DNA of 57,091 bases from a virus. Its lineage: Duplodnaviria > Heunggongvirae > Uroviricota > Caudoviricetes. The notes beneath the pieces are model-generated. The model was not told where the DNA came from and ran no database searches. It worked only from the letters and a program-made list of their open reading frames with translations. This document shows, in pieces, positions 1 through 57,091 of this stretch (the first letter of the stretch is position 1; each line of letters starts with the position of its first letter). The stretch is taken from IMG/VR virus record IMGVR_UViG_2534681675_000025, positions 1-57,091 of that record; one strand, given 5' to 3'. Position numbers and translations under genes: made by a program.

Positions 1-3000
1 AGCAGTAAGGGGCATACCCCGCGCGAAGCGAAGGATAACCTGAAGTCCACGCAGTTGCTGAGTGTGATCGATGCCATCAGCGAAGGGCCGGTTGAAGGTC
101 CGGTGGATGGATTAAAAAGCGTGCTGCTGAACAGTACGCCGGTGCTGGACAGTGAGGGGAATACCAATATCTCCGGTGTCACGGTGGTGTTCCGTGCAGG
201 TGAGCAGGAGCAGACACCGCCGGAGGGATTTGAATCCTCCGGCTCCGAGACGGTGCTGGGTACGGAAGTGAAGTACGACACGCCGATTACCCGGACCATC
301 ACGTCTGCAAACATCGACCGTCTGCGCTTTACCTTCGGTGTGCAGGCACTGGTGGAAACCACCTCAAAAGGGGGGACCCGAATCCGTCGGAAGTCCGCCT
401 GCTGGTTCAGATACAACGTAACGGTGGCTGGGTGACGGAAAAAGACATCACCATTAAGGGAAAAACCACCTCACAGTATCTGGCCTCGGTGGTGGTGGGT
501 AACCTGCCGCCGCGCCCGTTCAGTATCCGGATGCGCAGGATGACGCCGGACAGCACTACAGACCAGCTGCAGAACAAAACGCTCTGGTCGTCATACACCG
601 AAATCATCGATGTGAAACAGGGCTACCCGAACACGGCACTGGTCGGTGTACAGGTGGACTCGGAGCAGTTCGGCAGCCAGCAGGTGAGTCGTAATTATCA
701 TCTTCGCGGGCGCATTCTGCAGGTGCCGTCGAACTATAACCCGCAGACGCGGCAATACAGCAGTATCTGGGACGGAACGTTTAAACCGGCATACAGCAAC
801 AACATGGCCTGGTGTCTGTGGGATATGCTGACCCATCCGCGCTACGGCATGGGGAAACGTCTTGGTGCGGCGGATGTGGATAAATGGGCGCTGTATGTCA
901 TCGGCCAGTACTGCGACCAGTCAGTGCCGGACGGCTTTGGCGGCACGGAGCCGCGCATCACCTGTAATGCTTACCTGACAACACAGCGTAAGGCGTGGGA
1001 TGTGCTCAGTGATTTCTGCTCGGCGATGCGCTGTATGCCGGTATGGAACGGGCAGACGCTGACGTTCGTGCAGGACCGACCGTCGGATAAGGTGTGGACC
1101 TATAACCGCAGTAATGTGGTGATGCCGGATGATGGCGCGCCGTTCCGCTACAGCTTCAGCGCCCTGAAAGACCGCCATAATGCCGTTGAGGTGAACTGGA
1201 TTGACCCGAACAACGGCTGGGAGACGGCGACAGAGCTTGTGGAGGACACGCGGGCCATTGCCCGTTACGGTCGTAATGTCACGAAGATGGATGCTTTTGG
1301 CTGTACCAGCCGGGGGCAGGCACACCGCGCCGGGCTGTGGCTGATTAAAACAGAACTGCTGGAAACGCAGACCGTGGACTTCAGCGTGGGCGCAGAAGGG
1401 CTTCGCCATGTGCCGGGCGATGTCATTGAAATCTGTGATGATGACTATGCCGGTATCAGCATCGGCGGGCGCGTGCTGGCGGTAAACAGCCAGACCCGGA
1501 CGCTGACGCTCGACCGTGAAATCACTCTGCCATCCTCCGGTACCACGCTGATAAGCCTGGTTGACGGAAGTGGCAATCCGGTCAGCGAGGAGGTTCAGTC
1601 CGTCACCGACGGCGTGAAGGTGAAAGTGAGCCGTGTTCCTGACGGCGTTGCTGAATACAGCGTGTGGGGGCTGAAGCTGCCGACGCTGCGCCAGCGCCTG
1701 TTCCGCTGCGTGAGTATCCGTGAGAACGACGACGGCACGTATGCCATCACTGCCGTGCAGCATGTACCGGAAAAGAAGCCATCGTGGATAACGGGGCGCA
1801 CTTTGACGGCGACCAGAGCGGCACGGTGAATGGTGTCACACCGCCAGCGGTGCAGCACCTTACCGCCGAAGTCACCGCAGACAGCGGGGATATCAGGTAC
1901 TGGCCCGCTGGGACACGCCGAAGGTGGTGAAGGGCGTGAGCTTCATGCTTCGCCTGACCGTGGCAGCGGACGACGGCAGTGAGCGGCTGGTCAGCACAGC
2001 CCGGACAACGGAAACCACATACCGCTTCAGACAACTGGCGCTGGGGCGTTATATGCTGACGGTCCGGGCGGTAAATGCCCGGGGGCAGCAGGGTGATCCG
2101 GCGTCGGTATCGTTCCGGATTGCGGCACCGGCAGCGCCTGTCACTATTGAACTGATACCGGGGTATTTTCAGATAACGGCAGTCCCGCGTCTTGCGGTGT
2201 ATGACCCGACGGTGCAGTTTGAGTTCTGGTTCTCGGAAAATCAGATTACGGATATCCGGCAGGTTGAAACCACAGCCCGCTATCTCGGTACGGCGATGTA
2301 CTGGACAGCTGCCAGTATTAATATCAGGCCGGGCCATGATTATTACTTTTATATCCGCAGTGTGAACATCGTCGGTAAATCAGCGTTTGTGGAAGCTGTC
2401 GGCCAGCCGGTTAATGATGCTGAGGTGTATCTCAATTTTTTTGAAGGGAAAATAAACAGCACCCTGCTGGGGCAGGAGCTGAACGATCGTATTAATGCCT
2501 CGGCATTGCGCAGTGAAGTTGAGCAACTGGAGGATGAGATCAATCAGCAGATAGAGAGTGATATTGCTGAAGTGACCCAAAAAATCGGGGAGACAGAAAA
2601 CAGCCTCACGCAGCTGGTTGCGAAAAAAAATGATGAGCTGTCACTGGGTATATCACAGGTGAGCCAGAGAGTGGATAACGTCAGCAGCGAACTCACGCAG
2701 ACGGTCAGTCAGAGTAATGAGGAGAATGCACGCCAGATAGCGCAGGTTCGCCAGTATGTGGATCAAAAAAGCAGTGAAATCATGACGACAACGGACCAGA
2801 AGCTGGGAGATCAGGAGGCCACCATCCAGCAGATACAAAAGGTTCAGACGGACACCAGTAATAACCTGAACAGTATGTGGGCCGTGAAACTGCAGCAGAT
2901 GCAGGATGGTCGCCTTTATATTGCGGGTATCGGTGCCGGTATTGAGAACACCCCCGACGGCATGCAGAGTCAGGTGCTGCTGGCGGCAGACAGGATTGCG

Positions 3001-3690
3001 ATGATTAATCCTGCAAATGGCAACACAAAACCGATGTTTGTTGGTCAGGGTGATCAGATATTCATGAATGAAGTGTTCCTGAAATATCTGACGGCTCCCA
3101 CCATTACCAGCGGCGGTAATCCTCCTGCATTTTCCCTGACACCGGACGGAAAGCTGACCGCTAAAAATGCCGATATCAGCGGTAACGTGAATGCGAACTC
3201 CGGGACGCTCAACAACGTCACGATAAATGAGAACTGTCAGATTAAGGGGAAACTGTCAGCCAATCAGATTGAAGGCGATATTGTCAAAACGGTGGGAAAA
3301 TCCTTTCCGAGAAATGGCAGTTATGCCAGCGGTACAATAACGGTCACTGTGTACGATGACCAGGCTTTTGACCGTCAGATAGTAATCCCACCCGTTCTGT
3401 TTCGCGGTGGTAAGCATGAAAACTTTAACAGCAACAACCAACAGTCATACTGGTACTCAACCTGTAAGCTGCAGGTGCTGAAGAACGGACAGGAAATCTT
3501 TCAGCAACCCGCGACGGATGTCAGCAGGGTATTTTCATCCGTCATCGATATGCCTGCCGGACACGGGCATGTCACCCTGACTTTCAATGTTTCTTCATAT
3601 GGTGCTAATAACTGGACGCCAACGACCAGTATCAGCGACCTTCTTGTTGTCGTGATGAAGAAATCAACAGCCGGTATCAGTATCAGCTGA
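1..3690 (+). pseudogene. J: Lambda J-like host specificity (tail tip) gene, 5' end outside window, reading frame broken at about 372-395, 1771-1774 and 1890
   Basis: Three consecutive ORFs (55-435, 432-1829, 1924-3690) in frames 1/0/1 together read as one J-like protein (SVIDAISEGP..., KTTSQYLASVV..., C-terminal fibre domain); frame switches sit at G/A homopolymer runs. Confidence 0.8.
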
Positions 3691-3708
3691 ATTTTATAAC
3701 CCCAATAC

Positions 3709-3732
3709 GGGCGCCAGAAATGGCGCTTTTTT
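3709..3732 (+). terminator. Putative rho-independent terminator after J
   Basis: GC stem (gggcgcc/ggcgc) followed by a T-run. Confidence 0.45.
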
Positions 3733-3756
3733 ATTGCAGAAAAGCGAGAGGTAATT

Positions 3757-4356
3757 ATGCGTAAATTATGTGCTGTTATTCTGTCTGCAGTAGTCTGGCT
3801 GGTCGCCGCTGGTACGCCAGCGAGTGCAGCAGAGCATCAGTCCACACTAAGCGGCGGGTATCTTCAGTCCCATACTGATATGCCCGGAAACGATGACCTG
3901 AAGGGCATTAACGTGAAATACCGTTATGAATTTACGGACACGCTGGGGCTGGTGACGTCATTCAGCTATGCAGGAGACAAGAATCGCCAGCTGACCCGTT
4001 ACAGTGATACCCGCTGGCATGAAGATTCCGTTCGTAACCGCTGGTTCAGCGTAATGGCGGGGCCGTCTGTGCGCGTGAATGAATGGTTCAGCGCGTATGC
4101 GATGGCGGGTGTGGCTTACAGCCGTGTATCGACTTTCTCCGGGGATTATCTCCGCGTAACTGACAATAAGGGGAAAACGCACGATGTGCTGACCGGAAGT
4201 GATGACGGTCGCCGCAGCAACACGTCTCTGGCGTGGGGAGCTGGCGTGCAGTTTAACCCGACCGAATCCGTGGCTATTGATGTCGCTTATGAAGGCTCCG
4301 GCAGTGGCGACTGGCGCACTGACGGTTTCATCGTGGGTGTCGGTTATAAATTCTGA
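3757..4356 (+). CDS. lom: Lom/Ail-family outer membrane beta-barrel protein
   Basis: 199 aa, signal peptide, aromatic C-terminal YKF, position between J and stf as in lambda. Confidence 0.85.
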   Translation: MRKLCAVILSAVVWLVAAGTPASAAEHQSTLSGGYLQSHTDMPGNDDLKGINVKYRYEFTDTLGLVTSFSYAGDKNRQLTRYSDTRWHEDSVRNRWFSVMAGPSVRVNEWFSAYAMAGVAYSRVSTFSGDYLRVTDNKGKTHDVLTGSDDGRRSNTSLAWGAGVQFNPTESVAIDVAYEGSGSGDWRTDGFIVGVGYKF

Positions 4357-4382
4357 TTAGCCAGGTAACACAGTGTTATGAC

Positions 4383-4409
4383 AGCCCGCCGGTTCAGGCG
4401 GGCTTTTTT
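4383..4409 (+). terminator. Rho-independent terminator after lom
   Basis: agcccgcc-ggttcag-gcgggc stem followed by tttttt. Confidence 0.6.
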
Positions 4410-4414
4410 GTGGG

Positions 4415-6510
4415 GTGAATATGGCAGTAAAGATTTCAGGTGTCCTGAAGGACGGAGCGGGTGAGCCTGTCGTAAACTGTGCGATTGAATTGCGTGCCAG
4501 AAGAACCAGTCCGACAGTTGTGGTTAATATTGTGGCAACCTGTCTTACGGGAAGTGATGGCGGGTATACTATTAATGCTGAGCCGGGATTTTATGATGTA
4601 TTTTTGTCCCGCTCAGGGCATCCTCCTGTAAAGGCGGGGGAAATTTATGTTGCACCGACAGATGAGCCGGATACGCTGAATGCTTTTCTGGATGCACCAA
4701 AGGAGGGTGATTTACGCCCTGAGGTAATGAAGCGTTTTGAGGAAATGATAAATACCGTTTTTCGCTTGTCTGAGCAGGTGGTCAGTGACAGGGAGAGAGC
4801 AGAAACAGCTGCTGATGATGCAATCAATGCAGCAACATCTGCGGCGGTTAGTAAGGATGAGGCAGAAGAGCTAAAAAATCAGACACAGCAGAGCGCCGAA
4901 GCTGCAGCCGGAAACGCACAGCAGACGGCACAGGATGTGACGACAACCGCAACGGCCCGTGATGATGCGGAACGTTTTGCGGGTGAGGCAGAAAACAGCG
5001 CACAGTCATCAGGCACATCGCGGGATGAATCAGTCGATGCCGCCGAACGTGCCCGCCTTTATCATAATGCCGCATCATCAGCTGCAACCAGCGCGGAAAA
5101 TGCAGCAAATGCTGCACTCGGGCATGAAAACAGCGCCGCTGAATACGCCCGACAGGCTAAAGCCAGCCAGGATGCAGGTGCAGACAATGCGCAGGAAGCG
5201 AAACAGTACAGGGATGAGGCGCAGCAGATAGTTGATGACCTGAATGCAACAAATGCCTCCACGACAGAAAAAGGTCTGGTGCAACTGTGTAGTGATACGG
5301 ACAACGACAGCGAGGAACTGGCTGCCACGCCAAAGGCTGTCAAAACCGTCATGGACGAGACGAAACAAAAGCGCCACTGGACAGCCCGGCCTTCACCGGC
5401 ACCCCAACCACCCCAACCCCACCGGATGATGCCGCCGGTCTGGAAGCAGCGAACGCAGCGTTTGTGCGCAAACTGCTTGCTGCGCTGGTTGGCTCATCGC
5501 CGGAAGTTCTGGACACCCTGAACGAGCTGGCAGCGGCGCTGGGCAATGACCCGAACTTTGCGACGACAATCACAAACGCGCTGGCAGGCAAACAACCGCT
5601 TAATGACGTCTTAACGGCAATCAGCGCACTGACGCAACGGGCAGATAATCTTCTGTACTTCAATACAGACGGGAATGCCTCACTGTCTCTGCTGTCAGAG
5701 AAGGGCCGCGCATTGCTGGCGCATGACACGGCTGAAGCCATGCGCACGGAGCTTGAGCTGAGCGCGGCTGCGACGATGGAACCCCAGAGTGATATCCGTG
5801 ACCGCACACCGGGCAGGCTGGCCCTGTCCGGGATGTATGGGTTTGGACAGGCATTCACCAGCGCCGAAGCTCTGTCATTTAACGGACAGGCTGATTTCGT
5901 TATATGGCTGCAGACAGTCACCCCGGGGCGTTATGCGGTCAGTATTGCGGACTCCTCCACGCTGCTGGTGGGCACCACGAAATTTAACGGTATCATTGAT
6001 GTGATGTGGTCACCCTCTGATAACGATGGTTCAGACTCAGCGCGTAAATTCAAAACGCTGCTGTACTACAACCAGTATTACGAGGATGAGCACAGCATAC
6101 ATTGTATGCGTTATCGCTACAGTGGTAACAGCTGGAATGCAACATCAAGCCTTATTGTGTATGACGGCAACTCCCTGGCATATCTGATGTCCTCAACCGC
6201 CGGTAATGGTCCGTTCTCATATTACCAATACCCGGCCGTCGGTGTGCCGATTATGGCGGTATATCAGGGAGAAAGTTTTGGTGAAAATGCTTCTCTGGGA
6301 CTCGGTGATACTGTGCCGGGTTCCCGTCTTGGTCCTCTGGCCATGAGTGCACAGGTTAGTGATACAGGGACATACGCATCCTCACCGCAGGTTGTGATTG
6401 GCGGTGCCGGTGAATACAACTTCCCCGGTCGTTACACGGCGCTTTCGGGCCTGGGTAACAATTATGGTACTCAGCGTGGCTTTATCGGTCTTTTTGTACG
6501 CATTGAGTAA
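4415..6510 (+). pseudogene. stf: Side tail fibre gene (lambda Stf-like), single frameshift in an A-run at 5367-5370
   Basis: ORFs 4415-5521 and 5464-6510 are N- and C-terminal parts of one fibre; frame 1 upstream of 5464 reads KAPLDSPAFTGTPTTP..., continuous with the downstream ORF; A4 where A5 would keep the frame. Confidence 0.75.
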
Positions 6511-7097
6511 TGAGGAAATCAGGCATGAAAATCAGAGCGGTGAAAGGTATCAGAAACGCACATTATCTTGAAAATGGTGCGGTTGACTGCGAGGTGTTAT
6601 TTGAAGGTGAAACGGAGTTTGCCCTGTATACCGCCATACAGGATGACACGGCCCCGACAGGCCAGCACATCTGGCAGGAGCTGCAAAGCGGGAAATGGGG
6701 CGAAATCGCCCCGTTCACTGTCACGCCTGAACTTATTGCAGCGGCAAAGGATGCCAAAAGGCGGGAAATTGAGGCATGGCGCGACAGTCAGGAAAACGTT
6801 GAGTTTATTTTCACGTTTGATGGCCGTCGTTTTGATGGCGGAAAAACCTCGCAGTCACGCCTTGCGCCCGTGGTTGCAACAGCGCAGGCCGGACTGCTTC
6901 CGGATGGTTTTTTCTGGACTGATGCGGATAATAACAACGTCGTACTGACCAGGGAGAAACTTATTGCGCTGAACGATGCCATGATGGTGGCCATGGTGGC
7001 GGAGGGCTTTAAAATCCACGAACGCCAGCGCGAGATGAAGGAACAACTGAATAATCTGGATGATTTGCGTTCAATCAGAGCGTTTGACGTGACGTAA
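6510..7097 (+). CDS. tfa: Tail fibre assembly protein (Tfa)
   Basis: 195 aa, start overlaps stf stop, Tfa-like sequence, position after stf. Confidence 0.85.
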   Translation: MRKSGMKIRAVKGIRNAHYLENGAVDCEVLFEGETEFALYTAIQDDTAPTGQHIWQELQSGKWGEIAPFTVTPELIAAAKDAKRREIEAWRDSQENVEFIFTFDGRRFDGGKTSQSRLAPVVATAQAGLLPDGFFWTDADNNNVVLTREKLIALNDAMMVAMVAEGFKIHERQREMKEQLNNLDDLRSIRAFDVT

Positions 7098-7143
7098 TTG
7101 GTAGGTTGCGTCATGTTGAATTGTTACTCTTAGTTACAAATAG

Positions 7144-7177
7144 AAAAGCCTCTGACTTCACAATCAGAGGCTTTTTT
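7144..7177 (+). terminator. Rho-independent terminator after tfa
   Basis: aaaagcctctga...tcagaggctttttt hairpin plus T-run. Confidence 0.6.
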
Positions 7178-7295
7178 GAAATGCACGTGCATTTTGCGTG
7201 TATATTTTTGTCTTTTTTAAGTCCGCTTACTGTCTGGTCAGTGTCCGTAAGTGGCTGTTTTTATTGCCGCTGTCCGGTTGCAGTCCTATCAAAAG

Positions 7296-7340
7296 TGGTG
7301 GAGCTGGCGGGAGTTGAACCCGCGTCCGAAATTCCTACAT
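7296..7340 (-). other. ssrA: 3'-terminal 45 nt of ssrA (tmRNA) only; prophage attachment-site core, not a full tmRNA gene
   Basis: Reverse complement reads ATGTAGGAATTTCGGACGCGGGTTCAACTCCCGCCAGCTCCACCA (T-arm, acceptor 3' strand, CCA); upstream sequence diverges from tmRNA. Confidence 0.75.
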
Positions 7341-7472
7341 ACCATTTTTACTATAACAAAAACATGAACTTATGTTTAAAATCAGTATGTTAGTATTATT
7401 TTGTGTTTGTCTGTTTTACGCATTTTTAATGCTCTGCCGCCAAAATGCCGCCACTGGTTTTGCTTGGGAGAC

Positions 7473-8993
7473 TTATTCAGGCTTTAATTTATTGATAATA
7501 GAATCTACCATTTTAATGCCTGCCTCATTGACTATGACTGAATTGACTACTCTATCAAAATAGTCTTCTATATGGTGGGAAAATAGGAAAGCAGCACTTG
7601 ATGGTTTTTTGTTCTTTTCAACAGCAGATTGCAAGACTTCATGAGGCGGAATTTTAAACCTTTTGCATGATGCAATGAGATATTCAAACTCTTCAAATGA
7701 TAGACAAAAAATATTCTCTGTAGGGATATGATAGTTATGTTTAAACTTGTCATATATCTTATTCATCTCATCTTTAGCATAAGTATTAGCTAGGATACTA
7801 CCATTGCCTAAGAAAAGGTTTTTATATGTAATGCAAATGATATATGAGTTAGCCCTGAATGGAGCTATTATTCGCTCATTAGAGTATATTTCTCGATTAA
7901 CTTCGTGAGATTGTTCGATTGCTTTTAATACCGATTTCTTTATTTTTCCTGCAATATCCTCAGGGCGTAATGTTACCATGCCTTTTTGGTGTATCTCAAC
8001 GCCTTTAGCATCAATGAAAATATTTGCCTCAGTATGTGGAATGAAATAATCAACTACTTTATTATCTTTAGGTAGTCGTTCTTTAAGGTATTTTTCGTTA
8101 TGAAAATCAATTTCGCTTTCTTTTAGTATTAATTCCAGTGCATTTTCAAATACATTTCCAAAGCTATCCATGAACTTCTCGGCATCAGTTCTTCTTAAAA
8201 GATCATATATGAACGTCTGTATGCTTGTTGAAGTCAGTTGTGTGTGTATCTGAAAATACTCTGAACCTTTTTTTATTAATGGTTTTTCAAGGAAAGGTGA
8301 TGATGAGTAGTATTCAAGCAAAGGTTTATCATAGGTTTTTGATTTGCAAAATGTAGATAGTTCATTGTAATTTATTGATATTGCATCAAGAAATTTCTCA
8401 ATGGTATTTCTAGGAATGATGTCAAATAATATAGTAAATGTATCTACATTCATTTTTCTCACGGGATGCTCTTCTGTTATGTGAGTTATTAATATGTAAG
8501 ATAGCTTAAGAAAGTCTTCGATAGATACATTCGTGATAGTAAAAAAACTTGTCTTTATTTTATGGTTTTTTTCAAGTTCTGAAAATAGAAAGACTTGTCT
8601 GCTAATTGTGTTTAGAGCGTCAATTTTCTGGTAGATTCCTTGTTGGTATAGATTATTTCTAATGAAGAAATGCATGCCATTCTTCCTCTCAAGACCGATA
8701 GGAATAATGTTCAAGGTTTCATAAGTTTTTTGGAAGAGTTTTATTGCTTGATTTTTATCGAGGATTTTGAATTTTTTATTCTTGCCAGTTACTGACGCAG
8801 ACCACTTTAGACATAAATTAACAATCCAAGGCATGTGTCGTAACATGTGGATATTATCTTCAAATTTTTGTAAGTTATATTGCATACAGAATTCGATAAA
8901 TAAATCAGGGGAATAACCTTGGATTTCTGAACGAATAGCATCCATTCTTAACTTTGCAACCGCATCAGATTGAATATCTAATTTTTGAATCAC
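7473..8993 (-). CDS. Hypothetical protein, 506 aa, strongly AT-rich cargo gene between att remnant and int
   Basis: Long uninterrupted ORF; composition much more AT-rich than flanking phage genes; no motif I can recognise by eye. Confidence 0.7.
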   Translation of the reverse strand: MIQKLDIQSDAVAKLRMDAIRSEIQGYSPDLFIEFCMQYNLQKFEDNIHMLRHMPWIVNLCLKWSASVTGKNKKFKILDKNQAIKLFQKTYETLNIIPIGLERKNGMHFFIRNNLYQQGIYQKIDALNTISRQVFLFSELEKNHKIKTSFFTITNVSIEDFLKLSYILITHITEEHPVRKMNVDTFTILFDIIPRNTIEKFLDAISINYNELSTFCKSKTYDKPLLEYYSSSPFLEKPLIKKGSEYFQIHTQLTSTSIQTFIYDLLRRTDAEKFMDSFGNVFENALELILKESEIDFHNEKYLKERLPKDNKVVDYFIPHTEANIFIDAKGVEIHQKGMVTLRPEDIAGKIKKSVLKAIEQSHEVNREIYSNERIIAPFRANSYIICITYKNLFLGNGSILANTYAKDEMNKIYDKFKHNYHIPTENIFCLSFEEFEYLIASCKRFKIPPHEVLQSAVEKNKKPSSAAFLFSHHIEDYFDRVVNSVIVNEAGIKMVDSIINKLKPE

Positions 8994-9005
8994 AATAGGT
9001 CTCCA

Positions 9006-10019
9006 CTACAAATTATAAAGAGGATTTTTAGTCACCGCGTCTTCAAGGTGATCGGGCGAAAAGTGGGCGTAAATCATGGTCATTTTTATATCGGCATGAC
9101 CCAAAATATCACGCAGTACCAGTATGTTTCCGCCGTTCATCATAAAGTGACTGGCGAATGTATGGCGAAGCACGTGGGTGCATTGGCCCTCCGGTAGGTC
9201 AATACCGGCCCGCTTTACTGCCCGCTCAAAGGCTTTTCTGCATGGCGTGAATAACTTTCTTCTGTTTTTGGGGAGTTCATCATACAGATCCTGAGATATC
9301 GGCACAGTACGGTTTTTCTTGCCTTTTGTTTTTGTATAAGTAATTCGGTATTTCGATATTTGATGGCCCTGCAGATTTTCGGCTTCACTCCACCGTGCGC
9401 CAGTAGCCAGGCATATTTTTGCAATCATTAGTAAGCTAGGGCTTTGAGATTCAGCACATGCCGCCAACAGGCGCTTGATTTCGTCCGTGGAAAGAAAAGC
9501 CAGCTCACCTTCGGCAATTTTGAAGGTCGGAAGTCCTGCCAGCGGGTTTGGTGCTGACCAGTGTCCTAGTTTTTTTAATGTACCGAACACAGATGATAGA
9601 TTGCGCTGTTCAAGGTTTACCGTGCGGGGCTTAACGGGCGACATCAGCGTGCCATCTTCATTTCGCACTTCACCTTTTAGCCGTGCTTCGCGGTATTTCG
9701 TAAAGTCACCGGCAGTCAGCTCTGAAGCGATGGGATCGCCCAGACCATTACAGATAATTCCAAGTTTCGCCATGAGTCGCTTGGGGTCTGCGAGTGTTTG
9801 ACCATACAGGGAATACCACAGCTCAATTAATTCTGATAGGTGTCGCCGATCTTCCTTTTCTCCCAGCCAAGGTTTCTTGTTTACCTCGTCCATGGTGAAA
9901 TTCTCAAACGCAATGGCTTCGCCTTTCGTCGCAAATTGTTTGCGTACGCGTTTGCCATCTCGCCCGTTTGGGTAGCATTCACATAACCACTTTCCGTTCG
10001 GCTGTTTTCTGATGGTCAT
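9006..10019 (-). CDS. int: Tyrosine integrase (P2 Int family)
   Basis: 337 aa; C-terminal HVLRHTFASHF...GH...MIYAH catalytic region; adjacent to repressor. Confidence 0.9.
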   Translation of the reverse strand: MTIRKQPNGKWLCECYPNGRDGKRVRKQFATKGEAIAFENFTMDEVNKKPWLGEKEDRRHLSELIELWYSLYGQTLADPKRLMAKLGIICNGLGDPIASELTAGDFTKYREARLKGEVRNEDGTLMSPVKPRTVNLEQRNLSSVFGTLKKLGHWSAPNPLAGLPTFKIAEGELAFLSTDEIKRLLAACAESQSPSLLMIAKICLATGARWSEAENLQGHQISKYRITYTKTKGKKNRTVPISQDLYDELPKNRRKLFTPCRKAFERAVKRAGIDLPEGQCTHVLRHTFASHFMMNGGNILVLRDILGHADIKMTMIYAHFSPDHLEDAVTKNPLYNL

Positions 10020-10020
10020 A

Positions 10021-10653
10021 TCAAAGGCTCTTAATGATTTTCAGTGCGCGGCCTATTACCTCAATGTCATCCAGTTCGCACTCAAACGATGAATCATCCT
10101 GATGCACTACTAATCTGTTTCCCGGGAGTCGTGTCAATTTTACAATGCTTTTTATCCCGTCGATGTCCACTAACCACGTACCATTTACTGGTGGTGTTTG
10201 GTTGCGATCTATTAAATAAGAATCACCAGAAGTAGTCACCAGCAGCAGGTTGCTTGAGTCTGAGGGGAGTATGCTGCTATCAATGATTGCTTTTCCAGCA
10301 TCGATCAGCAAACCTCCGTTGAGAGTTGCCTTGTCAATTTCAGGAGATACAAGCTCCGAAAGAGGTTTAACTTTGCTAGAGTTCACGGAATTGATATTTT
10401 TTTTAGGGTCAATGTTTGAACCTGGATCGCCCTGTCCGGTAGTTAGCCACAGTAAAGAAACTCCTGTTTCCAAAGCGCACTGAATCACCCATTCTGCAGG
10501 AAAACTATCTCTTAAGTATCTGTTTGCCATAGTGCTTTTTGATGCGCCCAAGTGATCGCAAAGTTGCTGTCTGGACTTGAAATCATAGGCTGCCATTAGC
10601 CTATGGATAGCCTCTCTTCCCCCTGTATTCTCGCCAGCTTTTACTTGTATCAT
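10021..10653 (-). CDS. cI: CI-type prophage repressor (186 CI-like, two-domain)
   Basis: 210 aa, N-terminal HTH-like region, divergent from the lytic promoter, immediately upstream of int. Confidence 0.75.
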   Translation of the reverse strand: MIQVKAGENTGGREAIHRLMAAYDFKSRQQLCDHLGASKSTMANRYLRDSFPAEWVIQCALETGVSLLWLTTGQGDPGSNIDPKKNINSVNSSKVKPLSELVSPEIDKATLNGGLLIDAGKAIIDSSILPSDSSNLLLVTTSGDSYLIDRNQTPPVNGTWLVDIDGIKSIVKLTRLPGNRLVVHQDDSSFECELDDIEVIGRALKIIKSL

Positions 10654-10665
10654 TTTTTAATCCTG

Positions 10666-10717
10666 TTGACGTATCAAATATTGGATCGTAGTATCTTGGT
10701 GTATCAAATATTGAATC
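10666..10717 (+). promoter_or_regulatory. Rightward lytic promoter (pR-like) with two 17-bp direct-repeat operator copies
   Basis: TTGACG (10666-10671), 17-nt spacer, TAGTAT (10689-10694); repeats gtatcaaatattgRatc at 10671-10687 and 10701-10717. Confidence 0.55.
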
Positions 10718-10772
10718 AAATAAAACAAGATAAAACGACGTAAACCAAACCTTAATCGAGAGATACTGCACT

Positions 10773-11021
10773 ATGAGCAACGACATTTCAATTCGTGTAC
10801 CAAAAGTGATGGCGACACCAGCTGAGTTCGCGGAATGGGAAGGCCGCTCTCGCGGTTCGGTATATCAAATGATTCATAATGGTAAACTCGCTAAATTCTT
10901 GGAAAGAAAAGAAAAACCGAAAGACAGAGTATGTATACGTTACCTTGAGTACAAAAAGGAACAAGTCAGGAAAAACATGGGCCAATCCAATTTCAACTTT
11001 AATGTCATCGTTGGTGACTAA
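10773..11021 (+). CDS. Apl/Cox-like small DNA-binding protein (excision/transcriptional control)
   Basis: 82 aa, first gene of the rightward operon opposite the repressor, as apl in 186 or cox in P2. Confidence 0.55.
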   Translation: MSNDISIRVPKVMATPAEFAEWEGRSRGSVYQMIHNGKLAKFLERKEKPKDRVCIRYLEYKKEQVRKNMGQSNFNFNVIVGD

Positions 11022-11053
11022 GTTCAATTATGAGAACTTTCTAAGGGGGCAGC

Positions 11054-11563
11054 ATGTTTGATTACAAGATTTCCAAACATCCGCATTTTGATGAAGCCTG
11101 TAGAGCTTTTGCACTACGTCACAATATGGCAAAGCTGGCAGAACGTGCAGGAATGAATGTTCAGACACTGCGAAACAAACTCAATCCAGAGCAACCGCAT
11201 CAGCTCACCGCACCAGAAATCTGGTTGCTTACCGATCTGACTGAAGATTCAACGTTGGTAGACGGTTTTCTGGCACAGATTCATTGTCTGCCATGTGTTC
11301 CGATTAATGAGGTGGCAAAAGAGAAACTGCCGCATTACGTCATGAGTGCAACTGCAGAGATCGGGCGTGTTGCTGCAGGTGCGGTATCTGGCGATGTAAA
11401 AACCAGTGCAGGTCGTCGTGATGCTATCAGCAGCATTAACTCTGTAACACGACTGATGGCGCTGGCGGCTGTTTCATTGCAGGCCCGTTTACAGGCTAAT
11501 CCTGCGATGGCAAGTGCAGTTGATACTGTAACTGGCCTCGGTGCGTCATTCGGTTTGCTGTGA
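11054..11563 (+). CDS. cII: Phage 186 CII-like regulatory protein
   Basis: 169 aa, begins MFDYKISKHPHFDEACRAFALRHNMAKLAERAGMNVQTLRNKLNPEQPH, matching 186 CII as I recall it. Confidence 0.75.
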   Translation: MFDYKISKHPHFDEACRAFALRHNMAKLAERAGMNVQTLRNKLNPEQPHQLTAPEIWLLTDLTEDSTLVDGFLAQIHCLPCVPINEVAKEKLPHYVMSATAEIGRVAAGAVSGDVKTSAGRRDAISSINSVTRLMALAAVSLQARLQANPAMASAVDTVTGLGASFGLL

Positions 11564-11570
11564 GGTGCTT

Positions 11571-11771
11571 ATGCTGACGAAAGAACCATCATTTGCATCG
11601 CTGCTGGTAAAACAAAGCCCGGCAATGCACTACGGTCACGGCTGGATCATGGGGGAGGATGGTAAACGCTGGCATCCGTGCCGTTCACAAGATGAATTGC
11701 TGGCAGAACTATCTACGAAAAAACGGGGGAACAAATGGCTATTGAAGGCGCTGCGGCGACTGTTCCATTAA
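11571..11771 (+). CDS. Hypothetical early protein
   Basis: ATG at 11571 directly after cII stop; 66 aa. Confidence 0.45.
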   Translation: MLTKEPSFASLLVKQSPAMHYGHGWIMGEDGKRWHPCRSQDELLAELSTKKRGNKWLLKALRRLFH

Positions 11772-12076
11772 GCCCCGGTGAACGCCTGAATGGACTTAAC
11801 CATATTGCGGAGTTAAGGGCGAAAGTATTTGGCCTGAATATTGAGTCAGAGCTTGAGCGGTTTATTAAAGATATGCGTGATCCACGGGATATCAATAACG
11901 AACAAAATAAACGGGCACTGGCTGCTATATTCTTTATGGCAAAAATTCCAGCTGAACGTCATAGCATCAGCATTAATGAGCTGACCACTGACGAAAAGCG
12001 GGAGTTGATTAAAGCAATGAATCATTTTCGTGCAGTGGTGAGCTTATTTCCCAGACGGCTAACCATGCCGAATTAA
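11735..12076 (+). CDS. Hypothetical early protein
   Basis: 113-aa ORF in the early operon. Confidence 0.5.
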   Translation: MAIEGAAATVPLSPGERLNGLNHIAELRAKVFGLNIESELERFIKDMRDPRDINNEQNKRALAAIFFMAKIPAERHSISINELTTDEKRELIKAMNHFRAVVSLFPRRLTMPN

Positions 12077-12143
12077 CCAACTAATGAAATTAATGGCGTA
12101 AACCCGCCGGGTATCCCTTTATCTAAATTCAGGAGAATTGATT

Positions 12144-12377
12144 ATGCGTAATATTGAAACCCTCACGACTAAAACCGGACCGGATGATGCAGGGCTTAAT
12201 ATTTTACTGACAGAGGCTCGTCTGGAAGAACGCCGGGCAAGGGCTGAAGCAATGGCAGCTCGCCTTGATAGCCTGGCGTGTCATATCACATCCCGCCAGC
12301 TAAACCACGTCGAAGCAGCAGAACTACTGCGTGTAACTGCTGAAGCAATCCAGAACGAAGCGCAGGAGATCCACTAA
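12144..12377 (+). CDS. Hypothetical early protein
   Basis: ATG at 12144 preceded by AGGAGA; 77 aa. Confidence 0.5.
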   Translation: MRNIETLTTKTGPDDAGLNILLTEARLEERRARAEAMAARLDSLACHITSRQLNHVEAAELLRVTAEAIQNEAQEIH

Positions 12378-12604
12378 TGGCTGATGCAATGGATCTTGTA
12401 CAGCAGCGCGTTGAAGAAGAACGCCAGCGCCATATCCGTGCTGCCCGTGCCAAAACGCCGGGCGTGTCCCGCGTGCTTTGCATTGAGTGTGAAGCGCCAA
12501 TTCCGCCAGCACGCCGCCGCGCCATTCCAGGTGTGCAGCTTTGCATTACCTGTCAGGAAATCGCAGAACTGAAAGGCAAACATTACAACGGAGGTGCTGT
12601 ATGA
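12377..12604 (+). CDS. TraR/DksA-family C4 zinc-finger protein
   Basis: 75 aa with CIECEAPI...CITCQ (four Cys); common small early gene in P2-like phages. Confidence 0.7.
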   Translation: MADAMDLVQQRVEEERQRHIRAARAKTPGVSRVLCIECEAPIPPARRRAIPGVQLCITCQEIAELKGKHYNGGAV

Positions 12605-13458
12605 GCACCATCCTGAAATGGGCGGGAAATAAAACCGCCATTATGTCCGAACTGAAAAAACACCTTCCTGCTGGCCCGCGACTGGTTGAACCTTTCGCGG
12701 GTTCCTGTGCTGTGATGATGGAGACGGATTACCCCAGCTATCTGGTTGCGGATATTAATCCTGATTTAATCAACCTCTATAAAAAGGTTGCCGCTGATTG
12801 TGAATCGTTTATATCTCGCGCCAGAGTTTTATTTGAGATCGCAAACAGGGAGGTGGCTTATTACAACATAAGGCAGGAGTTTAATTACTCCACTGAAATT
12901 ACTGATTTCATGAAAGCGGTATATTTCCTGTATCTCAATCGTCACGGTTACCGTGGTTTATGTCGCTATAACAAGAGCGGGCATTTCAACATTCCCTACG
13001 GTAATTATAAAAATCCGTATTTCCCTGAAAAAGAAATTCGCGCATTTGCAGAAAAAGCCCAGCGGGCAACGTTTATCTGCGCCAGCTTTGATGAAACGCT
13101 GGCGATGTTGAAGGCGGGGGATGTGGTGTATTGCGATCCGCCGTATGACGGCACGTTTTCCGGTTATCACACTGACGGCTTCACTGAAGATGACCAGTAT
13201 CACCTGGCATCCGTTCTTGAACATCGGTCATCAGAAGGACATCCGGTCATTGTTTCTAACAGTGACACATCCCTGATCCGTTCGCTGTATCGCAATTTTA
13301 CTCACCACTACATCAAGGCAAAACGCAACATCGGTGTGGCAGCTGGCGAGGGTAAATCAGCAACAGAAATCATTGCTGTTTCCGGGCCGCGCTGCTGGGT
13401 GGGATTTGATTATTCGCGTGGCGTGGACAGTTCTGCCGTGTACGGAGTACGTGCATGA
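12601..13458 (+). CDS. dam: DNA adenine methyltransferase (Dam-like, N6-adenine)
   Basis: Begins [11 protein letters not shown]; contains DPPY motif ([10 protein letters not shown]) and N-terminal SAM-binding region FAGSCAV. Confidence 0.85.
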
Positions 13459-15869
13459 GTCATGCCGATATGAACAACTGCTGCGGCTTTAACGAGGCTA
13501 CCGCAGCATTCTCATGGAACAGCCCGAAAAAGGCCATTAACCCTTATCTGGACCCGGCGGAAGTTGCGCCGGTTTCTGCGCTTTCAAACCTGATCACTCT
13601 GTACGCTGCCGATAACGAGCAGGAACAACTGCGCCGTGAGGCACTGAGTGATCAGGTCTGGGAGCGTTATTTCTTTAATGAATCCCGTGATCCTGTCCAG
13701 CGCGAAATGGAGCAGGATAAGCTAATTAGCCGGGCAAAGCTGGCGCATGAGCAGCAGCGTTTTAATCCAGACATGGTCATTCTGGCGGATGTCAACGCCC
13801 AGCCTTCCCATATCAGCAAGCCGCTGATGCAACGTATTAAATACTTCAGCAACCTGGGCAGGCCAAAGGCTTATTCCCGCTATTTGCGTGAGACGATTAA
13901 GCCATGCTTGGAACGACTGGAGCATGTACGCGACAGCCAGCTATCTGCATCTTTTCGTTTTATGGCAAGCCATGAAGGGCTGGACGGTCTGCTGATCCTG
14001 CCTGAAATGAGTCAGGATCAGGTGAAACGCCTGTCCACCCTTGTCGCTGCGCATATGAGCATGTGTCTTGATGCCGCTTGTGGTGATTTGTACGCCTCCG
14101 ATGATGTTAAGCCGGAAGAAATCCGCAAGACATGGGAAAAGGTGGCAGCAGAAACCCTGCGACTGGATGTCATACCGCCTGCGTTTGAGCAACTCCGCCG
14201 GAAAAGAAACCGCCGCAAACCTGTGCCCTATGAACTCATTCCGGGTTCGCTGGCGCGTATGCTGTGCGCCGACTGGTGGTATCGGAAATTATGGAAGATG
14301 CGTTGCGAATGGCGGGAAGAGCAGTTGCGTGCTGTCTGTCTGGTCAGCAAAAAAGCATCTCCCTATGTCAGCTATGAAGCCGTGATGCATAAACGTGAGC
14401 AGCGCCGTAAGTCGCTGGAGTTTTTCCGTTCTCATGAACTGGTGAACGAAGACGGCGACACGCTGGACATGGAGGATGTGGTAAACGCCAGCAGCAGCAA
14501 CCCTGCGCATCGCCGCAATGAGATGATGGCCTGTGTTAAAGGCCTGGAGCTTATCGCGGAAATACGCGGTGACTGCGCCGTTTTCTACACCATCACCTGT
14601 CCGTCACGTTTCCATTCCACGCTAAATAACGGCAGGCCCAACCCGACCTGGACAAATGCGACGGTAAGACAAAGCAGTGATTATCTGGTTGGCATGTTTG
14701 CTGCATTTCGTAAGGCGATGCACAAAGCCGGATTGCGCTGGTATGGCGTGCGGGTGGCTGAGCCGCATCATGACGGTACAGTTCACTGGCACCTGTTGTG
14801 TTTTATGCGCAAAAAAGATCGCCGCGCCATTACTGCTTTGTTGCGTAAGTTTGCCATTCGTGAAGACCGCGAGGAGCTGGGGAATAACACGGGACCACGC
14901 TTTAAGTCTGAGTTGATTAACCCGCGCAAAGGAACGCCGACAAGCTACATCGCGAAATATATCAGTAAGAACATTGACGGGCGTGGTCTGGCTGGCGAGA
15001 TCAGCAAGGAAACGGGTAAATCCCTGCGTGATAACGCTGAATACGTGAATGCCTGGGCGTCTCTGCATCGTGTTCAGCAATTCCGCTTCTTTGGCATTCC
15101 GGGGCGTCAGGCTTACCGTGAACTGCGATTGCTGGCTGGTCAGGCGGCAAGGCAACAGGGTGACAAAAAAGCAGGTGCGCCGGTACTGGATAACCCGCGC
15201 CTTGATGCAATCCTGGCTGCTGCTGATGCTGGTTGTTTTGCCACCTACATCATGAAGCAGGGCGGCGTACTGGTTCCCCGTAAATATCACCTCATCAGAA
15301 CCGCTTATGAAATCAACGAAGAGCCAACCGCCTATGGCGATCACGGTATTCGTATTTATGGCATCTGGTCACCCATTGCAGAGGGCAAGATCTGCACTCA
15401 TGCAGTGAAGTGGAAAATGGTTCGTAAGGCCGTTGACATTCAGGAGGCGGCAGCCGACCAGGGCGCTTGCGCCCCTTGGACTCGTGGCAATAACTGTCCC
15501 CTTGCTGAAAATTTGAACCAACAGGAGAAAGATAAATCAGCTGATGGGGGCCCCAGAACGGACTTTACCCGCATGGATGACAAGGAGTTGCACGATTACC
15601 TGCACAGTATGAACAAAAAGGGGCGCCGGGAACTGGCTGCAAGGTTACGTCTGGTGAAACCGAAACGGCGTAGAGACTACAAACAGCGAATTACAGACCA
15701 TCAACGACAGCAGCTCGTCTATGAACTGAAATCCAGAGGATTTGATGGCAGCGAGAAAGAGGTCGATTTACTCCTTCGCGGCGGCAGTATTCCGTCAGGA
15801 GCAGGCCTGCGTATCTTCTATCGGAACCAGCGTTTGCAGGAAGATGATAAGTGGCGGAACCTGTATTAA
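13455..15869 (+). CDS. A: Replication initiation endonuclease (P2 gene A family, rolling-circle initiator)
   Basis: 804 aa; conserved region [16 protein letters not shown] and HxH region HWHLLCF typical of P2/186 A proteins. Confidence 0.9.
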
Positions 15870-15962
15870 TTACGCTGGTTAACAATTCGTGCTCTTAATA
15901 ATACCAGGCATATCAGGCTGATAAGCGTAAAAAAAACGTTTTACATCAGTAAGATTATTATA

Positions 15963-15982
15963 TACTGTAAATATAAACAGTG
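15963..15982. promoter_or_regulatory. Candidate LexA (SOS) box upstream of the DinI-like module
   Basis: tactgtaaatataaacagtg = CTGT-N8-ACAG consensus, about 45 bp upstream of the 16024 ORF. Confidence 0.55.
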
Positions 15983-16023
15983 GTTATACATACAGCATTG
16001 CGTGTGGTGTCATAGGAGGAAAG

Positions 16024-16212
16024 ATGCAGGACTATTTTTTGGAGTCTTTGAAGCTCCAGCGCATTGATTTTTTTCTTAAGCTTGTAGCGGCTAGTGAGTG
16101 TAGTGATGAAGAGAAGGGGCTGGCTCTGCAGTGGGTTTCTGAATTGACTGATGAACTCATGGCAAAAATCAGAAGCCACGAATACAACCGCTCAATGGAT
16201 GTCATCAGCTGA
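16024..16212 (+). CDS. Hypothetical small protein, possibly Tum-like antirepressor N-terminal part
   Basis: 62-aa ORF downstream of the LexA box and immediately upstream of the DinI-like gene. Confidence 0.4.
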   Translation: MQDYFLESLKLQRIDFFLKLVAASECSDEEKGLALQWVSELTDELMAKIRSHEYNRSMDVIS

Positions 16213-16222
16213 GGTGACTTTT

Positions 16223-16456
16223 ATGCGCATTGAAATAATGATCGATAAAGAGCAGAAGATTAGCCAGTCTACCCTGGACGCCCTTGAATCCGAGCTTTAC
16301 CGCAATCTGCGCCCCCTGTATCCCAAAACGGTAATCCGTATCCGTAAAGGTAGCTCTAACGGTGTGGAACTGACCGGACTGCAACTGGACGAAGAAAGAA
16401 AACAAGTGATGAAAATTATGCAGAAGGTGTGGGAAGACGACAGCTGGCTGTATTGA
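16223..16456 (+). CDS. DinI-family protein
   Basis: 77 aa, MRIEIMIDKEQ...VWEDDSWLY, resembles DinI (MRIEVTI...WESADDWF). Confidence 0.75.
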   Translation: MRIEIMIDKEQKISQSTLDALESELYRNLRPLYPKTVIRIRKGSSNGVELTGLQLDEERKQVMKIMQKVWEDDSWLY

Positions 16457-16569
16457 TTTTGTCAATAGACGCTTGTTTTTACTAATCAAAAAGGGTTACA
16501 TATGAGTGAGAGGCGATGTCAATCAGATATCGCCTTGTTTTTTGTCAAGAAAAGAATAATAGGCTAAAA

Positions 16570-17247
16570 ATGAAAATTAATAATGTAGCGTTACCAATAT
16601 CTCTTGCTGTAATCCTAACTGGTTGCGTGCCACATGCTTCTAACCGAAATATCACTGCTATTGAAGTGGTGAAGCCTGCTATTGGGCAAAGTGCTACCGC
16701 CTACATGGGCGATCCCATTATCACATCTGCTACTGGATTTAAAACGGACGTACTAGAACTTGGTGCGGCTAATGGTGCATTGTCTTCTATCGCTGCTGGT
16801 ACATATTGCAGTGAGGGGAATGGAATTTACCGCAATTATCATAACCCTCAAGCTGTTGCGTTAAAAAATCTCTATGGGCAAATCGGTAACTATGTTGATT
16901 ATGTTAGTTACGATGCTGCAAAAAATGAGATATCACCGCCAAATGGTACTTCTTATACTGCATCAGAAATTTCTATCAAACGTGTTCCTGATGGGCTGTG
17001 TCGAGTTAGTAACTCATTGGTTAAGACTATCGAATACAATGGAAATGCAGGCGGTGTAATGAAGTTCACCTATCGTGAATTTGCAAACGATATGGCTCGT
17101 GCAGCATTTACAACAGATTTTTCTGTAGATTCTAAGGGAAGTGACGTTATCGCTTACAAAGGTGCCAAGTTCAAAGTGAACAAGGCTGATAACTCGTCTA
17201 TTTCTTATACAATTATTTCTGGCTTTGACAAGGCTGTCACGTTCTAG
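16570..17247 (+). CDS. Predicted lipoprotein, function unknown (cargo)
   Basis: MKINNVALPISLAVILTGC lipobox signal; 225 aa; lies between the replication gene and cos. Confidence 0.7.
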   Translation: MKINNVALPISLAVILTGCVPHASNRNITAIEVVKPAIGQSATAYMGDPIITSATGFKTDVLELGAANGALSSIAAGTYCSEGNGIYRNYHNPQAVALKNLYGQIGNYVDYVSYDAAKNEISPPNGTSYTASEISIKRVPDGLCRVSNSLVKTIEYNGNAGGVMKFTYREFANDMARAAFTTDFSVDSKGSDVIAYKGAKFKVNKADNSSISYTIISGFDKAVTF

Positions 17248-17350
17248 GTTTCACGCTTACTGAGTATGTTACGATTTTGCACATTCTGCATAAGCGCGCA
17301 TGTCTATGCTGCATGAGATCGCATGATCGTTTGAGGATCTTTTGTGTTAA

Positions 17351-17375
17351 GGCCCGCCAGTTCTGGCGGGCTTTT
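17351..17375 (+). terminator. Putative terminator after the lipoprotein gene
   Basis: ggcccgccag-ttc-tggcgggc stem followed by tttt. Confidence 0.5.
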
Positions 17376-17420
17376 GCGTAGATCATGCAGGTGCATGAAA
17401 ACCACTACATAAAGCGGGCA

Positions 17421-17439
17421 GGCGTGGCGGGGATACGAG
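17421..17439 (+). other. Candidate cos (cohesive end) site of prophage 1
   Basis: ggcgtggcggggatacgag followed by cgcgcgct; resembles the P2/186 cohesive-end sequence as I recall it (GGCGAGGCGGGGAAAGCAC then TGCGCGCT). Confidence 0.5.
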
Positions 17440-17549
17440 CGCGCGCTCATGGTTGAATTAATGAAATTATGGTGTTAAATAGGCTAGCTTTTTAAGTCGT
17501 GAATATTCAATTTTTCAACTCATTTTTTTCATAGGGAGGAGTAATTGAC

Positions 17550-18248
17550 ATGGTTATGTTAGTGGATGACTGTCCACGATGTGGATCACAAAAAATAGCG
17601 TTTGATGTTAATGGGCTGAATTGCACTAGGGTTTACAATGCATTGGGCGGGGGTAAAACATACGAGTACGAGGTCTATTGTGTTTGCCGAGAGTGTCATA
17701 AAACGACAATGTTTCTTTGCAGACCTTTAACGAAAAATAAAACTTTAGATGGCTATAATTGGGAAAGTGGAATATTCGGCTTAAAGGAAGTTGCAGAGGT
17801 TGTTAGGCCTATATCACCGGCAGACTTAGCAGTAGAGGAGCCACCAGAGTTCTTACCTGAGCATATCAATAGTGCATATGAGGAAGGGGCGAAATGTTTG
17901 GCTATAGGTTGTTATAATGCAGCAGCAACCATGTTTAGGCTTTGCCTTGATTATGCCACAAAAGGACTTCTTCCTGATGGGGAGCAAGGGCCTGCGCAAA
18001 AAATAAGGAGAAGCCTAGGGTTAAGAATGGAGTGGTTATTTGATAATCATCTACTGCCTGAAGCTTTAAGGGAACTAGCTGAATGCGTTAAAGATGACGG
18101 AAATGATGGAGCGCATGAAGGTATTTTGGATAAAGCTGCTGCTGAGGATCTTGAAGATTTTACCTATCTTTTTTTAGAACGGCTTTACACTGAACCTCAA
18201 CGCCTTATCGAAGCCAAGACAAGGCGTGAACAAAGAAGAAACAAATAA
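17550..18248 (+). CDS. Zinc-ribbon plus alpha-helical domain protein (possibly DUF4145-like), inserted between cos and Q
   Basis: 232 aa; N-terminal CPRCG...CVCRECH four-Cys ribbon; RBS gggagga before ATG; convergent with Q, 3' ends 8 bp apart. Confidence 0.7.
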   Translation: MVMLVDDCPRCGSQKIAFDVNGLNCTRVYNALGGGKTYEYEVYCVCRECHKTTMFLCRPLTKNKTLDGYNWESGIFGLKEVAEVVRPISPADLAVEEPPEFLPEHINSAYEEGAKCLAIGCYNAAATMFRLCLDYATKGLLPDGEQGPAQKIRRSLGLRMEWLFDNHLLPEALRELAECVKDDGNDGAHEGILDKAAAEDLEDFTYLFLERLYTEPQRLIEAKTRREQRRNK

Positions 18249-18256
18249 GTTCGGAA

Positions 18257-19294
18257 TTATTCTTCTGAAAGAATATAGGGCGTAAATTTAATCACTTCTT
18301 CGCCCAGCCAGTCGTTCAGCTCTTGTAGCCTTTTTTGCAAGGGAGTTAATTCATTACGTACAAATACGCGACTGGCCTTCTCCACATCCCCAAACCCTCC
18401 AACATTATTAGGCATAATCCCCATCATTTGCGGCGGCACGCGGTGCGCAGCCATCATGTCGTCGCGGCTGACATTTTTGATATTCAAAAACTCATCCTTC
18501 GCCGCGACTTCTGACAATGGGATGATCTGAAGCCCGTCTTTTTTGCCGTTAGGCGAGTACATAAACAGGTTGCGGAAGTTGCCTGGACCTTTGGCGCTTT
18601 TCATCGCATTGCGGAGGTTGTTCACATCCTCCTGGTTTTGCGCGGCATCGGTCATGTACATGATAAAGCCCGCATGACTGCCGTTAATGTAATACTTGCG
18701 ACGGAACAGCGTGGCGGACTCGTTGAGCAGGGCTGACGGAATGGCAGAAAGATAACCGGGCAGGCCGTAGATCTCCTGATTAATATCCGGTTCCATCAGA
18801 TGAAAAATGCTGCCTTTCGTGAACTGATACGGCTGGGTTGTCATACCGTATTGCACAAACCAGTAGGTATCCAGGTCTAACCCGCGTCGGGTGTATTTTG
18901 CCAGTGCAGGCTCAAGGGCGATAACTTCACCGAAGCGGTTCGTGCGTTTCTCCAGGTAGGCGTTACCAAAAACCAGATAGTCCTGCACAAAACGCGAAAA
19001 AGCCTGCTGGCTGAGCAGCGGGTGAGGGATGTAGGTGCTGGTCAGAATGTTGCACTTTACTGCAATCGGGGAACTATGATGCACGGCAGCGCGGAAGGTG
19101 CGCGCCAGTCCGTCAAAGCTGACGGGCGGCTCATACCAGCGGTCCATCTGTACGCATTCCACATAATCCAGCAGTTCTCGGCGGTCCAGAACAGGAACGG
19201 GATCGCCGAAGCTGAATGCTTCGGCTGTAGTTTGACTTTTAAGCTGGATCTGTTTCGTCGCCGCAGCGCGGTTCTTCTTACTCTTTCCCATCAA
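18257..19294 (-). CDS. Q: Portal protein (P2 gpQ family)
   Basis: 345 aa, P2 Q-like sequence and position next to terminase P. Confidence 0.9.
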   Translation of the reverse strand: MMGKSKKNRAAATKQIQLKSQTTAEAFSFGDPVPVLDRRELLDYVECVQMDRWYEPPVSFDGLARTFRAAVHHSSPIAVKCNILTSTYIPHPLLSQQAFSRFVQDYLVFGNAYLEKRTNRFGEVIALEPALAKYTRRGLDLDTYWFVQYGMTTQPYQFTKGSIFHLMEPDINQEIYGLPGYLSAIPSALLNESATLFRRKYYINGSHAGFIMYMTDAAQNQEDVNNLRNAMKSAKGPGNFRNLFMYSPNGKKDGLQIIPLSEVAAKDEFLNIKNVSRDDMMAAHRVPPQMMGIMPNNVGGFGDVEKASRVFVRNELTPLQKRLQELNDWLGEEVIKFTPYILSEE

Positions 19295-21057
19295 AAAATC
19301 TCCACAATATTGCTGGTATTGGCGGATTCGCCCTGCAGCGGTTCGTTAAACAGTGCGTGCATCGTTGCCCAGGCCAGATCGGCGTGGCTGGCTTCTTCGC
19401 TGCGGCTGGCTTCATAGGTCGGGCGGTTGCCACTGGCGGTGGTGGCGCGACGGATTGCCATAAAGGACTGCGCTATGTCGGTGTGTCCGGCGTCAAACTC
19501 CAGACGGCGGTGGCTGATAATGTCGTAGGCCTTGAGTACCAGGGCGTTTTTAACGTTGGGGTTGTAGACAAACTCCCGGACGGCAGGAAAAAACGCTTTC
19601 ACGTTCTCGTAAACCCCGTGACCAACGCCGGTTGAGTCGATACCGATATAGGTCACGTTGTACTGTTCGGTCAGTTTTTTGATGGCGTCAGCCTGGGCGC
19701 GGAAGTCCATTCCGCGCCACTGGTGACGCTCAAGAATGCGGAACTTACCGCCCGGCACGGCTGGCGGCGCCACCACCACGCATCCGGCGCTGTCGCCGTT
19801 CTGCGTACCTTTCGCCGGGTCATATCCGATCCACACTTCGCGCCAGCCAAACGGGCGCAGGGCCAGTGCATGAAAGTCGGTCCAGACTTCCCAACTGTCC
19901 ACCATGCACGCCTGCAGCTCGCTGAGCGGGAACACGGACGCGAGATCGTCCACGAACTCGCACATCAGCAGGTTCTGGTATTCGTCCGGGCTGTACTCCA
20001 TGCGCAACTGGTCAAGGTCGAACAGGTTACAGCCGCCGCGCACCGCATCTTCCACGGTGACTATCTGGCGGTACTGCCCGTCTGCGCACAGCAGGCCGGG
20101 GGCCAGATTGCTGTGGGACAGGTCGATGTCCACCTTATCGGCTTTGTTGCGCCCTCGGTTGAACAGCGCACCGGACCAGAACGGATAAGCACTGTGTGTC
20201 AGGCTGGATGGCGTGGAAAAATAGGTTTGTCGCCATTTTTTGTGAATAGCCATACCGGAAGCCACTTTGCGCAGCTCCTGGAATTTCGGTATCCAGAAAT
20301 ATTCATCCAGATACAGGTTGCCGTGGTAACTCTGGGCCGTGCGGGCATTGGTGCCGAGGAAGTAAAGCGTGGCCCCGTTAGGAAGCACCATCGGATCGCC
20401 TTTCAGCTCCACCTCGACTTCTTTGGCGAAGTCGATGATGTACTGCTTAAAGACGTGGGCCTGTGCCTTACTGGCGGAAAGGAAAATCTGGTTACGTCCG
20501 GTCAGCAGGGCGTCAATCAGGGCTTCACGGGCAAAGTAAAAGGTCGCGCCGATCTGGCGAGACTTCAGCAGGTTGCGGATGCGATTGGTTTTTCCGGCTT
20601 CCCACCAGTGGCGCTGGTAGTTGAACATGGAGGAATGGAAGATTTCTTCCAGCTTCTCAATCTGTTCATCGGTGAAAACATTCTTTTCCGGCTGACGGCG
20701 CGGCCCTTTGTTGCGGTTGGCGACGTTAGGGTTTAAGTCGGCTTCGTTGCCGCCATTGTTAAACTTGCCGATCCGCGCGTGGCGCTCCGACTGGCGCGCC
20801 AGCAGGTCAATTTCTTTGAAATCTTTCCCTTCTTTGTGCTCCTTCATAATGAGCTGGCAGTAGCGGGCGGCGGTGGTGAGCTGCATCTGATCCAGCGGCC
20901 CATAGTCACCCCACTTGTCGCGTTTTTTCCAGCTGTGAACGGTTGCAACTTTCTCGCCCAGCATTTCAGCAATGCGGGCTACGCGGTATCCCTGAAAGTA
21001 CAGCAGCATGGCCTGCCGACGGGGATCGAGATCTGCGGGTGTCAGTGTGGTGTTCAT
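19291..21057 (-). CDS. P: Terminase large (ATPase) subunit (P2 gpP family)
   Basis: 588 aa, overlaps Q start, divergent from capsid operon. Confidence 0.9.
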   Translation of the reverse strand: MNTTLTPADLDPRRQAMLLYFQGYRVARIAEMLGEKVATVHSWKKRDKWGDYGPLDQMQLTTAARYCQLIMKEHKEGKDFKEIDLLARQSERHARIGKFNNGGNEADLNPNVANRNKGPRRQPEKNVFTDEQIEKLEEIFHSSMFNYQRHWWEAGKTNRIRNLLKSRQIGATFYFAREALIDALLTGRNQIFLSASKAQAHVFKQYIIDFAKEVEVELKGDPMVLPNGATLYFLGTNARTAQSYHGNLYLDEYFWIPKFQELRKVASGMAIHKKWRQTYFSTPSSLTHSAYPFWSGALFNRGRNKADKVDIDLSHSNLAPGLLCADGQYRQIVTVEDAVRGGCNLFDLDQLRMEYSPDEYQNLLMCEFVDDLASVFPLSELQACMVDSWEVWTDFHALALRPFGWREVWIGYDPAKGTQNGDSAGCVVVAPPAVPGGKFRILERHQWRGMDFRAQADAIKKLTEQYNVTYIGIDSTGVGHGVYENVKAFFPAVREFVYNPNVKNALVLKAYDIISHRRLEFDAGHTDIAQSFMAIRRATTASGNRPTYEASRSEEASHADLAWATMHALFNEPLQGESANTSNIVEIF

Positions 21058-21199
21058 GGCACAAACCTACAGCCTTGAATGAAGGCTTTCCCCGCCTGCG
21101 GTTTGTGTGGTTGTCGGTACAAATACCGCGCATTGTTTCACTGCCCCCATCACCGCAACCATAAGGCTCCAGTAAGTTTTTTCTAACGGAGCACGGCTC

Positions 21200-22033
21200 A
21201 TGACAGTGAAAGCAAAGCGTTTTCGCATCGGGGTGGAAGGTGCCACTACCGACGGACGCGAAATCCAGCGTGAATGGCTGGAACAGATGGCAGCCAGCTA
21301 CAACCCGGCGGTGTATACCGCGCTGATTAACCTTGAGCACATTAAGTCTTATCTGCCGGACAGCACGTTTAACCGCTACGGCAAGGTGACGGCGCTGTTT
21401 GCTGAAGAAATCGCGGAAGGTCCGCTGGCAGGCAAGATGGCACTGTATGCCGACGTTGAGCCAACGGAGTCCCTGGTGGAACTGGTGAAAAAAGGCCAGA
21501 AATTATTCACCTCTATGGAAGTCAGCCCGAAGTTTGCTGATACGGGCAAAGCCTACCTGGTCGGCCTGGCTGCCACTGATGATCCCGCCAGTCTGGGTAC
21601 GGAAATGCTGACATTCAGCGCCAGTGCAGCCCATAACCCGCTGGCAAACCGCAAGCAGAATCCTGCCAATCTTTTTACCGCTGCAGAGGAAACGGTGATC
21701 GAACTGGAAGAAATCCAGGAGGACAAGCCGTCCCTGTTTGCCCGCGTCACGGCGCTGTTTACCAAAAAAGAGCAGTCCGATGACGTCCGGTTCTCTGATG
21801 TGCATAAGGCCGTGGAACTGGTCGCCACTGAGCAGCAGAACCTGAGCACGCGCACCGAAAAATCCCTGTCTGAGCAGGAAGAACGCCTGTCTGAGCTGGA
21901 GACTGCTCTGCAGGAGCAGCAAACCGCCTTTAACGAACTGGTGGATAAGCTGAGTCATGAAGACAGCCGCCAGGACTACCGCCAGCGTGCAACAGGCGGC
22001 AACGCCCCCGCTGACACTCTGACCAATTGCTGA
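21200..22033 (+). CDS. O: Capsid scaffolding protein (P2 gpO family)
   Basis: 277 aa; FRIGVEG...INLEH...YLVGLAATDDPASLGTE matches gpO. Confidence 0.85.
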   Translation: MTVKAKRFRIGVEGATTDGREIQREWLEQMAASYNPAVYTALINLEHIKSYLPDSTFNRYGKVTALFAEEIAEGPLAGKMALYADVEPTESLVELVKKGQKLFTSMEVSPKFADTGKAYLVGLAATDDPASLGTEMLTFSASAAHNPLANRKQNPANLFTAAEETVIELEEIQEDKPSLFARVTALFTKKEQSDDVRFSDVHKAVELVATEQQNLSTRTEKSLSEQEERLSELETALQEQQTAFNELVDKLSHEDSRQDYRQRATGGNAPADTLTNC

Positions 22034-22049
22034 TGGAGCATAAAACCCA

Positions 22050-23108
22050 ATGAAGAAGAATACCCGTTTTGCTTTTAACGCTTACCTGCAGCAACTGGCG
22101 CGTCTGAACGGTGTGGCAGTTGAGGAACTGTCCAGCAAGTTCACCGTAGAGCCGTCTGTGCAGCAGACGCTGGAAGACCAGATCCAGCAGTCCGCCGCTT
22201 TCCTGACGCTGATTAACGTCACGCCAGTGACTGAGCAGTCCGGTCAGCTGCTTGGATTGGGTGTTGGCAGCACCATTGCCGGAACCACTGACACCACCGC
22301 GAAAGAGCGTGAACCTGTCGATCCGACGCTGATGATCGATGTGGAATACAAATGCGAACAGACCAACTTTGACACGGTGCTGACCTACGCGAAGCTGGAC
22401 CTGTGGGCGAAGTTTCAGGATTTCCAGGTGCGTATCCGTGACGCCATCGTGAAACGCCAGGCACTGGACCGCATCATGATCGGCTTTAACGGCGTGAAGC
22501 GTGCGAAAACCTCCAACCGTAGCGAAAACCCGCTGCTGCAGGATGTGAACAAAGGCTGGCTGCAGAAAATCCGTGAGGATGCACCGGATCACGTCATGGG
22601 CAGCACCACCACGGGCGGTGAAACCACACCGGGTGCGGTGAAAGTCGGGAAAGGTGGCGAATATGCCAACCTGGACGCCGTGGTGATGGATGCGGTCAAT
22701 GAGCTTATCGACGTGGTCTACCAGGACGATGACGATCTGGTGGTGATTTGCGGTCGTGAGCTGCTGTCTGACAAGTATTTCCCGCTGGTCAACAAAGAGC
22801 AGGAAAACAGTGAAAAACTGGCTGCCGATATGATCATCAGTCAGAAACGCATGGGTGGCCTGCAGGCCGTGCGTGCGCCGTTCTTCCCGCCGAATGCGCT
22901 GCTGATCACCCGTCTGGATAACCTGTCCATTTACTGGCAGGAAGACACCCGCCGCCGTTCGGTTATCGACAACCCGAAACGTGACCGGATTGAAAATTTT
23001 GAATCCGTTAACGAAGCCTATGTGGTTGAGGACTACCGCTGCGCCGCACTGGTGGAAAACATCCAGATTGGCGACTTCAGCGCCGCCGCAGCAGAAACCG
23101 GAGCGTAA
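22050..23108 (+). CDS. N: Major capsid protein (P2 gpN family)
   Basis: 352 aa, position after O. Confidence 0.9.
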   Translation: MKKNTRFAFNAYLQQLARLNGVAVEELSSKFTVEPSVQQTLEDQIQQSAAFLTLINVTPVTEQSGQLLGLGVGSTIAGTTDTTAKEREPVDPTLMIDVEYKCEQTNFDTVLTYAKLDLWAKFQDFQVRIRDAIVKRQALDRIMIGFNGVKRAKTSNRSENPLLQDVNKGWLQKIREDAPDHVMGSTTTGGETTPGAVKVGKGGEYANLDAVVMDAVNELIDVVYQDDDDLVVICGRELLSDKYFPLVNKEQENSEKLAADMIISQKRMGGLQAVRAPFFPPNALLITRLDNLSIYWQEDTRRRSVIDNPKRDRIENFESVNEAYVVEDYRCAALVENIQIGDFSAAAAETGA

Positions 23109-23111
23109 ACC

Positions 23112-23762
23112 ATGAGCCTGAGTCCCGCACGGCAGCATCGCCTGCGCGTTCAGGCTGAACAGGCCGCCCGCGAGGGCGGCAGCGTTCGCCACGCGTCGGG
23201 CTATGACCTGATGCTGCTGCAACTGGCAGAAGACCGCCGCCGTCTCAAGGGCGTTCAGTCCACGGTCAAAAAAGCGGAAATCAAGGTGGAGCTGCTGCCG
23301 AAATACGCCGCCTGGGCGGAGGGTGTCCTGGCTGCCGGAGGCGCTCAACAGGATGACGTGCTGATGTACGTGATGCTGTGGCGCATTGATGCCGAAGATT
23401 ATGTCGGAGCGCTGGAGATCGGGCGTCATGCCCTGCGTCATGGCTGGGTGATGCCGCTGGGTAACCGCAACGTGCAGACCGTGCTGGCAGAGGAAATGGC
23501 AGACGCAGCGCAGAGCGCAATGCTTGCCACTACCGGCTTTGATGTCGATCTGCTGCTGCAGACGCTGGAGCTGACAGACGGTCTGGATATGCCGGACCAG
23601 TCACGGGCGCGTCTGCATAAAGCGATTGGCGCTGTCCTGAGTGAAAGTAATCCGGCTTCCGCCCTTAATCATCTCAACCATGCGTTACAGCTCGATCCCC
23701 GCTGTGGCGTGAAAAAAGACAAACAGCAGCTGGAGCGCAGACTGCGCAATGACAGCCGCTGA
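23112..23762 (+). CDS. M: Terminase small/endonuclease subunit (P2 gpM family)
   Basis: 216 aa, position after N. Confidence 0.8.
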   Translation: MSLSPARQHRLRVQAEQAAREGGSVRHASGYDLMLLQLAEDRRRLKGVQSTVKKAEIKVELLPKYAAWAEGVLAAGGAQQDDVLMYVMLWRIDAEDYVGALEIGRHALRHGWVMPLGNRNVQTVLAEEMADAAQSAMLATTGFDVDLLLQTLELTDGLDMPDQSRARLHKAIGAVLSESNPASALNHLNHALQLDPRCGVKKDKQQLERRLRNDSR

Positions 23763-23857
23763 CAGAACGTGCCCCCGCGCACGGGCGGCACGGGGTGGCG
23801 AAAGGCACTGCCACATCAAAACCCCGTCCACCGCCCTTTATTTCAGGAGAAAGCAGC

Positions 23858-24322
23858 ATGAAGTTTGTTGCGCCAGAACAGGCACCGGAACAGGCGGAAA
23901 TCATCAGAAATACGCCGTTCTGGCCTGATGTGGACCTGTCGGAGTTTCGCAGTGTCATGCGCACTGACGGCACGGTGACGCAGCCGCGTTTAAAGCAGGT
24001 TGCGCTGTCGGCAATTTCGGAGGTCAACGCAGAGCTGTATGAGTTTCGCAGACGCCAGCAGATGCTGGGGTATGCCTCGCTGGCAGAAGTCCCGGCGGAA
24101 CAACTGGACGGCAAAAGCGAGCGCATTCAGCACTATTTCAACGCGGTTTACTGCTGGGCACGCGCCATGCTCAACGAACGTTACCAGGACTATGACGCCA
24201 CGGCATCCGGTGCGAAGCGAGGCGAGGAACTGGCGGAAGCAAGCGGTGATTTATGGCGTGACGCCCGCTGGGCCATCAGCCGGGTGCAGGATGCGCCGCA
24301 CTGCACAGTGGAGCTTATCTGA
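23858..24322 (+). CDS. L: Head completion protein (P2 gpL family)
   Basis: ATG at 23858 (MKFVAPEQ...) with upstream AGGAGA; position after M. Confidence 0.8.
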   Translation: MKFVAPEQAPEQAEIIRNTPFWPDVDLSEFRSVMRTDGTVTQPRLKQVALSAISEVNAELYEFRRRQQMLGYASLAEVPAEQLDGKSERIQHYFNAVYCWARAMLNERYQDYDATASGAKRGEELAEASGDLWRDARWAISRVQDAPHCTVELI

Positions 24323-24525
24323 TGAAAGTGCGTGCGCATCAGTATGACACGGTGGACGCACTTTGCTGGCGTCATTACGGGCGCACGCAGGGTGTCACGG
24401 AGCAGGTACTGAAGGCAAATCCGGGGCTTGCCGAATACGGCCCCTTTTTACCTCTCGGGCTGCAGGTGGAGCTGCCGGACATTCCGACAACCACCACCGT
24501 GCAGACCGTCCAGCTATGGGACTGA
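24322..24525 (+). CDS. X: Tail protein X (P2 gpX family)
   Basis: 67 aa, MKVRAHQYDTVDALCWRHYG...; homologous copy in prophage 2. Confidence 0.8.
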   Translation: MKVRAHQYDTVDALCWRHYGRTQGVTEQVLKANPGLAEYGPFLPLGLQVELPDIPTTTTVQTVQLWD

Positions 24526-24528
24526 ATT

Positions 24529-24744
24529 ATGACGCTTGAGCGAATCAGCGCCTTTATCACGTATTGCATCGCCGTCGTGCTGGCCTGGCTGGGCGATTTG
24601 TCCATCAAGGATGCCTCAACGCTGGGCGGCCTGATGATTGGTGTGCTGATGCTGGCTATCAACTGGTACTACAAACACAAAGCCTACCAGCTTCTGCGCG
24701 ACGGGCAGATTTCGCGGGAGGACTATGAATCCATCAATCGTTAA
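24529..24744 (+). CDS. Putative holin
   Basis: 71 aa, two hydrophobic segments, directly upstream of the endolysin. Confidence 0.6.
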   Translation: MTLERISAFITYCIAVVLAWLGDLSIKDASTLGGLMIGVLMLAINWYYKHKAYQLLRDGQISREDYESINR

Positions 24745-25240
24745 ACGCTGCCTTGTCGGAGCCGTGCTGGCTATTGCTGCCACGCTGCCGGGGTTTCAGC
24801 AGCTTCACACCTCCGTGGAGGGGCTGAAACTGATTGCCGATTACGAAGGTTGTCGTCTGCAGCCGTATCAGTGCAGCGCGGGTGTCTGGACCGACGGCAT
24901 TGGAAATACGTCGGGCGTCATTCCCGGCAAAACAATCACGGAACGACAGGCAGCAGAAGGGCTTATTTCCAACGTGCTGCGTGTGGAGCGGGCGCTGGAA
25001 AGGTGTGTGAAGCAACAGCCGCCGCAGAAGGTATATGACGCTACGGTGTCGTTTGCCTTCAACGTGGGAACGGGCAATGCCTGCAGTTCTACGCTGGTGA
25101 AATTGCTCAATCAGCGGCGCTGGGCAGAAGCGTGCCGACAGTTGCCGCGCTGGGTTTATGTGAAAGGTGTGTTTAATCAGGGGCTGGATAACCGCCGTGC
25201 GCGGGAGATGGCCTGGTGCCTTAAAGGAGCTGGATTATGA
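24725..25240 (+). CDS. K: Endolysin, phage lysozyme type (P2 gpK-like)
   Basis: 171 aa; YEGCRLQPYQCSAGVWTDGIGNT lysozyme-type catalytic region. Confidence 0.85.
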   Translation: MNPSIVKRCLVGAVLAIAATLPGFQQLHTSVEGLKLIADYEGCRLQPYQCSAGVWTDGIGNTSGVIPGKTITERQAAEGLISNVLRVERALERCVKQQPPQKVYDATVSFAFNVGTGNACSSTLVKLLNQRRWAEACRQLPRWVYVKGVFNQGLDNRRAREMAWCLKGAGL

Positions 25241-25665
25241 CGCGTGCGCTGGCGGTAGTGGCGGCGCTGGCACTCGTTGCGCTGGGCTGGCAGTCGTGGC
25301 GGCTTAACAGCGCCAGCCACACCATCGAAACGCAGCGCGCGGCGCTGAAAAGTAAAGCGCACGAACTAACGAAGAAAAATAGCCAGCTGATCAGTCTGTC
25401 CATTCTGGCTGAAACCAATAACAGGGAGCAGGCGCGGCTCTATGCCGAAGCAGAACAGACCAGCGCGCTGCTGAGACAACGACAACACCGGATCGAGGAA
25501 CTGAAACGTGAGAACGAGGATTTACGCCGCTGGGCTGATACTCCTTTGCCTGCTGACATTATCCGGCTGCGGGAACGTCCGGCACTCACCGGAGGTGCAG
25601 CTTACCGTCAGTGGTTGTCCGCGAGTGACGCCGTGTCGGCTGGAGCAGGCAGCGCCGCGCACTAA
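25237..25665 (+). CDS. Rz-like i-spanin (LysB-like)
   Basis: 142 aa, N-terminal transmembrane segment then coiled-coil-like region, after the endolysin. Confidence 0.65.
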   Translation: MTRALAVVAALALVALGWQSWRLNSASHTIETQRAALKSKAHELTKKNSQLISLSILAETNNREQARLYAEAEQTSALLRQRQHRIEELKRENEDLRRWADTPLPADIIRLRERPALTGGAAYRQWLSASDAVSAGAGSAAH

Positions 25666-25798
25666 CGGTGATCTGAACGCATTGCTGGATGAAACGGAGG
25701 CCGCCTGGGCGGTCTGTGCAGACAAAGTGGACATGATTATTGCGTGTCAGGAGCGAAACAGTGAACAAACCACAATCCCTGCGCCACGCCCTCAATAA
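25508..25798 (+). CDS. Rz1-like o-spanin lipoprotein (LysC-like), overlapping LysB in another frame
   Basis: Lipobox LTLSGC, Pro-rich; embedded/overlapping arrangement typical of spanin pairs. Confidence 0.5.
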   Translation: MRTRIYAAGLILLCLLTLSGCGNVRHSPEVQLTVSGCPRVTPCRLEQAAPRTNGDLNALLDETEAAWAVCADKVDMIIACQERNSEQTTIPAPRPQ

Positions 25799-26192
25799 AG
25801 CAGTGCCTTATGTCCGCAATAACCCGGATAAGCTGCATCTGTTTGTGGATAACGGTTCGCTGGTTGCCACGGGGGCCAGCTCCATGTCATGGGAGTACCG
25901 TTATACCCTCAACGTGGTGATTGAGGATTTCAGCGGCGACCAGAATCTGCTGATGGCCCCGGTTTTGCTGTGGCTGCGTGATAACCAGCCCGATGCCATC
26001 AATAATCCGGCGTTACGGGAAAAGTTATTCACCTTTGAGGTGGATATTCTGCGCAACGATGTCTGTGATATCAGCCTCAACCTGCAACTGACGGAACGTG
26101 TGCTGGTCAGCACTGACGGAAGTGTGTCGAGCGTTGAAGCAGTAGCGGAACCCGATGAACCTGAAGAAATGTGGACGGTGAAACGTGGCTGA
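25761..26192 (+). CDS. R: Tail completion protein (P2 gpR family); start uncertain (TTG 25740 or GTG 25761)
   Basis: Position and sequence similar to prophage 2 R; RBS-like caggag before GTG 25761. Confidence 0.7.
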   Translation: MNKPQSLRHALNKAVPYVRNNPDKLHLFVDNGSLVATGASSMSWEYRYTLNVVIEDFSGDQNLLMAPVLLWLRDNQPDAINNPALREKLFTFEVDILRNDVCDISLNLQLTERVLVSTDGSVSSVEAVAEPDEPEEMWTVKRG

Positions 26193-26637
26193 ACTGCAGA
26201 AGGTGGACGACTGGCTGAGTGCTTTGCTGGCGAATCTGGAACCAGCCGCAAGAAGCCGAATGATGCGCCAGCTGGCGCAGGAACTGCGCCGGACACAGCA
26301 GCAGAATATCAGGATGCAGCGCAATCCAGATGGCAGCAGTTATGAGCCGCGCAGGGTAACAGCACGCAGCAAGAAGGGGCGCATCAAACGTCAGATGTTT
26401 GCAAAGCTGCGCACCACAAAATACCTGAGAACTGCCGCCAGCGCGGATTCTGCCAGCGTACAGTTTGAAGGTAAGGTACAGCGTATTGCCCGTGTTCATC
26501 ACTACGGTCTGCGCGATCGCGTCAGTCCAAAGGGGGGAGTCATTAAGTATCCATCCCGAAAATTGCTGGGTTTAAATGAACATACTGAAAATGAAGTAAG
26601 AGATTTACTTTTAAAGTATTTATTGATGAAAAATTAG
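26185..26637 (+). CDS. S: Tail completion/virion morphogenesis protein (P2 gpS family)
   Basis: 150 aa, GTG start overlapping R. Confidence 0.8.
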   Translation: MAELQKVDDWLSALLANLEPAARSRMMRQLAQELRRTQQQNIRMQRNPDGSSYEPRRVTARSKKGRIKRQMFAKLRTTKYLRTAASADSASVQFEGKVQRIARVHHYGLRDRVSPKGGVIKYPSRKLLGLNEHTENEVRDLLLKYLLMKN

Positions 26638-26642
26638 AATGT

Positions 26643-27212
26643 TTACGCTCTTAATAAACTTAAATAACTTTTTATGCTTTGGCAAAAAGGGAAAAGGTCT
26701 ATTTTAATTTTCCAGTTTTTTTTGTTTTGAACCCCAGAAGCAATAATAGAACCGTCCCAATATTTTATTCCATTTTTGCCGGTCTTTTTTGTTAACTCAA
26801 AACTTAATGCGTGAATAATTTTATTGCAGCATTCGCGTATAGAATCTTTAACATGACCATCTATAACAAAAAGTATATTTTCATGTTCTTCAAATGCTTC
26901 TTTCTCAGGTGAGTAATCTGGGTTCCACTCATGTTCACTAGTGTCTTGGAGAATTCGTAGTTTTGTACAAAGGCTAATAAGATTGTTGCTAATGGTATAT
27001 TCCAACCATCCGTTGTACGATAACTCCTCCATTTCAAATTCAGTTACTATAGAACCATCATATACTTTCTGTGTGGAATATATACGCTGTAAATAAAATT
27101 CAGATGAACAGCATAATTGCTCAATTATTCTTGCGTGTTCTTCTATAGCGTAATAATCAATTGGATGGCTCATTCTTTTACCTTTCTTTGATTGGAATTG
27201 TATTTGTGTCAT
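26643..27212 (-). CDS. Hypothetical AT-rich protein inserted between S and V; start 27212 or 27173
   Basis: 189-aa (or 176-aa) ORF on the opposite strand to the flanking tail genes; AT-rich; no recognisable motif. Confidence 0.6.
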   Translation of the reverse strand: MTQIQFQSKKGKRMSHPIDYYAIEEHARIIEQLCCSSEFYLQRIYSTQKVYDGSIVTEFEMEELSYNGWLEYTISNNLISLCTKLRILQDTSEHEWNPDYSPEKEAFEEHENILFVIDGHVKDSIRECCNKIIHALSFELTKKTGKNGIKYWDGSIIASGVQNKKNWKIKIDLFPFCQSIKSYLSLLRA

Positions 27213-27268
27213 TTACCACACAAGGACGTATTGATGCCATAGATTCAAGGTCCGTGCAACCTAACCCT

Positions 27269-27847
27269 ATGAACGCACAACTAACCGAAATCATGCGCCT
27301 TATCACCAACCTGATCCGCACTGGTGTAGTCACCGAAGTGGACCGGGAAAACTGGCTTTGCCGGGTTAAAACGGGCGAGCTTGAAACCAACTGGATCAGC
27401 TGGCTGACGCTGCGTGCCGGGAATGCCCGCACATGGTGGCGACCATCGGAAGGTGAGCAGGTGGTGCTGCTGAGTCTGGGCGGCAATCTGGAAACTGCCT
27501 TTGCGCTGCCCGCTGTCTATTCGAATCAGTTCGCACCACCGTCGACGTCGGCAGACGCCTGCGTGACAGAACATCCTGACGGCGGCTGGTTTGAATACGA
27601 ACCCACTACCGGGCGCTGGTATGTCAGGGGCATCAAATCAATGGTCATTGAGGCCGCTGACAACATCACCATGAAAACCAGTGAGTTTGTACTGGAGGCT
27701 GACCGCACGCGCATTAACAGCGAAGTGGTGATCAATGGTGGCGTTACCCAGGGCGGCGGAGCGATGAGTTCTAACGGGATCGTGGTTGATGCGCATCAGC
27801 ATACTGACGTCCTGAAAGGCGGCGACACAACCGGAGGCCCGGTATGA
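27269..27847 (+). CDS. V: Baseplate spike/assembly protein (P2 gpV family)
   Basis: Begins MNAQLTEIMRLITNLIRTG, similar to P2 V N-terminus as recalled. Confidence 0.85.
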   Translation: MNAQLTEIMRLITNLIRTGVVTEVDRENWLCRVKTGELETNWISWLTLRAGNARTWWRPSEGEQVVLLSLGGNLETAFALPAVYSNQFAPPSTSADACVTEHPDGGWFEYEPTTGRWYVRGIKSMVIEAADNITMKTSEFVLEADRTRINSEVVINGGVTQGGGAMSSNGIVVDAHQHTDVLKGGDTTGGPV

Positions 27848-28203
27848 CGCTTTATAGCGGGATGAACAATACCAGCGGTAAAGCCATTACTGATATTGAT
27901 CATCTGCGCCAGTCGGTGCGGGACATTTTGCTGACGCCGCAGGGTAGCCGCATTGCCCGTCGGGAATATGGTTCCCTGCTGTCGGCACTGATAGACCAGC
28001 CACAAAATCCGGCATTACGCCTGCAGGTCATGTCGGCAGTGTATGTGGCGCTGAGTCGCTGGGAGCCACGGCTGACGCTGGATTCCATCACCATTAACAG
28101 CAATTTTGACGGTTCAATGGTGGTGGAGCTGACCGGGCGGCGTAATAACGGTGTGCCTGTTTCCCTTTCCGTATCAACAGGAGCAGAGAATGGCAGTGAT
28201 TGA
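27844..28203 (+). CDS. W: Baseplate protein (P2 gpW family)
   Basis: 119 aa, overlaps V stop. Confidence 0.85.
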   Translation: MTLYSGMNNTSGKAITDIDHLRQSVRDILLTPQGSRIARREYGSLLSALIDQPQNPALRLQVMSAVYVALSRWEPRLTLDSITINSNFDGSMVVELTGRRNNGVPVSLSVSTGAENGSD

Positions 28204-29098
28204 CCTTTCGCAGTTGCCTGCGCCGCAGATTGTGGATGTGCCGGACTTTGAGACGCTGCTTGCCGAACGCAAGGCAGAATTTGTGGCGCTTCATCCGAAA
28301 GATGAGCAGGAAGCAGTGATCCGCACGCTGGAACTGGAATCTGAACCCGTCACCAAATTGTTGCAGGAGAATGCTTACCGTGAGTTGCTTCTGCGCCAGC
28401 GCATTAACGAAGCCGCGCAGGCGGTGATGGTGGCTTATGCCATAGGGGGCGATCTGGACCAGCTCGCCGCCAACTACAACGTGAAACGCCTGACGGTGAC
28501 GCCTGCTGATAATGACGCTGTGCCGCCCGTTGCAGCTGTGATGGAAAGCGATGAAGCGTTACGCCTGCGTGTGCCTGCAGCCTTTGAAGGGCTTTCAGTT
28601 GCGGGGCCAACTGCAGCTTATGAATTTCATGCCCGAAGCGCCGACGGTCGGGTGGCGGATGCCAGTGCAACCAGCCCAGCACCTGCAGAGGTGGTGCTGA
28701 CTGTCCTTAGCCGCGAAGGCGATGGAACTGCAGAAAAAGACCTGCTGGACGTGGTGAAAAAAGCTCTGAACAGTGAGAACGTCCGCCCGGTGGCTGACCG
28801 TCTTACGGTTCGCAGCGCAGAAATCATCCCGTATCGCGTGGAAGCCACCATTTTTCTCTATCCGGGACCGGAAGCAGAGCCGGTAATGGCAGCGGCAAAA
28901 GCCAGTCTGCAGAAGTACATTGCCAGCCAGACGAGGCTTGGTCGGGATATTCGCCGTAGCGCCATCTTTGCTGCTCTGCATGTTGAGGGTGTTCAACGTG
29001 TGGAACTGGCTTCTCCGCTGGCGGATGTGGTCCTGAACAAAACACAGGCGGCATCATGTACGCAGTGGAGCGTAACCAACGGAGGAACGGATGAATAG
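28190..29098 (+). CDS. J: Baseplate protein (P2 gpJ family)
   Basis: ATG 28190 (MAVIDLSQLP...); 302 aa. Confidence 0.85.
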   Translation: MAVIDLSQLPAPQIVDVPDFETLLAERKAEFVALHPKDEQEAVIRTLELESEPVTKLLQENAYRELLLRQRINEAAQAVMVAYAIGGDLDQLAANYNVKRLTVTPADNDAVPPVAAVMESDEALRLRVPAAFEGLSVAGPTAAYEFHARSADGRVADASATSPAPAEVVLTVLSREGDGTAEKDLLDVVKKALNSENVRPVADRLTVRSAEIIPYRVEATIFLYPGPEAEPVMAAAKASLQKYIASQTRLGRDIRRSAIFAALHVEGVQRVELASPLADVVLNKTQAASCTQWSVTNGGTDE

Positions 29099-29696
29099 TC
29101 TGCTGCCACCGGGTTCAACTTCACTGGAGCGCCGACTGGCGCAAACCTGTAGCGGGATTTCTGATCTGCAGGTGCCGCTGCGTGACTTGTGGAATCCGGC
29201 TACCTGTCCGGTCAGCTTCCTGCCTTATCTCGCCTGGGCGTTCTCTGTGGATCGCTGGGACGAGGGCTGGACAGAAAGCGTCAAACGCCAGGTAGTGAAG
29301 GATGCTTTTTATATTCATCAGCATAAAGGAACTACCAGTGCCGTGCGGCGGGTGGTGGAACCGTTCGGATTCCTGATCCGCATTATTGAGTGGTGGCAGA
29401 CCGGAGAAACACCGGGCACGTTTCGCCTGGATATCGGCGTGCAGGACCAGGGCATCACTGAAGATACCTATCTGGAACTTGAGCGGCTGATAAGCGATGC
29501 CAAACCATGTAGCCGTCACATGATCGGCATGTCCATCAATCTGCAGACCAGCGGTCCGCATTGGGTGGGGGCCGCCAGCTATCTTGGCGAAGAAATCACG
29601 ATCTATCCGTATATCAACGAAACAATTATTTCCGGCGGCACCGCGCATGAAGGCGGGGCGGTCCATGTTATTGACACAATGAGAGTGAATCCATGA
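29091..29696 (+). CDS. I: Baseplate protein (P2 gpI family)
   Basis: 201 aa, begins MNSLLPPGSTSLERRL. Confidence 0.85.
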   Translation: MNSLLPPGSTSLERRLAQTCSGISDLQVPLRDLWNPATCPVSFLPYLAWAFSVDRWDEGWTESVKRQVVKDAFYIHQHKGTTSAVRRVVEPFGFLIRIIEWWQTGETPGTFRLDIGVQDQGITEDTYLELERLISDAKPCSRHMIGMSINLQTSGPHWVGAASYLGEEITIYPYINETIISGGTAHEGGAVHVIDTMRVNP

Positions 29697-31210
29697 GCAC
29701 AAAATTTTATACCCTGCTGACGGATATTGGCGCGGCGAAACTTGCCAGCGCCGCCGCGCTCGGTGTGCCGCTAAAAATTACCCATATGGCGGTGGGCGAT
29801 GGCGGCGGAACATTGCCAACGCCGGACGCCAAGCAGACAGCATTGGTAAATGAGAAACGCCGGGCTGCGCTGAATATGCTCTATATCGACCCGCAGAACA
29901 GCAGCCAGATTATTGCTGAACAGGTGATCCCTGAAAACGAGGGCGGTTGGTGGATACGTGAAGTGGGCCTGTTTGATGAGTCCGGGGCATTGATTGCCGT
30001 GGGCAACTGCCCGGAAAGCTATAAGCCGCAACTGGCTGAAGGCAGCGGGCGTACCCAGACCGTGCGCATGGTGCTGATTACCAGCAGCACGGACAATATC
30101 ACCCTGAAAATCGACCCTGCCGTAGTGCTGGCAACCCGCAAGTATGTGGATGACAAGGTACTGGAGCTGAAGGTGTACGTGGATGATCAGATGGCAAAAC
30201 ATCTTGCCGCACCGGACCCGCATTCACAGTATGCACCCAAAGAAAGTCCGACGTTTACCGGGACACCAAAAGCGCCAACTCCAGCGGCAGGGAATAACAC
30301 CACGCAGGTTGCGACCACCGCGTTTGTTCAGGCGGCACTGACGGCTCTTATTAATGGTGCGCCAGCCACGCTGGACACGCTGAAAGAAATAGCCGCAGCC
30401 ATTAACAATGATCCGAATTTCAGTACCACCATTAACAATGCGCTGGCACTGAAAGCGCCGTTGTCGAGTCCGGCACTCACCGGAACGCCAACAGCCCCCA
30501 CTGCTGCACAGTCGGTCAACAATACACAGATTGCCACCACGGCTTTTGTGAAATCGGCGATTGCAGCAATGGTAGGTTCTGCACCTGCGGCACTGGATAC
30601 ACTGAACGAACTGGCGTCGGCGTTGGGGAATGATCCGAACTTTGCCACGACAATGCTTAATGCGCTGGCAGGTAAACAACCGCTGGACAATACGCTGACT
30701 AATTTGAGTGGAAAGGATGTCGCTGGTCTTCTCGCATACCTTGGTTTGGGAGAAGGTGCTCCAGCTATTGGCGTTCCGTTCTTCTGGCCGTCCGCCGCAA
30801 TGCCAGATACCGTAATCGAAAGCTGGTCCGGCATGGTGTTTTTGAAGTTCAACGGCGCGAAATTCTCTGCCACTGATTACCCTGTGCTGGCGAAAGTGTT
30901 TCCTTCGCTGGTATTACCTGAAGCCCGCGGTGATTTCATTCGTATCTGGGATGATGGCCGTGGTGTTGATAGTGGCCGTGCGTTACTTTCCGCGCAATCA
31001 GACGATTTCAAAACGCACGAGCATAAAATTTTAGGGCTAAATGGAAGTGGCAGTAATGTAGTGTTTGGCACCGTTTCGAATGCTTCTCCATTATATACCA
31101 GCGGCGTTAGTCAGCCGGGTGGAAGTGCTTTGCCCGCTTTTCAAAACCCAGGCGGTACTGAAACGCGTCCCCGTAACATCGCATTCAACTTTTTAGTAAG
31201 GGCTAAATAA
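29693..31210 (+). CDS. H: Tail fibre protein (P2 gpH family)
   Basis: 505 aa; conserved N-terminus; internal repeats of the LDTLxELAxALGNDPNF motif. Confidence 0.85.
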   Translation: MSTKFYTLLTDIGAAKLASAAALGVPLKITHMAVGDGGGTLPTPDAKQTALVNEKRRAALNMLYIDPQNSSQIIAEQVIPENEGGWWIREVGLFDESGALIAVGNCPESYKPQLAEGSGRTQTVRMVLITSSTDNITLKIDPAVVLATRKYVDDKVLELKVYVDDQMAKHLAAPDPHSQYAPKESPTFTGTPKAPTPAAGNNTTQVATTAFVQAALTALINGAPATLDTLKEIAAAINNDPNFSTTINNALALKAPLSSPALTGTPTAPTAAQSVNNTQIATTAFVKSAIAAMVGSAPAALDTLNELASALGNDPNFATTMLNALAGKQPLDNTLTNLSGKDVAGLLAYLGLGEGAPAIGVPFFWPSAAMPDTVIESWSGMVFLKFNGAKFSATDYPVLAKVFPSLVLPEARGDFIRIWDDGRGVDSGRALLSAQSDDFKTHEHKILGLNGSGSNVVFGTVSNASPLYTSGVSQPGGSALPAFQNPGGTETRPRNIAFNFLVRAK

Positions 31211-31803
31211 TGAAACCTGTTTTTGATGAAAATGGACTGGCTACAGTGCCGGGTGATATGCGTTGTTTTTATTATGATGCAGTAACGTATGAATATACGG
31301 GCTGGTCTGATGAATATATTAATACTGGTATAAGTATGCCCGCCTGTTCCACTGGTATTGACCCTGGCGAAAACATTCCGGGAAAAGTGGCTGTATTTAC
31401 AGGTAAGGGATGGAGCCATGAAGAGGACCATCGCAATGAGACTGTTTACTCAATCGAAAATGGCGCAGCTGTTACAGTGGATTATATCGGTGCCATCAAA
31501 AACGGTTATGTCACGCTTTCACCGTTAACGCCATATGATAAATGGGATGGTGAGAAATGGGTGACAGATACTGAGGCACAACACGGTGCCGCAGTAGAAG
31601 CGGCAGAAGCACAGCGTCAGCCACTGATTGATGCTGCAATGGCTTCCATCAGTCTGATTCAGCTGAAATTACAGGCCGGGCGGAAGCTGACGCAGGCAGA
31701 AACCACCCGGCTTAACGCCGTGCTTGATTACATTGACGCGGTGACGGCAACAGATACGAGCACCGCTCCGGATGTCATCTGGCCTGAACTGCCGGAGGCG
31801 TAG
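31210..31803 (+). CDS. G: Tail fibre assembly protein (P2 gpG family)
   Basis: 197 aa, start overlaps H stop. Confidence 0.8.
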   Translation: MKPVFDENGLATVPGDMRCFYYDAVTYEYTGWSDEYINTGISMPACSTGIDPGENIPGKVAVFTGKGWSHEEDHRNETVYSIENGAAVTVDYIGAIKNGYVTLSPLTPYDKWDGEKWVTDTEAQHGAAVEAAEAQRQPLIDAAMASISLIQLKLQAGRKLTQAETTRLNAVLDYIDAVTATDTSTAPDVIWPELPEA

Positions 31804-32209
31804 GCCATTCAATATCTGGAGCACTGGAGGTATCAACCAGTTCCAGTGCGTCCAGATAATCCAGCCACAAATTATATTGCGCCAGTTCCTCACCTTTCAG
31901 ACGACCAATAGCCGCTTTACCAGGCCATTGCTTGGTATTCATATATTCGTTGGACTGATTAATCAATTGCTGTTTTTTCAATTCGGCTGCGGCAATCTGT
32001 TCCTCATGTGTTGGTGGTGGAATTTCAGACCATGCAGGAAAACCATTTTCCCCAGCGATACGGATTTTTCCTTTCGGCGGTAATCCGGAAAACTCAATAT
32101 ACACCTGCTCATCAACTTCAACAGCATCATCTGGCCATGAATTTACATTGATGTAGTCATCCTTAAGCGCAGGATTCACAAAAATATTTAAAGATGGACT
32201 AAAAAACAC
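31775..32209 (-). CDS. G: Tail fibre assembly protein (gpG family), prophage 2
   Basis: 144 aa; Tfa-like C-terminus; 3' end overlaps prophage 1 G by 29 bp, convergent. Confidence 0.75.
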   Translation of the reverse strand: MFFSPSLNIFVNPALKDDYINVNSWPDDAVEVDEQVYIEFSGLPPKGKIRIAGENGFPAWSEIPPPTHEEQIAAAELKKQQLINQSNEYMNTKQWPGKAAIGRLKGEELAQYNLWLDYLDALELVDTSSAPDIEWPTPPAVQAR

Positions 32210-32210
32210 A

Positions 32211-33692
32211 TCACCCTCCTATAGCAACATAACAGCCCGATACAGGATTTGCGGCAGTCGCTACGCTGGAAAAACCACGAAAGCCGCTTTTTGTGATTGC
32301 GGAGGCAGATAGTATTCCGGCACCCGAAGGTGTATGCCCCACGTGGCTGGCAACCATCACGTAGCACGCCGACGGAAAAGCGAAAGGGAAATTGTTTAAA
32401 TATCCCGCATCATCCCCCAGACTTCCCCCAAACTGCCCCACTCCCCACTGGATAATAAGTGGTCTCCGAACGCCAGAAATAATTAATGGAATTGCTACAT
32501 ACCCATTCACCAACATAGCGCCGGTTGTTGCGCCAGCCAGAGCCAATTCCCCCAAACCAAGGTAATCAAGAACTCCCTGAGTGCTGGTTTTACCAAGAAT
32601 GGCACGTCCAACACTTGTCAACGCGGTTAACGCGGCACGATCTGCCCCTGTAAAATATGGGAGTTTATCTGCTGATGTAGCAAGCTCCGCCAGCGCCGTC
32701 AGGGTGGCATCCTTCGGTTGCTTACCCGCAAGCGCGTTAGTCATGGTGGTCGCAAAATTCGGGTCATTGCCCAGCGCCGCAGCCAGTTCGTTCAGCGTGT
32801 TCAGTGCATCAGGTGACGAATCTACAAGTGCGGCAATCGCGGCCATAACGAAAGCCGTGCTTGCGATCTGGGTACTATTAGTCCCCTGTGGCGCTGTTGG
32901 TGTTGTTGGCGTTCCGGTCAGTGCCGGGCTGTTTAATGGTGCTTTCTTGCTCGTTTCATCCATTACCGCCTTAACAGCTTTTGGTGTCGCTGCCAGCGTT
33001 TCAGACGTGCTGTTCGTGGCGCTACTGAGCTGAACAATCCCTTTTTGTGTAGTGGTGGCGTTCTGGGCGGTATATTTCCCGTTAGCCAGGTCATATGCAG
33101 CCTTAACCGCTTTCGGTGTTGCGGCCAGTGTTTCTGATTCACTGTTAATTGCACTGCTTAACTGAGTAAAACCTTTTACGGTCAGCGAGGCGTCCGGGTG
33201 ACGTCGTGACTGTTCGTGCTCTGATATTTTATCATCCACATATTTGCGGGTTGCCAGAACCACAGACGGGTCGATTTTCAGCGTGATGGCTTCGGTGTTC
33301 GTGACAACCAGAATCATGCGGATAGTCTGGGTGCGTCCACTGCCTTCCTGCAACTGCGGTTTGTACGTTTCCGGGCAGTTTGCCACCGCAATGAGTACAC
33401 CTTCATCATCATAAAGCCCAATCTCACGGATCCAGAATCCTCCCTCGTTTTCAGGGATGATTTGCTCCGCAATAATCTGGCTCTGATTGTTAGGGTCAAC
33501 ACTCAGAAGATTCAGCGGTGCAATGCGTTTCTGGTTAATCAGTTTTGTTTGTGCAGGGTCTGGTGTTGGTAACACACCATTTGCATCACCAACGGCCATT
33601 TGCGTCAGATTCAGCTTACTGCCGAGCATCGTCGCGTTAGCCAGTCGTGCCGCGCCCTGATTAGTCAGAATGGCGTAGTATTTCACTGTCAT
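32211..33692 (-). CDS. H: Tail fibre protein (gpH family), prophage 2
   Basis: 493 aa; N-terminus homologous to prophage 1 H; contains LNTLNELAAALGNDPNFATT motif. Confidence 0.85.
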   Translation of the reverse strand: MTVKYYAILTNQGAARLANATMLGSKLNLTQMAVGDANGVLPTPDPAQTKLINQKRIAPLNLLSVDPNNQSQIIAEQIIPENEGGFWIREIGLYDDEGVLIAVANCPETYKPQLQEGSGRTQTIRMILVVTNTEAITLKIDPSVVLATRKYVDDKISEHEQSRRHPDASLTVKGFTQLSSAINSESETLAATPKAVKAAYDLANGKYTAQNATTTQKGIVQLSSATNSTSETLAATPKAVKAVMDETSKKAPLNSPALTGTPTTPTAPQGTNSTQIASTAFVMAAIAALVDSSPDALNTLNELAAALGNDPNFATTMTNALAGKQPKDATLTALAELATSADKLPYFTGADRAALTALTSVGRAILGKTSTQGVLDYLGLGELALAGATTGAMLVNGYVAIPLIISGVRRPLIIQWGVGQFGGSLGDDAGYLNNFPFAFPSACYVMVASHVGHTPSGAGILSASAITKSGFRGFSSVATAANPVSGCYVAIGG

Positions 33693-34297
33693 GCGTTTAC
33701 TCTCAGATTATCAATTAAATGAATGGCCGGGGCAGGGAAATAATCCCCTTCGACAATAATGGACTCCGGGGTGTAGGGATAAACCGTCAGGGCATCGCCG
33801 TGATAGCATCCCGTACCAACGAAAATCTTTCCGTTCACACTCAGGCTGATCGCCAGCCCCGTCAGATGGCGACTTACTGGTTTTGCATCCGCAATAAGGC
33901 GCTCAAGTTCCTGATACATTTCATCGGTGATGCCCTGATCAAGTACTCCGACAACAATGCGAAATGTTCCTGGCTCCTCGTTGAGTTGCCACCACTCCTT
34001 TACTTCAATCAGGTAGCCGAGAGGCTCCACGGCTCTTCGCAGTGCGCTGATGGTCCCTTTGTGTCGGTGTATCAGCCATGCATCACGAATCACCTGTCGC
34101 TTTGTCTCTTCCGGCCAGTTGCGATCCCAGCGGTCAACGGAAAACGCCCAGGCGAGATAAGGCAGCAGATGCACCGGGCAGGTGTCCGGCGACCACAGCG
34201 TGTTGAGGTCTACCGGAATGTCTGTAATGCGTGTTCCGACGGCTTCGGCACAACGCATGAAATTGCTGGCTGATGGTGGTAACAGTGAATTACTCAT
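33689..34297 (-). CDS. I: Baseplate protein (gpI family), prophage 2; start likely at MSNSLLPP
   Basis: Homologous to prophage 1 I. Confidence 0.8.
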   Translation of the reverse strand: MSNSLLPPSASNFMRCAEAVGTRITDIPVDLNTLWSPDTCPVHLLPYLAWAFSVDRWDRNWPEETKRQVIRDAWLIHRHKGTISALRRAVEPLGYLIEVKEWWQLNEEPGTFRIVVGVLDQGITDEMYQELERLIADAKPVSRHLTGLAISLSVNGKIFVGTGCYHGDALTVYPYTPESIIVEGDYFPAPAIHLIDNLRVNA

Positions 34298-35186
34298 TGC
34301 GCCCACCTTCGCTGATGGTGAATGACTCACAGCGCGCTGCCTGTATGTCGCTGATGGCCATATTCTGTGTGGGTTCGATTATCTCCACGCGTTGCACACC
34401 GTGCACATGCAGTGCGGCAGCAATGGCGGACAACGCCACGTCCTGACCGATAAGCCCCTGCTCAGCCAGCCACTTCCTGAACGACGATTCAGCCGCGGCC
34501 AGAATAGGTTCGGATTCCGGGCCGGGGTAAAAGTACAGTTTTGCATTCAGCCGCCATGTCACGATTCTGGCGCTCTGTACGGTCAGGCGGTCGGCCACCG
34601 GGCGGGTATCCTCTGCATTCAGAACGGCGCGAACGGTATTAAGCAACGCCTCCGTTGCTGTGCCGTCGCCTTCAGTGGACAGGATGGAAACCGTCACGTT
34701 GGCCGGAGACGGGCTGATGGCCCGCGCATCGCGTACCAGACCGCTGGCGCTGCGGGCAAAATACTCGTATGCACCTGAAGGGCCAGCAACACTCAGACCG
34801 TCATATGCCCGTTGCGCCCGTAGTCTCAGCGAGGTGTCACTTTCCATCACTGCGTCGGTGGTATCCGTTGCCGGAGTGATGGTCAGGCGTTTTGTGTTCA
34901 TATTGCCCGTGAGGTTGTCCAGGTCTGTCCCGGCGCTGTGGCTTAACATGCAGGCGCGTGCCCCCTCATTGATCCGCTGGCGTAACAGCATTTCACGAAA
35001 AGACATGGTTTGAGCGATAACGTTCAGGGGTTCCGATTCCAGCTCCAGCGCGGCGGAGACGGCTTCACGCTGTTCGGCAGGATAGGACGCAATCATCATG
35101 GCCTTTGTGTCAGCCAGAATTGCTTCAAAGTCAGGCTCCGCGATGATGGCGGGTTCCGGTAACTGGGAAAGGTCAACGGCGGGCAT
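34290..35186 (-). CDS. J: Baseplate protein (gpJ family), prophage 2
   Basis: 298 aa, begins MPAVDLSQLPEP. Confidence 0.85.
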   Translation of the reverse strand: MPAVDLSQLPEPAIIAEPDFEAILADTKAMMIASYPAEQREAVSAALELESEPLNVIAQTMSFREMLLRQRINEGARACMLSHSAGTDLDNLTGNMNTKRLTITPATDTTDAVMESDTSLRLRAQRAYDGLSVAGPSGAYEYFARSASGLVRDARAISPSPANVTVSILSTEGDGTATEALLNTVRAVLNAEDTRPVADRLTVQSARIVTWRLNAKLYFYPGPESEPILAAAESSFRKWLAEQGLIGQDVALSAIAAALHVHGVQRVEIIEPTQNMAISDIQAARCESFTISEGGRNE

Positions 35187-35189
35187 GAT

Positions 35190-35540
35190 TTACTCCCTCA
35201 GCGTGATGGTTAACTCAACATTCTGCATGGTCTGCATGACAGTGCCCGACAGCGTCACCCCGGCGCGGCCTCCCGCTTTCCAGACAACGTCGATGGCATC
35301 CAGGGCAATGCGGGGTTCCCATCGTGTCAGCGCAATCACGGCAGCACTCATGCATTGCAGGCGCGTGGTGTTATTCATGGGTTCGTCAATCAAATCAGGC
35401 ACAAGGCTGCCATATTCCCGTCGCATAACCCGGCTTGCCAGCGGGGTGGTCAGGATATCCCTGACTGACTGTTTCAGGTGCTCCATATCGTTCAGGTTTC
35501 CCGTCCCGTCCGGATTCATTCCTGTGTAGCGGGTTGTCAC
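35190..35540 (-). CDS. W: Baseplate protein (gpW family), prophage 2
   Basis: 116 aa homologous to prophage 1 W. Confidence 0.85.
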   Translation of the reverse strand: MTTRYTGMNPDGTGNLNDMEHLKQSVRDILTTPLASRVMRREYGSLVPDLIDEPMNNTTRLQCMSAAVIALTRWEPRIALDAIDVVWKAGGRAGVTLSGTVMQTMQNVELTITLRE

Positions 35541-36118
35541 TGCGGGCCTCCTGTCGAATCGCTGCCGCCTTTCACGCCACCGTGTTTATGCGTATGCACT
35601 GTGATGCCGTTTGAGGTGAAGTTGCCGCCGCTGTGCGTGATATTGCCGCTCATCTTTCCTCCTTTTGTGACGTCAAGCGTCGCCGTTCTCAGAAGGTTTG
35701 TGCATTCCACGACGGGCGTATCCAGTTTCACGCTGACGGATGCCTGTAAAGTGGCCGTTTTAATGCCGCTGGCGCTCAGTGCGCCTGCGTCCGCGTCGTA
35801 GCGGAACACCGCGCCGTCCGGCGCGCTGATCACGATTTCTTTCAGGCTTTTGCCGGGGGCCGGATTGGCATCACTCCACAGGCTGCCAATTATCATGGCG
35901 GTTTCCGGGTTGCCGCCAATGCAGGCAATTACCACCTGTTCGCCTGGTGATGGCGGCAGCCACACATTGAAGGCTCCCGCGCGCGTGGTGTTCCAGCGCA
36001 ACCAGCCTGTTTCCAGTTCGCCGCTGCGAACGCGCACGCGCCAGGACTTCTCATCAACTTCAGAGATGATCCCGGTGCGGATGATATTGCTCAGCAGTCG
36101 CATGAGTTCTGCGCTCAC
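35537..36118 (-). CDS. V: Baseplate spike/assembly protein (gpV family), prophage 2
   Basis: 193 aa homologous to prophage 1 V. Confidence 0.85.
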   Translation of the reverse strand: MSAELMRLLSNIIRTGIISEVDEKSWRVRVRSGELETGWLRWNTTRAGAFNVWLPPSPGEQVVIACIGGNPETAMIIGSLWSDANPAPGKSLKEIVISAPDGAVFRYDADAGALSASGIKTATLQASVSVKLDTPVVECTNLLRTATLDVTKGGKMSGNITHSGGNFTSNGITVHTHKHGGVKGGSDSTGGPQ

Positions 36119-36759
36119 CGTACAGCCTCCGCAATCCGGCCCAGCACCGTGTTATAAATCAGGCGCTCATCTGCCTGGCTGATACCCAACAGCTCACGTA
36201 CCGGGTAATCGGTGAAAATGCCCGGCGCAACCTGATCGCGCTCACCGAACTGATGAACGCGGGCAATACGTGCGGCCACGCCGCTGTAACCCACCGTCAC
36301 ACCGGAAGCATCTGCACGGGCTTTCAGGTAGCGGGCGGTGCGCAGTTTTACGAACATGGGGACGCGCTTTGTGCTGTCCTGGTTGATGCGCCGGGTGCGT
36401 ATTTCCAGAAAACGGTCGATGTCATCCCGGTAAAACGTGCGGATATTGTTTTTATCCTCATCCCACCCGGTAATGGTTCGCCCGTATTTCCCCGTGTCGT
36501 GATGCCAGTTTTTCAGCGTGCGTGCTTCGTTATTCCAGATAAAGCGAATGCGCTCCTGTATCCGGGTTACGCGGCGTCTGCGTGGTGTCCATGCAGTCCC
36601 GTCCGGCGCTTTCTGTGACCGGATACGTGCCTGCTGGGCGCGACGTAAATCCTGTGCCAGCTTTCTGGCGATGTTATTGATGGCCTGCTGATTCAGGCTG
36701 TCGCGGATGGCCTCAAAGGTTTCATCCACACGGGTGAATGCCTTATCCATCGCTTTCAC
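36115..36759 (-). CDS. S: Tail completion/virion morphogenesis protein (gpS family), prophage 2
   Basis: 214 aa, homologous to prophage 1 S with internal extension. Confidence 0.75.
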   Translation of the reverse strand: MKAMDKAFTRVDETFEAIRDSLNQQAINNIARKLAQDLRRAQQARIRSQKAPDGTAWTPRRRRVTRIQERIRFIWNNEARTLKNWHHDTGKYGRTITGWDEDKNNIRTFYRDDIDRFLEIRTRRINQDSTKRVPMFVKLRTARYLKARADASGVTVGYSGVAARIARVHQFGERDQVAPGIFTDYPVRELLGISQADERLIYNTVLGRIAEAVR

Positions 36760-37210
36760 CCCACGTCACATCCTGGAATACATGTGACCAGTCGCCTTCG
36801 GAAGAGGGCAGACGGGGTTTTGGCTCCGGCAGGTGTTCTGCCTGCGGTGTGCCCTGACTGTTGCGCGTAATGCGAACGCGTTCCCGCAGGGGGAGCGTAA
36901 ACAGGAGATCGGCGCTGTCATCGTCATTGATAACGGCGGAAAATTTGATGTCCTGATTACGCTCCGGATTGAGCAACAACTGTGGCTGATTTTCGGATAA
37001 CCACGCCAGTAGTGGCAACGTGAGGTCGTCCAGCTCCCCGGCGTAATCCATGACAAACATCACCATCTGATAGCGGTAAACAAACGAGGGCGTTTCTCCG
37101 GTCGTTTCAATGTTGCCGCTCTCCACGAAAATGGTGAATTTTTCCGGGTTGGCCTGACACCATCGGCATGAACGGGTCATGGCTTCACGCAGGGAATCAG
37201 TTTTCAGCAT
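36743..37210 (-). CDS. R: Tail completion protein (gpR family), prophage 2
   Basis: 155 aa homologous to prophage 1 R. Confidence 0.75.
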   Translation of the reverse strand: MLKTDSLREAMTRSCRWCQANPEKFTIFVESGNIETTGETPSFVYRYQMVMFVMDYAGELDDLTLPLLAWLSENQPQLLLNPERNQDIKFSAVINDDDSADLLFTLPLRERVRITRNSQGTPQAEHLPEPKPRLPSSEGDWSHVFQDVTWGESDG

Positions 37211-37487
37211 GGTTGTTGTCCTCGTTGTTCAGTCGTTGCAGCCTGCGCTGTTCCAGTAATTCAATGGCCCGTTTATCCGCGTTACAGGTTTCCAGTGCAT
37301 CCAGAAGGCGGTCGCCCCATATACCGAGATTTCCCCATGTGGGAGTGTCAGGGAAGGGGGGAGGCGTTACCGGTATGGTCAGCGTCTGCGGTATAAGCCG
37401 GACTGACGGCGCTGGCCGTAGCGCGTTCTGCGTGCCTGCGCAGCCTGTCAGTAAAACGAGCGTCAGGCAAAGCGTGGGCGCATTCAT
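37197..37487 (-). CDS. Rz1-like o-spanin lipoprotein, prophage 2
   Basis: MNAPTLCLTLVLLTGC lipobox, Pro-rich; partly embedded in the i-spanin gene. Confidence 0.5.
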   Translation of the reverse strand: MNAPTLCLTLVLLTGCAGTQNALRPAPSVRLIPQTLTIPVTPPPFPDTPTWGNLGIWGDRLLDALETCNADKRAIELLEQRRLQRLNNEDNNHAEN

Positions 37488-37755
37488 CTTTTGCAATATC
37501 GTTGCGTAGCTGTTCACGTCTTGCCTCTCCGTCCTGATTGCGTTGCTGATTTTCCACGCGGAGTTGCGCCAGCACCTGCTGCATATCCTGTACCCCGGCG
37601 CTGATGATATTCAGGGTGTCGGCGGTACGTTTCAGGGTGCTGGCCTGCGCTTCGTTTCTGGCGTTCTCCCGGCCCAGCGACCATGACAGACGCATGGATG
37701 TTCCCCATCCGGCAATCAGAAGGAAAGCGACGCCAAGCGTTGGCCAGAGCTTCAT
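37348..37755 (-). CDS. Rz-like i-spanin, prophage 2; start taken at MKLWPTLGVAFLLIAGW
   Basis: N-terminal transmembrane segment, Q/R-rich coiled-coil region; ATGA overlap with endolysin stop. Confidence 0.6.
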   Translation of the reverse strand: MKLWPTLGVAFLLIAGWGTSMRLSWSLGRENARNEAQASTLKRTADTLNIISAGVQDMQQVLAQLRVENQQRNQDGEARREQLRNDIAKDECAHALPDARFTDRLRRHAERATASAVSPAYTADADHTGNASPLP

Positions 37756-38144
37756 GCCGGATAGGCTCCGTGTGGTAACTGAAAATGCGGTCCGTCTTTC
37801 AGGGTCTTCCAGTCGCCGCCCCATTCCACCGGAATATTCAGTTCCCGGCTGGCCTGTCTGAATGCGGCTGCGATTTTTTCGTACAGCGGCCATTCCCATG
37901 ACACCTGGCTGCCGATATAAGCCACAACATCCACGGCATGTCCCGTAAGGTGGCGGCTGTTCATGGTCTGGCTCTTACCTGTGGCCACAAGTTGCTTCTG
38001 GCGGTAACGGCTGCGCAACCCTTCGGTGATACCAAAATCCACTTCCGAAATTTCCAGTGCCCGTCGGGTCACTTTCACCAGATCAGGATTTACGCCCTGC
38101 AAATTCTTTTCGCTCCGGCTGCTGAATTTAAATGTGTTGCTCAT
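37752..38144 (-). CDS. Endolysin, peptidase M15-type (L-alanyl-D-glutamate peptidase-like)
   Basis: 130 aa; SRHLTGHAVDV and GPHFQ zinc-ligand motifs of M15 peptidases. Confidence 0.8.
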   Translation of the reverse strand: MSNTFKFSSRSEKNLQGVNPDLVKVTRRALEISEVDFGITEGLRSRYRQKQLVATGKSQTMNSRHLTGHAVDVVAYIGSQVSWEWPLYEKIAAAFRQASRELNIPVEWGGDWKTLKDGPHFQLPHGAYPA

Positions 38145-38464
38145 TCGTCCTTCTCCTTCACCCTGCGATTAAAGGCCGCAATAACCTTGTCGCGTGCTTT
38201 CTCTGCCCCCATAAAACCGATTGATGCGCCGATAAACGTCACGGCATCTTCAGGAAAACCGAAGAAGCGCAACGACCCGGCCACGGCCATGGCAAGAACG
38301 CCGCACGCCAGCGATCCCGTTACGGTCTGAACCAGTGTTCGTCCGTCATAAAGACTCATCAGCGCGGAAATGCTGACCGCCGCGCCTACTGCATACACCG
38401 TTGGCAGGTGGTCAAAGAGCCATGCAATAACCTGCTCTGTGATCCCTGTTTGAATGGTGCTCAC
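38141..38464 (-). CDS. Putative holin, prophage 2 (GTG start at 38464 assumed)
   Basis: About 107 aa with 2-3 hydrophobic helices; GGGGGGAG RBS before GTG; just upstream of endolysin. Confidence 0.5.
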   Translation of the reverse strand: MSTIQTGITEQVIAWLFDHLPTVYAVGAAVSISALMSLYDGRTLVQTVTGSLACGVLAMAVAGSLRFFGFPEDAVTFIGASIGFMGAEKARDKVIAAFNRRVKEKDE

Positions 38465-38466
38465 TG

Positions 38467-38667
38467 CTACTCCCCCCACAACTGAATCATTTCTCGTTTC
38501 TTCTTCTCCGGCTCCGGCATCTCCACTTCCTGCCCGGCGTCCAGAAATACCTGCTGACAGAGTCCGGGGTTGGCATCCAGCACCTTTTCGGTGACGCCCT
38601 GCGTCGTGCCGTAGTACCGGAAACAGAGCGAATCCACGGTGTCGCCTTCCAGTGCCTTCACTTTCAT
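38467..38667 (-). CDS. X: Tail protein X (gpX family), prophage 2
   Basis: MKVKALEGDTVDSLCFRYYGTTQG..., homologous to prophage 1 X. Confidence 0.8.
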   Translation of the reverse strand: MKVKALEGDTVDSLCFRYYGTTQGVTEKVLDANPGLCQQVFLDAGQEVEMPEPEKKKREMIQLWGE

Positions 38668-39170
38668 CAGCACAACTCCGCAAAGATTCGCGGGCGGCAC
38701 AGAATGTCAGAGATGGCCCAGCTCACATCGCGCCACAAATCCGATGTCTGTATATCCAGTGCGTCCGCCCGGCGGTCGCCCTTGTCCGTTGTGTCCGCAT
38801 CGCGGTAACGCTCCAGAATCAGGGCGCGTGTGGCGGTATAAACAGCATTGCGCCAGCGCCAGAGATTGACGCTTTCTCCGTTAATTACGGGTGCCGGAAC
38901 ATCGGCCAGCGTCTGATGGCCAGCCGCCTGCTGTTCCTGCTGCCACGCTTCCAGCTCGCGGGTAACGTGTGCCACGGCCCCGGTGGCGGTATGCAGCAGG
39001 CGGGAGGTGGTCACACGGCCCGGCAGTCGTATCGCCAGACGCAGCTCACGCAGCACAATATCCGGCCAGAATGCGCCCGCTGAAATACGGGTATCACCAT
39101 CATCGGTATCGGTGATGTCGTCCTCTGCGGGGCCGGGGTTGGTTCTGGCAACCATACTCATGGGGTTCAC
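38667..39170 (-). CDS. L: Head completion protein (gpL family), prophage 2
   Basis: 167 aa homologous to prophage 1 L. Confidence 0.8.
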   Translation of the reverse strand: MNPMSMVARTNPGPAEDDITDTDDGDTRISAGAFWPDIVLRELRLAIRLPGRVTTSRLLHTATGAVAHVTRELEAWQQEQQAAGHQTLADVPAPVINGESVNLWRWRNAVYTATRALILERYRDADTTDKGDRRADALDIQTSDLWRDVSWAISDILCRPRIFAELC

Positions 39171-39262
39171 TCCTGAAAAAATCGGGCGGTGGGTATGCGG
39201 TGTAAACGGTCACGGAGTCAAACTGGAACACCGCGCACGCCGCCCGCTGACGGGGTCAGTCG

Positions 39263-40063
39263 TTAACCGCGCTTCGCCTTCTGCGTCGCGGTGGTTTTTC
39301 GTGTTGCAGGCTTCCGCGTTGTCTTTTTACTTTTGCTGCTTTCGTCCTGCGCCTGCGGTGTGCTGGCATCTTCTGGTGCGGCTGCGGAATCGGCTTTTTT
39401 CAGGGCGCGGGAAAGGGTTGCAATCTCGCGTTTCACACCTGCGTTCGGGTTCAGGTGCATCGCTTCGCGCAGCAGCTTCAGTGATGAGGCCATGCTGTCC
39501 GCATCGGTCAGGCCACGACGGGCAAAGGCGCACGCCTTGCATAATTTGGCGCGCACTTCGTCCGGCATGTCCTGGTCGGTGACAATCTCCCGGAGGGTGT
39601 CCAGTGGTTCGATAAAGGCGGACAAATCCGCGTCGGCATCCGCCCCGGCCTGCGTCAGTACCGGGTTGCAGATTTCTTCGGTCAGCACTGTGGCAGCAGT
39701 ACGGCCAAAGTTATCCGGCATAATGAGGTTATGACGGACCACATACGCACCAATACGCAACGCCAGCGGAAGATCGCCGCAGTCAATCGCCCACACCATC
39801 AGCGTGGCAATCACTTCATCCTGCTGCCCGCCGTCAGCCTCCAGCGTTCCCTCAATCCAGCCGGAAAAATCCGGCAACAACTCTTTTTTGATGGCGGCTT
39901 TCGCGCTTCTGGCCTGTACGCCCTTAAGCCGGGCCTGTGCCAGACGCAGACGATACAGCACCTCTTCATGCGCGGTACGCGCGGCGTGGTCCACGCCTTC
40001 ATTCGCCCGGCCTGCGCGCTGTGCCATCACGTTCTGCCAGTGTTGCTGTGCAGGAGTAATCAT
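39263..40063 (-). CDS. M: Terminase small/endonuclease subunit (gpM family), prophage 2
   Basis: 266 aa homologous to prophage 1 M. Confidence 0.8.
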   Translation of the reverse strand: MITPAQQHWQNVMAQRAGRANEGVDHAARTAHEEVLYRLRLAQARLKGVQARSAKAAIKKELLPDFSGWIEGTLEADGGQQDEVIATLMVWAIDCGDLPLALRIGAYVVRHNLIMPDNFGRTAATVLTEEICNPVLTQAGADADADLSAFIEPLDTLREIVTDQDMPDEVRAKLCKACAFARRGLTDADSMASSLKLLREAMHLNPNAGVKREIATLSRALKKADSAAAPEDASTPQAQDESSKSKKTTRKPATRKTTATQKAKRG

Positions 40064-40108
40064 TTTTTCTCTCCGTTACAGGCGGGCATGATGCCCGCCG
40101 TGAGTTGA

Positions 40109-41161
40109 TTAGCTGTCGGCGAACTTCAGGCCAGTAACCATCGCGCACTTGCCATAGTCTTCAACGACATAAGCGTCATTGATGGACTGGTAGGTGGCGA
40201 TGCGGTTGTATTCCGGCTCGTCTTTCATCAGGCGACGCATTGAACCTTTCTGCCAGTAAATCGACAGGTTGTTGAACGAGGTGATCAGCATCATTGCATC
40301 CGGGAAGAACGGCGCAAGGAACACGCCCAGCCCGCCAATGGTGCGCGATGACAGGATGAGCTGCCCGGCGAGTAATTCCGCATTGGGATTCTGGCCGCTG
40401 ATGCTGTTCAGCACGGGCAGACGCAGCGAGTTAAACAGGTTGCGCCCCATAATCACCACGAGGTCGTCAGCTTCCTTGTGCCATTCATCCAGCAGGGATG
40501 AACGCGCGTCCTGTACCAGTGCATCAGCGTTCGCATACTTACCCGCGTGCGCCACGGTGTTGTCCATGTTGCGGGAGGTCAGCGTCACGTCATTCATAAC
40601 GCGTTCGCTGGCGTCGGTTCTGATGTGCTCCAGCCAGCCCACGTTAACGTCCTGAAGCAGCTTGTTGGTGCTGAAGTTGGACTCATCCGCGTGAGACGTG
40701 CCGTTGAAACCGATCATGATGCGGTCAAGCGCCACCTGTCGGGCAATCTGTGCGCTGATGCGGGACTGAAAATCAGGGTGTGCCGACCAGGCATCAAGCT
40801 TCGGATACGAAATAAACGTGTCGTAGTTCACCTGTTCGCACTGGTATTTGCGGTTTTTCAGATCAACCACGTTATTCGGGTTACGGCGTTTGGTGCCGTC
40901 ATAACTGGTATTCGTGCGCGCAATCGGTCCTGTGGTATCCGGGAGGATTTTTTCGCCTTTCTGGTCGGTCACGCCGATCACGTTAATTCTTTTCGTAAAT
41001 TCGGTACTTTCCTTTGAGGCGTTTTCAAAACGCTGCTGCACCGCGGGTTCCACGGTAAATCGCGATACCAGTGCAGATACCGGGATATTGTTAAGCGACG
41101 CCTGCTGCGCCATATAGCAACCCAGCTTGTTGCGGGTAATATCTGACATCACCAGATTCAT
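40109..41161 (-). CDS. N: Major capsid protein (gpN family), prophage 2
   Basis: 350 aa homologous to prophage 1 N. Confidence 0.9.
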   Translation of the reverse strand: MNLVMSDITRNKLGCYMAQQASLNNIPVSALVSRFTVEPAVQQRFENASKESTEFTKRINVIGVTDQKGEKILPDTTGPIARTNTSYDGTKRRNPNNVVDLKNRKYQCEQVNYDTFISYPKLDAWSAHPDFQSRISAQIARQVALDRIMIGFNGTSHADESNFSTNKLLQDVNVGWLEHIRTDASERVMNDVTLTSRNMDNTVAHAGKYANADALVQDARSSLLDEWHKEADDLVVIMGRNLFNSLRLPVLNSISGQNPNAELLAGQLILSSRTIGGLGVFLAPFFPDAMMLITSFNNLSIYWQKGSMRRLMKDEPEYNRIATYQSINDAYVVEDYGKCAMVTGLKFADS

Positions 41162-41184
41162 AAAAAATTTGCTCCTTTGTCTTA

Positions 41185-42021
41185 TCAGAAGTCAGCCAAC
41201 TGGTCGGAGGCTGCGCCCGTTGCGGGGAAGCGGTTCTGCGGATCGCCGTCCTGCGTGCGCAGTTTTTCCTTCAGTGCTGCCAGCTCTGTGGTCAGTGACG
41301 TGATTTTCTGGCGGTCCTGCTGATGGCGGGTTTCCAGCACATTAAAACGGTCGATAATGTCGGCCTGTGACGTTGCGACGCCTTCCACCGCTTCCTGAAT
41401 ACGGGAAAAACTGGCGTCATCCGCTTTGCGGCCACGGCCAATAATCCCCATTACGCGGTTAAACCACTGGGTGCCTTCTTCCTGGCGTTGTTCTGCCATT
41501 TCGATGATTTCAGACTCGATGGCTTCGGAGATAAGCGGTGCTTCACCCTGGATACTGTTGAACGTCATCACCGCCTGACGCTGCTGTGCCGTGAATTTCA
41601 GGCGCTCAGTGCCCAGGCTTGCCGGGGTGTCGGTCATCGCCAGCCCGACCAGATAGGCGCGCCCGTTAACGGAGAACTGCGGGTGCAGTTCGATACTGGA
41701 ATAGATTTTCTTGCCGTCAGCGACAAGCTGCTTCATGCGTTCGGTCGGTTCGATTTCTGCATACAGCGCAGTACGTCCGGCCAGCGGGCCTTCCGTAATA
41801 TCTTCCGTACTCAGCGCGGTGACATCGCCCATTGCGGAAAATTCGCTTGACGGGCATGGCGAGAGATAGTGCTCAACGTTCACGCGGGCAGCGTAAACAT
41901 CCGGGTTGAAGTTCTCGGCGGCTTCACGCAGATGTACCGGGCTGATTTCGCGGCCATCAACAGTTGATCCGGAGACAGCCACGCGAAACTTTTTGCGGGA
42001 TGTCTTTTTTTCATTAGCCAT
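41185..42021 (-). CDS. O: Capsid scaffolding protein (gpO family), prophage 2
   Basis: 278 aa; FRVAVSG...VNVEH...YLVGLAMTDTPASLGTE. Confidence 0.85.
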   Translation of the reverse strand: MANEKKTSRKKFRVAVSGSTVDGREISPVHLREAAENFNPDVYAARVNVEHYLSPCPSSEFSAMGDVTALSTEDITEGPLAGRTALYAEIEPTERMKQLVADGKKIYSSIELHPQFSVNGRAYLVGLAMTDTPASLGTERLKFTAQQRQAVMTFNSIQGEAPLISEAIESEIIEMAEQRQEEGTQWFNRVMGIIGRGRKADDASFSRIQEAVEGVATSQADIIDRFNVLETRHQQDRQKITSLTTELAALKEKLRTQDGDPQNRFPATGAASDQLADF

Positions 42022-42176
42022 AGTTTTTTGCCCCTCTGACTGGTTCTTCAGTCATGATGGCAAAGCGTAACAGGCTGATACAAAGGGCTTTTGTTGTAAG
42101 AAAACGGCCAGAACAGGGGGTTAAGGAGAACGGTTTCGCGCGCGGGTAATCTTCCTGTAATTACTCAGGGGGAGCA

Positions 42177-43928
42177 ATGATTCAGGACGCTTTTGTGCGC
42201 CAGCGTGCGCGGCAACTTTACTGGCAGGGGTATCCGCCCGCAGAAATATCACGTCTGATGGGAATAAACCCGAACACGATTTATGCGTGGAAAAAACGCG
42301 ACCAGTGGGATGAAACACCACCCGTGCAGCGTGTCACGCAGTCCATCGATGTGCGCCTCATCCAGCTTACTGAAAAACAGAATAAAACAGGCGGTGACTT
42401 TAAGGAAATAGACCTGCTGACCCGGCAGCTTAAAAAGCTGCATGATGGCCAGCCGGATGTGATGGCCGCAGGAAAGAAAGGCCGGGCGAAAAAACTCAAA
42501 AATCATTTCACGCCGGAACAGATTGCCGCACTGCGGGAAAAAATCATCAGCAGGCTGGAGTGGCATCAGCGGGGCTGGTTTGACTCCCTGACCCTTTGCA
42601 GGGAAGCCGGGATACGTAACAGGATGATCCTGAAATCCCGACAGATTGGGGCGACCTGGTATTTTGCACAGGAAGCACTGCTGATGGCGCTGCGTGACGA
42701 TGTGGCGCAGCCTTACCAGCGTAACCAGATTTTTTTGTCTGCGTCGCGTCGTCAGGCGTTCCAGTTTAAAAGCATTATTCAGAAGGCCGCGGCTGAAGTT
42801 GATGTGGAGCTGAAAGGGGGCGATAAAATCATCCTCTCCAACGGCGCAGAGCTGCATTTTCTCGGCACTTCTGCTGCGTCGGCACAGTCCTATACGGGCA
42901 ATTTTTATTTTGATGAATTTTTCTGGGTCAGTCGCTTTGCTGAACTGCGCAAGGTGGCTGGCGCTATGGCAACCCTCAGCGGACTGCGGCGCACCTACTT
43001 CTCCACGCCATCCACCGAAACGCACGAGGCATACGCCTACTGGAACGGCGACCGCTGGAACGAGAAAAAGGCCTCGCATAAACGCCAGCGTTTTTCTGTG
43101 GACTGGAAAACGCTGCATAACGGGCTTATCTGCCCTGACCGGACGTGGCGGCAAATTGTCACGCTGGAAGATGTGGTTAATCACGGCTGGAAACACACCG
43201 ATATCGACGAAATTCGTGATGAAAACACCGAAGACGAGTTCCTCAATCTCTATATGTGTGAGTTTGTCCGCGAAGGGGAATCGGCATTTAACCTGAATAT
43301 CCTGATTGGCTGCGGTGTTGACGGATACGACGACTGGAAAGACTGGAAACCTTTTGCTCCCCGCCCGATGGGGAATCGTCCGGTATGGATTGGGTATGAC
43401 GCAAACGGCAGCAGTGGCAACGGCGACAGCGGCGCTGTGTCCGTGGTGGTTCCTCCGGCTGTTCCTGGTGGCCGTTTTCGAACGGTGGAGACGCGACGCG
43501 TTCAGGGGCTGGAGTTTGAAGAACAGGCCAGAGTCATTGAAGATTTCACGTATCGCTACAACGTGGAACACATCGGCATTGATGTGACGGGCGGGAACGG
43601 GGAGGCTGTTTATCAGATAGTGAAACGGTTTTTCCCTGCCGCTATTCCGTACACCTTCACGCTGTCATCAAAACGGTCGCTGGTACTGAAAATGCTGCAA
43701 ATAATGCGTGCCGGGCGGTGGGAATACGATCGCGCCGAACGCGAGCTGGTCGCGGCCTTTAACGCCGTGCGTAAGGTGAAAACACCGGGCGGCTTTATCA
43801 CTTACGAAACGGACCGCGCGAGGGGGATCAGCCACGGCGACCTTGCGTGGGCAACCATGCTTGCTGTCATTAACGAACCAATTGGCGGCGAAGGAGAAAA
43901 CGAGCGTTTCACGGTTATGGAGTTCTGA
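42177..43928 (+). CDS. P: Terminase large (ATPase) subunit (gpP family), prophage 2
   Basis: 583 aa homologous to prophage 1 P. Confidence 0.9.
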   Translation: MIQDAFVRQRARQLYWQGYPPAEISRLMGINPNTIYAWKKRDQWDETPPVQRVTQSIDVRLIQLTEKQNKTGGDFKEIDLLTRQLKKLHDGQPDVMAAGKKGRAKKLKNHFTPEQIAALREKIISRLEWHQRGWFDSLTLCREAGIRNRMILKSRQIGATWYFAQEALLMALRDDVAQPYQRNQIFLSASRRQAFQFKSIIQKAAAEVDVELKGGDKIILSNGAELHFLGTSAASAQSYTGNFYFDEFFWVSRFAELRKVAGAMATLSGLRRTYFSTPSTETHEAYAYWNGDRWNEKKASHKRQRFSVDWKTLHNGLICPDRTWRQIVTLEDVVNHGWKHTDIDEIRDENTEDEFLNLYMCEFVREGESAFNLNILIGCGVDGYDDWKDWKPFAPRPMGNRPVWIGYDANGSSGNGDSGAVSVVVPPAVPGGRFRTVETRRVQGLEFEEQARVIEDFTYRYNVEHIGIDVTGGNGEAVYQIVKRFFPAAIPYTFTLSSKRSLVLKMLQIMRAGRWEYDRAERELVAAFNAVRKVKTPGGFITYETDRARGISHGDLAWATMLAVINEPIGGEGENERFTVMEF

Positions 43929-44974
43929 TGAGCAGAAAAAATAAAAAAGTGCGCATGAGTTCACGCATTGATCTCGCTGATGCACTCAGGAAAGAATCGT
44001 CGCTCAGTGCATTCACTTTTGATGGTCCTTATCGCCTGACCGGGCATGATTTGCTGGACAATATGTACTGTGCTGATAACGGGCGGTGGTATGAAACCCC
44101 GGTGGACTGGTACGGTCTGGCAAGAGCCGCCCGGCAAACGTCCTGGCATCAGTCTGCGCTTTACTTTAAGCGCAATGTATTGCTCGGTTGCTACATCCCG
44201 CACCCGCTGCTTTCCCGGCAGGATTTCTCGGCGCTGGCGCTGGACTGGTTTGTGTTCGGTAACGCATTCCTTGAGCTTCGAAGCAATATGCTCGGCGAAC
44301 CGCTTAAATTACGGCACGCCCTGGCGAAATACATGCGACGCGGAAGCGATCTTGAATCATGGTGGTATGTGCAGGATGGCAAGGACGCGTTTCAGTTTCG
44401 CCCAGGCAAAGTGTGCCACCTGATGAATCCTGACATTAACCAGGAAATCTACGGCATGCCGGAATATCTCGGCGCATTACTCTCGGCCAGCCTGTCTCAT
44501 TCGGCGGACATGTTCAGAAAACTGTATTACGACAACGGATCCCACGCCGGGTGCATCATCTACATCGGTGCAGCGCAGGTAAACCGTGAAAGCATGGACT
44601 CCCTGAAAGAAACGCTACAGGGTGCACGTGGTGGTGGTGCGTTTAAAAACGTGCTCATTCATGCGCCCAACGGGGGCAAAGAAGGTGTGCAAATTTTGCC
44701 GTTCCAGCAGATCACCGCAAAGGATGAGTTCATGAATGTTAAGTCGGCATCCCGTGATGATGTGCTGGCTGCGCACCGCGTTCCGCCGCAACTGATGGGG
44801 GCGATGCCGGGCGAAAAAAGTGCGTTTGGTGATGTGGAAAAGGCCGCGCGGGTTTACGCAATTAACGAGCTGATGCCTGTCATGGAGGCCATGAAGCACA
44901 TCAATGACTGGCTTGGCGAAGAGGTGATCCGTTTTAATTCTTATGCTCTTCTTGATGAAAAAACAGCCCCGTGA
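43928..44974 (+). CDS. Q: Portal protein (gpQ family), prophage 2
   Basis: 348 aa homologous to prophage 1 Q. Confidence 0.9.
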   Translation: MSRKNKKVRMSSRIDLADALRKESSLSAFTFDGPYRLTGHDLLDNMYCADNGRWYETPVDWYGLARAARQTSWHQSALYFKRNVLLGCYIPHPLLSRQDFSALALDWFVFGNAFLELRSNMLGEPLKLRHALAKYMRRGSDLESWWYVQDGKDAFQFRPGKVCHLMNPDINQEIYGMPEYLGALLSASLSHSADMFRKLYYDNGSHAGCIIYIGAAQVNRESMDSLKETLQGARGGGAFKNVLIHAPNGGKEGVQILPFQQITAKDEFMNVKSASRDDVLAAHRVPPQLMGAMPGEKSAFGDVEKAARVYAINELMPVMEAMKHINDWLGEEVIRFNSYALLDEKTAP

Positions 44975-44990
44975 TGGGGCTGTCCTTTTT
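44962..44990. terminator. Bidirectional hairpin between convergent Q and the adjacent inserted gene
   Basis: acagcccc-gtga-tggggctgt stem flanked by an A-run and a T-run; Q stop codon lies in the loop. Confidence 0.5.
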
Positions 44991-45513
44991 ACCAGAGTTG
45001 AACCATTTTCTGGGTGCCGTCAGGCTTGAGATTATCAATTTCAGAGAGAACGTAATATTGAATGGCTTCACAAACGGTGGTGTATGGTGAATTACCTTCT
45101 TTAAGTGGCACGATATTATTATTAACGCGAACCTGTATTTCATCGTTATACATTGCGATCGAAAGAGGAGTATGCACGAACGCGACTTCGCCAGGTGTGT
45201 CGTCAACCACTGTCTCAATGCTGAAAATCAGTTTTCGCTCATCATTGCTGCCTCTTGCTTTGGGGGTTGCGGCAGGAATCTGGGATAAAGGCATTCTGCG
45301 AAATCCTTCGGCCGTTTCCAGTCCGCATGAAACGTAATGCTGGCGATTACCGTCGATATCTGTCCACGTTTGTGACGGCAGATCCAGCGAGATTTCATAA
45401 GCATCAACAATTCCCTGGGCAAGGCGTACAAGCGGGGTCAGGTCTTCATTGCGGCGAAAGCTCTCCTTTACCTGCTCTCGTTTTTCTCTTAACTGCTTGT
45501 AATTAATGACCAT
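44989..45513 (-). CDS. Hypothetical protein inserted next to Q (convergent), prophage 2
   Basis: ATG at 45513 preceded by GGAGG; about 174 aa; no recognisable motif. Confidence 0.6.
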   Translation of the reverse strand: MVINYKQLREKREQVKESFRRNEDLTPLVRLAQGIVDAYEISLDLPSQTWTDIDGNRQHYVSCGLETAEGFRRMPLSQIPAATPKARGSNDERKLIFSIETVVDDTPGEVAFVHTPLSIAMYNDEIQVRVNNNIVPLKEGNSPYTTVCEAIQYYVLSEIDNLKPDGTQKMVQLW

Positions 45514-46010
45514 AAGACAGCCTCCATTGATTTCTTTGCTCGTATTTTGCACTTATGAAGTGTGGTCGGCAAGGTGCCGTATCGCTGACGCGCTTCGCTT
45601 GTCTGCTGCTTCGCCGGGGCATAAAAAATTTATGCCCCGACTCTCCAGCTCCTGTATCAATCAGATAATTTCACGACGTCTTCCAACTTATCGCCATCAT
45701 CGACGGCCAGACTCTTACGCAATCCCATCGCGCTGATAGCATGTTCTCACTGCCTCAGTGCGATTTTGACGGCCTTATCTGTTATCCCATCAAATCAGAC
45801 CCCTTACGTCTTTTTCACGCTCAGCGTGAGCGATACAGCCATTCTGTTGTGTCACTGCGACATCGTTCAGGGAATGCTATCCCCCCCCTGAAACGCGGGC
45901 TGTTCCCCCGTCACCTGCGCGCAGAAAAAACGCGTTTTTTTGTGCACGCACGGATCCTTGACGGATCCAGCCGCCACGGGGGCCGGAAGGGCAAAAAGTC
46001 GTTCAAAAAA

Positions 46011-46040
46011 ATTGTGCAAATTTGTGCACTATTGTGCATT
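46011..46040. repeat. Three TTGTGCA half-site repeats at about 10-bp spacing (candidate operator or packaging-recognition repeats)
   Basis: attgtgcaaatttgtgcactattgtgcatt; followed by a hairpin (aaacgccctggaagagggcgtttt, 46043-46068). Confidence 0.4.
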
Positions 46041-46078
46041 AAAATAAACGCCCTGGAAGAGGGCGTTTTGGCTCATTT

Positions 46079-46339
46079 CTATAGCTTTGATGCAGGCTGG
46101 GCTAGATGCAAGGGTTGGACATACCAGCCTTTTGATAACCAACTCTCTGCAACCTCTTTACTCCTTGTTATTGCTGGTATTCCGATGCCGTTATTTACAT
46201 GCATCCATGCTACTGGCTCTGCTTCCAGTGATGCCAGTGCAATTTCATAAGCACGGCGCTCAATATTGTCTCGAACGTCCAGGCTGCCTATGCGCTCTTT
46301 GATTTCTTTAATCAGTTCTTTGTCGGTGAAAGTTGTCAT
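46079..46339 (-). CDS. Hypothetical protein
   Basis: 86-aa ORF in the operon downstream of A. Confidence 0.5.
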   Translation of the reverse strand: MTTFTDKELIKEIKERIGSLDVRDNIERRAYEIALASLEAEPVAWMHVNNGIGIPAITRSKEVAESWLSKGWYVQPLHLAQPASKL

Positions 46340-46349
46340 GTGTTAGTCC

Positions 46350-46613
46350 TTATCCTGCTGTGCTTTCAACTGATGAGGGGAACAAAATCTTTTCATCAAA
46401 CCCTGCATTCATATCATGAACAGCAACACACCAATCCATTGACGAACGATTATCAAGAGCCTCCATGATTTCATCCATGCGGCGCAGGTCATACAGGTAA
46501 ATGCTTTTATCGCCAATGGTGTAAAAACCAATTTTTTTCGGTGATGGGCAGCGATCAAGAACGTCCTGTAATTCATTCAACCATGCCCGTTCTTTTTTTG
46601 TTAAAGTTGCCAT
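46350..46613 (-). CDS. Hypothetical protein
   Basis: 87-aa ORF, translationally coupled to the upstream gene. Confidence 0.5.
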   Translation of the reverse strand: MATLTKKERAWLNELQDVLDRCPSPKKIGFYTIGDKSIYLYDLRRMDEIMEALDNRSSMDWCVAVHDMNAGFDEKILFPSSVESTAG

Positions 46614-46614
46614 A

Positions 46615-47106
46615 TCACTCTCCTTTGATGCGAATGCCAGTGGTACTCATTCTCCTGATTTCCCAGAGCACACGAGGAACACCACCGTTTCCGACCGGAT
46701 CGCGTTTACTCCGCAGGGCGACGCTTGATTCCGCCCAGCTTTTTCTTGGAGGAAGCTCTTTCACACGAACAAAACCAGCTGCGCGAAGAGATGCTCCTGA
46801 TTCATCTGCCTGGGTGTACGTAATACAACGTTGATAACCCATAGCTTTTGCTGCCCGCCAGACAGCACCATAAAGCGCGCTGTTAGCGTTGCGTTCTCCT
46901 GTGGTACATGTGCGATTTACTTCAAGCGTTAATCCATCGTCCAAATGTCGTGCAACAGGTCGACCGGCTGTCGCCACACCTATCAATTCTCCGGCATCAT
47001 TTCTCAGACCAATGCTGAATTTATGCCCCACCGGGGGTTTATTGTGTCGGTGATGTCTGGATATAAACGCCTTCGCAACACGAAGAGTAACCGGTGAAAT
47101 TTGCAT
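46615..47106 (-). CDS. Hypothetical protein; start taken at MQISPVTL
   Basis: ATG at 47106 preceded by AAGGAGAG and overlapping the upstream stop. Confidence 0.5.
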   Translation of the reverse strand: MQISPVTLRVAKAFISRHHRHNKPPVGHKFSIGLRNDAGELIGVATAGRPVARHLDDGLTLEVNRTCTTGERNANSALYGAVWRAAKAMGYQRCITYTQADESGASLRAAGFVRVKELPPRKSWAESSVALRSKRDPVGNGGVPRVLWEIRRMSTTGIRIKGE

Positions 47107-47108
47107 TC

Positions 47109-47423
47109 TCACTCTCCTTTGATGCCAATGTTTACAGTCTGGCAAGCTTCTCTGAGCACCCAGTCAACAGCGTCTTTCCATGCTCCGGTTTCGGTTGGCG
47201 GATTCTCACGCTTTACCAGTTCATAGAAACGTACTGCTCTAACCAGTCCATCTGACGGTTTTGCCTGTAGTGCAGCCTGAGCTATACGGTATGCCTGGAG
47301 CATACGGGCGTCGTTGATATCCATTCCGAACGGAATTTCTGATGATCGTGATTCTGCATCTTCAAGCCTGGCAATTTCTTTACGTAAAAAGTATTTCAAC
47401 TCTTGTTTTTGTTTTCTGTTCAT
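47109..47423 (-). CDS. Hypothetical protein
   Basis: 104-aa ORF. Confidence 0.5.
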
Positions 47424-47752
47424 GTGTTTTTTCCCTTTTTGTCTGCCACTTCTCTCCTGATAATTTCATTGCACAAATCCACGCACTCATTGCAGATGTA
47501 AACAGACGGTCCAGCAATCACCTTTGTGACTTCGTACTGGGATTTATTGCAGAAGCTGCAATAAATCGTTTCCTCGCCTGAAGCCCATGTTTTGCTGGTT
47601 TTGCCAGACATCAGTTGTTTGAGGTCTTTTTCACGACGAAGAACTATCTGGCCACATTCAGCTATTTTTTGGATGTTGACATTTTCTTCTTGCGCCAGCG
47701 CTTCCATCCGCTCAATCAGTCGCTGCGCTTTTTCTCTGTCAATGTGTTGCAT
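47420..47752 (-). CDS. Small protein with ClpX-type C4 zinc-binding domain at C-terminus
   Basis: [39 protein letters not shown] closely resembles the ClpX N-terminal zinc-binding domain (recalled as [39 protein letters not shown]). Confidence 0.65.
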
Positions 47753-47815
47753 TGTGTCCCCCTTGTTTATGTTCCCGGGTTAAAGTCATCAGGGCGGATG
47801 CGCCCTGATGTTGTG

Positions 47816-48127
47816 TTATTCGGGAAATAACGCCCGGATATTTCCGGCCATCTGACTGGTTATCTGTGCGGTTGGTGCTGGCTGTGACACGGGGCGTTCT
47901 GTCCTGGTTTGTGTCAGGGATAACGCTTCATCGTCAGCCCATGCAGCCAGTCGGTAAGCCTCTGCCGGATTAATTTTCATAAGTGCCAGTCCGGCCAGAA
48001 AAGCCACACGTTGACCACTTTTGCGGGCTTCTGGTGTAAGGCTGTCCAGCCAGGCGCATGCTTTGCCTTCGTTCTTGACGGCGGCGGGCTTCAGATAGAA
48101 ACTTATCCGTCTGGTTGGTGTCGTCAT
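47816..48127 (-). CDS. parR: ParR-like ribbon-helix-helix partition adaptor
   Basis: Start ATG 48127 after AAGGAG, overlapping parM stop; RRISFYLKP...LDSLTPEARKSGQRVAFLAGLAL parallels plasmid R1 ParR (RTIAFKLNP...LDSIPQGERSRLNRAALTAGLAL). Confidence 0.65.
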   Translation of the reverse strand: MTTPTRRISFYLKPAAVKNEGKACAWLDSLTPEARKSGQRVAFLAGLALMKINPAEAYRLAAWADDEALSLTQTRTERPVSQPAPTAQITSQMAGNIRALFPE

Positions 48128-48131
48128 TGGT

Positions 48132-49091
48132 TTACTCCTTGTCCATTGCGTACAGCCCATTAACCAGAGCAAACTGTGGCACCCCGTCCGCGATGAAAGT
48201 CGCATTAACTCCGCAGGCTTCGCGGATAGCGGGTGCCACAATCTCCGCCCCGCCACCGACAACCATCACCCGCCCGTAACCCGAAAAACCCGCCAGCGCG
48301 CGGATCACGCGTTGTTTCAGTGTTTCTTCCTTTTCACGAATAACCGCCATCAGGCTGTTGTAATGCGCGTCATTGTGGATGTGCTGGCGCAGCCAGGCTT
48401 CATCATGGCGATGTTCGATAATGGTATTGGCGATGTGGTGACTGGTACGCATACCGTTAGTGGCCATCACCGACAGTACGGCATCGGCCATCAGGGAAAC
48501 GCCTACGTGTGGATCGCAAAACACCTGGCTGATACCTGCCAGTTGTCCCTGAACCTTTGCCACATCCAGCGTGGTTCCGCCTAAATCCACAATCAGCAGG
48601 GATTCAAACGGACTCATGTCAGCCAGTGCTTTAAAGCCAGCCGGAATGGATTCAGGCATAACCCGCACGTTACGGATAGTGAATGCCTCACCGTTCTGGT
48701 ACTCCACCGGGCGCATAACGTTCGCTTTTTTGCGGTTGATGTTGGCCATGTCCGGCTGTGCGTTTGTGTCGAAATACTCGCTCAGTGGCAGGGTGACAAC
48801 CACATCCACCTCCTGTGGTGTGATGCCTGATTTGACCAGCGCGTGGTGAATGGCGATTACATTCACATCGCTGTACTGGTATTGCGTGTCGGTCGTCTGG
48901 ACAAAGCGATCGCTGACCGGATCAAAACCATAGCGCACGCCATCAAGCATGTAGTTCGCAGGCTGCGAGCCACCGAACGGCGCAGACCATTCCGACTTGA
49001 AGCTGTTCGGGCTGATGGCGTTGCGGCGTTCGCTGTTCTCAGTCCATGCCAGCTTGATGTTGGTGGAGCCGTCGTCGATACAAATTTTCAT
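48132..49091 (-). CDS. parM: ParM/StbA-like actin-type segregation ATPase
   Basis: 319 aa; MKICIDDGSTNIKLAW..., SDVNVIAIHHAL, IRNVRVMPESIPAG, LLIVDLGGTTLD, VMVVGGGAE match plasmid R1 ParM throughout. Confidence 0.85.
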   Translation of the reverse strand: MKICIDDGSTNIKLAWTENSERRNAISPNSFKSEWSAPFGGSQPANYMLDGVRYGFDPVSDRFVQTTDTQYQYSDVNVIAIHHALVKSGITPQEVDVVVTLPLSEYFDTNAQPDMANINRKKANVMRPVEYQNGEAFTIRNVRVMPESIPAGFKALADMSPFESLLIVDLGGTTLDVAKVQGQLAGISQVFCDPHVGVSLMADAVLSVMATNGMRTSHHIANTIIEHRHDEAWLRQHIHNDAHYNSLMAVIREKEETLKQRVIRALAGFSGYGRVMVVGGGAEIVAPAIREACGVNATFIADGVPQFALVNGLYAMDKE

Positions 49092-49120
49092 GTCGCTTTT
49101 CCTTATGTTGATTAATTAAT

Positions 49121-49231
49121 CGTTTACGGGGTTTTTAAATCCCGTTTTTGCCTGTTTTATGCGCGCTTCATATATCGCGGCGCGTTTTTTGCTCATTTAC
49201 GGGATTTGTGAATCCCGTTTCTGTCTGTTTT
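49121..49231. repeat. Two 38-bp repeat units each containing an 8-bp-arm palindrome (ACGGGRTT-N4-AATCCCGT), upstream of parM; candidate parC-like centromere
   Basis: Units at 49121-49158 and 49194-49231 (cgtttacggggtttttaaatcccgtttttgcctgtttt and catttacgggatttgtgaatcccgtttctgtctgtttt). Confidence 0.45.
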
Positions 49232-52020
49232 TTGTTTCCATTGGTCAGGCCACCCCGCAGCAGGTCTGCTTTGCGGCGGGCGCGTTCAGTGGTTTCACTG
49301 ATTCTCTGTGCGTGCTCTGCGTCACGGATGGCGCGCAGCATGTCAGAAAGCACGGTAACGGGTGTCTTCATGGTGTTCTGGTCTTGCTGAAGTGTGGATG
49401 CCAGGCGTGCGGCGGCTTCGGGGTCTGATGCCCCCAGCTGTTCCAGATAACTGGCGACCGGGTTATGGCGGATCTCCGTGCTGCTTACGCCGTGATTACG
49501 GCTCAGGCGCTGCCAGAGCTGCGTGATTCGGTTGTCCGGGCGGGTATCCGGTTTGCGTACAATTTCAAATCCCTGCGGTGCAATGATGCTGCCGTCAACG
49601 TACAGACTGCCGCCCCGTAACAGGTGCTGCATCTGCTGTTCACCGATATGCAGGCCGAGAGATTCAGCAGACTCCCGCCATTCTTTAGCGAGTAATTCGT
49701 GGTTATCAGGCAAAGGCCGCTGCTGTTTGCGGCTCTGTGTCCAGCTCTGCATTTCATCACTGCTGTTTTTTGCCTGTTTGTCACGAAGCGAACGCATCAG
49801 CGCCCGGCGTTCGTGCCGTTTCAGTGAGCGCATCCATTCGTTCACTTCAACGCCGTCAGGGAGCTGCGGCCACGGTGCTGGCCGTTCTTCCGGCTGTTCT
49901 GTCCCGTTGTTGTCCGTTTCCTGTACACGGGGACAGTTATTGCCACGAGTCCAAGGGGCGGCAGGGCCGCCCTGAAGGTCAAAACCATTTTCGCGGGCGC
50001 TGTCTTCCGCTTCCGGTTTACGTCTTACCAGCTTCCAGTTATCCGGATGCGTGCACACACGGGAGGATTCCCCGATGAATGGCGACCAGATCCCGTAAAT
50101 CTGTACACTCTGTTCGCCGTAATCGTTCAGCTCATCTGCGAGGTCGTAGGCTGTGCGAATCAGGTAGTCCTTGCGCGGAACAAGTACGCCACCCTGTTTT
50201 TCAATGTAGGTGGCAAAACATCCGGCATCAGCGGCAGCGAGTACCGCATCCATTGCGTCATCCTTCAGCCGTTGCGGGCCTTCCGGGTTGCGTGCCATCT
50301 GGCTGGCAAGGCGGCGCAGTTCACGCCACACCTGACGGGAGGGGATGCCAAAGAACTGGAACTGGCGGACCCGATGAAGGCGCGCCCAGCCGATGGCGCG
50401 CTCCACGCTCTCGGCCATTGATTTTCCGGTTTCGTGGTCAACGCGTGGTTTGCCCGTTTTCGGGTCGATTCCATCCACGGCGCGGCTGTCCAGGTTTTTT
50501 CCGATGTAGGTGGCGATGTAGCTGGTTGGCGTGCCTTTGGAGCCGTCGACGTACTCCACCTTAAAGCGCGGAGTAATATCATTGCCCAGCTCGTGGCGGT
50601 CTTCCTGAATGGCAATATCGCGGGTGATGGCCACGATGCTGTCGATTTCTTCCGGATGAGCAAAGACCATCATATGCCAGTGCACGGTGCCGTCATGGTG
50701 AGGCTCCACCGTGCGGATGCCATACCAGCGCAGGCCGTCGCGGTTCAGTTTTTTGCGGACCGCCGCAAAAAACGTGTTAACCAGGTAATCGCTGGAGTCG
50801 CGCATGGTGGCCCCGTTCCATTTGGGATTCGGATGACCGTTCTCTGTTGTGGCGTGGTATTTTGACGGGCAGGTGACAGTCAGAAACACCGCTTTGTCGC
50901 CACGGGCTTCGGCCAGAAGTTCCAGTCCCTTCATGGTGGCCATCATTTCTGCCTTACGGTGAACCGGGTTACTTACTCCCGCGTAATACACTGTCTCGAG
51001 ATCAATCGTGAAACCGTCTTCGTTTTCCAGTTCGAAGCTCTTCAGGAAGTCGCGGGTTTTCTCGCGCTGTGCGCGAAACTCGCTTAACGCGTCCTGGCTC
51101 AGATAGGGTGATGTTTTTCTGGAAACCAGACAGGCGGCGCGGAGTTGTTCTTCTCTCCACTCACAACGTAACAGCCACAGTTTGCGTTTCCACCAGTCCG
51201 CACAGGTCAGGCGAAGGATTGCGCCCGGCAGCAGTTCCGTATCCGGTTCGCTCTTGTTCAGGGCTTCGTAATGTGGCGGCATGATGTGCAGGCGTAATGC
51301 GATACGAGCCAGCATCCGGTAAGCCTTCAACATTACATCCATGGTCAGCTCGCCATCTCTGGCACCAAAGCCATCGCAGAGTGTTTCGAAGGTGCTGCTG
51401 AACATCGCCGCGGTCATGGTGGCCAGCGTCTGTATCTGGTGCTTGTTGAGCTGCGGCAGGTAAAGCAAATCGTCCAGGCGTTCGCGCCCGGCAAGGGAGC
51501 GATAACCCGGTGTCAGCCAGCGTCCGTCAGTGCGATCCAGACGTTCGAATATTTTGCGCAGGGTTCCGCGTGCATAGCGTTCCGCCTGCCAGCTCTTTTT
51601 GCCTTTCTGGCGATCGGCTTCCTGTTTTTTGCGCAGGAAAGAGAGGTGGCGGCTCAGTGGTTCACGCAGATAAACAGGTAGTGCCTTTAGTGTGGCAAAG
51701 GCACGGGCTACCGGGTCTTGTTCTGTTGCCCGGCGCTTACTGATGATGCTCTGTGCCAGCTTTTCACGCTGTCCGGCTTCCTCAAGGGATGCCATGAGTT
51801 TTTTACCCATGGCGGATTGTGCGAAAAAGGCTTCTTCCTTCGCTTCCTGTTCTTCCTGTGCCCTTTTGTCCGCCTCAAGGTAGTAACGGATGGCGCGTTG
51901 CAGGTCGGTTTCAGTTTCCTGCCTGCGCTCCGTAAATCTGGCCGGATCAATGGCTGGCCGTGGTTCATTCCAGCTCCATGCAAACTCACTCATGGCTGGT
52001 ATCCCGTCACGCGCTGCCAC
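49168..52020 (-). CDS. A: Replication initiation endonuclease (P2 gene A family), prophage 2
   Basis: 950 aa; conserved TPTSYIATYIGKNLD and HWHMMVF regions shared with prophage 1 A; long C-terminal extension. Confidence 0.9.
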   Translation of the reverse strand: MAARDGIPAMSEFAWSWNEPRPAIDPARFTERRQETETDLQRAIRYYLEADKRAQEEQEAKEEAFFAQSAMGKKLMASLEEAGQREKLAQSIISKRRATEQDPVARAFATLKALPVYLREPLSRHLSFLRKKQEADRQKGKKSWQAERYARGTLRKIFERLDRTDGRWLTPGYRSLAGRERLDDLLYLPQLNKHQIQTLATMTAAMFSSTFETLCDGFGARDGELTMDVMLKAYRMLARIALRLHIMPPHYEALNKSEPDTELLPGAILRLTCADWWKRKLWLLRCEWREEQLRAACLVSRKTSPYLSQDALSEFRAQREKTRDFLKSFELENEDGFTIDLETVYYAGVSNPVHRKAEMMATMKGLELLAEARGDKAVFLTVTCPSKYHATTENGHPNPKWNGATMRDSSDYLVNTFFAAVRKKLNRDGLRWYGIRTVEPHHDGTVHWHMMVFAHPEEIDSIVAITRDIAIQEDRHELGNDITPRFKVEYVDGSKGTPTSYIATYIGKNLDSRAVDGIDPKTGKPRVDHETGKSMAESVERAIGWARLHRVRQFQFFGIPSRQVWRELRRLASQMARNPEGPQRLKDDAMDAVLAAADAGCFATYIEKQGGVLVPRKDYLIRTAYDLADELNDYGEQSVQIYGIWSPFIGESSRVCTHPDNWKLVRRKPEAEDSARENGFDLQGGPAAPWTRGNNCPRVQETDNNGTEQPEERPAPWPQLPDGVEVNEWMRSLKRHERRALMRSLRDKQAKNSSDEMQSWTQSRKQQRPLPDNHELLAKEWRESAESLGLHIGEQQMQHLLRGGSLYVDGSIIAPQGFEIVRKPDTRPDNRITQLWQRLSRNHGVSSTEIRHNPVASYLEQLGASDPEAAARLASTLQQDQNTMKTPVTVLSDMLRAIRDAEHAQRISETTERARRKADLLRGGLTNGNKKQTETGFTNPVNEQKTRRDI

Positions 52021-52379
52021 TCCTGCGAGAAGATGGCGGAAAGGCGGTTAAATTCAGCGGTGTATTCACTCAGCGAGGCACACCCGCCAGCAGTGCGATG
52101 CGCCAGCATTGCCGCAAATACGGAGGCCGGGGAGTCATGATACGCCAGCAGTGATTCGCCGTGTGGTGTCAGGCAGTGCAACGCCAGCCCGTGTGGTGTG
52201 AAATCCACGCGGTAGCAGTCGTCTACTGTGAAATAAAGGGTGTCCGCATTCTCCGGTTTTGTGGTGCGTGCTCTGTTGTCACGACCACGGATGTAGAGAT
52301 CAAATAATCCCTGAAGAATGGGAGCCAGACGGGTGTCCTGTGTGCGCACCCATCTTGTGAAGTCATGAGCGTCAATCAT
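51990..52379 (-). CDS. Hypothetical early protein
   Basis: 129-aa ORF immediately upstream of A. Confidence 0.5.
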   Translation of the reverse strand: MIDAHDFTRWVRTQDTRLAPILQGLFDLYIRGRDNRARTTKPENADTLYFTVDDCYRVDFTPHGLALHCLTPHGESLLAYHDSPASVFAAMLAHRTAGGCASLSEYTAEFNRLSAIFSQEWQRVTGYQP

Positions 52380-52451
52380 GCTGCAATTCTCTTTACTACA
52401 GGTGTGCGAAGGCCTCCCGCCGCAAGGTGCAGGAAAGGCCTGGAACAGGAA

Positions 52452-52682
52452 TTAATGGGGTTTGTTTTGCTGCTGAAAGAGCTGCTGAAGCTCGCGCAGA
52501 TCATCCGCCAGATAGCTGAAAACAGCGGATGAATAGAGGTTTGAAAGTTCGCAGCTACGCTCATGCAGCATATTGATGTGCATGATTTTAGCGACGCGGA
52601 ATGCGCGGGAAAGTCTGCGGTTGATTTCAGTCTGGATGTGACGACGCTCCGCGATAGCGCGGTGCTGTTTGCGGTTTGCCAT
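52452..52682 (-). CDS. Hypothetical early protein
   Basis: 76-aa basic ORF. Confidence 0.45.
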   Translation of the reverse strand: MANRKQHRAIAERRHIQTEINRRLSRAFRVAKIMHINMLHERSCELSNLYSSAVFSYLADDLRELQQLFQQQNKPH

Positions 52683-53007
52683 GGTGTTTGGCCTCTTCGT
52701 TTGTGAGTTTTTGGATACTCACCAACCAGAGTTGAGAATCTCGGGGTGGCGAGACGTACGGGGTTCTCAACACCGGCAAACGAAGAAACCGGCCCGACCG
52801 AAGTCGGCCCCGTACGCCCCACCATAATTCGTGTGCGAAAAAGACGTGGCAATACAGTACGCACAAAAAAACCGCTGGCGCGGTTGTGCGCTTCGTTTGT
52901 CAGCAGGTTGAGAATCCCGGCACCCGTTTTATGAGGTGCAGCAGAAATGTAACCTGACTGATTGCGGCATGGCAAGCGGTTTTTTTGTGTGTGCATGCTC
53001 TGATTTC

Positions 53008-53307
53008 TTACTGGTTCAGAAAAAAATCAAAAACCTTGTCAATGCGTTGCAACAGCTCTTGCTGTATTGCTTCCGGCGTTTCCGGTTCGCCTGGCGCCTC
53101 CAATGTCGCGCAGAAATCAGCGATTTCATGATGGAGCGTCAGGCGAATGGCAGGAGCCGTGGTTCTGGCGTGCTCCAGCTCATCCAGCAATGCCAGCACC
53201 GCAGACGGCGAGAGCATTGCGCGAAATGCCAGTAATTTTTGAGGTGTTGCCATTCGTTGCAGGGCAAATGCCAGTTCGCGTAGCTTCTGGTGGTTGATGG
53301 TGCTCAT
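53008..53307 (-). CDS. Hypothetical early protein
   Basis: 99-aa ORF. Confidence 0.5.
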   Translation of the reverse strand: MSTINHQKLRELAFALQRMATPQKLLAFRAMLSPSAVLALLDELEHARTTAPAIRLTLHHEIADFCATLEAPGEPETPEAIQQELLQRIDKVFDFFLNQ

Positions 53308-53570
53308 GTTCTGGCTTCCTTCAGTAGCTGGTTAAACATGTGAGTCAGTGGATTGCTACACCCGAACGGCATCGGGTTTACGTGGTAAGAAGCCTGGCCT
53401 CCAGTTTTGCGAGCGCGACCACCTGTGCTGCGGTTTGTTCTGATGACTAAGCCGCCGCGCCAAAGTTGGCGTAACTCAGCATTAATGGCTGTGGTTGGAG
53501 TATTCAGTGCTGCTGCGATTTCTCCGCCGCTACAACCCGGATGGGTAGCGATGTAGTCCAGAATGGTCAT
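53304..53570 (-). CDS. Small winged-helix-like DNA-binding protein (hypothetical)
   Basis: 88 aa; MTILDYIATHPGCSGGEIAAAL... resembles a MarR/wHTH N-terminus. Confidence 0.5.
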   Translation of the reverse strand: MTILDYIATHPGCSGGEIAAALNTPTTAINAELRQLWRGGLVIRTNRSTGGRARKTGGQASYHVNPMPFGCSNPLTHMFNQLLKEART

Positions 53571-53770
53571 CTGCGTGGCTCCTGTACCTGTCGGATAAGA
53601 TTCACCCGCGCCACGTTGGTGGCGCAGAAATAAGTGCCGTCAGTGAGGTAGATGTGGTGTGCATCCTTTTCCGAACGATGTTTGTCGATAGTGGTAATCA
53701 GTCGTTCGTCGACCTCGTATTCGCGCCCTCTGGAGGTAAAGCGAACGACGGGAAAATGCTTAATTGCCAT
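53567..53770 (-). CDS. Hypothetical early protein
   Basis: 67-aa ORF overlapping the downstream start. Confidence 0.5.
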   Translation of the reverse strand: MAIKHFPVVRFTSRGREYEVDERLITTIDKHRSEKDAHHIYLTDGTYFCATNVARVNLIRQVQEPRR

Positions 53771-53904
53771 TGCGCCCCCCTTTGTCCAGTAACCCTATGC
53801 GTTAAATACGGTGTGTCGGGCGTCATCAATGAATGCAACTTGAGAGCGCTCTATCAGGCGGAGATTTGTCAGAAGCGCTGATTCCCTTATGGGGTGAGGA
53901 GTGA

Positions 53905-54204
53905 TCAGGTATTTGTCCTGTAATCCGGCAATAATGGTGATCGCTGTAGCTCCGAGCCAATTGTGTAAATAAGGCGTCCGGTGTTAGATAAATCCAGTCC
54001 GGTGACTGGTTGAGTTTTGAAAAGCGTAAGTTCCGCACCCTGTTCTTCGATGATTTTGGCGGCTTCTGCCGTGACTTTTGCGACTATCATTGTGTGGGTC
54101 GCGACGTCTATATGATTATTTGCTACGGCTTTTTTCGCTACTTCGCTTTCCATCTTTGAAATTTCTTTCAGTGCTCTGATGATACCTTCTTCTTTTGCGT
54201 GCAT
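53905..54204 (-). CDS. Hypothetical protein (uncertain)
   Basis: 99-aa ORF; an alternative-frame ORF overlaps it. Confidence 0.35.
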   Translation of the reverse strand: MHAKEEGIIRALKEISKMESEVAKKAVANNHIDVATHTMIVAKVTAEAAKIIEEQGAELTLFKTQPVTGLDLSNTGRLIYTIGSELQRSPLLPDYRTNT

Positions 54205-54297
54205 TTTTGTATCTCCGTTATCTGCGTGTGCGAATACCTCCGTTAATACGGATGGTTTTCACGTTTTCTTATTTAATTTGATGTTTTATTTGTATCG

Positions 54298-54411
54298 TTA
54301 TTCACCAGTGAAAAAACGTTCAATCTTTTTTACTGAATGAATAATTCGCATAATCCCAATGGCGCAGGCCACTGAAATAATCAGAGCAAGCCATGAAATA
54401 AATATACTCAT
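54298..54411 (-). CDS. Candidate small hydrophobic peptide (37 aa)
   Basis: MSIFISWLALIISVACAIGIMRIIHSVKKIERFFTGE; ATGA overlap with the upstream gene stop. Confidence 0.3.
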   Translation of the reverse strand: MSIFISWLALIISVACAIGIMRIIHSVKKIERFFTGE

Positions 54412-54650
54412 GCGATATTCCCCAGCTTATACGGTTCAATATGTTCCCCGCATTCTGCGGCACAGATTAGCTCGGAAAGTTCGTTAAGTGCATCCAGATC
54501 ATCAGCGTAAAAAGCCACGTCATACAGACTCCGGATTGCCCTGGTCAATGAGTCACGGGCTGCACGTTCAGCATGAGCGCCTGATGCACTTAAGCGAAAA
54601 TAAAAACGCTCAAGTGCTTTGTTAATGAGAGTTTTATATTCTTTGCCCAT
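54408..54650 (-). CDS. Hypothetical early protein
   Basis: 80-aa ORF. Confidence 0.5.
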   Translation of the reverse strand: MGKEYKTLINKALERFYFRLSASGAHAERAARDSLTRAIRSLYDVAFYADDLDALNELSELICAAECGEHIEPYKLGNIA

Positions 54651-54661
54651 CGCAACGCCCT

Positions 54662-54940
54662 TTAATCTGCTTTCTGAATTTCAGCTTCTGAATCCATACA
54701 AATAATTTCGATATATGGTTCATCGCCATTAACCTGACGTGCCTTTTCAGCTTCGCTAATGATTTCTCGCACGGTCTGGTACGGAAGCTCCACAGTCAAG
54801 CGCGTACCGTTCAGATAAACGTAAGTAGCTGCGTTTTTTTCGGATGGAACAACTCCGTCAATGGCTGATGCGCGTAATAACAGTTCACCGCGAAAATCAA
54901 TAAAACGGATAAATACACCTTGTGCATGCTCTTTGGTCAT
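54662..54940 (-). CDS. Hypothetical early protein; start taken at MTKEHAQG
   Basis: ORF in the early operon. Confidence 0.45.
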   Translation of the reverse strand: MTKEHAQGVFIRFIDFRGELLLRASAIDGVVPSEKNAATYVYLNGTRLTVELPYQTVREIISEAEKARQVNGDEPYIEIICMDSEAEIQKAD

Positions 54941-54950
54941 AAAGCACCTG

Positions 54951-55292
54951 TTATAAATCAGCCTGTTTAATAAAACTTTGCCCGCGAAGCAGACGATCAA
55001 CCGTGCGTAGTGCTTCGTATAATGTGAAATCCTGCCCGAACTGATTGTCGCCGCAGCTCAATGCAAAAATGCGGTTTCCGGTAAACGGATTGCGTGGACA
55101 TTTGCGGACCACGATTCCAGCTTTCTCAATCAGCCAGGCATGCTCGCCGATTTGTTTTACTGGGTAGCCATCCGGCGTTGCGTGTGTATCACTCAGGCTG
55201 TAGCGGATGTTGCTGCGTGATGCGCTGGTAGCGAAACGGTTAGCGTGGCGTTCAGCACCATTACGAAAGCGTGAATTACGTTGCTGTTTCAT
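54951..55292 (-). CDS. Hypothetical early protein
   Basis: 113-aa ORF downstream of cox-like gene. Confidence 0.5.
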   Translation of the reverse strand: MKQQRNSRFRNGAERHANRFATSASRSNIRYSLSDTHATPDGYPVKQIGEHAWLIEKAGIVVRKCPRNPFTGNRIFALSCGDNQFGQDFTLYEALRTVDRLLRGQSFIKQADL

Positions 55293-55310
55293 ATCAAAAC
55301 TCCCTGCATC

Positions 55311-55637
55311 TCATGCAGCAAAATTAAGAAAGCCTAATCCCAAATCTTCCGCCAGCTTCTTAGCTTTATTAAGCCAGTGGTTGCGCCAATCTTTACGCTC
55401 AGGAGGAAGCTGTTTCGTTGCGTCATAGACCATTTCGAGCCACTCGTTCCATAAGATGAGGAGGCGGCGTGAACTTCCTTCCTCGCCTAAAACTTCACGC
55501 TCAGTAGCCAGAGGGATGAGCCGACGTTCCACCAACTTTCTTACGGCTGATTCGGTCTTGCCCGTGCGGCGGGCAAATTCATCGACGGTGATGGGGTCTG
55601 GGATCTTAAACAATGCCCTCAATAGTTCTTCATTCAT
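55311..55637 (-). CDS. cox: Cox-like excisionase/transcriptional regulator
   Basis: First gene of the early operon, divergent from C; start ATG 55637 after GGGAG; 108 aa. Confidence 0.6.
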   Translation of the reverse strand: MNEELLRALFKIPDPITVDEFARRTGKTESAVRKLVERRLIPLATEREVLGEEGSSRRLLILWNEWLEMVYDATKQLPPERKDWRNHWLNKAKKLAEDLGLGFLNFAA

Positions 55638-55732
55638 GTGATAATCTCCCTGTTTGGGGTATTTCTTGCGACGGATGCCCCAAATCAAACTCATTTGTAT
55701 AAACATTAATACAGACGTTGGAGAATTGCAAC
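55638..55732. promoter_or_regulatory. Divergent early/repressor promoter-operator region (Pe/Pc-like)
   Basis: 95-bp gap between divergent cox and C; inverted repeat tttgggg...ccccaaa. Confidence 0.45.
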
Positions 55733-56035
55733 ATGCGTATGACTATTGGAGAGCGCATAAAAATCATGCGTGAAAGCGAGAGACTTACTAGCCTCCCGGA
55801 TACAGCAAAAATGCTTGGTTTAAACCGTGATGCTCTGTGGAGATATGAAAGCGGTAAAACTATCCCTAATGCTGAAGTAATTGAGCAAATACTAAACAAC
55901 CCCAGATTTGAGAAATATGCGTTGTGGTTTATGACTGGAAAAATTGCGCCTGAATCCGGGCAGATAGCTCCGGCTCTCGCACACTATGGGCAAGAGCCAA
56001 CGGACTTACCCCCATCCGAAAGGAAAATTGGTTAA
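55733..56035 (+). CDS. C: P2 C-type immunity repressor
   Basis: About 100 aa; C-terminal YALWFMTGKIAPESGQIAPALAHYGQ nearly matches P2 C (YTLWFMTNQIAPESGQIAPALAHFGQ) as recalled. Confidence 0.8.
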   Translation: MRMTIGERIKIMRESERLTSLPDTAKMLGLNRDALWRYESGKTIPNAEVIEQILNNPRFEKYALWFMTGKIAPESGQIAPALAHYGQEPTDLPPSERKIG

Positions 56036-56101
56036 CCCTTTATTATTCTTACGTTTTACAAACTGGAAATGTCTTTCCTCGTTTCACCGGAGGGCTTGCC
56101 A

Positions 56102-57091
56102 ATGGCAATTAAAGCGCTCGATGGTGGACGGTATAAAGTGGATGTTAGACCGCGTGGCCGAAGTGGACGTCGGATTCAGCGGATTTTTAAGAAAAAGGCA
56201 GATGCAGTGGCCTTTGAGCGTTATGTTCTCAGCCACATGCACGATAAGGAATGGCTTGAAAAGCCAACAGAGCAACGTCATCTCTCAGATCTGCTTCCGT
56301 TATGGTGGGAATTGGGTGGACGCAATAAGCCATATGCTAACGGCGTTCTAACCAGGTTGAAAAAAATCATCAAAGAAATGAATGATCCAAGGGTTAGCCA
56401 GATTAATGCTCGTTTCATGGCCGCTTATCGAAGCTCCCGTTTATCCTTGGGAGTAAAAGAGTCTACTGTTCGGCGTGATGAGTCGGATCTCGGAGGAATG
56501 TTTACACTCCTGGCAAATGCCGGGGAATTTCACGGAGAAAATCCGCTCCGCGCCCTCCCCTCTTTGAAACGAAAATCACCCGAAATGACGTATCTCACCA
56601 CGGAAGAAATCGCCAAATTACTGGATGCAGTAAGCGGTGATGCCCGGCGGATTACGCTACTTTGTCTCAGTACTGGTGCGAGATGGGGAGAAGCGAAAAA
56701 TCTGCGCGCGGAACACATCATCAATAACCGCGTGACGTTTAACAAAACTAAAAACGGAAAAGTTCGAATTATTCCTGTCTCTGATGAAGTTGTTAGTGAG
56801 ATCAAAACAAAGAAATCCGGCCTTTTGTTTGACGTCAATTATGAGGAATATCGCAAGGTGCTTCGCAGTGTTAAGCCTGACCTACCGAAAGGGCAGGCTG
56901 TACATGTTCTACGCCATACCTTTGCAGCTCACTTTATGATTAATGGAGGAAATATACTTACGCTCCAGCGAATTATGGGGCACGCCACGATCCAGCAAAC
57001 TATGACCTATGCGCACCTCGCTCCTGATTTCCTCCAGGATGCAATTTCACTTAATCCGTTAAAAGGAGGTATCCACATTTCATCCACATAA
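56102..57091 (+). CDS. int: Tyrosine integrase (P2 Int family), prophage 2
   Basis: Begins MAIKALDGGRYKVDVRP (P2 Int recalled as MAIKKLDDGRYEVDIRP); C-terminal HVLRHTFAAHF...GH...MTYAH; stop at window end. Confidence 0.9.
   Translation: MAIKALDGGRYKVDVRPRGRSGRRIQRIFKKKADAVAFERYVLSHMHDKEWLEKPTEQRHLSDLLPLWWELGGRNKPYANGVLTRLKKIIKEMNDPRVSQINARFMAAYRSSRLSLGVKESTVRRDESDLGGMFTLLANAGEFHGENPLRALPSLKRKSPEMTYLTTEEIAKLLDAVSGDARRITLLCLSTGARWGEAKNLRAEHIINNRVTFNKTKNGKVRIIPVSDEVVSEIKTKKSGLLFDVNYEEYRKVLRSVKPDLPKGQAVHVLRHTFAAHFMINGGNILTLQRIMGHATIQQTMTYAHLAPDFLQDAISLNPLKGGIHISST

Follow-up and report, generated by a model that had tools for sequence, protein, structure and literature searches.

A probable IsrK-C4-type RNA cassette in a non-coding gap of the early operon of a P88-like Escherichia coli prophage

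The gap and its operon setting

What fills a stretch of a phage early operon that seems to be empty? The window (the whole stretch of viral DNA that was analysed, 57,091 nucleotides) contains a P88-like (P2-type) E. coli prophage, whose minus-strand early operon has a non-coding gap at 52683..53007. The original prediction had described 325 bp of non-coding DNA inside the early operon, and this was borne out by the ends of the flanking ORFs and by two Rfam matches. The upstream ORF (53008..53307, minus strand) ends at 53008 and the downstream ORF (52452..52682, minus strand) opens with an ATG at 52682. The accompanying statement that the gap holds no credible ORF was only partly right: a 206-aa ORF (52376..52996, minus strand) does cross the gap, although the evidence presented below speaks against its coding. 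The genes around the gap are as follows.

Starts at 56069, plus strand: integrase
55718..56035, plus strand: repressor, a 105-aa helix-turn-helix protein
55311..55706, minus strand: Cox-like protein, in the early operon, which diverges from the repressor and integrase
Between the Cox-like and MarR-type genes, minus strand: several small ORFs
53304..53570, minus strand: MarR-type winged-helix protein
53008..53307, minus strand: Ead/Ea22-like 99-aa ORF, directly upstream of the gap
52452..52682, minus strand: 76-aa ORF, directly downstream of the gap
51990..52379, minus strand: 129-aa ORF without a family match, between the epsilon-like (76-aa) gene and gpA
49168..52020, minus strand: P2-type replication protein gpA, an HUH nuclease (PF05840, 433 bits)

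The repressor was 52% identical to P2 C (E = 5e-34), and the nearest named phages were P88-like members of Xuanwuvirus (Peduoviridae), at 90-93% identity. A 361-nt query covering the gap (52660..53020) found a 100% match in E. coli strain TUM1880, and sequences resembling it were present in 1184 of 5426 complete E. coli genomes, or about one fifth. The P2 early region contained nothing comparable to the cassette described here. The position of the 129-aa ORF is a variable slot; the ORF was found in only 59 of 191 related loci, and other relatives have a different ORF there, as in locus L001 (4615..4980). A tRNA scan of the whole window found no tRNA gene. The segment from 1 to about 32000, called prophage 1 in the original prediction, resembled phage structural and other prophage genes and had no match to C4 or isrK at the Rfam gathering thresholds. 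P88 has been recovered after mitomycin C treatment, a result quoted without an uninduced control that does not by itself show inducibility.

Two RNA genes and six recognition sites

When the whole window was scanned against Rfam at the curated thresholds, two families and no others were matched, once each, along the whole model and on the minus strand of the gap. The first was isrK (RF01394), at 52939..52865; its 62.0 bits exceed the gathering score of 50, and the match has E = 6.5e-11 and spans model positions 1-77 of 77. The second was C4 (RF01695), at 52829..52742, which reached 79.2 bits where the gathering score is 45, with E = 6.7e-14 and a span of 1-87 of 87 model positions. Both E values were computed over the whole window. 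An Rfam search had been proposed in the original prediction as one check on the gap, and with both families above their gathering scores, the first of its three options, a small regulatory RNA, was substantiated in the form of two RNA genes, isrK and C4. The features of the gap are listed in the direction of transcription.

52972..52992, minus strand: upstream A-rich arm (ACACACAAAAAAACCGCUUGC), complementary to the terminator 3' arm and U run (52879-52859)
52946..52975, minus strand: predicted sigma-70 promoter of the IsrK-like RNA (TTGCCA 52975-52970, 18-nt spacer, TACATT 52951-52946)
52865..52939, minus strand: IsrK / P4-SeqA-like small RNA (Rfam RF01394, terminator scan, covariation of a1/b1 with C4)
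52939-52920, minus strand: IsrK hairpin 1
52919-52904, minus strand: IsrK hairpin 2, which bears site a1
Core 52914-52907, minus strand: site a1, inside IsrK, complementary to a' of C4
52899-52891, minus strand: site b1, inside IsrK, complementary to b' of C4
52885-52870, minus strand: IsrK terminator hairpin, then a U run (U7) to 52863
52742..52829, minus strand: C4 / P4-CI-like antisense RNA (Rfam RF01695)
52824-52808 with 52763-52747, minus strand: C4 outer stem, 17 bp
52807-52794, minus strand: C4 hairpin 1, CCGAC-UUCG-GUCGG, with a UUCG loop
52793-52772, minus strand: C4 hairpin 2, with recognition loop b' at 52788-52777
52771-52759, minus strand: C4 recognition segment a' (junction)
52731..52746, core 52738-52731, minus strand: site a2, downstream, complementary to a' (inverted repeat I2)
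52722-52703, minus strand: small hairpin before b2 (predicted fold)
52703-52692, minus strand: site b2, downstream, complementary to b' (I6, 10 nt, 100% complementary)

The IsrK-like RNA has, in silico, the promoter and Rho-independent terminator of its own by which isrK is recognised. Transcription is predicted to start at about 52939, where the isrK model has its position 1, and the 3' end of the model is the minus-strand, terminator-like hairpin with a T-run that the original prediction had noticed, which was located at 52885..52870 with its U run extending to 52863. Both promoter hexamers were invariant in 47 distinct relatives, and the terminator was invariant or nearly so. Despite the presence of a1 and b1 sites, the c4-a1b1 model (RF03163) found no match here even at E values up to 10.

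The A-rich arm and the terminator region form a long-range inverted repeat, I1, in which an A7-CCGC arm pairs with 52879-52859 (21 nt, 90% complementary). The arm is the left edge of the conserved cassette: homology among relatives that have different upstream genes begins there. Neither arm varied among the 47 alleles, and a transcript initiated upstream has the I1 helix instead of the terminator hairpin in its minimum-energy fold. The A-rich arm may be a promoter UP element, part of a long-range or processing helix, or a modulator of termination. A role of I1 as an anti-terminator, while favoured thermodynamically, was not adopted: the arms do not vary, and the A tract could simply be an UP element. 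By eye, P4 had no obvious equivalent of I1.

The C4 segment folded with an energy of -48.6 kcal/mol (z = -4.7), which none of 200 shuffled sequences equalled. Its minimum-energy fold is the family consensus, a closing stem round two hairpins with the b' loop and the a' junction unpaired, and the conserved AAUUAUGG leader is present. The perfect hairpin reported in the original prediction was found again as CCGAC-UUCG-GUCGG at 52807-52794, where it is internal hairpin 1 of C4, although it had not been recognised as such. A second promoter-like site precedes C4 (52852..52824, minus strand; TTGCCA-17-AATTAT), and its -10 element coincides with the conserved AAUUAU leader. This site is probably not a functional promoter; its -35 element varies (TTGCCA or TCGCCA) and its start would fall inside the C4 stem.

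The layout of complementarity to C4 accounts for the repeats. The imperfect inverted repeat of the original prediction was recovered as I2 (52726-52743 / 52759-52776) and its third copy at 52907-52920 (D3; also I4, 13 nt, 92% complementary to 52759-52771); on the C4 layout the inverted repeat is a' with a2 and the third copy is a1. A second triad, CAAACGAAG, had been missed; its copies lie at 52777-52786, 52891-52899 and 52694-52703 (I6, I7 and D1). Also unrecognised was that all features read on the minus strand and that the repeats are an antisense RNA and its target sites. Both a' and b' are complementary to targets on the same transcript, the downstream one at a ribosome-binding site, as is characteristic of C4: the Shine-Dalgarno sequence of the 76-aa gene, AAGAGG (52697-52692), lies within b2 and 9 nt ahead of that gene's ATG at 52682. 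All six recognition sites in the window were mutually cognate, with duplex energies from -11.9 to -21.7 kcal/mol; the energy was -14.4 kcal/mol for a'-a2 and -21.7 kcal/mol for b'-b2. In the minimum-energy fold of the long transcript, a1 and b1 are paired with a' and b'.

To compare the cassette across relatives, 85 related loci were gathered by means of the 76-aa protein and further loci by means of a C4 backbone pattern. We compared 53 distinct gap sequences, and alignment A1 was made from 47 distinct sequences. In both sets variation clustered in the six recognition sites, which changed together. The pairs in the 47-sequence alignment were as follows.

b' with b1: 9 pairs, 7 with compensatory changes, 100% of cells paired
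b' with b2: 12 pairs, 7 with compensatory changes
a' with a1: 8 pairs, 4 with compensatory changes
a' with a2: 8 pairs, 4 with compensatory changes
C4 outer stem: 17 pairs, 3 with compensatory changes, 99.9% paired
C4 hairpin 1: 5 pairs, 2 with compensatory changes

As a control, the partners were slid by 1-3 columns, and pairing fell from 96-98% to about 40%. Cognate duplexes exceeded non-cognate ones in stability by 5-8 kcal/mol (for b'-b2, means of -19.9 and -11.5 kcal/mol, respectively). On the larger set of loci the longest complementary run proved too crude to separate cognate from non-cognate sites, and duplex energies and pair counts were used. The C4 stems were invariant or nearly so in the 47 relatives. 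Taken with the conserved promoter hexamers and terminator, and with the compensatory changes in the 47 alleles, this points to ongoing selection on pairing. The check suggested in the original prediction, structure prediction and covariance across relatives, thus gave the consensus C4 fold and compensatory pairs.

The first set of loci contained 5 alleles of a' and 14 of b', and 190 loci contained 6 and 14, in 21 combinations. The allele pair of the window is one of the less common (7 of 86 sequences, counting the window and the 85 loci). Among genomes with two cassettes the alleles differed in 6 of 8 pairs and were identical in 2, which, with 8 pairs only, is not distinguishable from random. 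An epsilon-like gene lay downstream in 191 of 191 loci with this C4 backbone; P2-type gpA was present in those with enough flanking sequence, and P4 alpha primase in none of the 191. One of the relatives, L005 (NZ_JBQPOM010000071.1), is labelled Vagococcus sp., from a Gram-positive genus, and carries a P88-like cassette that is 82% identical at the protein level; it is most likely a contaminating or mislabelled enterobacterial contig.

Relation to known immunity regions and proposed mode of action

We conclude, with a probability of roughly 85%, that the gap is a cassette of the IsrK-C4 type, which confers immunity and controls an anti-repressor by means of RNA, as in P1/P7, P4 and Gifsy-1. 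The 76-aa gene is presumed to be the gene that it regulates. The 76-aa protein matched the Pfam family Derepression (PF25738) with 29.3 bits against a cut-off of 27; the family was modelled on P4 epsilon, which scores 170 bits. In a direct BLASTP comparison the protein was 29% identical to P4 epsilon (E = 2e-8). Repressors of the P2-C type are the class bound by P4 epsilon. Since the repressor of this prophage is of that type, the product of the 76-aa gene is most simply read from its sequence as an anti-repressor for its own or related prophages.

Both Rfam families recurred in the immunity region of P4, with order and strand unchanged, isrK (seqA) at 60.8 bits and C4 (CI RNA) at 74.9 bits; against the c4-a1b1 model (RF03163) the P4 region reached 44.1 with a threshold of 46.7. 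There too the antisense RNA is flanked by upstream and downstream pairs of complementary sites, the second downstream site abuts a ribosome-binding site, and epsilon, the helper derepression protein, is encoded further along the same operon, before the replication gene, as its homologue is here. The P4 order is P_LE, seqA, CI RNA and seqC, then kil/eta, epsilon and alpha. Four differences were evident. The epsilon-like gene directly follows the cassette here, whereas in P4 other reading frames lie between seqC and epsilon. The replication gene is a P2-type gpA (PF05840) rather than the alpha primase. The cassette is in the middle of the early operon and not at its start. Finally, P4 is a satellite, whereas the element here is a complete phage of the P2 type that encodes a C-type repressor and Cox of its own. 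P4 satellites are recognised by an alpha primase and the lack of structural genes, and what was found here was gpA, Cox and a C-type repressor.

The C4 RNA of P1/P7 is the founding member of RF01695, and in P1 it is an antisense RNA that is cut from a transcript of its own target and controls an anti-repressor. The immI region of P1/P7 (a1 b1, c4, a2 b2, icd, ant) and the gap share the layout a1b1, c4(a'b'), a2b2, and they share its logic: two recognition segments, target copies on both sides and a downstream copy at the ribosome-binding site. In P1/P7, icd and ant lie downstream of c4, whereas the ORFs downstream of the cassette here matched the Derepression family only, or nothing. Unlike in P1/P7, the a1/b1 region here is a terminated small RNA of the isrK type without a match to the c4-a1b1 model. 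The wiring thus differs from both the P1 and the P4 models. Differences in the recognition sites are said, in work of 1990 by Citron and Schuster, to cause the heteroimmunity of P1 and P7.

The third relative is the isrK, orf45 (STnc1160), anrP locus of Salmonella Gifsy-1, with which the IsrK family is held in common. In Gifsy-1, IsrK is transcribed from a promoter of its own, ends at a leaky terminator and is complementary to RNA just downstream; translation of the region that follows (orf45) is coupled to anrP, with IsrK as an activator. The alternative cis fold of the long transcript here resembles the inactive 'structure A' of Gifsy-1, and an anti-repressor-type gene is controlled there, as is proposed here, although Gifsy-1 is lambdoid and the present phage P2-type. 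In Gifsy-1 the first AUG of orf45 is at nucleotide 107 of the isrK transcript. This is probably the position equivalent to the AUG at 52825 in the window, so orf45 may be a reading of a C4-like RNA. Published work equates IsrK with seqA and C4 with CI RNA, and an 'IsrK-C4 immunity system' has been described in P4, P1, P7, N15 and lambdoid prophages. In the record of an Stx phage, the homologous stretch is annotated 'isrK Hfq binding RNA | C4 antisense RNA'.

By analogy with these systems, the cassette most likely keeps the anti-repressor-like gene and the replication gene off. Its promoter would be constitutive and most transcripts would end at the terminator, yielding the short IsrK. Transcripts that read through, together with those from the early promoter, would carry the C4 precursor, which would be processed to an RNA of about 80 nt, presumably by RNase P as in P1 and P4. 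C4 would pair with a2 and b2 on any transcript of the same alleles and block translation of the epsilon-like gene; the loss of translation would bring about Rho-dependent termination and lower the expression of later genes, replication gene A included. By competing for C4, as a decoy in trans or through the alternative fold in cis, the a1 and b1 sites of IsrK would set a threshold. The target of the epsilon-like protein would be a P2-C-type repressor, that of its own or a related prophage, which it would inactivate; its release would commit the prophage to lytic growth. The a' and b' alleles would define the specificity of immunity. We infer the promoter, read-through, processing and Rho-dependent polarity of the cassette alike, and since IsrK is an activator in Gifsy-1, its effect here may be of either sign.

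The cassette is a real, intact and conserved instance of an RNA immunity system that has already been described, and not a new kind. Modestly new are the P2-type context, the epsilon homologue directly under C4, the rich series of alleles and a probable mis-annotation as protein. The seemingly empty stretch would be explained as a second, RNA-based layer of the lysis-lysogeny decision, placed before the anti-repressor-like and replication genes, and the allele series offers natural compensatory mutants for work on antisense specificity and heteroimmunity in P2-like phages.

Alternative readings of the gap

A cassette of this kind might act mainly between elements. The resident C4 would then serve as a defence by silencing P2-like phages or P4-like satellites with matching alleles, and the epsilon-like protein would be aimed at the repressors of other P2-type prophages and not at its own. 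The cassette is homologous to the immunity region and epsilon of the P4 satellite, its recognition alleles are highly diverse and have been reassorted in 21 combinations, and a defensive role has been proposed in the literature for lambdoid prophages. We nevertheless consider this unlikely as the main function: all 191 loci with this C4 backbone were P2-type, with gpA and without the P4 alpha primase, the alleles of P4 itself were unlike all those seen here, and the genomes with two copies gave no signal beyond random (6 of 8 differed). In a related and rather speculative reading, which we would not favour at present, a helper-type P2-like phage carries the cassette of its satellite P4, and the alleles (5-6 of a' by 14 of b') are the record of a phage-satellite arms race. 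If true, resident C4 would silence invaders with matching alleles and epsilon-like proteins would derepress the C-type repressors of rivals.

It is very unlikely that the gap does no more than divide the early operon, as a passive intrinsic terminator or attenuator, with the C4-like sequence a decayed remnant that has no function in trans. A terminator-like hairpin with a U run does lie inside the operon, but the six sites of the window are mutually cognate, the promoter hexamers, C4 stems and terminator are conserved, and compensatory changes occur across 47 alleles. The attenuator offered as a second option in the original prediction was right to this extent only, that the IsrK terminator is inside the operon and that systems of the P4 kind act by premature termination.

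We regard it as highly improbable that the gap is protein-coding, with the 206-aa ORF (52376..52996, minus strand) a real gene and the repeats incidental. In its favour, the frame stays open in the window and in 27 of 47 relatives, the ORF has a weak match to Pfam PF10554 (Phage_ASH), and both NC_049391 and the PGAP annotation of some genomes list it as 'Ash family protein' or 'transcriptional regulator'. The match to PF10554 is its only Pfam match, however, and at 20.3 bits it is under the cut-off of 26. The residues matched (16-87) correspond exactly to the two RNA genes. In P4, an obsolete CDS named 'cI protein' covers the CI RNA gene and matches the same family with 59.7 bits, and the P4 immunity factor is an RNA. 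The ORF also lacks codon-position periodicity (entropy of 0.27, 0.30 and 0.29 at the three positions, without a third-position excess) and, in a different frame, runs over the conserved 76-aa gene. It is broken in 20 of the 47 relatives, having no start codon in 17 and stop codons in 3. The protein reading was rejected on the sub-threshold Pfam match, the absent periodicity, the missing starts and the 'cI protein' precedent of P4. In P88-like phages, ORFs that lie over isrK and C4 match PF10554 weakly. The ORFs concerned in the matches to this family are at these positions.

52376..52996, minus strand: the window
8168..8584, minus strand: locus L086
4974..5591, minus strand: locus L002

The annotations 'Ash family protein' and 'transcriptional regulator' are probably wrong here, being translations of RNA genes, and PF10554 itself may be partly spurious; a lesser possibility is that the family is largely a translation artefact of C4/CI RNA genes. 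The stretch is better annotated as isrK and C4. A conserved AUG at the 5' end of C4 (52825, minus strand) is in frame with the 206-aa ORF and has no Shine-Dalgarno sequence before it; the frame that it opens continues, out of frame, over the 76-aa gene.

The last option of the original prediction was a protein-binding site array, in which a DNA-binding protein would recognise the repeats as, for example, an operator or a site of the partition or origin kind. It is almost certainly wrong. Three copies of a 13-14-nt motif and three of a 9-10-nt motif do lie within 230 bp, and DNA-binding proteins are encoded close by (MarR-type, Cox-like, C-type repressor). In each triad, however, the outer two copies are always matched by a middle copy in reverse-complement form, which lies in an unpaired part of a conserved RNA fold, the Rfam structural matches speak against a protein-binding array, and the sites vary to many unrelated sequences (5-6 and 14 alleles) with compensatory changes that keep RNA-RNA complementarity and no fixed consensus, which argues for RNA pairing.

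One further observation concerns the other end of the replication gene. In P88-like phages, ParM-type plasmid segregation/partition genes adjoin the replication gene, downstream of gpA (L001, 431..1709; L002, 431..1706), and an integrase is also present. In the window a 319-aa ORF (about 48132..49091, minus strand) is in the equivalent place. The partition genes beside the replication gene suggest an optional plasmid-like state of P88-like phages.
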